Origin: Malacoraja senta
Lineage: Eukaryota
Reading direction: 5' to 3'
NCBI GenBank assembly: GCA_038087875.1
Contig: CM075980.1
Coordinates: 12,400,001-12,464,000, forward strand
DNA length: 64,000 bases
Below, one piece after another: positions 1 through 64,000 of this stretch. Positions within the stretch are counted from its first letter, which is position 1. Every line of letters starts with the position of its first letter. The notes beneath the pieces are model-generated. The model did no database searches and was not told where the DNA came from. It saw only the letters and a list, made by a program, of their open reading frames with translations. The position numbers and the translations under genes are program-made.

Positions 1-273
1 GAGTCAACTGCCAGCCCACCAGCCGTTAGTGAGTGAGCTGCCAGCACAACAGGCTTGAGTGACTGAGCCGCCAGCCCAAGAATCTATTCGGCCCACAATG
101 TCCATACTAGCCCTCTGGAAACCAGTCCCTTCAGCCCACAACACCCATACTAGCGCTCCAGAAAGCCCCCCCCCCCCACAGGCCACCAATATTGGAATTG
201 GTGGAGAGGTGGAATATTGCATTGGGGGACCTCCCGTGTAAGAATGGGACCCAACGGGTCCCACTTAGTCTAG
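1..273 (+). mobile_element. 3' end of a non-autonomous Helitron-like element (truncated by the window start)
   Basis: Perfect 8-bp hairpin TGGGACCC-AAC-GGGTCCCA (245-263), followed by ACTTAGT and CTAG|T (270-274), the canonical Helitron 3' terminus. Short internal tandem repeats (GAGTxAxCTGCCAGC; CCCACAA..CCATACTAG) lie upstream. Confidence 0.6.
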
Positions 274-2139
274 TTTCATATACAGACTTGTTTAATTTTT
301 ATCTGATTACCCAACTGAGAAGCATGCTGGTAAATTTTACCCATTGAAGGTGCTATATAAATGTGGCTCATTATTATAATGAGGTTGAAAATCAGCAAAC
401 TGCAGATGCTGGAAATCTGAAATAAAAACAAAAAATGGTGGAAATATTCTTAAGTCGGGCAGCATCTGCGGACAGAAAACGGAGTTGGTGTTTCCCATGT
501 TTGTTGAAAGTTCCTTCATCGAAATCCTAACTATTTCTCTTACCGTAGGTACTGAGCATTTTCAGAGCAGATAACCAAGATGGATAGGAAATGTTTGAAG
601 GAATGTGGGCCAGGCACAGGAAGCGGGACTAGGTTGGTTAGGCAACCTGGCTGGTATGGACCATTGGGCCTGTTTCAATGCTGCATATCTAGCTCTATGA
701 TGTAGTCAGTCTGCTATGTTGAAAGGAGCTGACATCAAATTGTAGCTGTGGAATTGTGTTTATTAGAAATGTACACACAGTAGCATTGGAATCTTTGTTG
801 GTATTCAGCAGGTAGGACAGTGGGAGGCCAGCTCTGTGGCTACTCAGCATTTGCATTGTTCACTTTTACGATACAGATCTATTGAGTTGAGTACAATAAT
901 GGACCAAATAGCAAGACTGAGATCATTTGTCAGTGAAGTGGGTGGCTGTAAATTAAGATCCGACCATCTTCTCTTTTCATAGAAACGCAAGGTACGGCCC
1001 AGAGTGTTGCAATGTGTGGGCATTAAAACATTCTTGGCTCAGCTCTACCTTCAAGCACCTACTGCTGTCAGCACTAACAGCATAAGCTTGACTAACATTT
1101 TTAAACGGGTCACTGGCCTCCATCCAGTTCTGTTGCTGGGGTATTGCATTTGATTCAAAATATGACCTACGGTGTTTTCCTCTTCTGGAACATCTAAATT
1201 TGTATGTGGATCGTTGCATTTGACATTGCACGAGTGATTGATCACCTAATTTATATATGGTCTTTGTGTTCATTTGATGAAAGATTGCCTGACAATTTGT
1301 GGTATGTAACTGATTGGTTCATGTACCATGTCCTGGATATCATTGTTAGTTTAGGGATGTGGGAATGAAACTTTGATAAACTCTCAACCTCAGAACCTAT
1401 TGCATTGACTAAGCTCTGGTCATTCTTCCCAATATATCTTCTGGCTCGCTGCTGTGTTCCATTGATTTGAGTCTAAGCATTGAATTGTCCTGAGGTCTTT
1501 TCCAAACCTAACGGCTCTAGCAAGCTTTTTGTAATTAAGTGTTTAAGATCTCTGTTTTAAGATATTTTATCAGAGGGATTAACAGCACTGTTTATTGATG
1601 ATTTAAAAAGAAGCCTCATTCCCCTGCCATTAAAGAAAACAGCACTCAAATCCAATTCTGATGAATAGAGGGCAACATTGTACAAAATGTGACTTGAAAG
1701 TATACGCAGGATTGAGAGACTGGCTTCAGAAGGTAGATTGATGGGTCTTGAGGTAAACCACAGGCCCCAGTCTGGAAATTCCCAATTTAGGAACATGGAT
1801 AAGAATATGAATCTTCCGCATTCCAATATTGTGCATTCCTCTCAATCCTTGAATGCTTTCTTGATTCTTGATTAGATACTGTTGTTCCCAGAACGCCATG
1901 CCTGAATCACTCTAATCAGGTTGAATGCTAGACAAATTGCTGTCGTCCATTTTTGAGGAAGTGGTAGATAGAACACTTATGTAAATCCTAAAAAGATTAA
2001 GCAGAATCCAAGTGGTTTACGAAAGGACAATCATGTTTGAAAAATGTAATAGATTTTTGATGATGTAACTAGAAGTGTGGGCAATGAGGAACCAGTGTGC
2101 AGTTTATTTGGATTTTTAAGTAAAGCCTTATACCCTGAC

Positions 2140-3585
2140 CCAAGCGTTTGTTGTGGTTGTCTGAGGCATCAAAATAATATCTCTCGGGTCACAGGATGAG
2201 TAGACTGCAAGAACACTCTCATCTTAACAACAGCAGGAGTGCTCGAGATAAGTCTGAAGCATTTGTTGATCCAGAAGTAGGTATTCTAGGCATCCTCCCG
2301 AGAATCGTACTATCGCAGAACCCAGTCCTTGGCTGATTCTATTCACCACGTTACAACAAGAAACAGTGGAGAGCAATGGATGTGCAAAGACGACAGTGAT
2401 CTGGTTGTGTTACTGAAACCTGTGCTCTAGAATTGGCCCATTCTCAATCATCAGCCAAGTGATATCATCATCATCAACAAATGCATCATCAACCGTTTAC
2501 CAAGTTACACTTAATTAATAGCCTGCTCATTGATAACCCAGTTTGAGATTTGGACCAGTTGTCTCCAAAGCTCATGACATGGACCAAAGAGCTGAATTAA
2601 GAAGTGAGGCGCGAGTGACTGCCCTTGACATCAAGATGGCATTTGGCTGAAAGTGGCATCGGAGATCCCTGGTAAAACTGAAGTAACAGGGCACCAATGG
2701 GTAAACACTTCGGTGGATGGAGTTATACCATATCAAAGGTCAGTCTCCCAGCCTCCGGGCCCATTGAGGGATTATTCCTAGGCCCAACCGTCTTCAACTG
2801 TTTCAGCAATTACTTTCCTTCCACTTTAAGGTCAGAAGAGATGTTGGCTAAAGATTAAGGTGGTCATTTCCATTCACAACTTATCAAATAAAGCAAGACC
2901 TAAATATGATACGGGCATTGGCTAGGAAATGGCAGTAACATGAGTCGGGTAATGACTACCTTTGGCAAGAGTAACAACCTATCCAATATGTTGTGGTATT
3001 ATTGTTGCCAAATTACCTCTACCCTAATTAACTGGACCAGTGCCTTTCTAAGCAAGTCTGAATCTGGGTGTGCTGCGGCAAATAATTTGTCTCTTGACAT
3101 CCTAAAGCCTTCCATCGTCTACAAGCACCACTAAAAGCAGTGCGGTGGAATAGTCTTCACATGTCTGAATGAGTGGAGTTCCAACAATACCAAGGAAGCT
3201 CTGCACGATCCGGCACAAAACAGCCTGAGTCAATGAAACCCCATTTATCACCCTAAATGTTCCTTCCTTTCACCACCAAGGCACAGTGCCTACAGTGTGT
3301 ACCATATATAAAGTGCACTTATAGAAGTTACTTGCCCAGGCTACTCTGGCAGCACCAGTGTGCTAGGCATTCTAAAATCAGCATCCTTTGCCAGCAAGAG
3401 GGATAAACATCAGATGCATGAGCTCGCCACCATCTGCAGGTTCCTTCCAAGTCGCGCACCATCCTGCTTTGGAAATCTATCGCCGGTCCTTCATTGTTAA
3501 ATCCATGACTCCCCTGGCCAGCAGCAATGTGGGAGTACCTTCACCAGGGGGAACTGTGGTTAAAGAGTGGTGTTGGAGTACTTAG
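2140..3585 (+). mobile_element. degenerate non-LTR retrotransposon (RT-region remnant)
   Basis: GTGACTGCCCTTGACATCAAG..GCATTTG..GTGGCATC (~2614-2660) resembles the LINE RT motif ALDIKxAFDRVWH. Many stops and frameshifts. Related pieces lie on - at ~36080-36900 and ~59570-59970. Boundaries approximate. Confidence 0.5.
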
Positions 3586-4030
3586 TGTGTTGCATGCAGT
3601 TCTGATTGTCACACTATGGGAAGGATGTGGTTGCACTGGAGATTCACGGGATATTGCCTAGATTGGAGGACTTTAGACATCGGAGAAATTGGGTAGGCTG
3701 GGCTTGTTTTCCCTCATGAAGGAGATGGGGAGCGGGGAGTCAAGCAAGGCATATCAAATTATAAGAGATGTAGATAGTGAAGATGGTTAGAATGTTTTTC
3801 TCCTTGTGTGGTGTCAAAAGCAAGAGGGTGTGGGTCTACAGTGGGAGGTAGGAGTTTTAAAGGATATTTGACGACAGTTTTTTTACACAGTGGTTGACAT
3901 CTGGAATTTGCTGAGGTCGTGGAGTCGGATACAATGACTACTTTTCAGACACCGACAGGCATTTAAATAGACATGGCATAAATGATTCGGGATTAGTGTA
4001 GATGGGCAAAAAAGTCAGCATGGACGTGTT
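3585..4030 (+). mobile_element. old CR1 LINE 3' fragment
   Basis: Degenerate match to the same CR1 ORF2 C-terminus/3'UTR seen intact at 48411-49135 (GGAGTACT..GTGT..CAGTTCTG..CACACTATGGGAAGGATGTG). Confidence 0.55.
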
Positions 4031-4034
4031 GTAT

Positions 4035-4855
4035 TCAAGTCAAGTCAAGTCAAGTTTATTCGTCACATACACATACGATATGTGCAGTGAAATGAAAAGT
4101 GGCAATGCTCGCCGACTTTGTGCAAAAAAAACAACCAAACAACCAAACAAACTACAAACAGAATGGAACAGAATCACATATTCTTTTACATATTAAATTT
4201 TGTGGGCGGAAGGAAAAAGGGGGAGAAAAAACCCCAATAAAAAAAACCAGACAGTAGAGTGGTACAGTAAAGTTAGTCCCTGGTGAGATAGGAGTTTACA
4301 GTCCTAATGGCCTCTGGGAAGAAACTCCTTCTCAACCTCTCCGTTCTCACAGCATGGCAACGGAGGCGTTTGCCTGACCGTAGCAGCTGGAACAGTCCGT
4401 TGGAAGGGGTCTCCCATGATCTTATTGGCTCTGGAGTTACACCTCCTGATGTATAGTTCCTGCAGAGGGGCGAGTGAAGTTCCCATAGTGCATTCGGCTG
4501 AACGCACTACTCTCTGCAGAGCCTTCTTGTCCTGGGCAGAGCAATTCCCAAACCAGATTGTAATATTTCCGGTCAAGATGCTTTCCACAGCCGCTGAGTA
4601 GAAGCATTGGAGGATCCTCGGAGACACTCTGAATTTCCACAATTGCCTGAGGTGGTAAAGGCGCTGCCTTGCCTTACTCACGAGTGCTGCAGCGTGTGAT
4701 GTCCATGTCATATCCTCAGAGATGTGGACTCCCAGGTATTTAAAACAGCTCACCCTATCCACAGTATCCCCATTTATCCTCAATGGTGTGTACGTCCTCG
4801 GATGATGTGCCCTCCTAAAGTCCACGATCAGCTCCTTAGTTTTTTGATGTTCAAG
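4035..4855 (-). mobile_element. Rex1/Babar-like LINE, 5'-truncated (RT C-terminus + 3' tail)
   Basis: ORF 4304-4825(-) reads DFRR..FKYLGVHISEDMTWTSH..KARQRLYHLRQL..ESILTGNITIWFGNCSAQDKKALQRVVRSAE, typical of the Rex1-clade ORF2 end. 3' microsatellite tail (TCAAG)n at 4035-4055. Confidence 0.8.
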
Positions 4856-7800
4856 AGCCTGTTACTATGCTGTACATCCCTTTAACTAATATGGCTCACC
4901 ATAAATGCTGCAGATCATAAGAAGATTCAGGCTGGTTGTGGTCAGGCTGGATTTAGATTAAGTTTTAAACTTTACATCTGAGCAAATCTCTACTTCAGAA
5001 ATCTGCAAGGATAGAGATCTGGCTTGCTGACAGAAAGCCAAGAATAGGGAGAATCTCTTTGAGGAAGGACCACAGGTTAGGGCCTGGCCATTGCACATAA
5101 ATTATTTTAAATTTGCATTATAACACCATGAACTATTTATGATGTGATGTATTAATGTTAAATAATGGAATAACGTTACTTGTTGTGAGAATGTAACGTT
5201 CTGTACTAATATATTTTAGAATTTTCTTATGAATTAAATATGTTTTCACACTTTTAAAACGGGTAATTTTAGGCTGGTGAACTTTAATGAGTGGGATGTC
5301 ATTTACAATCTAAATAAAAGTTGTAGACAAAGGCACTGGGTGCTGATGGTGTTCAGCTAGGTGGAAAAGTGAGGAGAATGCAGAGTGTGTAAAGGGCTAT
5401 AAATGGATTGTGTAGATAACGTGCAGAAATACAAATTCATCTACTAGAAACATTGAAATTAGATGCAGGAGTAGGCCATTTGGCCCTTTGAGCCAGCACC
5501 ACCATTCAATATGATCATGGTTAATCATCCAAAATCAGTACCTACTTATTTCCCCATATCCCTTGATTACGTTAGCCCCAAGTACAATATCTAACTATCT
5601 CTTGCAGTGAATTGGCCTCCACTGCCTTCTGTGGCACAGAATTCCAAAGATTCACAACTCTGGCTGAAAAGGTTTTTCCTCATCTCAGTCCTAAATGGCC
5701 TGGGAGAAATAGAAAAGCAGATTATTTAAATGCAGCGAGATTGTTTAATGCTGGTGTCACCTTGTTACCTCAGAACCATAAGATTAAATTGGAGGTGCAG
5801 CATATGAATTGAAAGGCAGATTGGATAATTAAGAGTTAGATTTAGCTCTCGGGGCTAAAGGAATTAAGGGATCCGGGGGAAAAGCAGGAATGGGGTACTG
5901 ATTTTAGATGATTAGCCATGATCATATTGAATGGTGGTGTTGGCTCAAATGGTGGTGTTGGCCTATTCCTGCACCTTTTTTCCCCATGTTTCTATGTCGG
6001 CCCTCTGACCTGAAAGGCCCTCAAGATCCATCTTTCTTATGTACGTGCAGATAGATAGTTATCAGGTGCACCTTGATAACATCAATGTCACTGTCACTAA
6101 GATCTCTCCTAGCCTCCCCCCACCTCCCGAGACTGAATCAACATGGTAGCAGCATTTTGGCGAACAGATTGGTTCTCCCTCACGATTACTGCTTTGTCTC
6201 CCCCTTTGTCATCACCTCCCTCCAGGTTTATTAGCTCCTCAGAAACTTCATTCATTATCGCTTACATCCAAGATTACTATGACTGTCCTAGATAGCATGC
6301 TTCCTCTGAGCACATCTGCAGACAGTCTTCCAGCTTGGACCAGGCATTGTCCTATCACCCTAAGCTCCCTGGCTAATATTGGCTCCTCCCATTCAAATTT
6401 CAAAATTTATATCCATGTTTTCAAATTCTTCTGTGGCTTCCCCACTTCCAATCTGCAGCCTCCCACGGCCCGACAAACCTCCAGAACCCCATCTTTCTTT
6501 CCAACACTGGCATCTTGTGTGTGGCTTAATTTGTTTGCTTCACCATTCCGGTGTCTGGGTCCCACGCTCTATAATTCTCCCTTTAAACTGGTCTGTCATT
6601 GAGGTACTCCGTGAAACCCATCCAATTCACTGTGCCTTTGTCTAATATCTTATGAGATTAATGAATCTTCTTTAATTACATTTTTGTATAGCAATTTTGG
6701 GACAGTTTATATTTTAAAAGGAACTTTACAAATGAGAAATGTAAATTAATATATCGTGACTGATGAAAGTTTAATTAAAATAAAACTGTTAAGTATTCAG
6801 CAGATCATGCAGCATCTGTGGAGACCAAATATTTAACTCTTGCAGATATCTCTATCTCTTTTTTCCCCCTTGCCACCCTCGCTTCTTTGCACTGTCTCTG
6901 CTCACACCACTGCCTCTACCCCCACCACCCCCTGCCATAATTAAGCAAAAGGAAAGGTCTGGAACTGCACAGGAGGTCACTTTTTGATGCTGGAAAATAT
7001 AAGATAATTCTCTAGTTGTGTACACCCATAATCCTCGTTCTCGCAAAATTCTTCAGATGGAACATTAACTCCACAGATGCTGAATGTCCCCTGTATGTTT
7101 GATGTTTTGGATTTATAATGACTGATGTTTGTACACTAAACAGATGCTAACTGAGGCTGCCCTTTGCCAAAGGTGAAGCAAGCAGACAGGGCAGTGCGGC
7201 TCCTCTCCCAACCCAGCACATATACACAGTTCCTTGTAGTTGCCATCACTGGAGCATCCAGTAATATTTCCTGTTTTTTTTTTTGCACCCATTTGAGAAT
7301 CACCTCAAGTCAGTTCAGATAAACTGTGTAAAAGCGAGGAATCGCCCTCAGTGCTGCCCACCTCATCCAGCTCCCTGGGAGCACATGACAAAAATGATTT
7401 GGTGCGAACTATCAGAGGCAGCCTCGTAACATTTCTGCAGGGGTAGTGCTTTAGAGTTCATAAGTGATAGGAGCAGAATTAGTCCATTTGGCCCTTTGTC
7501 TAATCTGCCATTCAATCTTTCCCACTCAACCCCGTTCTCCTACCGTCTCCCCTTAACCCCTGACACCCTTAACTGTCTTCTTTAAATTGTATAAATAAAT
7601 TTTCAAATGCAAAATACCACAGCTGCAGGTAACAACCTTCACTCATTGCTTCAATGCTTGGAAGTACTTCCCAATAGGGAAGATACATTTGGATTTGAAA
7701 AATTTCCTCTGGTAGCTTGTGAATCAGTCTCATATGTAAACCCATTCTCCTGAATGTATGTTTTTACATTTGCTGTCCTCTACAACATTTGGCACCCGTA

Positions 7801-7928
7801 AGAATAGGTGCTGTTTCTCCATGTATGGTGGTGCTGCCTGAGACCTCAGCCATTGCTCTCTCTCCCTCAGCCAGTGCATCAGTCCCGCTGGTGTCAGGAC
7901 TTTAATGATATTCGTCTGAATCTTGCAG

Positions 7929-8165
7929 GTTGGTTTGTATAAAACGATTCCCACCCGGCTGCTGTCTCGGGCGTGGGGCCGGCTCAACCAGGTGGAGTTA
8001 CCCACCTGGATGCGAAAGCCAGTCTATAATTTGTACATATGGACGTTCGGGGTCAATATGAAGGAAGCTGCAGTAGAAGATTTGCAACACTACCGAAACC
8101 TCAGCGAATTCTTCCGCAGAAAGCTAAAGCCACAGGCTCGTCCTGTTTGCGACTCTCACTGTGTG
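7929..8165 (+). CDS. PISD: PISD phosphatidylserine decarboxylase, internal coding exon (first in window; 237 nt, phase 0-0)
   Basis: ttgcag|GTT...GTG|gtaag. Encodes [79 protein letters not shown], near-identical to vertebrate PISD. Confidence 0.97.
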
Positions 8166-9329
8166 GTAAGTTGCATCAAATCTTTCCAGGTATAACAATA
8201 AAATCCTGAAGAAAGTACCAAAACAAAATACAAGGTCACCAGGCCCCCTCTCACATTCTGATTCTCCTTCAGATTTCTTTCCTTCCAGTGCTTGAATTTT
8301 CATTGGGTTATAATTCCTCCTGTCCATTGTGATGACTGCCTGGGTTTGAGGTATATTCTGTGTGGCATGCCAGAGGAGCTAGTTTCTGGTCTAAAGTGGA
8401 GATTGGGGGGGCGGGGGGGGGGGGGGGAGAAATCAGAAGAGGTTCCTGTTCCCACTCGTTTAGTGACTTGCCACGGATAGGTTCCCACCCCAACCCTTCT
8501 GCTGCCCATGCTCATGGCTGTTGCAGGCAGGGAAGTTGGACTGTCCATGGACAGGAGAATTACAGCCCAGTTATCCAAACTGCACCAAGATCTTGCACTT
8601 GGCGTGAAAGACTTCCAGATAATATCTGACAGCAGCGGAAAAACCTCGGGTCCTGCTTGGTGAAATTCTGGTTTTATTCTGCCACATTTAGGGAGCATGG
8701 TGTTAAAGTTCATGAATCCCCTTGCAACAGGAGTAAATCACCTCAACGTGTCAGCAATGCATTTGTTACAAACATCAGAATATGTTTATCACATCAATTT
8801 GTTCATTTCTGTTCAAGCTGGTTCACTGATTAGAGGGAGATGAGGATAAAGGTCTTTTTGTTTTTTTTGAATATTATTTATATAGCTTCAGTCACCTCAG
8901 GCTATCCAGAACCACTAAATGGCCAACGAAGAATTTTGGACAATGTAGTCACTATTGTAAGGAAACATAGTAAAATATAAAATGTACATAATGAAGCATT
9001 AAAGACTAAGAATAAAGAACCCCTTTTTCAGCAAGGAGGAAAGCATGTGAATTAATGGGACAACCCCTACAGCACCGAACCATAATCTCTTTAATGTTCA
9101 GTGGGATAATTGGGTATGTGGTATTAGCATGTGGGTGCATTCGATACAGCCCAGGATATCCTCCATATCCAGCCTTTGTCCTAAATCTGAGCACTTGCTT
9201 ATGTTTTGTCCCGTGCGATGGATGAGAAATTTAACATTCGTTTTGTTCAGGAGAGGTTTCTTGACTATCTTAACTCAACGACGATTGGGTTGTGTGTTGT
9301 TGGTCACTGTTCTCATTGTCTTTTCCTAG

Positions 9330-9468
9330 ATCAGTCCTTCTGATGGAAAAATCCTGCACTTTGGAAGGGTGAAGAACTGTGAGGTGGAGCAAGTGAAAGG
9401 TGTGACTTACTCATTGGAGACTTTCCTAGGCCCTCAGACCTGGTCAGAGAACCTGGAGATTAGCAACA
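9330..9468 (+). CDS. PISD: PISD coding exon (139 nt, phase 0-1), catalytic Asp motif SPSDG
   Basis: ttcctag|ATC...AAC A|gtaagt. Encodes [46 protein letters not shown]; frame continues from the previous exon. Confidence 0.97.
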
Positions 9469-11029
9469 GTAAGTTCATTTCTCAATACTGGGTTGCACAT
9501 CTTCTTGGATATTTTCGAATTTTGAGTTATCTTACGAAGCTCTCATTTACCTTCTCACTTGGTCCAGAAATATATCCTTGAAATCCATTGTGTAGTGTAA
9601 AATTGGGCAATGTTTCACTGCAGCTGAATATGGAAGGCAGATGAGGAGGCATTTTTATAGGGCCTTCATAATATATGTTTCCGAGTGTGTTGCACATCTG
9701 TGATGCAAAATGGAACTAACGATGGATTAGTTGATTGTCAGTGTTACATTGGTGCGCTGAAGGGCTGGTATCCATACTGTGTCTTTCTACAATTCTCTGC
9801 AGTGGGACAAATGTTATTCTCCACTAGTGACAGCACAGAGTGAGGGATGCGTGGCAAAAATTGGGAATGCTTTTCAAAGTCATTTGTAAAATGTAATGTC
9901 TTTTTGTTTAGAGGTGTTTTCACAGGCAGGTTTCTGCAAGGTTTGTATTTTAATGACGGGGAAAAAAACGGCATGCTTTTTTTGACAGTGGCTGCGAGAT
10001 TGGGAGAGGTAGGCAATTGAGTGTGTCTACCCACACTGACACCAGCTTTAATATAAAGTGTCTCTTTCCAAGGCCCTGTAGTTCCAAGGCTCCTTCAACT
10101 AGGCTTAGAAACAGAAGGCAAACCTGCAAAGGATATTTCAGAGAATAACCAATATTTCAGTCAAAGTAATGATTTTTGATAGTGCAGACACAGATGGCTA
10201 AAAGCTTTACCGCTGAATGGTACAGTTGAAAATGATAGAGTGTGCACCCGAGGCAATAGTTTTTGAAGGGAGGGGTATGTAATGCTGTGTGAGATTGAAC
10301 AGATAAGGTAATGAGGCCATGGCTGGTTTGAGGAAAAGGGGTTCAGTTGCTTAGATCTTGGACTGATTTGATAATACCAAGTCGACCTGAAAATGCCGAG
10401 GTGTCTTGCAGCTCATGAGACTATCAAGACTTAATGGTGTCAAAATGCTTGAGAATGCTAGAGATGTAAAGTTCTCATATCTATGTATGGAGTTGAGCCA
10501 TGTCAGTGGTTCAGTGTGTCTGAATGGGAATGATCAAAAGAGGAAGAATCTAGTGCACAACCTATGGAGTGCTGAGTCCTTCAAACCACCTTGTTGAATT
10601 TAGGATTGTGTTCCCTAAGAATATAGATTGCAAGTAAAATGCAGTCAATTCACTTCCTCCAACCTATTATCAAAAATCATCCTCAAAGCAGACAGAACTT
10701 CACCACTGCACAGTTGCTAGGTTTATGCTGTTGATGTTCTTGTTGGGCTACACTGGTTTAGTATAAAGTACAAAACAACGGTGATTTGTAGAATGTGTAA
10801 GGAACTGCAGATGCTGGTTTAAACCGAAGATAAACAGAAAAAGCGTGCGTAACTCAGTGGGACAGGCAGCATCTCTGGAGAGAAGGAATGGGTGACACTT
10901 GTTCACCCATTCCTTCTCTCCAGAGATGCTGCATGTCCTGTGAGTTACTCCAGCTTTTTGTGTCTATGGTGATTTGTGGAATCCTATTTTGATCTACTGT
11001 TTGCTGCATAATTCGTTGTAATCCAGCAG

Positions 11030-11176
11030 ATAACACAGAGACAACGTTCCAGGAGCACCTGGTTACAAAGGAAGGCAATGATCTCTATCACTGTGTTATT
11101 TACTTGGCTCCCGGAGATTATCACTGTTTTCATTCACCTACTGATTGGCGAGTCTCACACAGGCGGCATTTTCCAG
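11030..11176 (+). CDS. PISD: PISD coding exon (147 nt, or 150 nt from the alternative NAGNAG acceptor at 11027; phase 1-1), catalytic His motif
   Basis: atccagcag|AT...CCA G|gtaag. Encodes [48 protein letters not shown]. Confidence 0.95.
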
Positions 11177-13784
11177 GTAAGAATTTTATTGTTCGCTTGG
11201 GTTTTACTCTGGAATTGAATTGATGTTGTTAAAAGTGACCTTTATCATACTTGCCCATTAGCAACAGTTAGTTGACTATTAACTGCTGAAAAACAAGCCA
11301 ATTCTTTGTATCAAGTTGTTAATGAAAATTAGTGAGAATAAAAAAAATATCAAACAAACAAGTATCAAATTCAGACAATTTGTGAGGCAGAAAAAAGGCA
11401 GATGTTGGTATGAAATTAAACAAAGTGCTGGAGATACTCAGCTATTTGGGCAGTATATGTCGAGAGAGAAGCAGTTCACAGCCTGACCTGCAAAATGCTC
11501 CAAGCCATTCAACCTTGCAAGATCCTCTGTGAACATAAGGACACTGGTATTTAAATAGGGAGAGGTTCCACAGCTGTTCAGGCAAACTGAAGTTAACTTT
11601 TAGATTGATGATAAAAGGCTGTTAACCTTAAATGTCCATTCTTCTATCACCATAGCTGCAACATGGAATGTTGAGAATTTCCAGTGCTTTCTGGTGGCGT
11701 TTGTTAAGATTTCAAGCATCCACTACATTTTTCCCTTTTAGTCAGGAAAGTCAGAGGCTGTCAATGATGTGGTAGCTTAGTAGTTGAGTCACCGGACAAG
11801 CATCCAATGGGACAAGTGAGTGAATACGTGAATTTGAATCCACCAACAGCAGATGGAAAACTTAAATTCAATTAATTAAATGTGGAATGAAAAGTACAAG
11901 TAATAGTGACCTTGGATTGTGTTGAACCCTCCATCCAGTTAATTTCCTTTGGAACTGAAATATACCCTCGTGACTTACTTTTGACCCACATTAGTGTGGT
12001 TGACCCTAAGCTGCTCCCTGAAGGCCACAGAAAGCCAATCAGTTCATCAATACTGGTCACACCAGCGCTTCTCACGTTCCAGTTACATCACATATTAACA
12101 TAAACAAGCACAGTAAGCACCATGGTTTCTTTCTGGAGGGATAGAAATGGGAAGCCATTGTGAACCTGTATTGAATCTTGGTTATGTGTACAGTTCTGGT
12201 CAATGTATAATGGAATGGGTATGGAGGCATTGGAGAGAATGCAGAGAAGATTCGCCGAATGGTACATAAATGCGGGTACACATCAATAAAGGACCTGACT
12301 TAGTTACTCTGCATGAGGAGAGAAGCTAGAGGGGTAACATAATAGAGATCTTTAGAGTTTTTTAATGGTATTGGCAGAATGAATACAGATGTTTTCAGTT
12401 ATGGAGAAGAGGTGAAGAAAGACCATAAGTATATGACACCAAATGTCCAACAAGGAACTGAAAGGGAACCTCATGTCCGAAGGAGATGAGAATGTGTAAC
12501 TCTGCCACAGAGTGGTTGGAGACAATATTACGACTATTTAAGGGAAGACAGGGCAAGCAGATGAGGGAGAAGGGAATGGAGAGATTGATGGAGTAGAGTT
12601 GGGGGAAGGTCCTGGGACCCAAAGTCTGGCATCATTAGTTCATGGACCCTGCGTTCAGTGCCTTTCCACTCACAGGCAGTTCCACTCTGAGAGGGAAGCA
12701 ATGTCTGGGCTAGGCCATGCAGCTACCCTGTGCAAAGTAGCATGTCTGAAACTTTCCCAGCAGCCAGCTCTCGTGTTGTGGGTCATAGATACTCTTCGCC
12801 CAGCTCAATGCTTTGTTGTCAGGTAACATCCAGTGACAGGTAATGGATATAGATGAGCTCTCTGATCTAACATGTCAGTTTCCACGATACAGCCTAGAAT
12901 CCAGCTGCGTGTGCTAGCTTAGTCTGGAAGGGTATGAATGAGATGGATGTAAAAATGAGCTCAATCAGAGATCACTTTAATATTAATGCCATCTCGACGG
13001 TCAAAAGGGATGTATAAATATAACTTATTTCCCTGAAGATTGACAGCAGGGTGGGTCTGTAGGTTAATCTCTAAATGAGATTAATGGAGCGATTGGTAAT
13101 CAGCTCTGAGCTCACTGGGTCCTATATTTAAATCTCAAACAGTAAAAGGTGGAAGAGACTATCTTGAATAAAAATAACTTGGATTTTCAACATTATTCTT
13201 GTTCAAAAATCAAAAACTCAGATAAAAATGCAAGGTTTCCTGCTTGACAATTGTAGGATCCATTAACGTGGTGCGAGTGAAGAAGTGGATCATGCTCCTT
13301 GGAGCATAGTGGAGCATAAAATGAGCTTTAAAGAGGTTCTAAATGATACGGGATTTTGATAAGAGAAAACCTCTTTCCACGGTTTTGCGATAATTAGAGA
13401 CAGAATCAGTACGAGGAGGGAATTTGTTTTTTTTTTAGCACTCTGAGCAACGATCTGGAATTCACTGCCAGAAAGTTGAACAAAGATTCAATAAAAAACT
13501 TTCAAGGAAATTGTTCGATTTAAAAAAAATGCTCAGGGAAAGAACAAGGGTGTGATATTAATTGATATCTATTTTAGAAGAATACGGTCCTTCAGTTTAA
13601 AATTTCTTTAATTACAAAACATAACAGCGTTGGGCCATTTTGATTTCTATCCAAGCAGGAATCAGGTGACATGTAGTTAGACAAGTGTGTTGAATCATTG
13701 TGTATGGTTGACATTGGCACGTTGCCTAGCAAACAGTGGTTGTGTATTTGCAGCTGGGAGGATAAAACCAGATTGCATTTTTGA

Positions 13785-14048
<264 letters not shown>

Positions 14049-15679
14049 TAGGACGAATGGTAATCAAAGAAAGCTGCAGATTCTGAAAGCCTGAAATAAA
14101 ATCAGAAAATATTGGAAACTTAGCGGATCAGTTGAGACGAAAGGAGTTAACATTTCAGGTCATGTATAATGTAGGAGCTTTTTAGCAATGGGGGTATAGC
14201 ACTTGATACTGGTAGATTGTAGAGAAGGGCAGAATGTACATTTATGCCCTTGATCCAGGGTTATCAGTGAATTAGCAACCAATGGATTGGAAATTCATCT
14301 CTCTGAAATTACTGGGTGGTTTGTTGTCAGACAGCCTAGTTGTTGAAGTACGTATTTCAGATCCTGTGAAGCGGGGCCAGAGGTTCTCACTCTTACTGTG
14401 CCCCACTTACATGAATGGACATTTTGAACAAAAATGAAATAGAAATGCCTGAATCACTGTATATCCACAAGTAAGTGCAATCCTCACAATTGATGAGATA
14501 AAGGAACTTGCAGCGTTTCATCAAATTCTTATGAGAAGTGGGATGGGGAAAGTACTTGCCGGTATCTGTGGGCACCAGTGATCTTATGGCAGACGGTGGT
14601 TTGATGGTTTGAACCTTGAAATGGGCAAAGTTTGATGAAGGGCATTACCCGATTTAACATATTTTCTGCACCTAAGGGACCAAGGCTTAGGACAATTTGG
14701 CACAGGCTAAAATTTCTCCTTTTCACCCGGAAAACCACTGGCACGAAGGCTGGGACATCTACCCTGTGGACCTGCACTAGGTTAAACCTGGCACTAGGAT
14801 GGTGGTTCCATCAAAAGCAATGGGAAGAAAGACTGTTGACATCATTGCAAAACACTGTAGATATTGGAAATACTGAGCAGGTCCAGCAGCACCAGTGGAA
14901 AGAGAAACAGACTATGGTTCTGGTTGGTAACCAGTTATCATATCTGCAAAAAACAAATTGTCGTTCTGCAAGTCACTGCATCAGTGCAGTGTTACTTTTA
15001 GTTTTGGTGCAGCAGCTGTGATATGTGTAAATGACTCAGTAATCCAGTAATATCTGTGTGGATAAGGGTCAAGTCCCTGTGGGAAATACATTACCGGAAA
15101 ATCCTTGGCTCCTCTGAGCACATGCTTGTTCTCATTTATGGGCTCCTTTCTGCTCTTCATGTTTTATTATTAATGTTTTATGTGCCATTCCTCACTGTCA
15201 CTGTGTCATGTTGTCACTTGCGGCGGAGCACCAAGGCAAATTCCTTGTATGTGACTACTTGGCCAATAAACTTATTTATTCATTCATTCATAATCTTACA
15301 TCTATTTTGACAGATTCCCAGATCCTCCTCTTTCCCTTGTTGCATGTTAGGCTATTTCATTTCCCAATTCACTTACTTTGACCTGTTAAAATAAGCAACT
15401 CAATTTCCTTTATTGATTTTTGCATTTAATTTCTTGTTACCATTAAGCTTATTGTGGGACAGGCATCTTATTTTTATTGTTCAATTGGAAGTGAAAGTTG
15501 AACAGCTACGGTACACAATTGCTCAATGGCAGCTTCATGCTTAGTTGATGAACACCAATGTTAAGCCCTTAAAACTGTCAAATTGTAGAAGCCATTGTCC
15601 ATCAAGACTTTGGTTGACTATGGAATGGGATGGTACTGCCGGAACACGGCATTTTACTGTATTATTTTGTTTTGCACAG

Positions 15680-15904
15680 GATCTGCACACCAACAGCCCT
15701 CGCTACATGAAGGGCTCATACAATGACTTCAGTTTTATCACAAACAACAACAAGGGAGGGGTTACGATGCGGAAAGGAGAGCACCTAGGCGAGTTCAACT
15801 TGGGCTCCACCATCGTTCTCATCTTCGAGGCACCAAAAGACTTCACCTTTAACCTTAAACCTGGACAGAAGATCAGGTTTGGAGAGGCGCTCGGGTCCAT
15901 CTAG
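15680..15904 (+). CDS. PISD: PISD last coding exon (225 nt incl. TAG) with the LGST autocleavage/pyruvoyl motif (15800-15811)
   Basis: ttgcacag|GAT...ATC TAG. Encodes [61 protein letters not shown]. Confidence 0.97.
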
Positions 15905-16434
15905 TAGAATCACTGTCAAAACATCTCAAATTGGAATGGAGTAACGAGGAGGAAGTTCAGACTGGGAAATATGAGAAATTGCCATAACGAAATATGGTTT
16001 CAGTTCTGGCTGCTCCTCTCGTCATTACTGCAGAAGCATCTCCCACAGCCTCCATCTAAGGGAGCAGCTGGACCACGACTGGCGCAACGGTTTCCTTTGA
16101 AACATGTACTGACCCTACCCAGTCACTCCTTTAAATAGGAAGCTGATGGGAGGATAGGGTTTGGAACATGTGCAGTGCCATACTTTCCGTGCAAAGAAGA
16201 AACCTGGCAGGTCACCAGGATTAAAAGAACTTTGAGAGATGAACTGAGTTTTTAGGGCCCAAGTCAAAATGGGCTTAGCAAGGGGATCCCATAGAACATT
16301 GCAGGAGTTGGTGATGCAAGAATGTTTGCTGAATAGCTCCATGCAGGTGAACAAGTGGGTCATTCTAACTTAGTTCGTGCAGTATTTTTATATCCTTAAG
16401 AAAAAAAATTCTCATCCAACTACATTTCAGAGAA

Positions 16435-16440
16435 AATAAA
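16435..16440 (+). terminator. PISD: candidate proximal PISD polyadenylation signal
   Basis: First AATAAA downstream of the PISD stop; T-rich tract at ~16477-16487. Confidence 0.4.
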
Positions 16441-17336
16441 ATAACGACTGTACCAAAACCTACTGCTGCTGAACTCCTTTTGTTTTCTAACGCTGAGGGC
16501 AGAAATGCTAAAACTTGAGTGCTGTCTTGTGTTGTAAGTGTTTATTGAGACATCAGTTTTGTGGGTGGGGTGAACAAATGAGGGTAGAGTGAAAAAAGCA
16601 AAATCGGGTGCAAGGTGTGAAACAAGTCACTGATTAGGATTTAATATCCAAATAATGGAGATGAATTTATATTTTTATAAATTCATAATTTGGCTTCAGC
16701 CATGGTTAAGCTGCTGCGTTGGTGATCCATCCTCTATGCTGTATCTCAGTCTGAGCCAAGGGGAATGACCAGAGTGACTGACCTTGTTTTGTAGACCTCG
16801 ATGACAGCATGTAAGAAATAGTGTAACATTGAAGACAATAGAACTGGCATTGTAGGGTCCCTACAATATCCAAGAGACAATTATTTATTGTTCTCTCTTT
16901 TACTTTAAATGCATAATCATGTAATTAAACGAGGTTTCAAAACATGGAGGCAAACCACAGGTTGTTGAATTTTCCCAGAGTGTCAGCATGCTTTTATATC
17001 AAACCACCACCAAAGTTAACAGTGTTGCTAAATTCTGCTGGTACTGGTGAAATCTGCATGTTCTGAAAATCACTATTTCAGTTATTGGCTTCAGCACTAA
17101 ACCAATGGCCATAACAAATGCTATTTTGAAGCTAGAAACACTTCCATTAGATTCTCTTCCACAGTTTGGTGGCAAACATCTTACCTGCAGCATTAGAAGG
17201 AACAGGAGATTTATGACAATTGTTGGTTAACAGTATTTTTTTTGTGATGTTTTTATAATTCAGGAGTGTCTGGTTCAAACCTGCTGCTATTGACTGCAGG
17301 ATTATTTTCATGTGGAATGGTGAACAGTGACCAAGG

Positions 17337-17342
17337 AATAAA
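17337..17342 (+). terminator. PISD: candidate distal PISD polyadenylation signal
   Basis: AATAAA followed ~20 nt later by (ATTT)4 and then T/GT-rich sequence. Confidence 0.5.
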
Positions 17343-17363
17343 ATGAATTAGTATTTCACAAGA

Positions 17364-17377
17364 TTTATTTATTTATT
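17364..17377 (-). terminator. SFI1: candidate SFI1 polyadenylation signal (three overlapping AATAAA on -)
   Basis: TTTATTTATTTATT on +; the first canonical AATAAA I find on - downstream of the SFI1 stop at 18106. Confidence 0.5.
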
Positions 17378-18105
17378 TGAGAATTGCTATAAAATTTTCT
17401 TCTTGCTTTGGTATGAAATCTTGAGTGCATGATTGATTTTGTGCGTGCGTCATTGTCCATCATTTGAGATTGCTGGTGAAAGTTTGGAAATCTCAACGTT
17501 CTGCCACGTGTTCCCTTGGGCAGTTTCTCCATTTGCGCCCTTGTCTTGCACTCATTGTGGATTGAGAATTAATCTTGGTTCATGCAGTTGCTTCACCACA
17601 GGAATCCTCTAGTGAAAGCAAGCAAGAGGGGGGTTGGAAGCAAAGGTGTTATACACTTTATATTAAAAGTGTTTTATAAATTATAGTAATCAATTTGAGA
17701 ATTTGGTTAAGTATTATCACTGAAATGCTGCACTGGGCCACTGCAAAAGATGTAGTTGTCACAGCTATGTATGTTAGTCCACACAGTTAGACATTTACAT
17801 GTGCTTTATATTTTTACATGTTATTTTGACATAAACTACAGGCTTTGAAAAAAAACAACTCCTGTACTCTCGTTCCTTAGATGTCTCATGACCTCACGTA
17901 GTTCAGATGATATACGTAAATCTGTTCATTGCACGATGAAGACTCCAGAAACATTTCAGATAATTTGCTGCTTCCACGATTGCATCCCAAAAATCAGGCC
18001 CTGAGGTGGGAGGAATTCCAGATGCAAGCAAACTGCTTGTGATTGAAGAAACAAGTTTCCTTATGCATCAATAAAGATTGCAATTTGCTTTGGTGATAGA
18101 TACCA

Positions 18106-18213
18106 TCACACAGTCAGGATCTCCCGAATCTCCTGCACTCTGGCAACCTGGTGCTGTATATGGGACGTGTCTCTCTTCAGCTTCATCGAAAGCGTTTTGA
18201 TGTCTATCTCCAG
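18106..18213 (-). CDS. SFI1: SFI1 last coding exon (108 nt incl. TGA)
   Basis: ttcacttcaag|CTG...GTG TGA. Encodes LEIDIKTLSMKLKRDTSHIQHQVARVQEIREILTV*, similar to the mammalian SFI1 C-terminus (..VARIQALRQALC). AAG acceptor. Confidence 0.85.
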   Translation of the reverse strand: MEIDIKTLSMKLKRDTSHIQHQVARVQEIREILTV

Positions 18214-20440
18214 CTTGAAGTGAACATAAGAATAAAGTCAAAGCCTCTCACCACATCAAGAATCAAAGTTTAGCCCACATTCTGATTACATATCCAGTAT
18301 TTGAATAGTGTTTCTTGGAATAAACATGGCATACATGCAAAGATATGGTGCTGAGTGTAATTTAAGTGAATTATGAAAAGTTGAGGCATTATATCAGTGA
18401 TGCTTTTCCGGGCAATATCAAATAGCAGGAAATTAATAACCACAGCCAAGGTTGGTTCATGCAGAAGGACAAGCATTAGAAATTCTGTAAACTTAGCAAT
18501 CAAGTTGGATGCATGTGTGGGGGGGAAGATGGATCCATCTCCAATACCATGCAGGTGTCCACTGTCAATTTACTATGTGCATTTTTTTTCAATATTAAAC
18601 ATCATGCTGAATATAAATTCTAATTAAAAACCGTACCAAAAGGCTTTCTCACTGGGGCCGCATCAGATGTAAGGTGTTCTGTTACACTATGTAATGACAC
18701 AACTCTCACAGTAACATGACTGCTGAAGTAAGCTTGACATGTTTGGAGCAGTCCATTATGGAAGAGGAAGTAGATGATGCAATCTGTACATCCCATGTAC
18801 AGGGGTCTGGGACCATATCTGAAGCATCATGTATAGTTGGGTCATCTTATGTAAAAGTGGGATTTGCTTGCATTGGAGGCAGTTCAGGAAAAGTCAACAA
18901 GCTTTGTAGTAAAGCAAAAATAAAACCACGGGTGCTCTAAACATTTAGTTGCTGCATTCCATTTTCTCTCTTCTATTCTTATTGATCTCCCTCTATTTAC
19001 ATCTACACACAGATCAGCTGTCCCTAACAAGTCTTCACCACCCTCTCTAAGCCAGCAACACCACCACTTAAATGTCATTCAATCCCTCCTGGTCTTGACC
19101 TTGTCAAACCCTCTGTACTTTCCACCCACCCTATCTATGCTGTTCCTTCACCATTGCTGTGTCAAAATCCAACACTGTGGGTATACTCCACAGCTCCAGT
19201 ACTGCGGCAGCTTGCCACCACCTTCGCAAGGGCAACTAGGAATGGGCAATTGAACACTGTCTTGTCTGGCTAAGCCAACATCCCTTGACTATTTCTTTAC
19301 CCCTGTTAATTTTATAAACCTCTGCTATGTCACCTCCAATATTCCAGTGAGAATAAACCCAACCCATCATGTCCACTATCTTGTTATAACTGCAGCCTAT
19401 GTTCCAGCAGTGAAATTTTGTAGCGATAGTCTCACAGGATGGAAACAGGCCCTTCGGCCCAACTCGGCCATGCTGACCAAGATGCCCCATTTTAACAAAT
19501 CCGATTTTCAATATACAATAGCCAGAAAGAGACGGATAAGAAAAATAGTGGTAGGAAATAACAGCTATAGCATAATTTTGCTACTGTGGTTTGGGGCCTA
19601 ACAAGGGAAAATGTGAGAAGTATCACCACCCAGCCCAACCCATTCCCTCCCGCAAAATCTGCTTCCTCCTTACATACAGGAAGTACTACATTGTATTATC
19701 AAAAATTTTAAGCCATCTGAATAGTTCCTGAAATCATCTGTAAGACACGTTTGACCTTTCAAGCACTGCTTTTCCCTCTCTGAGATTCTGCTGCGTCAGT
19801 AACTGCCTGCTGAATAGCTTTAGCATTGTGTGGTATCCTTTTGTGTTCCTGCTGTTTTGGAATCAAATCTGCTTGGCAGTGAACTGACTATGTCTGCTGC
19901 TGGCAATGAAGGGAATGAGGGTTTTGCACTATGTTCATTTTTTTTCTTTGTCTGCCTGATGCAACACAGCTGCAGGGAATGGCACATTTACAATCCATCC
20001 CCACAGTCCTTCAATGTCCGATAAGCAGAGTTTTTCTGCTGCAGTGGACTGGAACCAGAGAGTGGACCATAAATCACAGTCCAGCGTTCCTGCTATTGTC
20101 TGTAGCTCCATCTCCACTGTCAGCACTTAACAGACAGAGATAATGATAAATCCCATCAATTGACAATAGATTAAAACCGAAATACACCACTGCAAAGCAT
20201 AAACAATCGCGATCAGATCCTCCAGTAAAACAAAAACCGGTAAGTCTCTACAGAATATACATAACGCACACCAGGAACAAAGATGTATAGAAATAGTTCC
20301 CCTATTATAAGCCCTTCCTCCTTCCTACACTGAGTTACATCCCCGTGGCCACTGGTTGCTGACTTTACCCCAACAACAGCTGTATTATGCTGCTGGGATG
20401 TGATGACTAGTTTTCTCCTCAAGCACATCCTTATTCTTGG

Positions 20441-21560
20441 AGGAACAAGAGATTGCAGATGTTGCAATCTGGAACAAAAAAGCAGAGCTGCTGGAGGAGT
20501 TCAGTGGAGCAGGCAGCATCTTTGTGGGGAAATGGACTGTCAACATTTAGGGACGAGGCCTTTCATCTGGACTGAAAGATTAGAAAGGAAATAACCAGTA
20601 TAAAGAGTTGGGGGACAAAGGTTGTCAAGTGATAGATTGGAACAAGTGAGGTGGAAGTTCATTGGCAGATAAGTCAGGTGGGGGAGAGGAGGGTGGAGAT
20701 AGCAACAGAGACAGATAAGTGAACAATAAAAGTGCAAATTCTGGAATCTGATGGGAAAGGAAAGTAAATGGAATCAAATAAGGGTGGCTTGTGGCAGATG
20801 GGAACAACAGAGGGAGGGGATCCTGTGGGAGGTGTGTGGGTGATGGGTAGGTGGGGTTATTGTAGGAAGTAGTGGGCATGTGATAGGACCAGGCTGGATG
20901 AGAAGTGAGAAGGAATTCAATGTTGATGCAATGCCCGACAGGACTGTGGGAATGGAGAGGGGAATTAAAATGCAGACAACCAGCAGACACAGAACACAGG
21001 CACTTGGTAAATCTGTCTCACCAATGTACAGCGGGCCACATTGAGATCACCAAATGCAACCGATGTTTAGGTTGTAGGAAGGAAGTGTGGGGACAGCTGT
21101 TACACCGTCTACGTTTGCAGAAGAAAGCGCTTGGGGAAGGGAGGGATGAGCAAACCAGGGAGTCACAGACCGGGTTATCACTGAGGAAAGCAGGAAGGGA
21201 TAGGGAAGGGCAGATGTTAATGGTGGTGGGATCACGTTGTGGCCGGCAGAATTGTTGACGAATGATGTGCTGGATGCAGAAGCTGGTGGGCTGACAGGTA
21301 AGGACTAAGGAATCTCTGCTCCTATGGGAAGGTGGGGTGAGAGGGTGCAGGACATAAAGGAGATACAGTAGAGGCGATGGTTAACCACTGGGTGTGGAAC
21401 AGCATTTCCTGAAATAGCAAGACATTTCTGATTTCCTGGAGTGAAAAGCCTTATCTTGAGAACTGACCTGGCAAAAGAAAAAGCATGAGAAAGGTATGGC
21501 ATCCTCAGAAGAGATCAGGAGATGTGGTCTATGTAGCTGTGGGTTAATTGGTTTGTGCTA
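20441..21560 (-). mobile_element. Penelope-like element 3' remnant (degenerate)
   Basis: Same tail (CAGATGCTGCCTG..CTGAxTTCCTCCAGCA), decayed hammerhead core at ~20537-20573, and pyrimidine-rich tract as the other PLE copies. Confidence 0.6.
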
Positions 21561-21930
21561 GATCCTCATTCTAAATGTCAACTTTCCAGAAAGATTGTGT
21601 TGGGACAATGTTGCACGAAGTCTTCCCAGTTTCTGCATCCTCTAAAGCATGACCACAACTAGCTGATCATTGGCCATATCAACCCATTTCTCGTGTTACA
21701 TTTTTTTCAACATTAGTCCAATTTTTGCTCTCAAGTGACTAAGTCTGAACTGGGAACCAGATATTAATGTAGGGACTAGTTCTCTTCCTTCAACAGTTGT
21801 CTGCCTCTTACTGAAGGGAATTCAAGATGGAAAGATATACCTCTACATGATTAAGTAATATCTGTAAAACGTTAAATGTTTTAATCCCAGTCTATTCAAT
21901 GGATCAGCTGTTGGACTGGCGGTGATTTAC

Positions 21931-22027
21931 CTGCTTTAGTTCCTGCCTCATCTGTGGCGCTTCTCCATCTTCTGTTGCATTTACCTGAAGCCAATTCTGT
22001 AGCACAGAAGCCTGTTTCTGCCAGATC
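21931..22027 (-). CDS. SFI1: SFI1 coding exon (97 nt, phase 2-0)
   Basis: ctctgcag|G ATC...CAG|gtaaat. Encodes (R)IWQKQASVLQNWLQVNATEDGEAPQMRQELKQ, similar to SFI1 RRQASSLRRWLELN..QKELEQ. Confidence 0.88.
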
Positions 22028-23974
22028 CTGCAGAGAAACACAATGGAACGCTTATTTCCATATTTCCTTATGATAAAGGTTCAGTTCCAGCTTACAAAGC
22101 AATCCCTGTTGCCTCACTAATTTTGCTTGCCCCAATGAGGTAATATTCTTACCCCATTCCCATCAATTTTATTACTTACTACACACCACAGCATTCAAAT
22201 TTCCAAAGATTGTCCCTAGTGTGTAGGATAGAACTAATGCACAGGTGATCGTTGGTCAGCGCGGACTTGGTGGGTCGAAGGGCCTGTTTTCCACACCATA
22301 TCTCTAAACTAAATGTATAGTGGCCAATTAACTTATCAACCAGCACTTCTTTGGCATATGGGTGGAAATCACACGGTCACAAAGAGATCTTCAAACGCCA
22401 AGTAGACAGCAGCCGTGATCAGAAATAAACCATGAGGCAGCATCTACACGGAACTGCTAAGCATCGTTTTCAATAATTTCATTTCAGGCAGCATTGTTAA
22501 ATGCAGATTAACGTTTTATCCACACTGCCAAACCATGGGATGTCCAGAAGGATATGCATTAAATTGCATTAATAGGAGAGTTGAAGCAGTCCACCTTGTA
22601 ATAAGCGATTTTGATCTAGTCTATAATTGATCTCAAAAGCAAGAAGTTGCATCTACACTGGAGTCCTGAGTTGTCAAGTCACTGAGTATGCGAGTGATAC
22701 TTGGATACCAGCCAACATAAAACACCAGATTATCTGCCTGTACCAGAAAATATATTTACAGAGCTGTTCACCGTAGAAATTTATTTCACCTGTGTATTGT
22801 GAGGCTAAATAATCTATTTTGAGCATAACTGGGGCCAGGTGACACCTTTATATACCCATAAAATAAAAGTATTCAAGTCAAAGTCACCTTCAAAAGTGTG
22901 CTGATTTTCTACAAATCTTAACAAAGGGGAACCTGTCCCTGTTTACTCAAGATATTTGATTATTGTTGACTTATTTTTTATTGGAATCAATCAACTTATT
23001 CTCTTCCAAAATGGGAACCTGGAAAGGATGGATGTGTCCAGAGAAAATGATTAGAAAATCTTGAAATATATTCTTGGCAGAATCAAATGTTGGGAACAGA
23101 GCCTCAAAAAGTGGACACATGACCAGAAGTGTCAGAAACAGATGAATGAGGTAATTAAGGCGTTAAAAAAAGAACATGACTGAACAATGCTAAAATTTTA
23201 CTGAGAAGATCAAAGAGATTCAATGAACTGGCCAAAAAGCCTATCACAACTACAAAAGTAGCAGTAGAGATCGGGACAAGAAGATGATGAGAACAATTAA
23301 ACATTTTTCTAAAACTAATAATTCCTGGCTTTGGAAGGAGAGTAATAGAAACTTACAAGACTGATAGCCGGATAAAGGTAATCAGTCATTGGAGAAACAC
23401 TGCAAAATGTCCTTCATGGAGCAAAGGCATACATTAATAATGAGGCGAATCGAAGCAGACCTAAACAGAATGGGATTACTGGGGGGAGTACGTGTGGGAC
23501 AGCTAGTCATTCTGCTTTTAACTAGAGAGATTGAGACAGTGGAAGAGACTTAATGATGATTTTGTAAATGAGTTTAGACATATCTGCATCTTGCAGGGAC
23601 TCAAAAGGAAGATTTAAGAGAGAGTATTTCCTGACCATACAGGTCTGACTGCATGTGACTATGGAAAGGGAAACAGAATTAAGGCCAAAGAATCTTTGTC
23701 AAAACAGTGTTAATGAGAAAAACAAGTTACCTGTGAAAGGGCAAGGCTGGCATTGCTGTGGGGATCAGTAGAGGTTGATGGGTTAATTGCAGCAATTAGA
23801 GTGATAATACAAAGGAGTGTAAAAGGTTCAGGCTGAGCTGTTGGGCACACCCAGTCAGCCAGTGCTAATGAAAAAAAGACAACTAACATCACGGATGGAT
23901 GACTTTCAGTAGAAATGGTCAGTTCTAATACAAACACGAGAAACCCATTAGCCAAGGAGGAGGAAAGACACCAG

Positions 23975-24340
23975 AAACTGTTGATACTGGAATCTTGAGC
24001 AAAGATTAAATCGCTGGAGGAACTCAGCAGGTGGAGGGAACGGACCGATGATGTTTCATGGCTGGATCCTTCTTCAGACCGTTTGGACTAGGCAGAGAAA
24101 GCTTGAAGAGAGGTGGGGGTGGCGCAAAGCCTAGTAAGTGATAGGTGGATAAAGGTGAAGGGGGTAGGTGATTGGCAGATGGGTGGTGGATGGGGGAGGT
24201 ATTACTTCAAAGTGGAGAATTCAATGTTCACACCACTGAGTTGTAAGCTACGAAAACAATAGACCAGGTTGGAAGAGGTGCACATGAGTCTGTTTCACTG
24301 GAAGGAGGTAGGAGAAGAGGGACAGGCATTACATCTCCAA
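23975..24340 (-). mobile_element. Penelope-like element 3' fragment (tail, decayed hammerhead, EN end)
   Basis: Reverse complement contains CTGAAGAAGGATCCAGCCATGAAACATC (~24050-24077) and GAACATTGAATTCTCCACTTTGAAGTAA (endonuclease C-terminus MNIEFS..). Confidence 0.6.
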
Positions 24341-24344
24341 GTGG

Positions 24345-25050
24345 TTCTACTGCATTTTATGCTCCCAATGTGGTTTACTTCACATTGGCAAAACCATGGG
24401 TAAACAAGGCGACTATTTTGCCAAACACACACTCTTTCTGCCAAGCCCTGCTGGAGCTTTTACTCGCTAACCATTGCAACTCTCCATCCTATTTCCATAA
24501 AAACCTTTCTGTCCTTGGCCTCCTTAATTTACCAGAGTGAGGCCAAAAGCAAACTAGAAGAACAGCACCTCATGTTCCCTTGGGGAGCTTACAACCCAAC
24601 GGTATGAACATTAAATTCTACAATTTCAAGTAATACCCCAGCACATATTCCCCCCCTCCCACATTGCCTTACCTCACATCTTATTTCTCCCACAACCACC
24701 ATCGCCCTGCACCTTTTCTCACTCCTTTGTACACTCGTGTTCCATTCCAGAGTCCCGCAGTTTTCTTTTATTGCCTCCCTTTCTCCCCCCCGCCTGTCGT
24801 CTTCAACCCATTTCACTCCTTTTCTCTCATTGTGTTTTGTCTTATTTTCATCTCTAGTTTTTGCCACCGTCACTTCATCCACCTATTACTACCCAGGCTT
24901 GTCCCACCCCACCTCTCATTTCCAGCTTTCTCCCCCCTCCCCCCCCCCCCGCCCCCACTTCTACTAGAGGAAGTGTCCTAAACTGAAAACGTAATCCCTA
25001 CACAGATGCTGCCTGATCTACTGAGTACTTCCAGCACATTTTTTGCTTAA
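24345..25050 (+). mobile_element. Penelope-like element 3' end (GIY-YIG endonuclease remnant + tail), head-to-head with the previous copy
   Basis: Remnant frames YCILCSQCGLLHIGKT..EQHLMFPWGAYNPTV / GMNIKFYNFK; pyrimidine tract; tail CAGATGCTGCCTGATCTACTGAGTACTTCCAGCA. Confidence 0.7.
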
Positions 25051-25089
25051 GGGAACCTGGAATATGCGTCTGATATATTATTTGAGCTG

Positions 25090-25960
25090 ACAGAAATATG
25101 GCAAAAGATGTTCTGATGAATGCAGGAGCTGGTGGGGTGGAAGATGGAGATAAGGGAAACACTATCTTTGCAATGTCCAGGGGGAAAGGGGATGAGAGCA
25201 GAGGTGAACAAATAGACGAGACACAGTTGAGCGCTCTATCAACTATGGTACAGATGAGGCCACAGTTCAGGAACATAGAAGATATCTCAGAGACTCCTGG
25301 ATGGAAAGTCTCATCGTCAGAGTGAATACAGCAGAGATGAAGGAACTGGGAGATTTTCATCAGGGCTGGTTCTCAGTACGTGGAGGGCTGGAGATTCATA
25401 TGTTATAGGTTAGAGCAAGTGAGGGAAGTTGAAATATCAAGGTGTTCAACGTCACATCAGCAGTTAGCAATGAATAGATCCAGAGAGGTTAAGAGGCCAG
25501 AGAGGTGTCCAGGTGGATCTGGTGTTCTGGAAATGCAAGAAAGAGTCGACAGTCTGGAGTGAAGATTGACTGCAGAGGCAGGGGAAGGAAGTTTGGTGCC
25601 ATGTTGAGGCTCAACTTCATCGTAGGGGCAAAGCTGAAGCCTCGGATCAATGAGGAGAAAATTTAAAGGGATAGTGACAACACAGCAGTGTATGGACCAG
25701 AAGGGAGAGATGGGGGTCAGAGGAAAGTGGAAAAGGCGAAAGGTCTGGATGGGTAACGGAGTTCAAAAATTGTTGTGAGCATGATGGCTTTGAGATAGAG
25801 TCAATTGATGTTAAAGAGAGGCGAGGAGCATACATGTTCCAACACCTGGCATCAAGGTTGGATCTGAGAATACCAAGAGAACATGTGATCTGCGGAATAG
25901 TTTAAACCTGTAAATTTGGCTGCGCCTGAATAGCGAAAGGTACAATTTCAGTTGAAATCT
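25090..25960 (-). mobile_element. Penelope-like RT-region fragment
   Basis: ORF 24998-25360(-) SQFLHLCCIHSDDETFH resembles the PLE RT C-terminal motif SQFLRLRRICSxDxxF. Boundaries approximate. Confidence 0.55.
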
Positions 25961-26399
25961 ACGTGAATAGAGTGGAGCTTAGGAAAGTAATGTGGCTGTG
26001 GAAATGCATTTTGGAAGAACACTTTGTTGAAAACAAGAGGGGAAGCACATGCCACTGAGGATGAACAAGGTAAAATGGACAGACAGATAAAAATATCCCT
26101 GAAGAGCAGAGGGGAGCTTTTTCCAAGACTGGCATTCCTGGGAGTCAAGTGGTAGTGAATTCAACATTAATGACAATCCTGGAAAAAAACCTGCAATAGC
26201 AGGAAATCTGAATTAAAACAGAAATGCTGGAAACGCTCAGCAGGTCAAGCAGCATCTTTCGTCAGAGAATCAATGTTGAAGACAGATGATGGAACAAAGA
26301 TATCTGTGATTGGGCAAGGCTAGAGGTGGATGATTTACAGAGGGAATGGCCAGTTCTGATCCAGACAGTTATCAGATGTTCTTGAGGGCAGGGGAATAA

Positions 26400-26700
26400 G
26401 GCTTGAAGGAGCAGAGACAAGGATTGGGAGAGAGGAGGAGTGTGTAGAATTTGGGGGGAAAAGTGAGAGTAGGGAGTTGAGAGAAGGGGTGCGCACGGCA
26501 GAGGGAAAGGAAGCAGGAGACAGAGTGAGGGGTAGCAGGAAGGCATAGAGAAGCGGAGTGGGTGAGGCAGAAGAAAGGGGAGCAGGAAGGGGCTAAGGGA
26601 AGGGGAGCAGAAGGAGACAGAGTGAAGGGGAGCAAGTGGAGCGAGGGAAGGGGAGTAGGGGGGCAGAGGAAAGGGAAACGGGCAGAATGTGGATGCAGGC
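26400..26700 (+). repeat. low-complexity GA/purine-rich tract
   Basis: Dense GAG/GGA/GAA repeats; a poly-G run also lies at ~26828-26849. Confidence 0.7.
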
Positions 26701-26981
26701 AAATCAACATACTGAAGGGATGTCAGCGGTGTTCTTGATCATTTTCTTCCGAATCAATAATTCCTTTGATGACATTCTATGGCTGGGTATAGAGTATCTT
26801 CTCTAGGACAGAGATGAATTTGAAGGTGGGGGGGGGGGGGGGGGGGGGGCAGGCTTCATTGCATGCCTGACCGCCCTAATGTTGGGAGAATTTGACGAGG
26901 TTGTCAGCATTTGGCCCACTTGGTTTTGCAGCTGCAGGTATTAGTAAGAGCTAAATACAGAGTGCCTCCCTGACAACCTAC

Positions 26982-27084
26982 CTGAGCTGCTGCTTGCTGT
27001 CATGGAAGCTCTGCATCTGCTGACGTATTCCATGCAGTTCAGCCTTCAGTTTACGTTGCTGATCACATTCAGCAAAGTCAGCAT
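26982..27084 (-). CDS. SFI1: SFI1 coding exon (103 nt, phase 1-2)
   Basis: ataaatcag|AT...AG|gtaggt. Encodes DADFAECDQQRKLKAELHGIRQQMQSFHDSKQQL, similar to SFI1 LEAELEEIQQQLLHYQTTKQNL. Confidence 0.9.
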
Positions 27085-27311
27085 CTGATTTATGGGAATG
27101 GAATAGAAAGGATTAATCAGAGGCAGCCCTTAAACCATCACAGCTGTCTTTCCTCTCAAAAGAATTCTGACCTTCACATTAAGCTGCAGGACACCACAGC
27201 AAAAATCTGACACACATCGCAGTCTGCATTCTGTGCAATGAGAGCGATTCGGTGAACGTACTAGATTAAAGATTAACTTATCATAGAAACATGCTCATGA
27301 TGTCAGATCGA

Positions 27312-28794
27312 CAGTGCGCTCCATAATGTTTGGGACAAAGACCCATCATTTATTTATTTGCCTCTGTACTCCACAATTTGAGATTTGTAATAGAAAAAAA
27401 ATCACATGTGGTTAAAGTGCATATTGTCAGATTTAAATAAAGGCCATTTCTATACATTTTGGTTTCACCATGTAGAAATTACAGCAGTGTTTATACATAG
27501 TCCCCCCATTTCAGGGCACCATAATGTTTGGGACACAGCAGTGTCATGAAAATGAAAGTAGTCATGTTTAGTATTTTGTTGCATATCCTTTGCATGCAAT
27601 GACTGCTTGAAGTCTGCGATGCATGGACATCACCAGTTGCTGGGTGTCTTCTCTGGTGATGCTCTGCCAGGCCTGTATTGCAGCCATCTTTAGCTTATGC
27701 CTGTTTTGGGGGCTAGTTCCCTTCAGTTTTTCTTCAGCATATAAAAGTCATGCTCAATTGGGATTAGATCGGGTGATTGACTTGGCCACTCAAGAATTGA
27801 CCATTTTTTAGCTTTGAAAAACTCCTTTGTTGCTTTAGCAGTATGTTTGGGATCATTGTTTTGCTGTAGAATGAACTGCCGGCCAATGAGTTTTGAGGCA
27901 TTTGTTTGAACTTGAGCAGATAGGATGTGTCTATACACTTCAGAATTCATTATGCTACTACCATCAGCAGTTGTATCATCAATGAAAATAAGTGAGCTAG
28001 TACCTTCAGCAGCCATACATGTCCAGGCAATAACACCCCCACCACCGTGTTTCACAGATGAGGTGGTATGCTTTGGATCTTGGGCAGTTCCTTCTCTCCT
28101 CCATACTTTGCTCTTGCCGTCACTCTGGTATGTTAATCTTCATCTCATCTGTCCACAGGACCTTATTGCAAAACTGTGGTTGTTCTTTCGAGTACTTCTC
28201 GGCAAACTGTAACCTGGTCATCCTATTTTTGTGGCTAACCAGTGGTTTTGCAGTGTAGCTGCCGTATTTTTGTTCATGAAGTCTTCTGCGGACAGTGGTC
28301 ATTGACAAATTTACACCTGAAGAGTGTTTCTGATCTGTCGGACAGGTGTTTGGGGATTTTTCTTTATTATAGAGAGAATTCTTCTGTCATCAGCTGTGGA
28401 GGTCTTCCTTGGCCTGCCAGTCCCTTTGCGATTAGTATGCTCACCAGTGCTCTCTTTCTTCTTAATTATGTTCCAAACAGTTGATTTTGGTAAGCCTAAG
28501 GGTTGGCTGATGTCTCTAACAGTTTTATTCTTGTTTCTCAGTCTCATAATGGCTTCTTTGACTTTAATTGACACAACTTTGGTCCTCATGTTGATAAACA
28601 GCAATAAAAGATTCCAAAGGTGAAGGAAAGACTGCTGAGAAGTCTCTTATACCTGCATTAAGGAGGCAATTAAACACACCTGAGCAATTACAAACACCTG
28701 TGAAGCCATTTGACCCAAACTTCAAATCTCAAATTGTGGAGTACAGAGAGAAATAAATAAATGATGGGTCTTTGTCCCATTATGGAGGGCGCTG
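27312..28794 (-). mobile_element. Tc1-family (DD34E) DNA transposon, IR/DR type, inactive
   Basis: Inverted termini CAGTGCGCTCCATAATG..GGGACAAAGACCCATCATTTATTTATTT at 27312 and its reverse complement ending at 28794, followed by TA. Direct repeat CCATAATGTTTGGGACA at 27321 and 27519. Frameshifted transposase on -. Confidence 0.92.
27723..28604 (-). pseudogene. Tc1 transposase pseudogene (three frameshifted pieces)
   Basis: HTH region plus GRPRKT (28311-28604), VLWTDE (28120-28308), and KHGGG..QQNNDPKH..WPSQSPDLIPIE (27723-28055). There are 34 residues between the second catalytic position (mutated D>N) and E. Confidence 0.9.
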
Positions 28795-30304
28795 TATGTG
28801 CAGGGTATTGTGGAAACTGTAAAGCTAAACAGTCCTGGGATATCATTTGATGGGGAAAGGAAACGGTGTGCATCATAATCTGTCTGCAGATTCTGCCAAG
28901 TTCTAGAACTGTGAGGGAAATCATCTGCTCCTGTTTCCTTATTGTATTTTCAGTTGTGAATTGCTATTTTAACTCCGTGTCAGTCAGGACCGGCAGTGAG
29001 ACTGGACCTGAATGTCTACTGTGGAATGGGAGTTGACGCACCTATGAAGGCAGAGCTACAGTTAAAGAAGTCTTCTAGGCTTCCTTTCAACAAACAATAA
29101 CCAGCCCCCTGTCCATGACAAATTTGCCCTTAGGTGTCATGGTGTTAGAAGATTCTAAATAATCCTCACATTATCTGCAAGTGGTTTCACCTTCTGCACT
29201 CTATCCAACCACCATGTTTTTTATGTGTTGAAAGAAACTGCAGATGCTGGTTTACGCCAAAGATAGACACAAAGTGCTGGAGTAATTCAGTGGGTCGGGC
29301 AGCATCTCTGTAGAAACAGGATGGTGATGTTTTGGGCCGGGACCCTTCTTCAGACTAAGATTAGAGGGGAAGGAATTGGAGGTAAGAACAGTCACAGGTT
29401 TTCCACACAAACACAGCTTTCAAACATTCATGGACATGATTCCCAATGCTCTTGCCTATCCTGAGGCAACGCTGATCTTCTAGTGCTATTGAGATTGCAG
29501 TTAGGGAGAGAAGCCAAGGCTATCTTTACCAATGGTGATTATGGTGGAGTTCAGGACAGTATAGGTATTGTAGTTCATTTTGGTTGGGATCATCAGCTGT
29601 CTGAACAAGAACTGCTTCCTCTGCAAGATCTTTGAGATTTTCCAATTGGATTTTCTTGCCATAAGCGAACATTCAGAGACCAAGCTCCAAGTCAACATCA
29701 ACTCAAGTGGATCGGACCTGCACTTAATATTTTCAAAATAAAGGTAATTAACCAGCCCACTCCCAAACATGCAACACCATTCTCTGACAGCAAAGACTGA
29801 TGTCCATGATGAAATTGCATTCAGTGGGCAGTCTGAGGGGAAGAGAGCATCTCAAACCCAGTACAAATATTATGGTTTACCAGGTTACAACATTACCTGT
29901 GCCCTCCTCCAACCTCATCTACTGTATCCGCTGTTCCAGGTGTCAACTTCTCTACATTAATTAAGACCAAGCGCAGGCCCGGCGATCGTTTCACTGAACA
30001 CCTCTGCTCAGTCCGTCTTAACCTACCCGATCTCCCGGTGGCTCAGCACTTCAATTCCCCCTCCCATTCCCAATCTGACCTTTCTGTCCTGGGTCTCCGC
30101 CATTGTCAGAGTGAGGCCCAGCGCAAAATGGAGGAACCTCATATTTCGCATAGGTAGTTTACACCCCAGCGGTATGAACATTGACTTCTCTAACTTCAGA
30201 TAGCCCTTACCTTCTCTCTCCATCCCCTTCCCCTTCCTAGTTCTCCCACTAGTCTTACTGTCTCCAACTACATTCTTTGTCCCGGCCCCTCCCTTGACAT
30301 CAGT

Positions 30305-30332
30305 CTGAAGAAGGGTCCCGACCCAAAACATT
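30305..30332 (+). ncRNA. decayed minimal hammerhead ribozyme motif (PLE-associated)
   Basis: CTGAAGA-AGGGTC-CC-GACCC-AAAAC-ATT; the GAAAC and GTC core elements are mutated. Confidence 0.45.
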
Positions 30333-30376
30333 GCCCATTCCTTCTCTCCAGAGATGCTGCCTCACCCACTGGGTTA

Positions 30377-30908
30377 TTGTGTGCAGTTTTCGTCTCCAAA
30401 TTTGAGGAAGGACATTCTTGCTATTGAGGGTGTGCAGCGTAGGTTCACAAGGTTAATTCCTGGGATGGCAGGACTGTCATATGCTGAGAGAATGGAGCGG
30501 CTGGGCTTGTATACTCTGGAATTTAGAAAGATGAGAGGGGATCTTATTGAAATATATAAGATTATTAAGGGTTTGGACACGCTAGAGGCAGGAAACATGT
30601 TCCTGATTTTGGGGGAGTCCAGAACATGGGGCCACAGTTTAAGAATAAGGGGTACACCATTTAGAACGGAGATGGGGAAACACTTTTTCACACAGTTGTG
30701 AGTCTGTGGAATTCTCTGCCTTAGAAGGCCGGTTCTCTGGATACTTTCAAGAGAGAGCTAGATAGGGCTCTTGAAGATAGCGGAGTCAGGGGATACGGGG
30801 AGAAGGCAGGAACGGGGTACTGATTGTGGATGATTAGCCATGATCACATTGAATGGCGGTGCTGGCTTGAAGGGCTGAATGGCCTACTCCTGCACCTATT
30901 GTCTATTG
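30377..30908 (+). mobile_element. CR1 LINE 3' end nested in the PLE tail
   Basis: ORF 30354-30701 reads YCVQFSSPNLRKDILAIEGVQRRFTRLIPGMAGLSYAERMERLGLYTLEFRKMRGDLIE. The CR1 3'UTR ends GGCCTACTCCTGCAC(CTATTGT)2. Confidence 0.9.
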
Positions 30909-31290
30909 TTACTCCAGCATTTTATGACTACCTTCGATTTAAACCAGCATCTGCAGTTCTTTCTTACAGATTACCTGTGCCCTTGTGTATTTCCTACGGC
31001 AGGCGCCTCAAAGCACTGGAGAGGGAACCTTCCAGTGGAATTGGTGATTAACAAACGATATTGATATTAGTTTGCTTGAGTCACATCCCCATCATCAAGA
31101 CACTGATTACACTTGGCTCTGTTCCGTAGACCACATCACTTGCATGATTTGTCAATCATTGTCAAACATTCAAGAATATGCTTAAAGCATCCTTGAAAAA
31201 GTGCAACATGCCCAATGGTTCGTTCGAAAACCTGGTCCACGATCACCGCAACTAGGAAAGGTTGATTTGGATCGGCTGTTATTTGTTTAC

Positions 31291-31444
31291 CTTTCTCCTG
31301 GAAAGTTGGACTGAGGAATTCTGTTCTGTCCCTTAAATGATCTGGAGAGAGCCGCTGTCGAGTTGTGTGTTTAGGCAAAACTCGCTTGTCCTTTCGAACT
31401 TGGTGTGCACCAAACCCATTGTTCCTGTATTCATCCTCATTTGT
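31291..31444 (-). CDS. SFI1: SFI1 coding exon (154 nt, phase 0-1; poorly conserved linker)
   Basis: ttgattttag|ACA...AAA G|gtaaac. Encodes TNEDEYRNNGFGAHQVRKDKRVLPKHTTRQRLSPDHLRDRTEFLSPTFQEK. It supplies the phase 0-to-1 shift needed between its neighbours. Confidence 0.75.
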
Positions 31445-31773
31445 CTAAAATCAAAATGGGTATAGACAGTTAAATCCATTTCTTTTCTGTCTCCTGTAAT
31501 GGTGGCTGGTAGATCCAGTTTGACAGATTCACACACCCCAGTCAGTAACGACAGCAGACTTTTAATTGGGTTTTGTTTTAAGATGTTACGGTAATGTAAT
31601 AGATTTACCAGCAAATTCAGGAAATTTAAAAGGTGTGAAAAATGGAGCTTTGGTGAGTTTCAAGGGAGTGTGGGAACTGCAGTTCCTGAATGTTAAAGGG
31701 AACGAGAGAACCAGAACCCTGGTATGTGAAAGGGAGTGTGTGATTCAGGGTTCCTGCATGATCAAGGGATCGT

Positions 31774-32880
31774 GGGAACCAGGGCCCAGTGTAATGTAGG
31801 GAGTGTGGGAACCAGGGCCCAGTGTACTGTAGGGAGTGTGGGAACCAGGGCCCAGTGTACTGTAGGGAGTGTGGGAACCAGGGCCCAGTGTACTGTAGGG
31901 AGTGTGGGAACCATGACCCAGTGTACTGTAGGGAGTGTGGGAACCAGGGCCCAGTGTACTGTAGGGAGTGTGGGAACCAGGGCCCAGTGTACTGTAGTGA
32001 GTGTGGGAACCAGGGCCCAGTGTACTGTAGGGAGTGTGGGAACCAGGGCCCAATGTACTGTAGGGAGTGTGGGAACCAGGGCCCAGTGTACTGTAGGGAG
32101 TGTGGGAACCAGGGCCCAGTGTACAGTAGGGAGTGTGGGAACCAGGGCCCAGTGTACTGTAGGGAGTGTGGGAACCAGGGCCCAGTGTACTGTAGGGAGT
32201 GTGGGAACCAGGGCCCAGTGTATTGTAGGGAGTGTGGGAACCAGGGCCCAGTGTACTGTAGGGAGTGTGGGAACCAGGGCCCAGTGTACTGTAGGGAGTG
32301 TGGTAACCAGGGCCCAGTGTACTGTAGTGAGTGTGGGAACCAGGGCCCAGTGTACTATAGGGAGTGTGGGAACCAGGGCCCAGTGTACTGTAGGGAGTGT
32401 GGGAACCAGGGCCCAGTGTACTGTAGGGAGTGTGGGAACCAGGGCCCAGTGTACAGTAGGGAGTGTGGGAACCAGGGCCCAGTGTACTGTAGGGAGTGTG
32501 GGAACCAGGGCCCAGTGTACTGTAGGGAGTGTGGGAACCAGGGCCCAGTGTACTGTAGGGAGTGTGGGAACCAGGGCCCAGTGTACTGTAGGGAGTGTGG
32601 GAACCAGGGCCCAGTGTACTGTAGGGAGTGTGGGAACCAGGGCCCAGTGTACTGTAGGGAGTGTGGGAACCAGGGCCCAGTGTACTGTAGGGAGTGTGGG
32701 AACCAGGGCCCAGTGTACTGTAGGGAGTGTGGGAACCAGGGCCCAGTGTACTGTAGGGAGTGTGGGAACCAGGGCCCAGTGTACTGTAGGGAGTGTGGGA
32801 ACCAGGGCCCAGTGTACTGTAGGGAGTGTGGGAACCAGGGCCCAGTGTACTGTAGGGAGTGTGGGAACCAGGGTCACAGT
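31774..32880. repeat. 33-bp minisatellite, 33 full units + partial, with degenerate flanking units (~31650-33125)
   Basis: Unit GGGAACCAGGGCCCAGTGTACTGTAGGGAGTGT; unit starts at 31774 and 32863 are exactly 33x33 nt apart. Confidence 0.97.
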
Positions 32881-34584
32881 GTGTTGAAGGCAGCATGGGA
32901 TCCAGAGCCACAGGTTAAAATGAAACGTGGGATCAAGAGCCCCGTGTGTTAAGGGAATGTGGAATCAGGGGCTCAGTATGTTAAAGGGAGTGTGGGAACC
33001 ACAACTCCTGTATGTTAAAGGGAGCATGGAATGAGAGAGCCGTGTATTAATGGAAACTTTGGAACTGTGACCCTAGTGTGTTGGTGAATGTGGGGTCTAG
33101 GACCCTGGTGTGTTAAAGGGAGTGCAGGAGTGAGCATATAGTGAGGCAAATGCCAAAACATCAGAATGTCTGAACAACTGGATAGCAGATTAATAACATT
33201 TTATAGTATTGAGAATTGATAACAATTTGTTTTGAGACAGATAAAGTGCAATATGCAAGAGAGAAGGAAGCATATGTTAATAAGCTCAAGTATTACTGCA
33301 CATGTGGTTTACTAGCAAAATAAATACAATCACATTTTTTTTACTGACGCACTATCAGATATCGTGATTCCCACAGATTTTCTCTCATCCCATCTTAAAG
33401 CAATGTTCTTATCCTACGGAAGGACAACTCTGTGTGTTCCAAGCCAGCCCTTAAATCATCACCACCCAGCCCTTTCAGCCTTAATATTTTCAGCTGGAGA
33501 GTGGAATGGGAAGAAAGCCTCTGCAAATCAGTAGGCTCCATCAAAGACTTTGTAAGGGCAAGTGACAAGTTTGAGGGAGCAGGTGGCCCAGACCTCCTTG
33601 CTCTGGCTGGCTCAACAGTTCACTGTAAATGGAAAGACTTCACATTTCCATCGCATTATTGGCATCTTAACCTCAGCCAAACCTTAAACTCAGCTAAACC
33701 TCCCATATACCTGTGTTTTGAATTAGTTTTTGTCATTAAGTTACTCTGAACACAGTTTATGCATTACCAAGACCCAAGGACACTGCAATCAAGTTCTAGA
33801 GTAATGATGGAGGCACAGATTTCTGGGTTATGTTGCTATTTATAAGCATGAATGATCGACTATAAGGGCATTTCAATAATTGAGCCTTATGGTGAAGAGG
33901 GTGTGCTTGAGTATTCGAGCAATGTACAATGAGATTCTGAAGGTGAAGTTCATTCAGTGATGAGGTTTAAAGCTCATCCTTTCGTACTTAAGGTAATGAC
34001 CAAACTTCCAGTAAGGCAAATAGAATCAACATATGAGGTAAAAATATGATGTCGGGTGTGTGATAACTTGCCTTCAGTCCTGTTGTTACTTAACGGAAGG
34101 AGATTTTAACTGATCTACCTTTCAATATTGGGTGGCAAGACGGGTGTAGAATCAAGCATAGTATAGACAGATAGAGCTGAATATGAGGAAGCTAATTTCA
34201 TGCATGTTACCACCTCTCGAGTACAAGTTATTGGATTTAACACATTTACTACACCCTGTTGCAGAACACTATTTTTCAAAATATGGGAGACTATTTTACA
34301 TTCCTTATACGATACGATATAACTTCACATAAAAGACAAGTTCTTCAACCAATAGGCAAAGACAATAGCTTTTCCAATGACACAACAGCTTTTGCACTGC
34401 AGTAGTTATCAAACAATTTTTGAGCCATTATAATCTGTGAAGAGCGCAGCAGAGGATATGCAGGCATTTGGAATGGAAACCAAGCAAAGGCAACCTGGTG
34501 TTAGGCAGTATGCAAGGATCAGAATCAACATCCTCAGAACAAGCGAGATTAGCAGGAGAGTGCAGCAGAATAATAGTGGCTTAC

Positions 34585-34909
34585 ATTCCCTTTCTCCTTC
34601 CCCAGTGACAAGAATGCTGAAGGGGGTAGAAGCACATCCTTTGGCACTGGCTGCTCCTGCAGAGTGTCCATGGTGGGCCATGAGGGAACAAAGTGGGTAA
34701 AGGGTAAGGTCTTCTGTGACTGCACAGTCTGTAAAGTTGCTGCTTGTGGTTGCCAGGTAACATGGTCAACAGTATCCTTCATAGAATGGTTCCTTTGGCT
34801 TGTGTGAGTCCTTACTTCATGAACTTTGGACTGTGTTGGAGTCTCCACTTTGTCTTCTGATAGAGAGGTTAGAGTTGACAATGAAGAGCCCAGAATCAAA
34901 GCATTGCCA
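34585..34909 (-). CDS. SFI1: SFI1 coding exon (325 nt, phase 2-0; S/T/P-rich)
   Basis: ttgattgcag|T GGC...GGG AAT|gtaagc. Open frame ending DVLLPPSAFLSLGKEKGN, similar to SFI1 ELLLLPLSSFM. Phases chain. Confidence 0.8.
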
Positions 34910-37754
34910 CTGCAATCAAGATGTGGATAAATCAGAAGCAGAAAAAAACCCGTCAGATGCTGAAAATTATTAAATAAAAACAGAAAACTGCAGAAACAGT
35001 CAGCAGAACTGGAAGTACCAGTGGAGAGTAAAAAAGTAATCACCAAAAAGTTGTTCTGTGAAAACTGGAATGGTATACAATTCTCTCCACAATTGCAGCA
35101 AATTCTTAGCAGCATTGCCTGAATTTGTATTTCATAAACCTTACCCAAATCAACATTCATCCAGATTTGTTGGACCCCAACCCACCAACAGCCCACCCCT
35201 GCTGGAGCCCTAACCTACCACTGGTCTATACCTGCTGGATCCCGACCCCTATCAGGTCTGCCTTGATGAAAGAACCTGTTCTCGTTTTTGCTCTCTCCGT
35301 GTGTTTACTAATTTCAGCAGGGTGTCTGTCTTTTCTCTCCTCTAATGAAATTTGAAATTTATCTAGCAAATATTTTTGTGTAGGAAGGAACTGCAGAGCA
35401 CGTTTTAACCCAGAGTCGATCGTCTGCTTTGATCTGTGTTATCACACCATACCCCTCCATATCTCGACTCCCTCTCCCCTGAATCTCAGTCTGAAGAAGT
35501 CTCAACCCGAACCGTCACCTGCTCTCCAGAGATGCAGCATGTTCCTAAGTTACTCCAGTATTTTGTGTCTAGCAAATATTCTTATTTTCCTTTTTTACTC
35601 TAAGATTTCATGCATAATGCCTCACATGCTGCTCTCTCCAGAGGTTGAACTGTTTTTATTCTTTGACAGGGTGAACTGTTTGTATTCCTTGTATTGCTCC
35701 CTCAGTTTAGTTTAATTTAGTTATTAATGTCACGTGTGCCCGGTACAGTGAAAAGCTTTTTGTAGCATGCAATCAGTGAAAAGACTATACACGATTACAA
35801 TCAAGCCGTTTTTATGTTCTGTGGATACTTTCTTGTTACATTTGCGTTCTACTTCCCCTTTCCTTATCACCTTTTTTGGTCACGCTATGCTGAATCCTAA
35901 CATTTTCCCAATCCACAAGCTTCTTGAAACAGAATAAGCTTTATCCTTTGATCAAATACCATCTTTACCTCGTGAGCCACAGCTGGAACATTTTTCTGGT
36001 TGTTTTTTTTGTGTCTTGAAGGGATTTGTATTAATTGTAAACTATACATTAATTCTTTAAATGTTAGTAATTCCTTATTTCCTGCCACAATTTTTCATGC
36101 AGTTGTCCAACCTACCATAGTCATCTTGTGCCGTAAAACATTGTAGTTTTTAACACGAGACCCTAGTTTCAGATGAAACCAAATGATTTTCAATCTTTAT
36201 AGAAAATTCTATCCATTGCCTCAACAAAGACAGTGGTGGTTAATGGTATCATGGACATATGCATTTGCCGCAGGTATGTTGGTAAGAATACGATCAAGCT
36301 GGTTGTTAAGAATATCAAACTAGTTTATCCCTTCTGTTGATGTGTTAAGTTTCTGTCACAAATCCAGTCTGGTAGCTATGTCCTTCACGACTCAACAAAA
36401 GTATTGGTGTTACCAAAGAACTTTGGGGATGAACATTAAAGACTCCCATCATTTGCTACTTTCAATGCTTCTCTAAACTGTTGTTCGATGTGATTCATTC
36501 ATTGAGGGGGGACAAAAGGTGATAATCAGGAGGAGGTTCCTTGCCCCTGATGCCATGAAACCTCAAAAAGTCTGCAGTCAATGTTAAGGCCTCTCAGGAT
36601 GACCCCTGTCTACCAAGATATCACCACCTTGGTGCATGTATGCTGGTGGGACAGGACATATCCATGGATTGTGATGAAGGACACAAAATGTGTGTTACAA
36701 AATAATTCTAGCAATTTTTGATTCTTTTGATGACGGTATTGCTTGACTAATCTGTAGGACAATCCTCCCTGTTTTGATCTTAATCTCTATATGTTCCATG
36801 ACTGGGCTGGGAGTTACTTTGCTATGTCCGAATTCAGTTGATCCAGCTGTTTTTTTTAAACTATTATAATTGTGGGTTTGATACTATTGATTGATTTGTT
36901 GAGCCAGTTTTGGGAGTTTGATTTTGGCCAGAGCAAAAAAGACGGCAGACTGTCCCCATTGAAGAATATTAATGTCAAATGTTTTTTGAAGGTCTTTACT
37001 AAATTCCAGATCATTAATTACAGGTCTCCCCAAGGTTTCCGTCCCTGTGAACCATTGCTCATTTGTATGTAAGGGTTGTACATAAGTCAGGCATTCGTAA
37101 GCTGGGAAGGATCTATATAGTTAAATTCCACAGTAGCAGTTGAGGGATTTAAATTCTCATCTCTGAGTTTTTAGGTTCACACCACAAGTCTGATAAATCA
37201 AACATTTCTCCATACTCAAAAAAGTGAAGGAGGAAGACAGAAGCAGCACAACTGTATCCTTTACAAGGAGAACTGGCTATGCATTGAGTCACTCCCAGGT
37301 CAAGCATCAAACATGTATCTACTTTACAAATAAACAGATTTTTAAACAATAACACTCCGAACAACATGATGTCGTTTCCATCGAACAGTGTACAGCTTAC
37401 ATGCAAAGTATAAGCAGGAGAAAATATCAGTGCTACTCCCAAGGAAAGGTACTTTCTAGTGCAATCAAACCGAGTTGTGATTCCCTTTATGCACCAAGTT
37501 ATATGATCCCGGCCAAGTCAAGATTCAACAAAGACAAGCAGCCATAAATTCGGGAGAAAGAAAAAAAAATTAAACTCGGCCACATCCTCATTTATAAACG
37601 TAAAATAGTGGTTCCAGCAAGAAATTGGATGCTGTGCACGTTTGTGCTCAGACTCAGCTGTGATATTCTGCATGGTCAGCCCAAGATGCTAGTGGCCAGT
37701 AGCCCAGTGGGTATAGGCTATCCCTCTGGACGGAGGTGTGCCAGGGGGGGGGGG

Positions 37755-39520
37755 GGGTTGCTAATGTTGTACCATTATTTATGAAGGGCAGTAAGGACAA
37801 GCCAGGGAATTACAGGCAGGTGAGCCTGACATTGGAGGAGATTCTTCAGGACAGGATCTATCAGCATTTGGAAAGACACGGACTGATTAGGGACAGTCAG
37901 CATGGCTTCGTATGTGGGAACTCATCTCACAAATCTCATAGAATTTTTTGAAGAGGACACCAAGAGATGATGAAAGCTGAGCAGTGGATGTTATCTACAT
38001 GGACTTCAACAAAGCCTTTGACAAGATTCCTCACGGTAGGCTAGACTAGAAGGTTAGATCGTATGGAATCCAAGGTGAGCTAGCCATTTAGATTCAAAAT
38101 TGGTTTCGAGGAAGAAGTCAAAGTGTGGATATGAAAGATTGTTTTTCTGATTTACGACCCATGATGAGCTGCAGGTACTGGGTGCCCTGCTATTTGTTAT
38201 ATACATTAATTATTCGGACAACAGTGTTGTTAAAACTGTTAGTAATTTTGCAGATGACAACAACATTTGTGGTATCGTAAACAGTGAGGAAGGATATCTA
38301 AGTTTACAACAAGATCTAGATCAGCTGGGAAGGTGTAGGTATGTTACAATACTTACCTTCAGCGGCGCTGCAATTCCGCCACTGGCCGTGTGCGCGATTT
38401 TGGCGCCTTTGAGGGGGGGGGCGGGGTTTAAACGCGGGTTTCTCCTACCTTGTCCTGAATTATATTTCGTTGGAGTGCAACCTTTTGCTGAAGAATCGTT
38501 CCAACAGGCGTTTTGTGTATTTTTAATTTTTATTTGCCCGACAATTTCAGCGCTGGAGTTATTTTAAAATCAGCTTCGAAAGCCGTCAACGCCGACAACG
38601 GGGACGGATTTCACGCATGGGACAGGTAAACGAAAGCAGTTTATTTTATGTATAAAAGTGCTTCTTAAGAGGCCTTTAATTCACATTTTAAAATGCGAAA
38701 CGGTGATTCTTTTCCCCGAACTAACGGCAGTATTTTTCATGCCGATACGGGTTTAAATTTACCGCAAATCAACGTTCCAAATGATCGCGCTCCAGAAAAA
38801 CCCACTCGCGAGATGATTTAAATGCCCATTAATTTACAGGTATTAAACATTCAATTCCTTCCATTTGACCTATAAATCCATGACAATGAGATTTAAAAAT
38901 TATGTTATATTGTGAATTCTTGTGTGAATGTTATTTGGACACAGGCTATTTAAAAATGTTAATCTATTCTTAAGAAATTGATAGATGTTTAGATCTAGTA
39001 ATTGAATTTTGTAATTAGCTACAATTAGGTAACTAACTAATTATATGCTTTAATTTCATGTAATCTAAGTAAGATTGTTTCATATTTGTTTCAGAATGCT
39101 TCAATCTATAATAACTGAAAATGTCTTTCAGTTCTCTTAATTTTTAAGAAAGTTATGGGCTTTTGACTGTCCTTGATCACAGCTTTTGTGTTAAGTCAAT
39201 GGAAAAGCAATAGGGAACAAGATGCTAATTTCCGAGTATGAAAATGGCCACAACTTTTTTAATACTGAAGATATGAAAGTGAATTAGGTGTCAAATTAAA
39301 CTTCTTTTTATGCTTTATCTGATGTGATAAATTGCAGACTTGATTTTTTTAATCTCAAAATTTTGTAACATTGCTAGAAGGTGAGCCAAGGAATGGCAAA
39401 TGGAATTTATCTCTGACAAGTACGAGGTGTTGCACTTAGGAATGTCAAACCAGGACAGAACTTCTACAGTAGGTGGTAGAGCTCTGGAGAGTATTGCAGA
39501 GGAGATCTGGGAGTACACAT
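37755..39520 (+). mobile_element. CR1 LINE RT-region fragment, split by a DNA transposon at 38336-39376
   Basis: ANVVPLFMKGSKDKPGNYRQVSLT..SQHGF; VDVIYMDFNKAFDKIPH; FADD. The sequence GATCAGCTGGGAAGGTG|AGCCAAGGAATGGCAAATGGAATTT rejoins across the insertion. Confidence 0.85.
38336..39376 (+). mobile_element. non-autonomous DNA transposon (hAT-like), copy A, 7-bp TSD GAAGGTG
   Basis: Termini TAGGTATGTTACAA ... TTGTAACATTGCTA (14-bp imperfect TIR); GAAGGTG at 38329-38335 and 39377-39383; no ORF. Strand is arbitrary. Confidence 0.85.
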
Positions 39521-39619
39521 GATTACAAAGTGAAAAAAGAGCATGGGCTTAAAAGTAGAGGGGATGATTAAATTTGCCGATGATACCTAAATTAGTAAAT
39601 GAAGTTAAGAGTGAGGAAT

Positions 39620-40300
39620 TCCGTGCATTCAGTGCTCCCAATGTGGCCTCCTTTACATCAGTAAAACCAAGTGTACACTCTGTGACCATTTCACTGAGGA
39701 CGCACTTTGTCTGCCAAGGCCTGCTGGATCTCAGGTTGCCAACCATTTTAATTCCCTTTCCCATTGCGACCTTTCTGCTCTTGGCCTCCTCCATTGCCAG
39801 AGTGAGGCCACACATAAACAGGTGGAACAACATCTCATATTCTGCTTGGGTAGCTCACAACCCAAGTATAAACATTGAATTCTCCAATTTTAAGTAATAC
39901 CCCTCTCTCTTTCTGTGCTCCCTCACAACCCAGTGCACACCCATTTCTCCCACAATCCTCACTGTTCCTTTCCCCTCCTGTGTGCCCTCATCTCCCATCC
40001 CTGAGTCTCTCATTTCTCTTTTATCTCTGCTCTTTCCTCTCCCACTGTCCCCTTCCACGTACCCCTCCCTTACCCAACACCTTTTTGTCTCCTTTTCATA
40101 TCTTACCTTTGTCACTTACTCCACCCATCTGCCAATCAAACACCCTCCTGTATCCCCCATCACTTGCCAGGTTTTGTCCTGCCCCAACTACCCTTTCCAG
40201 CTGTCTCCCCCCTACTGCAATCAGTCTGAAGAAGGGTCCCAATCTGAACCATCATCTGTTCATTCCCTGCTGCCTGACCTGCTGAGCTCCTCCAACTATG
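39620..40300 (+). mobile_element. Penelope-like element 3' end
   Basis: GIY-YIG remnant (CIQCSQCGLLYISKTK..NIEFSNFK), pyrimidine tract, decayed core CTGAAGAAGGGTCCCAATCTGAACC at 40226, and tail. Confidence 0.75.
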
Positions 40301-42597
40301 TTTTGACAGTGAGGAAGATGAGTCTAGATTGCAGAAAAACATAAGTGAAGGTGGCTACTATGGTGGTGAATAGAATTTATTTGAGAGAAACGTGTGATGT
40401 AATACATATTTGGAGAGTAAACAAGACAATAGAAGATGTAATAAATTAAAGGATACAAGGAAGCAGAATATTAAAATGCATGTCCATTGATCGAGGAGTG
40501 AACTAGTCTCCACAAGACCTCATCCCTTCAAAATGCTGAAAAGGAGGTGAGGGGAAGATCTATTTATTGTTATCATCTTGCTGGAGGTGTCATCATTAGC
40601 AGAGGTTACAAAGACAATATGGTGAAGGACGAGGACAAAGGAAGTAAGAGGGCAGGAAGTGGTATAGTGTGAGAGGAAGTCCTGCTAGAATCGCATTAAA
40701 CAGTACTAGTCATAGCACAGAAGGATGGTTGTAACACCACGAGGGGGGTGGAGAAAAGATTGCCAGGACTAGTGAATTTAAAGTTATCAGAGACTGAGTA
40801 GGCTGATTGTTTTATTTGCCAAGGACACAGAGAGAAAATATAATTAAGATGATAAAATTGAGAGGCTACGACAATGTAACTGGCTTTCCCTTAGAGAGAA
40901 TGATAATTAGAAAACTTAGATTTACATTAATTAATTGAAAAATTAGAGCAGAGGTGAGGGAAAAACAATTTCAAAGAATGGTAAATTTAAATGCTCATCC
41001 TGGCAGGTGGCATCTTGCTCGACATAGATGAGTTGGGCCACACGGCTTGTTTCCATGCCGTATGACACTATTGCATTGTGCTGTTTGCTGCAAATTTCAT
41101 TTTCAGTGGTGCTGATGCTGGATTGGGAAAGGTAAGGGGAAATTTGCGAGTGAATGAGAAAAGAGAAAGGGAGAGGAAATAAGGGAGAACAGGATAGAGG
41201 ACAAGAAATGGTATACAGAAGTTAAATGGTACACCACCTAATATCATGAAATGTTTATTTCCAGGATGCATTTGGGGATGGATCACATTTTAGAATTTTG
41301 TCAGTGTCCTGTGTTGGCAAGAACTACTTAATAATGAGAAAGAGAATACAAGGTAAGGTAGCTTTGCAAATTGGGATAAAAGCCTGGTTATCTGGCACTG
41401 TCCGGCATTCATTTCCTGAATTGCTGTTCTCAATAATACAAAGAATCGTCAAAGACAAGGTGTGTGACTGGAGATCTTGAGCATTCCTTCGCAATTCTTG
41501 TGACAAGTACAAAAAGAAGAAATAATGGAATAACATTGGTTTTAACCATGTACAAATACAGATACTTTTGTTCTAACATCTTTTCAATAACACAAATGTG
41601 ATTGAAGAATTAAAGAACACTTGTATTACACGGGCTGACATTGGTTATAACACAATTTTGATCAGGAACCAGAGAACCACTTAAAAGTTACTTTGAAAAT
41701 TAACAAGAAGAAAAAAAAGATGTCTGGGAAAAAAAGTCAAGGGGAAAAAAAACATCCCCAAGTACCTCTTGCGTCTGAGAAATTAAAAATCTGTCAGTTT
41801 CGCCTCAGGTGGCTATTGAAAATGACAAGCAATTACCTCTATTGATACTTGTGCGATTAAACACATTAAACAAATTAACATACAGCCTTTCGTATTTTTA
41901 GCATGCAAAAATGAAAATAAACATACCTATTATAAATAACTTTATTTTTGAAAATCTGCATGAAATATAACTTTGTTATTGTGAGTCTGTAGCTCTTTAG
42001 CCACTAGCCCCTTTTTGGCCATTGACAATTGTTTTTATAATGCAATTTTCTACAGCACGTTTTTTTTCAGAATGCAATTATTGCATTATCGCAGAACTGA
42101 CTGCACTGCTTAGATAACAGGAGTGTCAAGATCCAGACGAGGGCAATAATAATCATATTTGCTAATAAATATGCAAAGTATATGGGTCAAATCTGAAATA
42201 AAATGGGCACAACAAAATAAGAGAGGGAATACAACAGAGTTTAGCTTGATTGTGTTCATGTATAGTATTATCTGATTTGATTGGATAGTATGTGAAACAA
42301 AGCTTTTCACTGTACACGTGACAATAATAAACCTAAATGAACGCGAGTATTAAAGCATCAGCAAAAATGCGACGATAGGTAAGGGTCAGAATAAGGATAT
42401 GAAAGGGAATAAGAATATCGAGGGAGAACAAAATGGAATGACGGAAAATACACTGTAAGATCATGGGATTTTTTTCTCGAAGTGAGTGCAGCTTAGACAG
42501 AAAGTCACAACTCATGTTTAGTTCTTGAATTAGTGAGGACCTCTTATCATGGAACAATTAACAATACTGGGCAGTATTTAACAATAGATAGACATAC

Positions 42598-42693
42598 CCA
42601 TTGTTGCCTCTGTCCAGTAGCTCTTTCTTTTCAGATGGTTTAAGCAGGAACTTTGGTTTTCTTGGTTGTAATCTCGCCTGACGTGCAAGGTGT
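42598..42693 (-). CDS. SFI1: SFI1 coding exon (96 nt, symmetric phase 2-2)
   Basis: tatcaatag|A CAC...AAT GG|gtatgt. Encodes HLARQARLQPRKPKFLLKPSEKKELLDRGNN, similar to SFI1 AHSARKQPRRPHFLLEP. Confidence 0.88.
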
Positions 42694-43517
42694 CTATTGA
42701 TACATTGAAGGACTGAATTAATCTTCAAAAGATGGATGCCAAAGTCTTTCCTAAAAATCATTTGCAATTCCCTTCCCTCTGACTTTATTCACATAATTGT
42801 GCTGTGGAGCTTCAGTTGGTGCTCACAGCCTATTCAAATCATTCATTACCATTGAAGAACTTGTAATAATACATTTAATTCTAGAATTATGTGCCAACAG
42901 TTCTCGCACCACATTGTCCACTCCGCCATGTGCTGCCAACAGCCCTTATCTTTAATCTCTCAACCTTGGCAGAGCAATGGGTACATGAAACAAAGCTGTG
43001 TTTCTTATTTCTTTGAATTTGAAAGAGACAACATTCTCTTACATGTCCCGAAAATCAATTTAAACATGCCTCTTTAGATGCACCAAGTAAACGTGCAGTA
43101 TGTCCAATATGACCTGTATTATGTGCTGACAGAAACATTTTAATACAGTGAATTTATATTTGCAAAATTACATTGTTGCCCTAGAAGCCTATCTAATTAA
43201 CATTAAACTTTCATTGAAGTGTTGATAATTTTGCTCTTCAAAATAAACTCTGTTCATAATCTAAGCATTGTAAGAGCAGAGAAAAGTAATTAAGCCCATC
43301 CAAAACAATCTCTCTCAACAGGTCCCTAAATTCATTTATTCTCCAAAAACATGTCTAGTCATAACTTGAATCCATTCTGCAACATACAAGATCCCGTGCA
43401 TCTCATCCTCAACATGAGAATGATCCATTTTGGGCCAATTATCTGAAATGTTTAAGTTACTCCAGACAGGTCCTCACACATAGAAAAGTATCAATATCAA
43501 AAAATGGGGTCCGTTTG

Positions 43518-44536
43518 TAGCAATGTTACAAAATTTTGAGATTTTAAAAATAAAGTCTGCAATTTATCCCATCAGATAAAGCATAAAAAGAAGTTTAATT
43601 TGACACTTAATTCACTTTCATATCTTCAGTGTTAAAAAAGTTATGGCCATTATCATACTCAGAAATTAGCATCTAGTTCCCTATTGCTTTTCCATTGACT
43701 TAACACAAAAGCTGTGATCGAGGACAGTTAACAGCCCATAACTTTCTTAAAAATTATGGTAACTGAAAGAAATTTTCAGGTATTATAGATTGAAGCATTC
43801 TGAAACAAATATGAAACAATCTTACTTCGAAGACATGAAAGTAAAGCATATAATTAGTTAGTTACCTAATTGTAGCTAATTACAAAATTCAATTACTAGA
43901 TCTAAACATCTATCAATTTCTTAAGAATAGATTAACATTTTTAAATAGCCTGTGTCCAAATAACATTCACACAATAATTCACAATATAACATAATTTTTA
44001 AATCTAATTTTCATGAATTTACAGGCCAAATGGAAGGAATTAATGGGGATTTAATTCATCTTGCGAGTGAGGATTTGCTGGAACGCGATCATTTGGAACG
44101 TTGATTTGCGGTGAATTTAACCCCGTATTGGCATGAAAAATACTGCCGTTAATTCGGGGAATAAAAGCACCGTGTCGCATGACAAAATGTGAATTAAAGG
44201 CTTCTTAAGAAGCACTTTTATACATTTAAAGAAAGCACTTTCGTTTACCTGTCCATTGTGTGAAATCCGTCCCCGTTATCGGCGTTGACGCTTCAGGAGC
44301 TGCTTTTAAAATGACTGTAGCGCTGACATTGACGATTTAATAAAAATAAAAAATTCACAAAACGCCGGTAGGAACGATTTTGTCAGCGAAGGTTTGTACT
44401 CCAACAAAATATTTCCAGGACAAGGGAGGAGAAACCGCGTTTTAACCCCGCCCCCCCCCTTAAAGGCGCCAAAATCGCGCACACGGCCAGTGGCAGAATT
44501 ACAGCGCGACTGAAGGTAAGTTTTGTAACATACCTA
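43518..44536 (-). mobile_element. non-autonomous DNA transposon, copy B (inverted relative to copy A), 7-bp TSD CCGTTTG/CTGTTTG
   Basis: Reverse complement of 38336-39376 along its full length. Termini TAGCAATGTTACAA..TTGTAACATACCTA; flanks at 43511-43517 and 44537-44543. Confidence 0.85.
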
Positions 44537-45576
44537 CTGTTTGCAGTCCTTTCCTATGCTTCTTATATAGTTGAGAACAGACAAGCTTCTCAAAGAATCT
44601 AAAGCAATAATACTGCTGGAAAATTATGGCTTAATAATGATTAGTATCAAATAGCTCTGGATACAACTTAAGGGCATAAATAAGTCAAATTCCTATTATC
44701 ATGAGCTGATGGAAGTTCAATTGTTATTTCAGCTCTTGTCCAAGGGTCTGATTTTCCCCTAATTGGAGTGTTCCTGATAAGTCATCTTAAAGTTGGTGAT
44801 GTTAGCTTTCTAAAATAACAGCTTGAACTGGACCATATACAATCCCACACTGGTAACTCTTTCACGAACGGTCCATTTGCCAACTATTTCTTAGGAAGAG
44901 TCCCTGGGACATACAGTGGCACCAATATAAATTAAGCATCACCCACTAACATTTCACTGCACTAACATATCACCTTCACCTCCAGATTATTAGAACAAAG
45001 ATCCAATCCAGGAAGATTGGTGAGGCAGCATAGCATGCACTCTTTGCACCACTAAATTTTCACTAGTCAACGCAGCAGTAGATTACTGCAGCGTTAAACT
45101 AGGCAAACTATAGAAACATGGATTTTGTTGATTGGTTATGTAAGAAAAGACCAGGACTAAACTGCTGACGAAGACTGAACAGCTCCTTTTATTCATGCAC
45201 CCATGAAATCAGCTCATCCTGAGCAGGGTTTTATCAAAGAGTACTTCCTGAATTTTAGGAATTACCTTCATGGGTATACCTTCATGGGTATACTTCTGGG
45301 TGCAAGTGAGCATGCATCAAAGCAGATTTGTAAATGTATATAGACTTCAAATTTAGTTTGTGTAAACAGGCTGTTGGTCAGCAACCAATGGATTTCCATC
45401 AGCTTAGTTAGAGTTGCTTATATTTATCATTTTTACAGAAAGGATTGGCACTGAAGTTTTGCAGACATTGTGAAATTGACACTGGGGCAAAGGATTTAAT
45501 CTCTTCATATATTATGTACATATTTTTTTAGTTCATGACTTTGTAGCAAAGGTGAAAGGGTAAAAAGTTCACTTAC

Positions 45577-45866
45577 AAATTGGCGAAGTCCATATCACCA
45601 CCAGGCAGCACTGTTGGAAAGCTAAGACATTGGACTGGATCTGTTGCGGGTTTTGCAATCATTTTCTGAGATGCACTATTCAAGATCCCAGTCTTTGTAC
45701 TGGCATCTTTCTCTTTGCAAACATCAGTAACTGGAATCTTGAAAGCCACATTTTTTTTTCGTGTCACAGCAGCAGACCTCTGTTTCAGCCTCTCACCTTT
45801 GCAGAGCACTCTTTGCTTCCAAATCATTGCACAGCGATAGACAACCTGGTGAAGGCTATAAGCAGT
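45577..45866 (-). CDS. SFI1: SFI1 coding exon (290 nt, phase 0-2)
   Basis: tctcctcag|ACT...AAT TT|gtaagt. Encodes TAYSLHQVVYRCAMIWKQRVLCKG..RKKNVAFKIP, similar to SFI1 [30 protein letters not shown]. Confidence 0.92.
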
Positions 45867-46524
45867 CTGAGGAGATAGGTTTGGAGTTCAATGAATGCTA
45901 AATTAAAAACAAAATATCATGACTAATAGATTGCTCAATATACAGAGTTTTTTCAATCAATTTTACGTTGTGGGCATCATTAAGGGCCAGCACTTCTTGC
46001 CATGCCGAACCCCCTTGAAGTGGTTGTCAGCCACCTTCTTGAACTAATGTACTCCCTCTCGAGAAAGTACTCTAACATTGTTTTGTGACAACGTCAGAAC
46101 ATCGACCCATCAACAACCAAAGAAACAATTATACATTATACATATAATTATACATCTCCTGATCGATTGTGGTCAATTTCAGCGGACTTTAAGCTGCTTC
46201 TCTTTTCTTTGCTGCACTGGAGTGTCAGTCCAAACGTTGATGCTCCACAGTACTTGCTGTACGTTCCATCAATGCATGTAAAAAAGTCCCATGTCATCTC
46301 CAATGCTCTACTTAATGTTTGTCATTCAACTAACATTGTTTCTTTCTTAACCATGGCTTCCCTTCTACTTATTTGACAGAGTCCTCAATTGTATCTCAGC
46401 CATTTGCTGCACCTTCTCTCTCCTCCCAGATAGAGCAAGGATGTTCTCCTGATCCTCTCTCTCCACCCCATCAAGTTCAAGTTTATTGTCACAAGCACAG
46501 GTATAATGAAACTATCCTTTGCAA

Positions 46525-47175
46525 TTTCTTTCTCCTTCAATGAAATTCCATTACGATTAGTCTTTTGTGACAATCCTTTCAGCATTCTTAGGAGCCATTC
46601 TCTCTGCAACTCCCTGGTTTGTTCTTCTATCTCCACCAGCCCATTCCCCTTCTCTCAGCACTGTCCCATATAATCAGAGGAGATGCAACACCTGATCTTT
46701 TACCTCCTCCCTTCCCACCGTGGACCTAAACAGTCCTTTCAGGTGAATCACTGATTCACTTGCATTTCTTACAATCTAGCAGACTACATTTGGTCCTCAT
46801 GGTATTGTCTCTGCATTGGAGAAGCTAAAAGCAGATTGGCTGACCACTTTGCAGACTGTCTATGTTCTGTCCATGAAGGTGATCCTGAACATCCAGTTGC
46901 CTGACACTTTCAATTTCCATCCCAGTCTGATGTTCTGCATGTGCCTTTTTACAATTTCCATCATGGCCCTACATAACCTTGAGGATTAGCATCCCATTTT
47001 CTGTCTGGGCATCACACAACATTTAAGACTCTGTATCAAATTCAACAATTTCAGATAACTTTTTTTTTGTCTGTTCTAGAACTGGTTGCATCTGCTTTAA
47101 TGTTATCCATGTGCAAAGTTAACTCAGTTGCTTTCTCTCCACAGACACTGGGTATTTCTAACATTTCTTTTTGCT
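46525..47175 (+). mobile_element. old Penelope-like element fragment (RT end + GIY-YIG + tail)
   Basis: Degenerate ..CATTGGAGAAGCTAAAAGCAGATTGGCTGACCACTTTGCAG.. (IGEAKSRLADHF); ATCAAATTCAACAATTTCAGATAA. Boundaries approximate. Confidence 0.55.
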
Positions 47176-47546
47176 TTACACTCTCTGCAACAGTTGCTTT
47201 TCATAGTTTTACAAGTCACTTTGTTTTATTCCCTAACTGTCTTTGGACAGTTCCATAAAAAATGCTCACCACATTAGATACTTCCTTCGACCTGTCCATT
47301 CCTCCCCTTTGCTCTGAGCAACATAAAACTAGCTTGCTTTTCACTTCCCAGTTCCAATAAAGGGATTTGACCTGAAACATTTGCTCTTTCGCTTTACTGT
47401 CGATGCCGCCTGCCCTGCTGAGGGTTTCCAAAAAATGTTTTTACCACCACAAATAGATTTTCTGCTCCTTAGAGCACTGTTGCTTGTGAGTGCAAAGGTT
47501 CAGTGAGATGCACTGATGACAACTTCAAATCTGCCTTATCTCTTAC

Positions 47547-47723
47547 CTTCACTTGATGCTCAGCAGCAATTTGGTTGCGCAACTGCATCATGTCAGAGCT
47601 ATACTGAAGAACTGCAGCAACTCCCATTCGTAAAAGATGACCCCGATAGTTGTCCGCTGCTTTTGCAATGCGTAACTTTTTTCTTTGCTGTTCCTGCGCG
47701 TGCATTAACCATGCATCAAATAC
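47547..47723 (-). CDS. SFI1: SFI1 coding exon (177 nt, phase 0-0)
   Basis: ctattttag|GTA...AAG|gtaaga. Encodes VFDAWLMHAQEQQRKKLRIAKAADNYRGHLLRMGVAAVLQYSSDMMQLRNQIAAEHQVK, similar to SFI1 VWATWLAFVLERRRKKARL..YQGQLLQEG. Confidence 0.92.
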
Positions 47724-48410
47724 CTAAAATAGAAATAATCTTGAGATGCTAAAGACTTAACTACAGGAAGCATACAACTTCAGTTTCCTAATTCTAAAGA
47801 GGACTCTGTAAAATACAAGAGTTGATGCAGAGATAATATCACTGCCATCCGTATATTTGATAATTAGTAATAAGATTGTCACAAGAAAAGAAACATTAAT
47901 AGCACACATGACTGCAACCCTAACAACCTGAAATGTTCATTTCATCCACCACCAGGATACTGGATCTGCAGTGTGTGCCATTTCCAGAATGCACAGCAGT
48001 TATTCTCCTTGGTTACTCCAACAGCAACCCCCTCTCCCCCAAACTCCTATCACCAAGAAAAACAGATACGGGGAACACCATCAAGTGCACATACGTCCAA
48101 ATTGGAAATATTTCACCATTCTTTCATCGTCCATAGTGGGCCAAGTCCTGTAATTCATTACCCATTACCCTTATAGAATAAGAATTGCAGAATTTAGAAA
48201 GGCCCCTGCACCAGAATGATTGCATATTAGCATATATATTGATATAACATATATATCTTAAATATATATTTTATTCATCTGTTCGGTTCCAGACAAAGTA
48301 CATTCACTAAACTTAATTTGATAGTGATTAACAGTCTTATGTTTAATTAATGTTTAATTTCAATTGCATTTGTTTAATTATTTTATATATATGTATATAT
48401 TTTATATATA

Positions 48411-49135
48411 TGTGCATAGTTCCCTGAAGGTGGAATCTCATGTAGATAGGGTGGTAAAGAAAGCTTTTGGTGTGCTGGCCTTTATAGATCAGAGCATTGA
48501 ATATAGAAGTTGGGATGTAATGTTAAAATTGTACAAGGCATTGGTGAGGCCAATTCTGGAGTATGGAGTACAATTTTGGTCGCCTAATTATAGGAAGGAT
48601 GTCAACAAAATAGAGAGAGTACGGAGGAGATTTACTAGAATGTTGCCTGGGTTTCAGCAACTAAGTTACAGAGAAAGGTTGAACAAGTTAGGTCTTTATT
48701 CTTTGGAGCGCAGAAGGTTAAGGGGGGACTTGATAGAGGTCTTTAAAATGATGAGCGGGTTAGACAGAGTTGACGTGGATAAGCTTTTCCCATTGAGAGT
48801 AGGGAAGATTCAAACAAGGGGACATGACTTGAGAATTAAGGGACAGAAGTTTAGGGGTAACATTAGGGGGAACTTCTTTATTCAGAGAGTGGTAGCTGTG
48901 TGGAATGAGCTTCCAGTGGAAGTGGTGGAGGCAGGTTCGATTTTATCCTTTAAAAATAGATTGGATGGGTATATGGACGGGAAAGGAATGGAGGGTTATG
49001 GTCTGAGTGCAGGTGGATGGGACCAGGGGGAAGAAAGAAGAAAGAAGGGAAAGAAAAAAAAAAAGGAAAAACAAGTGTTCGGCACGGACTTGAAGGGCCG
49101 AGATGGCCTGTTTCCGTGCTGTAATGGTTATATAT
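48411..49135 (+). mobile_element. CR1 LINE 3' end, relatively young (uninterrupted ORF2 C-terminus)
   Basis: ORF 48364-49155 reads HVDRVVKKAFGVLAFI..LYKALVRPILEYGVQFWSPNYRKD..RRLRGDLIEVFK..TRGH..FFIQRVVAVWNELP. Confidence 0.92.
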
Positions 49136-49149
49136 ATTTAGATTTTGGA

Positions 49150-49450
49150 CTTTAGACTTTAGAGATACAGCGCAGAATCAGGCCCTTCGGTCCACCAGTG
49201 CACACCGACCATTGATCACCCCATACACCAGCATTATCCTACACACTAGGGACAATTAACAATTTTTTACCAAAGCCAATTAACCTATAAAACTATACAT
49301 TTTTGGAGTGTGGGAGGAAACTGGAACACTCGGTGAAAACCCACGCAGGCACAGGGAGAAAGTACAAACTCCATGCAGTCAGCACCCGTAGTCCGGATCG
49401 TACCCAGGTCTCTGGCGCTTTAAGGCAGCAGCTCTACAGCTATGCCACTC
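49150..49450 (-). mobile_element. tRNA-derived SINE (HE1/V-SINE-like)
   Basis: On -: tRNA-like head (GTGGC..AGAGCTGCTGCC..GACCTGGGTACGATCC), central GTTTGTAC..CTCCCTGTG..CGTGGGTTTTC, and tail GGGCC..CGCTGTATCTCTAAAG. Confidence 0.75.
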
Positions 49451-50134
49451 ATAATATCACTTTATATGATATATATTTATAATATCTTTATATATTAAAC
49501 ACCCATCTGCGCCAAAAGGTATGTTCACCAAAGTTTCTTAGGTAGCAGTTGACAGTCTTGGCTTTAATTAATGTCCAAATTAATTAAGCAAAACTACCAA
49601 CTATGTCAAGCCTATCTCAGCCTGATTCTGTTTTGGTGAAAGCACATATCGTTTCCCAAACAATCTGGCAGGACGGATGGGGAATAAAGGAACAAATGGC
49701 TCTTCTTTTCGAAGTCAGATTTAAGGCTAGTTGTAATGAACGTTTACGTTGGATTGGGAAATACGTGGCTAATCAAACCATGTGAAGTATAACCAATTTG
49801 ATTGAATTTGGATGTGGATAAGATATTTCCCCACAGCAAGTGTTTCTAAAACTAGATAACATAGGTTTTGGGTTATGGGTAAGTGGTTTAGAACAGATCT
49901 GAAGAACATTTTTTACCCACAGAATAGTGGGAATCATAATGCACGGTCACAGTGGGTTCTGGATGCAGATACTCTCACAACATTTAATAAGTATCAAGAT
50001 GGGAATATAAATCTCTAAGGCACAGAAGGCTATGGACCAAATGCTGGTAAACGGAATGAGTTCAAATAGGGACCTGATGGTCAGCATGCATATGGTGGGC
50101 TGAAGGGCCTGTTTCTGTGCTCTATGTCTTTAGA

Positions 50135-50940
50135 GTGGTCCAAGTGGTGGCGCCATCGAGTGTGGCAGCCTCGCCTGCAGCTGTTCATACTTTCATCCTT
50201 TTTTTAATTTTTAGTCCGTCAAAAGTTTTGTTTTGGAGGTCTTTTAGGGGGGAGGGGGAAACTGTTTTTCACAGTCGCTATCTAGGTCGAGGATGCTTCT
50301 TTCCTCCGAGTCGCATCTTCGCCCCCTCCTCACGACCTACCATCTGGATTGGCGCGGCCTTTCTCGCCGGAGACCAGCCAGAGCTTCAGCGGCGGAGCAG
50401 CACTGAATGACCATTGCGGAGCGGCCGATGCCTTACTGAGGTCGCTGTGTTGGAAGCTCCGGAGTGCTGGGACTGCCGACTTTAACACTGTGGAGCTGTG
50501 GTCTGCGGAGCTCCCAGCCGCGGGCAGTGCTGACTTTAACATCGCTAAGCCCTGGGATTTTTCGCCGAGGTCGCCAGTGTTGGAGCTCCACCCAGCTCGG
50601 CCTGTGGACTTCGGGAGCCGCGGTCTCCGGTAGGAAGCGGCCGATTCGGAACTCCAAGCCGCTGAGAGTTCTTCCGATGCCGGAGTTCCTTCATCCAGCG
50701 CGAGGGCCTGAAACATCGGGCCGCCCGCCGTTGCGGCGACTGCGGAGGCCTCAATAGGCCCCCGACCACGGGTGAACAAGAGGAAGACTGAACTTTGTTG
50801 CCTTCCCTCTCAGTGGGAAACGCTGATTCCGCTGTGGGGGGATGTTTTATGTTTAATGTTAAATTCTATAGTGTTGTATTTATCTTATTGGTAACTCAAA
50901 TTTCACTGCACCAATTGGTGTATGTGACAATAAATGTCCT
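50135..50940 (+). mobile_element. GC/CpG-rich non-autonomous retroposon-like repeat with a Rex-like 3' tail
   Basis: Sharp CpG-rich block in an AT-rich intron; internal duplication of GACTTTAACA..; ends TTTCACTGCACC..GTGACAATAAA like the Rex1 tails elsewhere in the window. Family not identified. Confidence 0.45.
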
Positions 50941-52175
50941 TTGTGCTTTATGATTCTATATCACCTGATCAAGATGATAGTTCAACTTTGTCAGATGCAA
51001 TAAATGCTGCCCTGCCAATAATGCCCACATCTCAAAAAAGCAAATAGGTTTGCCCGTAAATAGGTTGAATGTCATCACTATGAAGTAACATAGCTCTGTG
51101 CAAGAATACATGAAAATAAGAGCAGGAGTAAACCATCAGGCCCATTAAGCCAATCCCATCATTCAATATATTCATCTTAACTGTCCTCAACTCCTCTTCT
51201 GTGCCAGTTCCCCCATAACCAATTCAAATAATGTATCCATCTCTACCTTAAATATAAACGTAAGATCTGGGTGGCAGAGAATTTCAGAGATTCACCAACT
51301 TCTGAGAGAACGAAATTCGACACAACACAGTTCTAAATGATTGGCGGCTTATTTGGCAGATATGTCTCCTTATTTGTGATTACAATATTCCAATCTTTTA
51401 TTTAAGAGCCAAAATGAGTAATCGTTCAGATTTTGTTTTTAAATCCATCCTTGTATGGAATGGATCACATAAAACATTGAAAACAGCACTCTTCCCTCTA
51501 CAAAATCGAAAAACATCTGATCTAACACAAGACCAATGAAGTAAACATCTCCCTTTGGTGTGAGTAAAGGTATCAATGTTCTTTAAGTACAGCGAACAGT
51601 CGTCATGCCCACTAATTTTACGCACTCCTCCACCACACTATATCATGATCAAATTCCATAACTCTAAATGGATTCAAACCCACTTTAGATCCAGATTGGC
51701 TCCTGAATCAACACCTGAGCCAGGGACATTGACAATAACTCTCTTTACTGATGTGCTGGCTTCACACAACAATTTTATATTTATGTTTATCCGTGTTGTG
51801 CCTGAATTAGCCTAAAATCTCAATTTCTGAAACAAAAACAGGTGCCTTCTCCAAGATGCATTTTTAATTCCTGATGATACAACAGTGACCACAAATTCTA
51901 CCACGTACACTGTGAGAAACTTTTACATCAGGCTGCAAATGCAAAAATATACAAGAACAATCATCCTCTTTCATGAACAAGATTAATTCAAGGATACAAA
52001 TTACATTCTGTATTCTCCAGTGACCTTCAAGTCTGACTGTAAAGTTTCTGTACAGTTTTTTTGTTAACTGTCCAGGTGCTGATAAGCTTTCCTGAACGAA
52101 CAACCATTGAATTATAAAGGAATAAAGCAGACATAGAAGGGACAATCATAAAGATTGTCCGTGCCATTCAATTGT

Positions 52176-52798
52176 TAAAGGTGGGTGGAACATAGCAGGA
52201 GACTATGCAGCCGCCACATGGTTGCCACATGTTCGCAGGTGGTTGCCGGGGAGTCGCCTTCATGGTCATGAGGAGTTCCCGCATTCTGGGAACTAATCGC
52301 GGCCTCATTATGGTCGCCATGAATTTTTCAACATTTTGAAAAATTAGCAACATCTAGAATGAAGCCGCCATGGAGACTAGCAAGAATTCTCGTGCTGTAG
52401 GTGGGTCGCCAGGAGGTCCTAGTGGGTTGCCAGGAGGTTCTCGTAGGTTCTTGTAGGTTGTAGCCGGTGCTGACCGGTGAATTTCATTGGCTCATTGGGG
52501 AAAACAAACGTAAGCAGTAGTTTTCAGAACCAAGGATAACCGACCAGTAATGTTAAATGTCCACCGAACTTCATAGCCGTGTATCTCTGGCTTCTTAAAA
52601 GTTGTCTCCACTCGTTCTCCCCCCTCTTCCCCCCCCCTCCCCCACTCTTTTAAAGGACTTACCGATCACTGTGATTTAGCCGTCTTAATTACAGCGCCAA
52701 TCTTCCTGTTCATCACGGTGTGTGTCTGTATCACCTTGGTTTTGCACCGTGTGAATTTCAGACAGCGCTCTCCCCGCTTGCCCTGTCCCCCACCTGCT

Positions 52799-52848
<50 letters not shown>

Positions 52849-52909
52849 GCGCGTGCGCGTGTGTGTGTGTGTGAGTCGCGTAAAAAATCACCTATGTGGG
52901 ACAGGCCCA
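52176..52909. mobile_element. truncated non-autonomous DNA transposon sharing the terminus GTGGGACAGGCCC with the adjacent MITE
   Basis: Ends GTGGGACAGGCCC at ~52897-52909; internal GTAGGTT repeats; contains the (TG)n tract. Left end not defined. Confidence 0.45.
52802..52872. repeat. (TG)n/(CG) alternating purine-pyrimidine microsatellite
   Basis: Directly visible. Confidence 0.95.
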
Positions 52910-52994
52910 TTAGGCAAACATCGGTAATTTGCCAAGGCAACTGTGAATAAGTGTGATTAATGTATATATCTTAAATGGGGTAGGTTGCAGAGTA

Positions 52995-53206
52995 AAGGGT
53001 CTGTCCCATTTTCACGACCTAATTCACGACCTTTTTTACTCGTGGACATTTTTCATCATGCTAGAAAAATGCCACGAGTACTTACGACTAGCATCACGGC
53101 ATGCTACGACCTACCAACGACCTCATGACGACCATGCTGCGAGTATGAGTCAAGGGCAAACTCGGCAGAGGTCATGAATTAGGACGTGAAAGTGGGACAG
53201 GCCCTT
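52995..53206. mobile_element. MITE (~212 bp) with ~37-bp TIRs (PIF/Harbinger-like or TA-targeting)
   Basis: AAGGGTCTGTCCCATTTTCACGACCTAATTCACGACC ... GGTCATGAATTAGGACGTGAAAGTGGGACAGGCCCTT, flanked by TA on both sides. Confidence 0.8.
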
Positions 53207-53561
53207 TAGGACTGATTATATGGGAGTAGAGGTTAAAAGATGTGCAAAATTGTTGAGAACATAAACTGTTGTAATGCATGATAATTTGCTACAATTTGTA
53301 GCAGTTGTTATCATAGGATCACATAGTATATTATTCTTTTAAAGTTTCCTGTAAAATTACTATTAACAGCATGAGCATTATTTATATTTATTAGTTTTAA
53401 TAAACTTTTAAAGAGAGTTTTGGATTGGGTAGTTTAATTTTTTACCCCACCCAAGCGTGTTTGATCCAAACACAGTAAACACATGTCAAGGCGAGCTATC
53501 AGAAACTTGAAGTTCTTTTCTTTCTCTTGAAGAGGGGCACAATATATTTAATCCTTGATGC

Positions 53562-54299
53562 TGTGATGTTGGGGATGACGCTGGGTCTACAGCCGCAGTA
53601 GGGTGAACTTACGTGACGGGATTTATTTATAGTGAAGGGCAATATTGACAAGAAGGTTCGGATCCAAGTGGGGGTACAATCCCTCATCATCGGTGTGCAT
53701 GTGAGGAAACGCTGGCGATCTCGGGCTTGTCTCAGCAGAGGGGCCTTGAATTCGAAGGAGGAATGCTGTGTTGGGCTAATCGAGGTGGCTAAGCCCTGGC
53801 CTTGAAGGAAGAGGTGCAGCAATCTCAATCTTGACTTTGAAGGAGCCACTGATTGTCTCGGGCTTGTCTTGAAGGCTCGCTCTTGATCTTGAAGAGAATG
53901 CGCAGGCGGTCTCAGGCTTGTCTTGACAGCTCAGTATTCCTCCAAGCCTGCAACAGGAGAACACAGCTAGTAGGGAGGTGCCCCACTTTCTCTCCCTTCC
54001 TCTCTTCTTGCTTCCTTTCTCACCTTCTTCCTTTCTCTCTCTCCCTCTCTCTTTTCCCTGGCTGGAATTGCCTTTGTTTTTAAGGAGGAGGGTGCTGAGG
54101 TGCAGATGGGCCAATCCAATAACAGCTAATTAGCCACAGCTATTGCTCATTTGGCTGTGGCCTCAACTCCAACCAGAGCTCTGTCGAAGGTCGTTTTTGG
54201 CAGCCAAGTGCTGTTTGTGGCACTGATTGTTGTCTTCTCTTGACCTGTCTGCCGGTGACAGGGATCAGAGCGGCACACGAGGAAGGAGGCGCTGTCACA
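53562..54299 (-). mobile_element. solo LTR (738 bp), 4-bp TSD ATGC
   Basis: TGTGA...TCACA termini; ATGC at 53558-53561 and 54300-54303. On -: inverted CCAAT boxes (~54111-54120), TTAAAAA (~54077-54083) and AATAAA (53622-53627) occur in LTR order. Confidence 0.8.
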
Positions 54300-55410
54300 A
54301 TGCAGAGAAATAACAAGATGCTGTTGAGAGGATGAGATTAGAAAAAGGTAAAGGATTCACATAGGCTGTGAGCAATAGAAATGTCAGTGGATGTGGCAAC
54401 CACTTTGTCCATTAATAGATTCCCCAGCCATGGACCAACTGGCAAAAGTATCTGTGGACATTTTTAACCTCTCCCTGTTCCATTCTGAGATTCCAACTAG
54501 CTTTAAGACGACCAGTATCATGCCGATGCCAGAAAAACAAAGTAGCTTGTCTTAATGACTACCATTCAGTGGCTCTGACATTTCTGCGGTGAAGTGCTTC
54601 AAGTGGCAGGTGCACATTAACTCTCCTCCAGCTAGCCTTGTCTGCAATTCGCCTACTGTTGCAACTGGTCCACAGCAGATGCCATCTCACTGGCCCTTCA
54701 CTCATCCCTGGTAAATTTGGATATCAAGGACACGTACATCAGATTCCTGTTTATTGACAATAATAGCTTTGCCTTCAACACCATAATCATAACCAAATGT
54801 ATATTTCCAAAACCCACAACATAGGACTCAGCATCGCTTTTGAAAATGAACCATTGACTTATTGACCCATAGACCCTAATAAATAAGCCAGGCAACAAAT
54901 ATTCTCTACATTAATTCTCAAAGCAATGATCTGCAAGGATGCTTTCCCCATCCCCTACTATACTCCCTGTACACTCATTACTGCGAGGCCAAATTCTGCT
55001 GTAACTCCATTTACACATTTGCAGATAACACTATCATAATGGGTCAGATCTTGAACAATAACTAGACGAAGTACAGGAAGGAGATACCGATCTTATGATG
55101 CCAAGACTGCAACCTCTCGCTCAATGTCAGCAAGACAAAGGAGCTAGTCACTGACTTCAAGAAGCAGTGTGGTGCACCACCCAAGTCTGCACCAATGGGT
55201 GCTGAAGTGCAGATGGCTGAGAGCTTTAAGTTCCTGGATATAAATACATCAAGAATTTGTCCTGGTTTAACCACATTTACGCTATGGCCAAGAAAGCACA
55301 CGAAAGTCTACATCCTCAGAAGCTAAGTAGTTTGGCATGTCTTCAACAAACTTTATCCATTTCTATTGATGCACCATCAAAAGCATCATACCAGAATGCA
55401 TCACAACTGT

Positions 55411-55692
55411 TTTAGTGTAGTTTAGAGATACAGCGTGGAAACAGGCCATTCAGCCCACCGAGTCCATGCCAACCAACGATCACCCATACACTAGTTCTAT
55501 CCTACACACTAGGGATGATTTACAGAGGCCAATTAAACTACAAACCTGCACGTCTTTGGAATGTGAGAGGAAACCCACGCAGTCACAGGGAGAACGTGCA
55601 AATTCCATACATACAGTACCCATAGTCAGAATTGAATCCGGGTCTCTGAAGCTGTAAGGCAGCAACTCTACTGCTGTGCCACTGTGCCGCCC
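55411..55692 (-). mobile_element. tRNA-derived SINE (HE1/V-SINE-like)
   Basis: On -: GGCGGCACAGTGGCACAGCAGTAGAG (A-box region), GACCCGGATTCAATTCT (B-box-like), conserved core, and tail GCTGTATCTCTAAAC. Confidence 0.8.
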
Positions 55693-55774
55693 AAGACCGC
55701 AGAAAGTTGTGGATGCAGCCTAATCCACCGTTTGAACCAGTCTCAGACTGGCCTCAGAGCAGCGCCACCCGCTT

Positions 55775-55802
55775 CTGAAGAAGGGGCTCGACCCGAAACG
55801 TC
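55775..55802 (+). ncRNA. minimal hammerhead ribozyme core (PLE tail), best-preserved copy
   Basis: CTGAAGA-A-GGG(GCTCGA)CCC-GAAAC-GTC with intact CUGANGA, GAAA and GUC elements; helix I pairing is weak or unclear. Confidence 0.55.
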
Positions 55803-55874
55803 GCCTATTCCTTCGCTCCAAAGATGCTGCCTCACCCGCTGAGTTTCTCCAGCTTTTTTGTCTACCTCCAATCC

Positions 55875-56137
55875 CGACAGTGAAGCGCAGACACAGAAGG
55901 TGCGCGGCCATGCCGGCGGCTTTGCGCAGGATGCGATACAGCCAGAGCTCGGCCGTTGCGGCCGCCAGCACAGGCCTCCTTGCGTCACTGCGCTTGGGTG
56001 CCTCGGCCTCGGGAGGTACCAGAGAAGACGGAAATCTGCGGGCCGGATGATTTCTGGGGAAAAAATATGCCTGCGGGCCGGATGATTTCGGGTTACAGGC
56101 CGCATTCGGCCTGGGGGCCGTGGGTTGCCGAACCCTG
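55875..56137. mobile_element. GC-rich hAT (Charlie-like) transposon end
   Basis: Terminus reads CAGGGTTCGGCAACCCACGGCCC..GGCCGAATGCGGCC on -; subterminal CTGCGGGCCGGATGATTT is duplicated. The other end was not found. Confidence 0.55.
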
Positions 56138-57314
56138 CTGTAGCACAATATTCAGCACGCTGATTATTTTTATCTTTACTTTACCTGTTGTACTTGTGTA
56201 TGGCTTTTTAGTACTCAGTTTAGTACGATTTGACTGGTTAGCACACAAACAATGTTTTTCACTGTATCTCTGTATTCGTGATAATAATAAATCAATATCA
56301 ATCAGACAAAAAACTTTATGCTGCTTGACCCGCTGAGTACTTCCAGCAACTCAAATGTGTGTCAATTCGTAATTTCTGATACTTCTCCAGCATTTTATCG
56401 GGATGCATTACACCATGGTTTGGGAACAGCTCCATCCAACATCATAAGAAATTGCAGAGAATTGTGGAAGTAGCCCAGACCAACACACAAACTAACCTCC
56501 TTACCATCGACTTCATCTACACATCACGCTGCCTCACCAAGGCCACCAGCATAATCAAGGGCGAGTATCACCCCAGACACTCTCTCATCTCCCCTCTCTC
56601 ATCAGGCCAGAGGTACAGAAGTGTGAAAATGCATACTTCCACATTCAGATACAATTTCTTCCCAGCTGTTATCACGGCAACTGAAGCATCCTAACACCAA
56701 CTAGAGAGCAATCCTGACTTACCATCTACCTCAAAGGAAACCCTCGGACCATCTTTAATCAGACTTTACTGGGTTTTATCTTGCACTAAATATTACTCTC
56801 TTTATTCTGTATCTACATACGGTAGACGCCTTGATTGTTATCATATATATTCTTTCCATTGACTAGATAGCACGCAACAAAAAAGCTTTTCACTTTACCT
56901 TGGTACACATGACAATATACTAAATTAACATTTTTATCTGTCCATATTTATTTAAATGTTTACAACTTTTTTTTGGTTCTTACTAGATTATTGTTATTAT
57001 CTATATTCCCTTTGCTTATGAATGTCTTGGTCCCCTTTTGTTTAGTTCTTTTTTTTTCCAATCCTCGGGCTTACTGCTAATTGTGGCAACTACAAGCCTT
57101 TCCTTTTGATCTAATGGTATCTTTAACTTGTTAGTTACAGCTGGACCACTTTTTCTGCTGGAATGTTGTGCCTTATATATAATTTGCTATATTTTTAATT
57201 TCTTAAATGTCAGACATTGTTTTTTCAATACGTTTTACTGTAGTTATCAACTGACTTTATTTCACCGTTTATAATCTGGGAACAACTCATTTTCCATTTT
57301 GTATCAAGATTAAT

Positions 57315-58930
57315 TACACTGGTGAGCCCGACGTGATCTGAGGCCCCCGGTCGGAAGTTATGTCCAGTGGCGGTCCCTGGGGGGTAGGCCACTCCTTGGA
57401 TCATTCCCCTCGCCGAGTGAGGGACATGGGATTGTGTGTGCCGCGGCCTGGACTTCGTCTTCGTGTACTTGGATGACATACTCGTGGCCAGTCGCACGCG
57501 GCAGGAGCACTGCATCCACCTCCGTCAGCTGTGTCAGCGTCTCAGCGACTTCGGTTTGGCCATCAACGCGTCCAAGTGCCGTTTCGGGGTGACGTCTATC
57601 GACTTCCTCGGCCACCGCGTGACTCCACAAGGGGTGGTGCCTCTGCCGGTCAGGGTGGACGCTATTCGCAGGTTCCCCCGTCCGACCAGTTAGGGGCCTT
57701 CAAGAATTCGTGGGGATGGTCACCTTCTATCACCGCTTCCTGCCGGCAGCGGCCGCAGTCATGCGTCCGCTTTTCCACCTGATTGCTGGTCATCGCAGGG
57801 AGGTTGAGTGGTCCGCGGAAGCATCAGCGGCTTTTGAAAGGGCTAAGCAGGCACTGGCTGAAGCCACGATGCTCGTCCACCCACGGGAGGACGCCCCGAC
57901 CGCCCTGACGGTAGACGCTTCTGAGGTTGCGGTTGGGGGTGTTGGAGCAGCTCGTTGATGGATGCTAGCGGCCACTCGCCTTCTTCAGCAGGCATCTCAG
58001 TGGTGCTCAGCACCGTTACAGTGCCTTTGACCGCGAGCTCCTTGCCCTATATCTCGCCGTACGCCATTTCCGCTACTTCCTGGAGAGGAGGCCGTTTACT
58101 GTGTTTACGGACCACAAGCCGCTAACCTTCGCGTTCGCCAAGGTTTCAGACCCGTGGTCTGCCCGGCAGCAGAGGCAGTTGGCGTATGTGTCCGAATGCA
58201 CCACCTCCATCCGGTTCGTTGAGGGCAAATTCAACAGAGTGGCAGATGCCTTATCGAGACCTGCAGTCCACGCGGTTCTCCAAGTCGCTGAGGGTATCAA
58301 TTATTCCGCCCTAGCAGCCGCTCAGTTGGTCGACGAGGAGATGTCCGCTTATCGTACGGCAGTTTCGGGCCTGCAGTTGGAGGACGTTGTCTGTGGTCCT
58401 GGGGGTGCAACGCTGCTGTGCGATGTCTCCTCTGGAGTTCCGCGACCCATCGTCCGGCGGCGCAGGGTGTTTGAGGTGCTCCATGGGCTTGCGCATCCCT
58501 CCATCCGGGCGACAACGGCCCTGGTAGCCTCCCGTTTCATGTGGCACGGGCTGCGGAAGGAGGTTGGACACTGGGCGCGCACCTGCATCCCGTGCCAGAC
58601 CGCCAAGGTGCAACGACCACTTGCGCTCGAGGCTTGGTGGCGCACTGGATCGCCAGGTTCGGAGTGCCACTGGACATAACTTCCGACCGGGGGCCTCAGA
58701 TCACGTCAGGGTCACCAGTGTAGTGGCCTAGACGAGGTCAGAAAAAGGCCAAACGCCAGGCTGGTTCAATCAGTAGACTTTTAATCCCTACAGCGAGCGT
58801 ACACCACACACACACCTCGAGGGCACTAAATCCAGGGTCGTCTGGAAACCCCGTGGCAGACCAGTCCCCTGTCCCTCACTCGGCGAGGGGAATGATCCAA
58901 GGAGTGGCCTACCCCCCAGGGACCGCCACA
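57315..58930 (+). mobile_element. rearranged Ty3/Gypsy LTR-retrotransposon fragment (pol on +; LTR and PBS inverted)
   Basis: RT (FVYLDDILVAS..FLGH), RNase H (TVDASEVAVGGV, TDHKPL, ADALSR), integrase HHCC (LHGLAHPSIRAT..CIPCQ) and core remnant (WIARFGVPLDITSDRGPQ). Frameshifted, CpG-rich, with inverted terminal blocks. Confidence 0.92.
58719..58930 (-). repeat. Gypsy LTR (212 bp), followed on - by a tRNA-Trp primer-binding site (58700-58717)
   Basis: On -: TGTGGCGGTC...ATTAAAAG...GGCCACTACA, then C, then TGGTGACCCTGACGTGAT (17/18 to TGGTGACCCCGACGTGAT, the complement of the tRNA-Trp 3' end). Confidence 0.85.
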
Positions 58931-59269
58931 CTGAAATAATTACTTTCTGGACTTGGTTACATCTCTCTCACGGACATTAAATTTCACCCATTACTTTTTC
59001 CATTGCTGTCATTAATTCATCTTGTTATGAACATTGCAAGCATTCAGAGAAAAATCCTTCAGTTCTGCCTTGCAACCATTTTTCCATGCAATGACTTTAA
59101 CTGTAAATATACGTGCACTTGTATGCTCTGGCTCTTCCTGATGATTGGCTGCCATTACCCGTTCTGTCAGCCAAAGTGCATTGAGTTTTCTCTAACTTAC
59201 TAAATTTCTATTCACTTGAACCCAGTCCCCAGTACTCAGTTTCAGCTGTATCTGCAACCGTAGTTATTC

Positions 59270-59545
59270 AGTTTCGTTTTAGAGATACAGCGTGGAAACA
59301 GGCCCTTTGGCCCACAGAGACCGCGCCAACCGTGATCACCTGCACACTAGTTCTATCCTACACATTAGGGACAATTTACAGAAGCCAATTAACCTCCGAA
59401 AAATGCATGTCTTTCGAATGTGGGAGGAAACTGGAACACCCGGAGGAAACTCACAGGGAGAATGTACAAACTCTGCACAGACAGCACCGTAGTCAGGATC
59501 GAACCTCGGTCTCTGGCGCTGCAAGCAACTCTACGGCTGCGTTCC
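59270..59545 (-). mobile_element. tRNA-derived SINE (HE1/V-SINE-like)
   Basis: Same head, core and tail as 55411-55692; B-box-like GGTTCGATCC at ~59496-59505 on -. Confidence 0.75.
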
Positions 59546-60239
59546 TGCGCTTTAGCTCACTAGTTCTAGATCAATACAAGTGACGTCCATCGCATTAGAA
59601 CATTTTCCGTTTTGTACGGTACTGGTGTCGGTGCTCCATAAAGTGACATCCATTTCTCCCACCCAATTATTCAGCCACACATTCAACTCAAGTCCTGTGG
59701 CCTTTCTTGTCTTCTGCACTCTCAGAATGTTCTTGACATCACGTGGAATTACATGAATTGGTGAAGACTGCTTTCTGTGATGGGGTTCATGGGACGAAGA
59801 TGAGATGGATCATCCACTTTGCACCTGACTTATTGTGGGTGTAAATGCTTCAGGTGTGACTTTAGCACTTACAAACTGGATCTTAGCACTTACAAACTGG
59901 ATATAAGAATGGCAATATTCTTGAAGCTTCCTGCTCCAGCTGGTTTAATTATCTACCACTGCTCTTGATTAAACGTGTTAGGAAGTAGTTAGGAAGTAGA
60001 GTTTTGATACGATCCGGCAGTTTCCTTATTTTGTTTATTATTTACAGTTTATTTGAATACATGAAGCAACAGTAACAAGATAGATGAATTGATGGCACTA
60101 CTAGAGATAAACTGGTCTGATTCAGTAGCCATCGGAGAGTCAGGGTGACTAAGGCTGGCATATGAAAGGATATGGAGAATGGGAATGAAACTGGAGTAGC
60201 TCTGCCAATAAGAACGATATTAGAACTTTTGGGAAACAT

Positions 60240-61150
60240 TGTCTTCAAACAAAAATTGGCCGGGTCCACAACTACATTGACACGCTCGCTGTAGGGTGAA
60301 CTCACATGATAAGGTTTGTTTATAGGGAATGACGTCAGTGGCGGGAAGGTCCAGGACCACGTGAGGGTGCAGTCCCTCTTCGTTTGTGGGCAAGCAAGGA
60401 TGAGCTGGCAATCTAAATCTTGTCCCTCTCTCTCGCCTTGAGAAAAGGTGCCGGCAGTTTCACTCTTGTCCTGGTGGCACTGTCTTGGCCCTGAAGCGGA
60501 GACGCTGGTGATCTTACGTTTGCCCCAGCGGCTCAGTCTTGGTCTTGACGGGGAAGTGCTGGAGGTCTCAGGCTTGTCCTTGAAGCTCGGCCTCAAAGCA
60601 GGTGCTTGCGGTCTTGGGCACCTCAATCTTGGCTGTCTAAGGCTCGTCCCTGTCTTCCTCCAAGCCCGTAAAAGGGAAACAAAGCTAATAGGAAGGCAGA
60701 CAAAAGTGCTGGAGAAACTCAGGCTAAAACGTTGCCTATTTCCTTCGGTCCATAGATGCTGCCTCACCCTCTGAGTTTCTCCAGCATTTTTGTCTACCTT
60801 CGGTTTTCCAGCACCTCACTCTCTCCCTTCCTCTTTCTTCCTTTGTCTCCAGCTTCTTCTTTCTTGCTTGTTTCCTCTCTTCTGCTTCCTCTCTCCCTCC
60901 TGCTGTCTGAAACTGCCTTGATTTTTAGGGAAGGGGATGAAGAAGAGCAGATGAGCCAATCCAATAACAGCTAATTGGAAACAGCTGTGCTCCTTTGGCT
61001 GTGGCCGCAACTCAGTCCAGACCGCTATCCAGGGTGCCCGGTGTTTTCCAGCAGCCATGCACTGTCCAATGTGCTGGTCTGCCGTTCCTCATAGCCTATC
61101 TGCCATTAACGGGGATTAGAGCAGCACACAATGGATGAGGCGCCATCACA
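60240..61150 (-). mobile_element. second, diverged solo LTR of the 53562-54299 family, with a short PLE-tail insertion (~60685-60815)
   Basis: Shared blocks GTAGGGTGAACT, GTCTCAGGCTTGTC, CAGATGxGCCAATCCAATAACAGCTAATT and terminal GAGGCGCxxTCACA. Left end and TSD unclear. Confidence 0.65.
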
Positions 61151-61559
61151 CACAGAAATCAAACTAGCAAAGATGCACTGGAGGACAAGTTCAGGGGATG
61201 TATTTGAGTCCAATTCGTAGAAAAATACTGAGTGGACCAAACTTTGGAGCAAACTATTTTCTAGCTCATCATGTGGGATTAATTACTGATCTCATAATGA
61301 AACATCGTTCATGTAAAATGAAAAAATCTCACACTAATTTGTGACAAGCAAGATTCCAAAACTAGGTCTTTAACTTAAATAAAGGCAATTACATAGATAT
61401 ACATAAATTGAGAAACGGAATTCAAAGGTCCAAAGGTATTTTATTGTCATGTGTACCAATTAAAAACCATGACAGTAGATAAACTGTGGCAGACATTTAA
61501 ATAAATATTTCATAACTCTCAGAGGAGTAAATACCGCAAGAATCACGACATTGCACACA

Positions 61560-61870
61560 ATGTTAAGTATGAGAACTGGATGAATGTTAGCTGGGAGTAA
61601 AAAGTGTTGTAAGCTACTAAGGGAAATATGAGGTGCTGTTCCTCCAGTTTGCGTGTGGCCTCACTCTGGCAATTGAGGTGGCCCAGGACAGAAAGTTCAA
61701 TAGGGGAATGGGAAGGAGAGCTAAAATGTTCAGCAACCAGAAAATCCAGCAGGTCTTGGTGGACCAAAATGCAAGTGTTTGGCGAGATGGTCGCCTAGTT
61801 TTTGCTTGGTCTCATAAGAATATGACTTTGTAAAGAAGGTCACATGGGCACCAAATGCAGTAGATGAGGT
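61560..61870 (-). mobile_element. Penelope-like GIY-YIG remnant
   Basis: ORF 61543-61767(-) VAEHFSSPSHSPIELSVLGHLNCQSEATRKLEEQHLIF, homologous to 29893-30200. Confidence 0.7.
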
Positions 61871-62781
61871 TAGACAAATTTGAATCTATGTGGAGACCAG
61901 TCATTGTGTACACGTATTTGGACCATTGGCCTTTTTTATTTTTATTAATGACTTAAGAGATTACAATATGAGAGCCAGCTGATGATTGGAACGGCAGGAC
62001 AAATTTTAAGAGTAGAGATAAAGTTCATCTGTTTCAGGAGTTATGTTGGGTGAGTGACTCAGCACTAGCAAATGATCTCTAACTCTGATAGGCTGAACAA
62101 CTGTGTGTGAGAGGAGTATAAATGCACAAAATCGCCACCCCACCAATCACTAAACCATTAAAGGATAAACAAAAATATATACACAAACATTTGATGCACA
62201 AATCTCCTGATAGAAAAACAGTGCAGCAAACCTGTAATATACCTAGTTCTGGCTGCCAAAGTACTACATCTGAAAAGAACTATCGGCATCCAATATTAAA
62301 GTACATCTAACCACATCTCAGTCCAAAGTAACACAATGTGGACTTTATCCTTAAACAACAGTAGCTAGAACAGGCTGTCATCTCACTCACTGAATGCCAA
62401 CTAGCTAAATAGCTTTAACAAGAGACTTGCATCCGTTTCTGGTTTGGGCAGACATCACCTCATTGACAAAAGGTGCATACTGCACAAATCCACGACTAGA
62501 TTGATCTCCACAATTAGTTATGATTTTTTACACTAGTTTAAGATTTAATTCACCCACATCAAATCCACCTGCCTAACAGGGCACTGCCCAAATTCTTCAC
62601 TCACTACACACTAAATTTGCAGATCATGAAGCCTTGTTGAAAGCCTGATACAAGCTTGCGTCATTTCCCATTAACATTCTGGTAGCAACTAATATTTCAA
62701 GTGTCGTAGATAAGAATGACCTTCAGAAGCCTGATTAAGATTTAGCTGGGAACTGAAAATTTGATTCACGTGGTCTTTTAC

Positions 62782-62856
62782 CTTTCCTTGAAGTAAGAGA
62801 GACCAGTGCCATAAAGCTGTTGCTGTCTGCATGTTCTCTTGACGTTTTTCCAACAG
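62782..62856 (-). CDS. SFI1: SFI1 coding exon (75 nt, phase 0-0; SFI1 repeat)
   Basis: ttatgcag|CTG...AAG|gtaaaa. Encodes LLEKRQENMQTATALWHWSLLLQGK, similar to SFI1 [22 protein letters not shown]. It joins VFDAW to form an A..L..FxxW repeat. Confidence 0.9.
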
Positions 62857-63573
62857 CTGCATAAGTCACAAAATAAAGAAGGTTACATTCTGAATTAAAT
62901 CCAAAGGCACTGAGAAATAACTACAAACCACAAATGTAGATCCAATGCATTCCCTACTTTACTATTTTATAACACAATTATGTTCTGGGATTCAAGAGGA
63001 AGAAAGACAAAATGCTTATCCAAGGTAAAATATTTCTGCTCCTTTTACAAAGGCAGTTAATGCCCTAGTACAGAAACTGAATGGCCATCCTTTCCCCGCA
63101 TGCTTTGACAAATGCTGGCAATCTATACAGTCAAGGGATTAAAAAAAACATTGTAGCCATATCCATTTTTAATTTTTAATTTTCTGAAATTCCTACTTGG
63201 CAGACCTAACCTAAGATTTGAAAATCAGAAACAGGTATGGTGGTGGGGTCTATTTAATTAATATGTCTGCCTAATTAATTCTTCAAACTCAGTTTCAGCA
63301 GAATCACTAGGGTATATTTTCTTTAAAAAATAGCAACCAATCCTCCAAACAGCTAACATGTATTGGAATCAACCATACCCGTGGAGGATCTGTGGTAAGG
63401 TAGCCCCACTAACAGTAATTAAATGTAGACAAAACAGGGAAAGAGAAGGACAAAGAAACAAAACATCAACTCACTGGAACTTATAGAGAAAAGTGCTCAG
63501 GGAGCACACTGCTCAAATTAAACTCTGAACAAGCATAAGGGATGAATGAAATTCTACCATAATTACTACTTAC

Positions 63574-63648
63574 CTTAGCTTTCCAGTCTGTGAAGTGGAA
63601 TCGACAAAGTCGATACGATTGAAACCACTGTTCCTGTCGGTGTAACAG
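63574..63648 (-). CDS. SFI1: SFI1 coding exon (75 nt, phase 0-0; SFI1 repeat); gene continues beyond the window
   Basis: gttccag|CTG...AAG|gtaagt. Encodes LLHRQEQWFQSYRLCRFHFTDWKAK, similar to SFI1 LLHRQ..RLSRTCFRQWRQQ, with an FxxW motif. Confidence 0.9.
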
Positions 63649-64000
63649 CTGGAACACAATCAAATGCAAAGGTTTTCATTTTATATTTAAAAAAATCAGA
63701 GTGCAGTCATGCACAATGAAAGCTGCTCATCTAAGAAAGTAAATCAAAACTATTTCCTTCCTTTCTTTTTTCCGAATTGAAGTATAATACCACGGATGGC
63801 ACATGGAGGTAGTTCATACACTTTGCACATGTGGTCCTTCATTGTTAAACTCACAAAGTGTCAGCACGCTAACTATGGCGCGTCTCCAAGACATTACCAC
63901 ACCAATTTTCACAGGAATCCATAAAGATGCAGTTCCAAACAAGTCAACAACATATCACCATGCACAAAGAGTGTTTCCAACTATCTCAGAAACATTTATC

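Follow-up and report, generated by a model that had tools for sequence, protein, structure and literature searches.

The window, a 64,000-nt stretch of DNA (G000:C4:12400001-12464000), contains a rearranged copy of a Ty3/Gypsy retrotransposon that extends from approximately 57317 to 58930 (Table 1). Pfam hits to RVT_1, RT_RNaseH and Integrase_H2C2 place its pol fragment on the + strand in the order RT, RNase H, integrase, which is the Ty3/Gypsy domain order and bears out the original prediction for the strand of pol. The copy lacks two direct LTRs, gag, the GP(Y/F) region and a target-site duplication (TSD). It has only one full end repeat, which is 212 nt long and lies antisense to pol. Because ordinary copies of the family carry LTR and pol on the same strand, the LTR in the window is truly inverted, as had been proposed, and an LTR natively inverted throughout the family can be rejected.

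Table 1. Features of the rearranged copy in the window
Feature	Positions	Strand	Remarks
Left host junction	57315..57319	+	TA microhomology at 57315-57316 (host/last U5 bases), then U5 remnant and linker
Second copy of the 18-nt tRNA-Trp complement	57320..57337	+	One mismatch, at 57326; spanned by contigs of X23 and X24
Inverted copy of integrase 58666-58699	57338..57371	+	Ends in GTGGC microhomology, 57367-57371
Copy of own LTR nt 2-61 (U3 end)	57367..57426	+	Identical in sequence to own LTR
U3/RT switch point	57426..57434	+	Short imperfect match with GGACTG core
pol fragment (C-terminal RT, RNase H, N-terminal integrase)	57429..58699	+	Frameshifted; ~95-96% identity with ordinary copies
Junction of the ~172-nt integrase deletion	58609..58617	+	At a 9-nt direct repeat
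18-nt complement of the mature tRNA-Trp 3' end	58700..58717	-	CCA included; stops before A58; C>T at 58708
Single linker base between tract and LTR	58718		
Sole full LTR	58719..58930	-	212 nt, TG...CA; precise host join 58930/58931

The left end is composed of inverted copies of right-end pieces, in agreement with the prediction. Positions 57315-57371 match 58666-58722 in reverse complement over 57 nt, except at 57326 and 57329, and the reverse complement of 58870-58929 is found at 57367-57426 (60 of 60 nt identical); GTGGC joins the two pieces. The integrase segment said to be missing amounts to approximately 172 nt between two TGCAACGAC repeats. The spacing of these repeats is 172 nt in 18 and 171 nt in one of the 19 copies scored (26 loci given), and the deletion is absent from the 39 other best-scoring copies. 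The window copy is a dead end with no function of its own.

Ordinary copies have two direct LTRs, a PBS, a PPT and a TSD, as is typical of Ty3/Gypsy elements. The TSD is 4 bp in eight of the nine ordinary two-LTR copies fetched; the ninth, L049, gave no call. The gag search used Cx2Hx9Cx3C, which we take to be the CHCC spacing, and found this motif in all four ordinary copies examined. A GPF motif lies near the end of integrase in five of five copies. By these features, the tRNA-Trp PBS included, the family appears to be a CsRN1-like Gypsy: the available text of PMC3630058 lists a tRNA-Trp PBS, a CHCC gag motif, GP(Y/F) in integrase and a 4-bp TSD for the CsRN1 lineage.

The 18-nt tract predicted on the - strand is present, with one linker base between it and the LTR. 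It is the complement of nucleotides 59-76 of tRNA-Trp, CCA included, as given by the host genes L095 and L098, both of which ARAGORN calls tRNA-Trp(CCA) genes and both of which match the tract. The CCA is not encoded in L095. A tRNA pattern gave 21 matches, and 17 loci scanned comprised two tRNA-Trp genes, one tRNA-Arg gene and, for the rest, mostly PBS-side tRNA copies. The ordinary PBS pairs with tRNA-Trp over 9 or 10 nt in 12 of the 13 copies scored (15 nt in L084), and downstream of this short PBS ordinary copies run into a leader hairpin. With a family PBS of only 9-10 nt, the 18-nt tract cannot derive from the ordinary genomic leader.

Exact matches to the short PBS numbered 41 plus 7, or 47 after removal of one inverted copy inside L063. 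An LTR end followed by the exact 18-nt tract was matched 18 times, 16 of them in the family of the window, representing 14 distinct other loci; dropped before these counts were L052 and L054, which belong to another family, and L061 and L067, which have the same flanks as L060 and L066. The next tRNA base follows the tract in none of the 18 exact matches, a count from a search pattern that requires at least 18 nt and thus cannot show that none stop earlier (the tRNA copy in L083 is 13 nt). None of the 16 family matches continues into the normal leader and the tract copies do not form one clade, so a lineage with a genomic 18-nt PBS is rejected. The tract is likely a copy of the tRNA primer itself, carried on plus-strand strong-stop DNA. 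In HIV-1, m1A58 is the plus-strand stop according to the available text of PMC8599865. The tRNA-copied bases in the window are absent from the genomic leader and end at A58, as is characteristic of aberrant plus-strand transfer.

The leader hairpin behind the short PBS (CCATCACG...CGTGATGG) is found in L042:507-535 and in other ordinary copies. Its 3' arm could pair with tRNA positions 59-64, and its 5' arm is the commonest mis-priming site. The pairing suggests that the ordinary leader may hold a bipartite PBS.

The tract is fused to integrase at a site where ordinary copies read CAG TTCACGTCGG A. A microhomology between the usual integrase and the tract had been noted as TCACGTC; it is present, but it extends over 9 nt (TCACGTCGG) rather than 7, and is followed by a mismatch at the last base of the tract. 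At this position, 58700, the window has a tRNA-derived A compared to T in 26 of 27 loci, some of which are overlapping fetches of one copy; because L022, the one other locus of the 27 ordinary integrase loci, also has A, the terminal mismatch is not proven. The junction is the sole 9-nt match among ~8,300 positions on both strands of two copies, and the duplex at this site has the lowest energy in three of three copies (-13.2 compared to -10.1 to -10.5 kcal/mol for the next best). Thus, the junction lies directly behind the tRNA copy at the site most capable of pairing among ~8,300, as expected of aberrant transfer. In a sister family, two different loci (L121 and L122) have the tract joined to antisense integrase at neighbouring ITS codons; L121 shows an 8-nt match at the join, a later jump to a U5-like end and a 4-bp TSD. 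The original prediction had called for a search for the same junction elsewhere, as a sign of a propagating non-autonomous derivative. With a 121-nt query across the junction, the window alone covered the query among the 40 candidates scored of 356. The exact junction was not found again and a propagating derivative is not supported within that sample, but the class of junction recurs. Separately, L083 (G000:C15:4145000-4148400), which has two LTRs and a TSD, carries its 13-nt tRNA copy fused to sense integrase ~25 nt from the junction of the window.

The two left-end pieces were copied from the same molecule. The left U3 piece is identical to the LTR of the window copy, an identity over the same stretch shared by one of 62 other LTRs, and the outer piece holds the private tract/integrase junction; together these indicate that the molecule served as its own template. 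LTR nt 2 is the last position in the U3 copy, which fits run-off at a template end. The fold-back match is only 5 nt, and GTGGC occurs six times on that strand. Comparable steps are found at other loci. In L084, antisense RT jumps to antisense U3 ending at an LTR-like terminus, and a near-perfect 4-bp duplication (ATAG/ACAG) indicates that the jump there preceded integration. In L059, a back-copy runs through the PBS and ends at the host join after 3 nt of U5, with no TSD and with the primer-side LTR whole. The two arms of the window copy differ at 2 of 117 positions, compared to 2-11 of ~212 between the LTRs of 14 two-LTR copies; this lies within the LTR-LTR range, and the window copy is therefore about as old as the family. 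As a further observation, L084 (G000:C1:76288000-76293300) has one LTR and two inverted U3-type ends, and its 15-nt tRNA match rejoins the leader.

The host junctions were read against empty alleles on contigs of two related organisms. Single contigs of organism A (X1) and organism B (X2) join 57316 to 58931 via TC. On the right side, the comparison with X1 and X2 places the CA end of the LTR in exact junction with host DNA. On the left side, the host ends in TA, which it shares with the end of U5, giving a 2-nt microhomology and a loss of two host bases; since the empty alleles come from other organisms, this 2-bp loss presupposes that their state is ancestral. The window insert has no TSD by comparison with X1 and X2, and so lacks the 4-bp duplication of normal two-ended integration. 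The ACACTG noted at both junctions is not a host duplication, as the empty alleles show: the left ACACTG is derived from the element, the ACA on the right is the LTR terminus, and CTG alone belongs to the host. Its presence on both sides is coincidental, arising from the LTR terminus, the linker and three host bases. A 6-bp TSD or a host-primed capture, for which the empty allele would read ...TTACACTGAAAT, is rejected by X1 and X2.

Across 56900-57367 and 58902-59299, contigs from two samples of organism F show 0-1 differences; they support both host junctions and the left tract/integrase junction, although the assembly may itself derive from one of these samples. Reads did not show the U3/RT junction or the right tract/integrase junction. 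The window copy likely entered by a one-ended route. Immediately to the right of the insert, a repeat of high depth starts (window 59250-59400); it presumably resembles the short interspersed repeats of cartilaginous fish.

Copies bearing the tract recur in the genome. The family comprises 632 LTR candidates, and about a quarter of PBS-bearing copies carry the tract. At the 14 tract loci, the first turn behind the tract is onto a sense template in 11 (eight by script and three by eye), two go straight to the minus strand, and the remaining locus is ambiguous; very short runs in L051, L060, L064 and L066 escaped the automatic first-junction caller and were read by eye. The acceptor in the 11 sense-turn loci is the leader motif in eight (a 6-nt match), the protease/RT region in two and a weak site in one. 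A 6-nt minus-strand box, use of which would give a simply lengthened PBS, was used by none of the 14. Antisense runs in the other loci are mostly 5-41 nt and are long in only two of the 11 (864 nt in L050 and 1,321 nt in L063). Microhomology is small or nil in two tract copies (3 nt in L050 and 0 nt in L057).

Tract loci that regained a second end mostly show 4-bp TSDs. The TSD is exact in L050, L053, L056, L057, L063, L065 and L066, has one mismatch in L051 and L055, and is not evident in L060; L058 and L062 have an altered 5' end, and L059 and L064 have a single LTR and no evident TSD. In a tree of 48 5' LTRs, whose bootstrap had not settled, the 11 tract rows need 9 changes compared to a shuffled mean of 10, and a single clade of tract copies is rejected (p-AU 2.9e-12). 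These rows represent ten of the 14 loci and the window; L055, L058, L062 and L065 have no full LTR start and were left out. The scatter on the tree and the rejected clade indicate that the tract copies are independent events.

Several loci with tRNA-derived sequence have other structures. L051, L060/L061 and L066/L067 are mini elements of ~245 nt in which an LTR and the 18-nt tract are followed by a few bases of antisense leader and a reconstructed U5 end; the TSD is exact (L066) or imperfect. They resemble solo LTRs but are likely reverse-transcription products. In L065 (L080), 37 nt of antisense RT replace the interior of the 5' LTR; its tract junction is the same as that of L063. In sister families or subfamilies (L052, L054, L123, L125-L128), tRNA-Trp copies read through A58 for ~30-45 nt, several with C rather than T at position 19, and then jump to pol, leader or host, as in the delayed-transfer type of HIV. 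Finally, tandem arrays with 52-nt units (L100, on C4264) and ~40-nt units (L124, on C2253) contain an LTR-like end and a copy of the tRNA-Trp 3' end in each unit.

The window copy is likely a frozen reverse-transcription error of a class that recurs in the family, although its own junction has not been propagated. We consider it highly probable that strong-stop DNA carrying the tRNA copy mis-primed on sense integrase, as originally predicted; a PBS of 9-10 nt compared to a tract of 18 nt and the rank of the integrase site as top annealing site both uphold this core, which is common to the full sequence of events favoured here and to the two more probable of its rivals. That full sequence, in which strong-stop DNA (LTR plus 18-nt primer copy) primed on sense integrase, copied pol backwards and was inserted by one end, is held with somewhat better than even confidence. 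Given 9-10 compared to 18 nt, normal transfer would leave 8-9 unpaired 3' bases that may seek other partners. On the - strand of the window, the 3' end of the tract would have annealed to TCACGTCGG and been extended over the terminal mismatch, and ~1,270 nt of antisense integrase, RNase H and RT would have been copied. The growing strand would then have switched to U3 at the GGACTG match and run off at the LTR terminus, folded back at GTGGC onto its own integrase/tract junction, and stopped 4 nt into U5. Integrase probably joined the single good U3 end, for which an ordinary minus strand would have supplied the 3'-CA, and host repair probably joined the free end via the 2-nt microhomology with loss of two host bases. 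We infer the order of the later switches and the enzyme of the last fold-back (RT or host polymerase). The proposal that the strand folded back twice before insertion has separate precedents for its steps in L050, L063, L084 and L059; its order is a reconstruction.

Points against the favoured sequence of events are the mostly short antisense runs at the other loci, the 5-nt fold-back match, the A in L022, the tract copies with little or no microhomology (L050 and L057) and the two inner junctions that reads did not show. Moreover, one end product cannot fix the order of switches, because a mirror order yields the same sequence. In the mirror order, the strong-stop DNA makes a 34-nt antisense run, transfers to a minus strand whose end is the U3 terminus, copies U3 and pol forwards and folds back as a hairpin, with the other LTR arm trimmed in repair. 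A short antisense run and then a minus-strand jump is the commonest pattern among the tract loci (L055, L056, L058, L062, L065), and the closing fold-back would have a homology of at least 35 nt and would itself make the 3'-CA end. However, this order requires a loss of ~208 nt that ends 4 nt from the U5 end, whereas L059, in which the order is unambiguous, has an intact primer-side LTR and, like the window copy, ends shortly inside U5 (after 3 nt), and L084 shows the antisense RT-to-U3 jump on the primer strand. The precedents in L084 and L059 favour the order given by the original prediction, without proving it, and we regard the mirror order as unlikely. Alternatively, reverse transcription may account for no more than the tract/integrase junction and the antisense pol, with the two self-templated left pieces added by a host repair polymerase once the good end had been joined by integrase. 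Polymerase-theta-like templated insertion would provide a mechanism. Neither template is more than 270 nt from the joined end, and end joining fits the short microhomologies and the absence of a TSD. Moreover, one-ended HIV integrations may bear extra viral DNA in either orientation at aberrant ends, according to the available text of PMC5041404. Against this, the U3 copy goes no further than LTR nt 2 and includes no host base, and L084 made the same jump before integration. We rate host repair as the source of both pieces as unlikely too, a shade below the mirror order.

The remaining explanations do not share the mis-priming event. Two insertions in opposite orientation could have been fused later by DNA-level deletion and inversion at microhomologies, which the size of the family and the frequency of tract copies make conceivable. 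Such a fusion is nonetheless largely excluded, given that the empty site lost only 2 bp, that the junctions lie at exact tract and LTR ends, that a private junction of the same molecule is copied in the left pieces and that the arm divergence is in the range of LTRs from a single insertion. Fold-backs can be assembly or library artefacts, and the two junctions unseen in reads leave room for a chimera; but contigs of two samples (one maybe the assembly's own) span the host junctions and the left tract/integrase junction, the arms differ at two sites, and 14 other loci, many of them flanked by TSDs, have similar junctions, making a chimera still more improbable than a fusion. Autointegration (an inversion circle) with re-insertion would yield inverted portions adjoining an LTR, as described in the available text of PMC7197481. 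It would join an intact LTR CA end to internal sequence, whereas in the window no such join is found: the main junction is the end of the 18-nt tRNA tract, and at the inner U3 junction the terminal base is missing and the join falls inside a microhomology. We consider autointegration the most remote of the explanations.

We speculate, with about even confidence, that plus-strand transfer fails by design in this short-PBS family: RT copies 18 nt and the genome offers 9-10, so that about one copy in 4-5 would derive from mis-primed strong-stop DNA, with a tail that prefers sense tRNA-like motifs in the leader hairpin and integrase core (11/14) and never the minus-strand box (0/14). The genome would then be a readable archive of reverse-transcription intermediates, and PBS shortening would have a measurable fidelity cost in a vertebrate-like host. 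If true, this pattern would mean that transfer usually precedes completion of the minus strand. Most of what is known about plus-strand transfer in Ty3/Gypsy elements with a PBS shorter than the stretch of tRNA that is copied comes from yeast. The fossils described here provide in vivo evidence on the plus-strand stop (18 nt, A58), the partners of the free tail and the germ-line entry of one-ended products. They also offer a simple genomic assay, in which tRNA tracts exceeding the family PBS are tallied and the sequence that follows is mapped. This class of error also accounts for a set of copies overlooked or wrongly classified by LTR finders, namely inverted, single-LTR and mini copies.

Aberrant second-strand transfer and one-ended integration, the class of mechanism invoked here, have been described in HIV and ASLV. 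Hardy et al. (2025, PMC12657518) report 44 aberrant (delayed) second-strand transfer sequences in HIV-1 defective proviruses. As far as the available text shows, tRNA-copied bases beyond the pairing of the minus strand lead to failed transfer there as here, with a junction right behind the tRNA copy. In HIV-1, however, the excess comes from read-through past m1A58 and gives inserts of 7-54 nt, whereas in this family the A58 stop is normal and the PBS is short. Likewise, the HIV-1 strand jumps downstream on the minus strand and produces deletions, whereas here the template is mostly sense and the products are inversions; the word "inversion" is absent from the main text of PMC12657518 in the form available. 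For one-ended integration of ASLV and HIV-1 (Varadarajan et al. 2016, PMC5041404), the available text describes, as proposed here, one end joined by integrase and the other by host enzymes, the host-joined end often being truncated or linked to more viral DNA in either orientation. Those cases involved engineered ends, drugs or integrase mutants in cell culture, whereas the window holds a natural germ-line fossil whose bad end arose in reverse transcription.

In Ty1 and Ty3, the PBS is strictly inherited, according to the available text of a review (PMC7472051, citing Lauermann and Boeke 1997). Ordinary copies here likewise keep the short genomic PBS, but a large minority have the tRNA copy fixed, and the junction in these is almost always aberrant; L084 and L085 rejoin the leader after a shorter tRNA-like stretch. 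We found no account of this class in a Gypsy family in the literature searched, which mostly did not extend to older or subscription work, and the available portions of PMC6894440 and PMC3587641 contain nothing on it. What appears new, relative to that literature, is the high share of such copies, their antisense bias and the link to a short PBS in a CsRN1-like Gypsy family.
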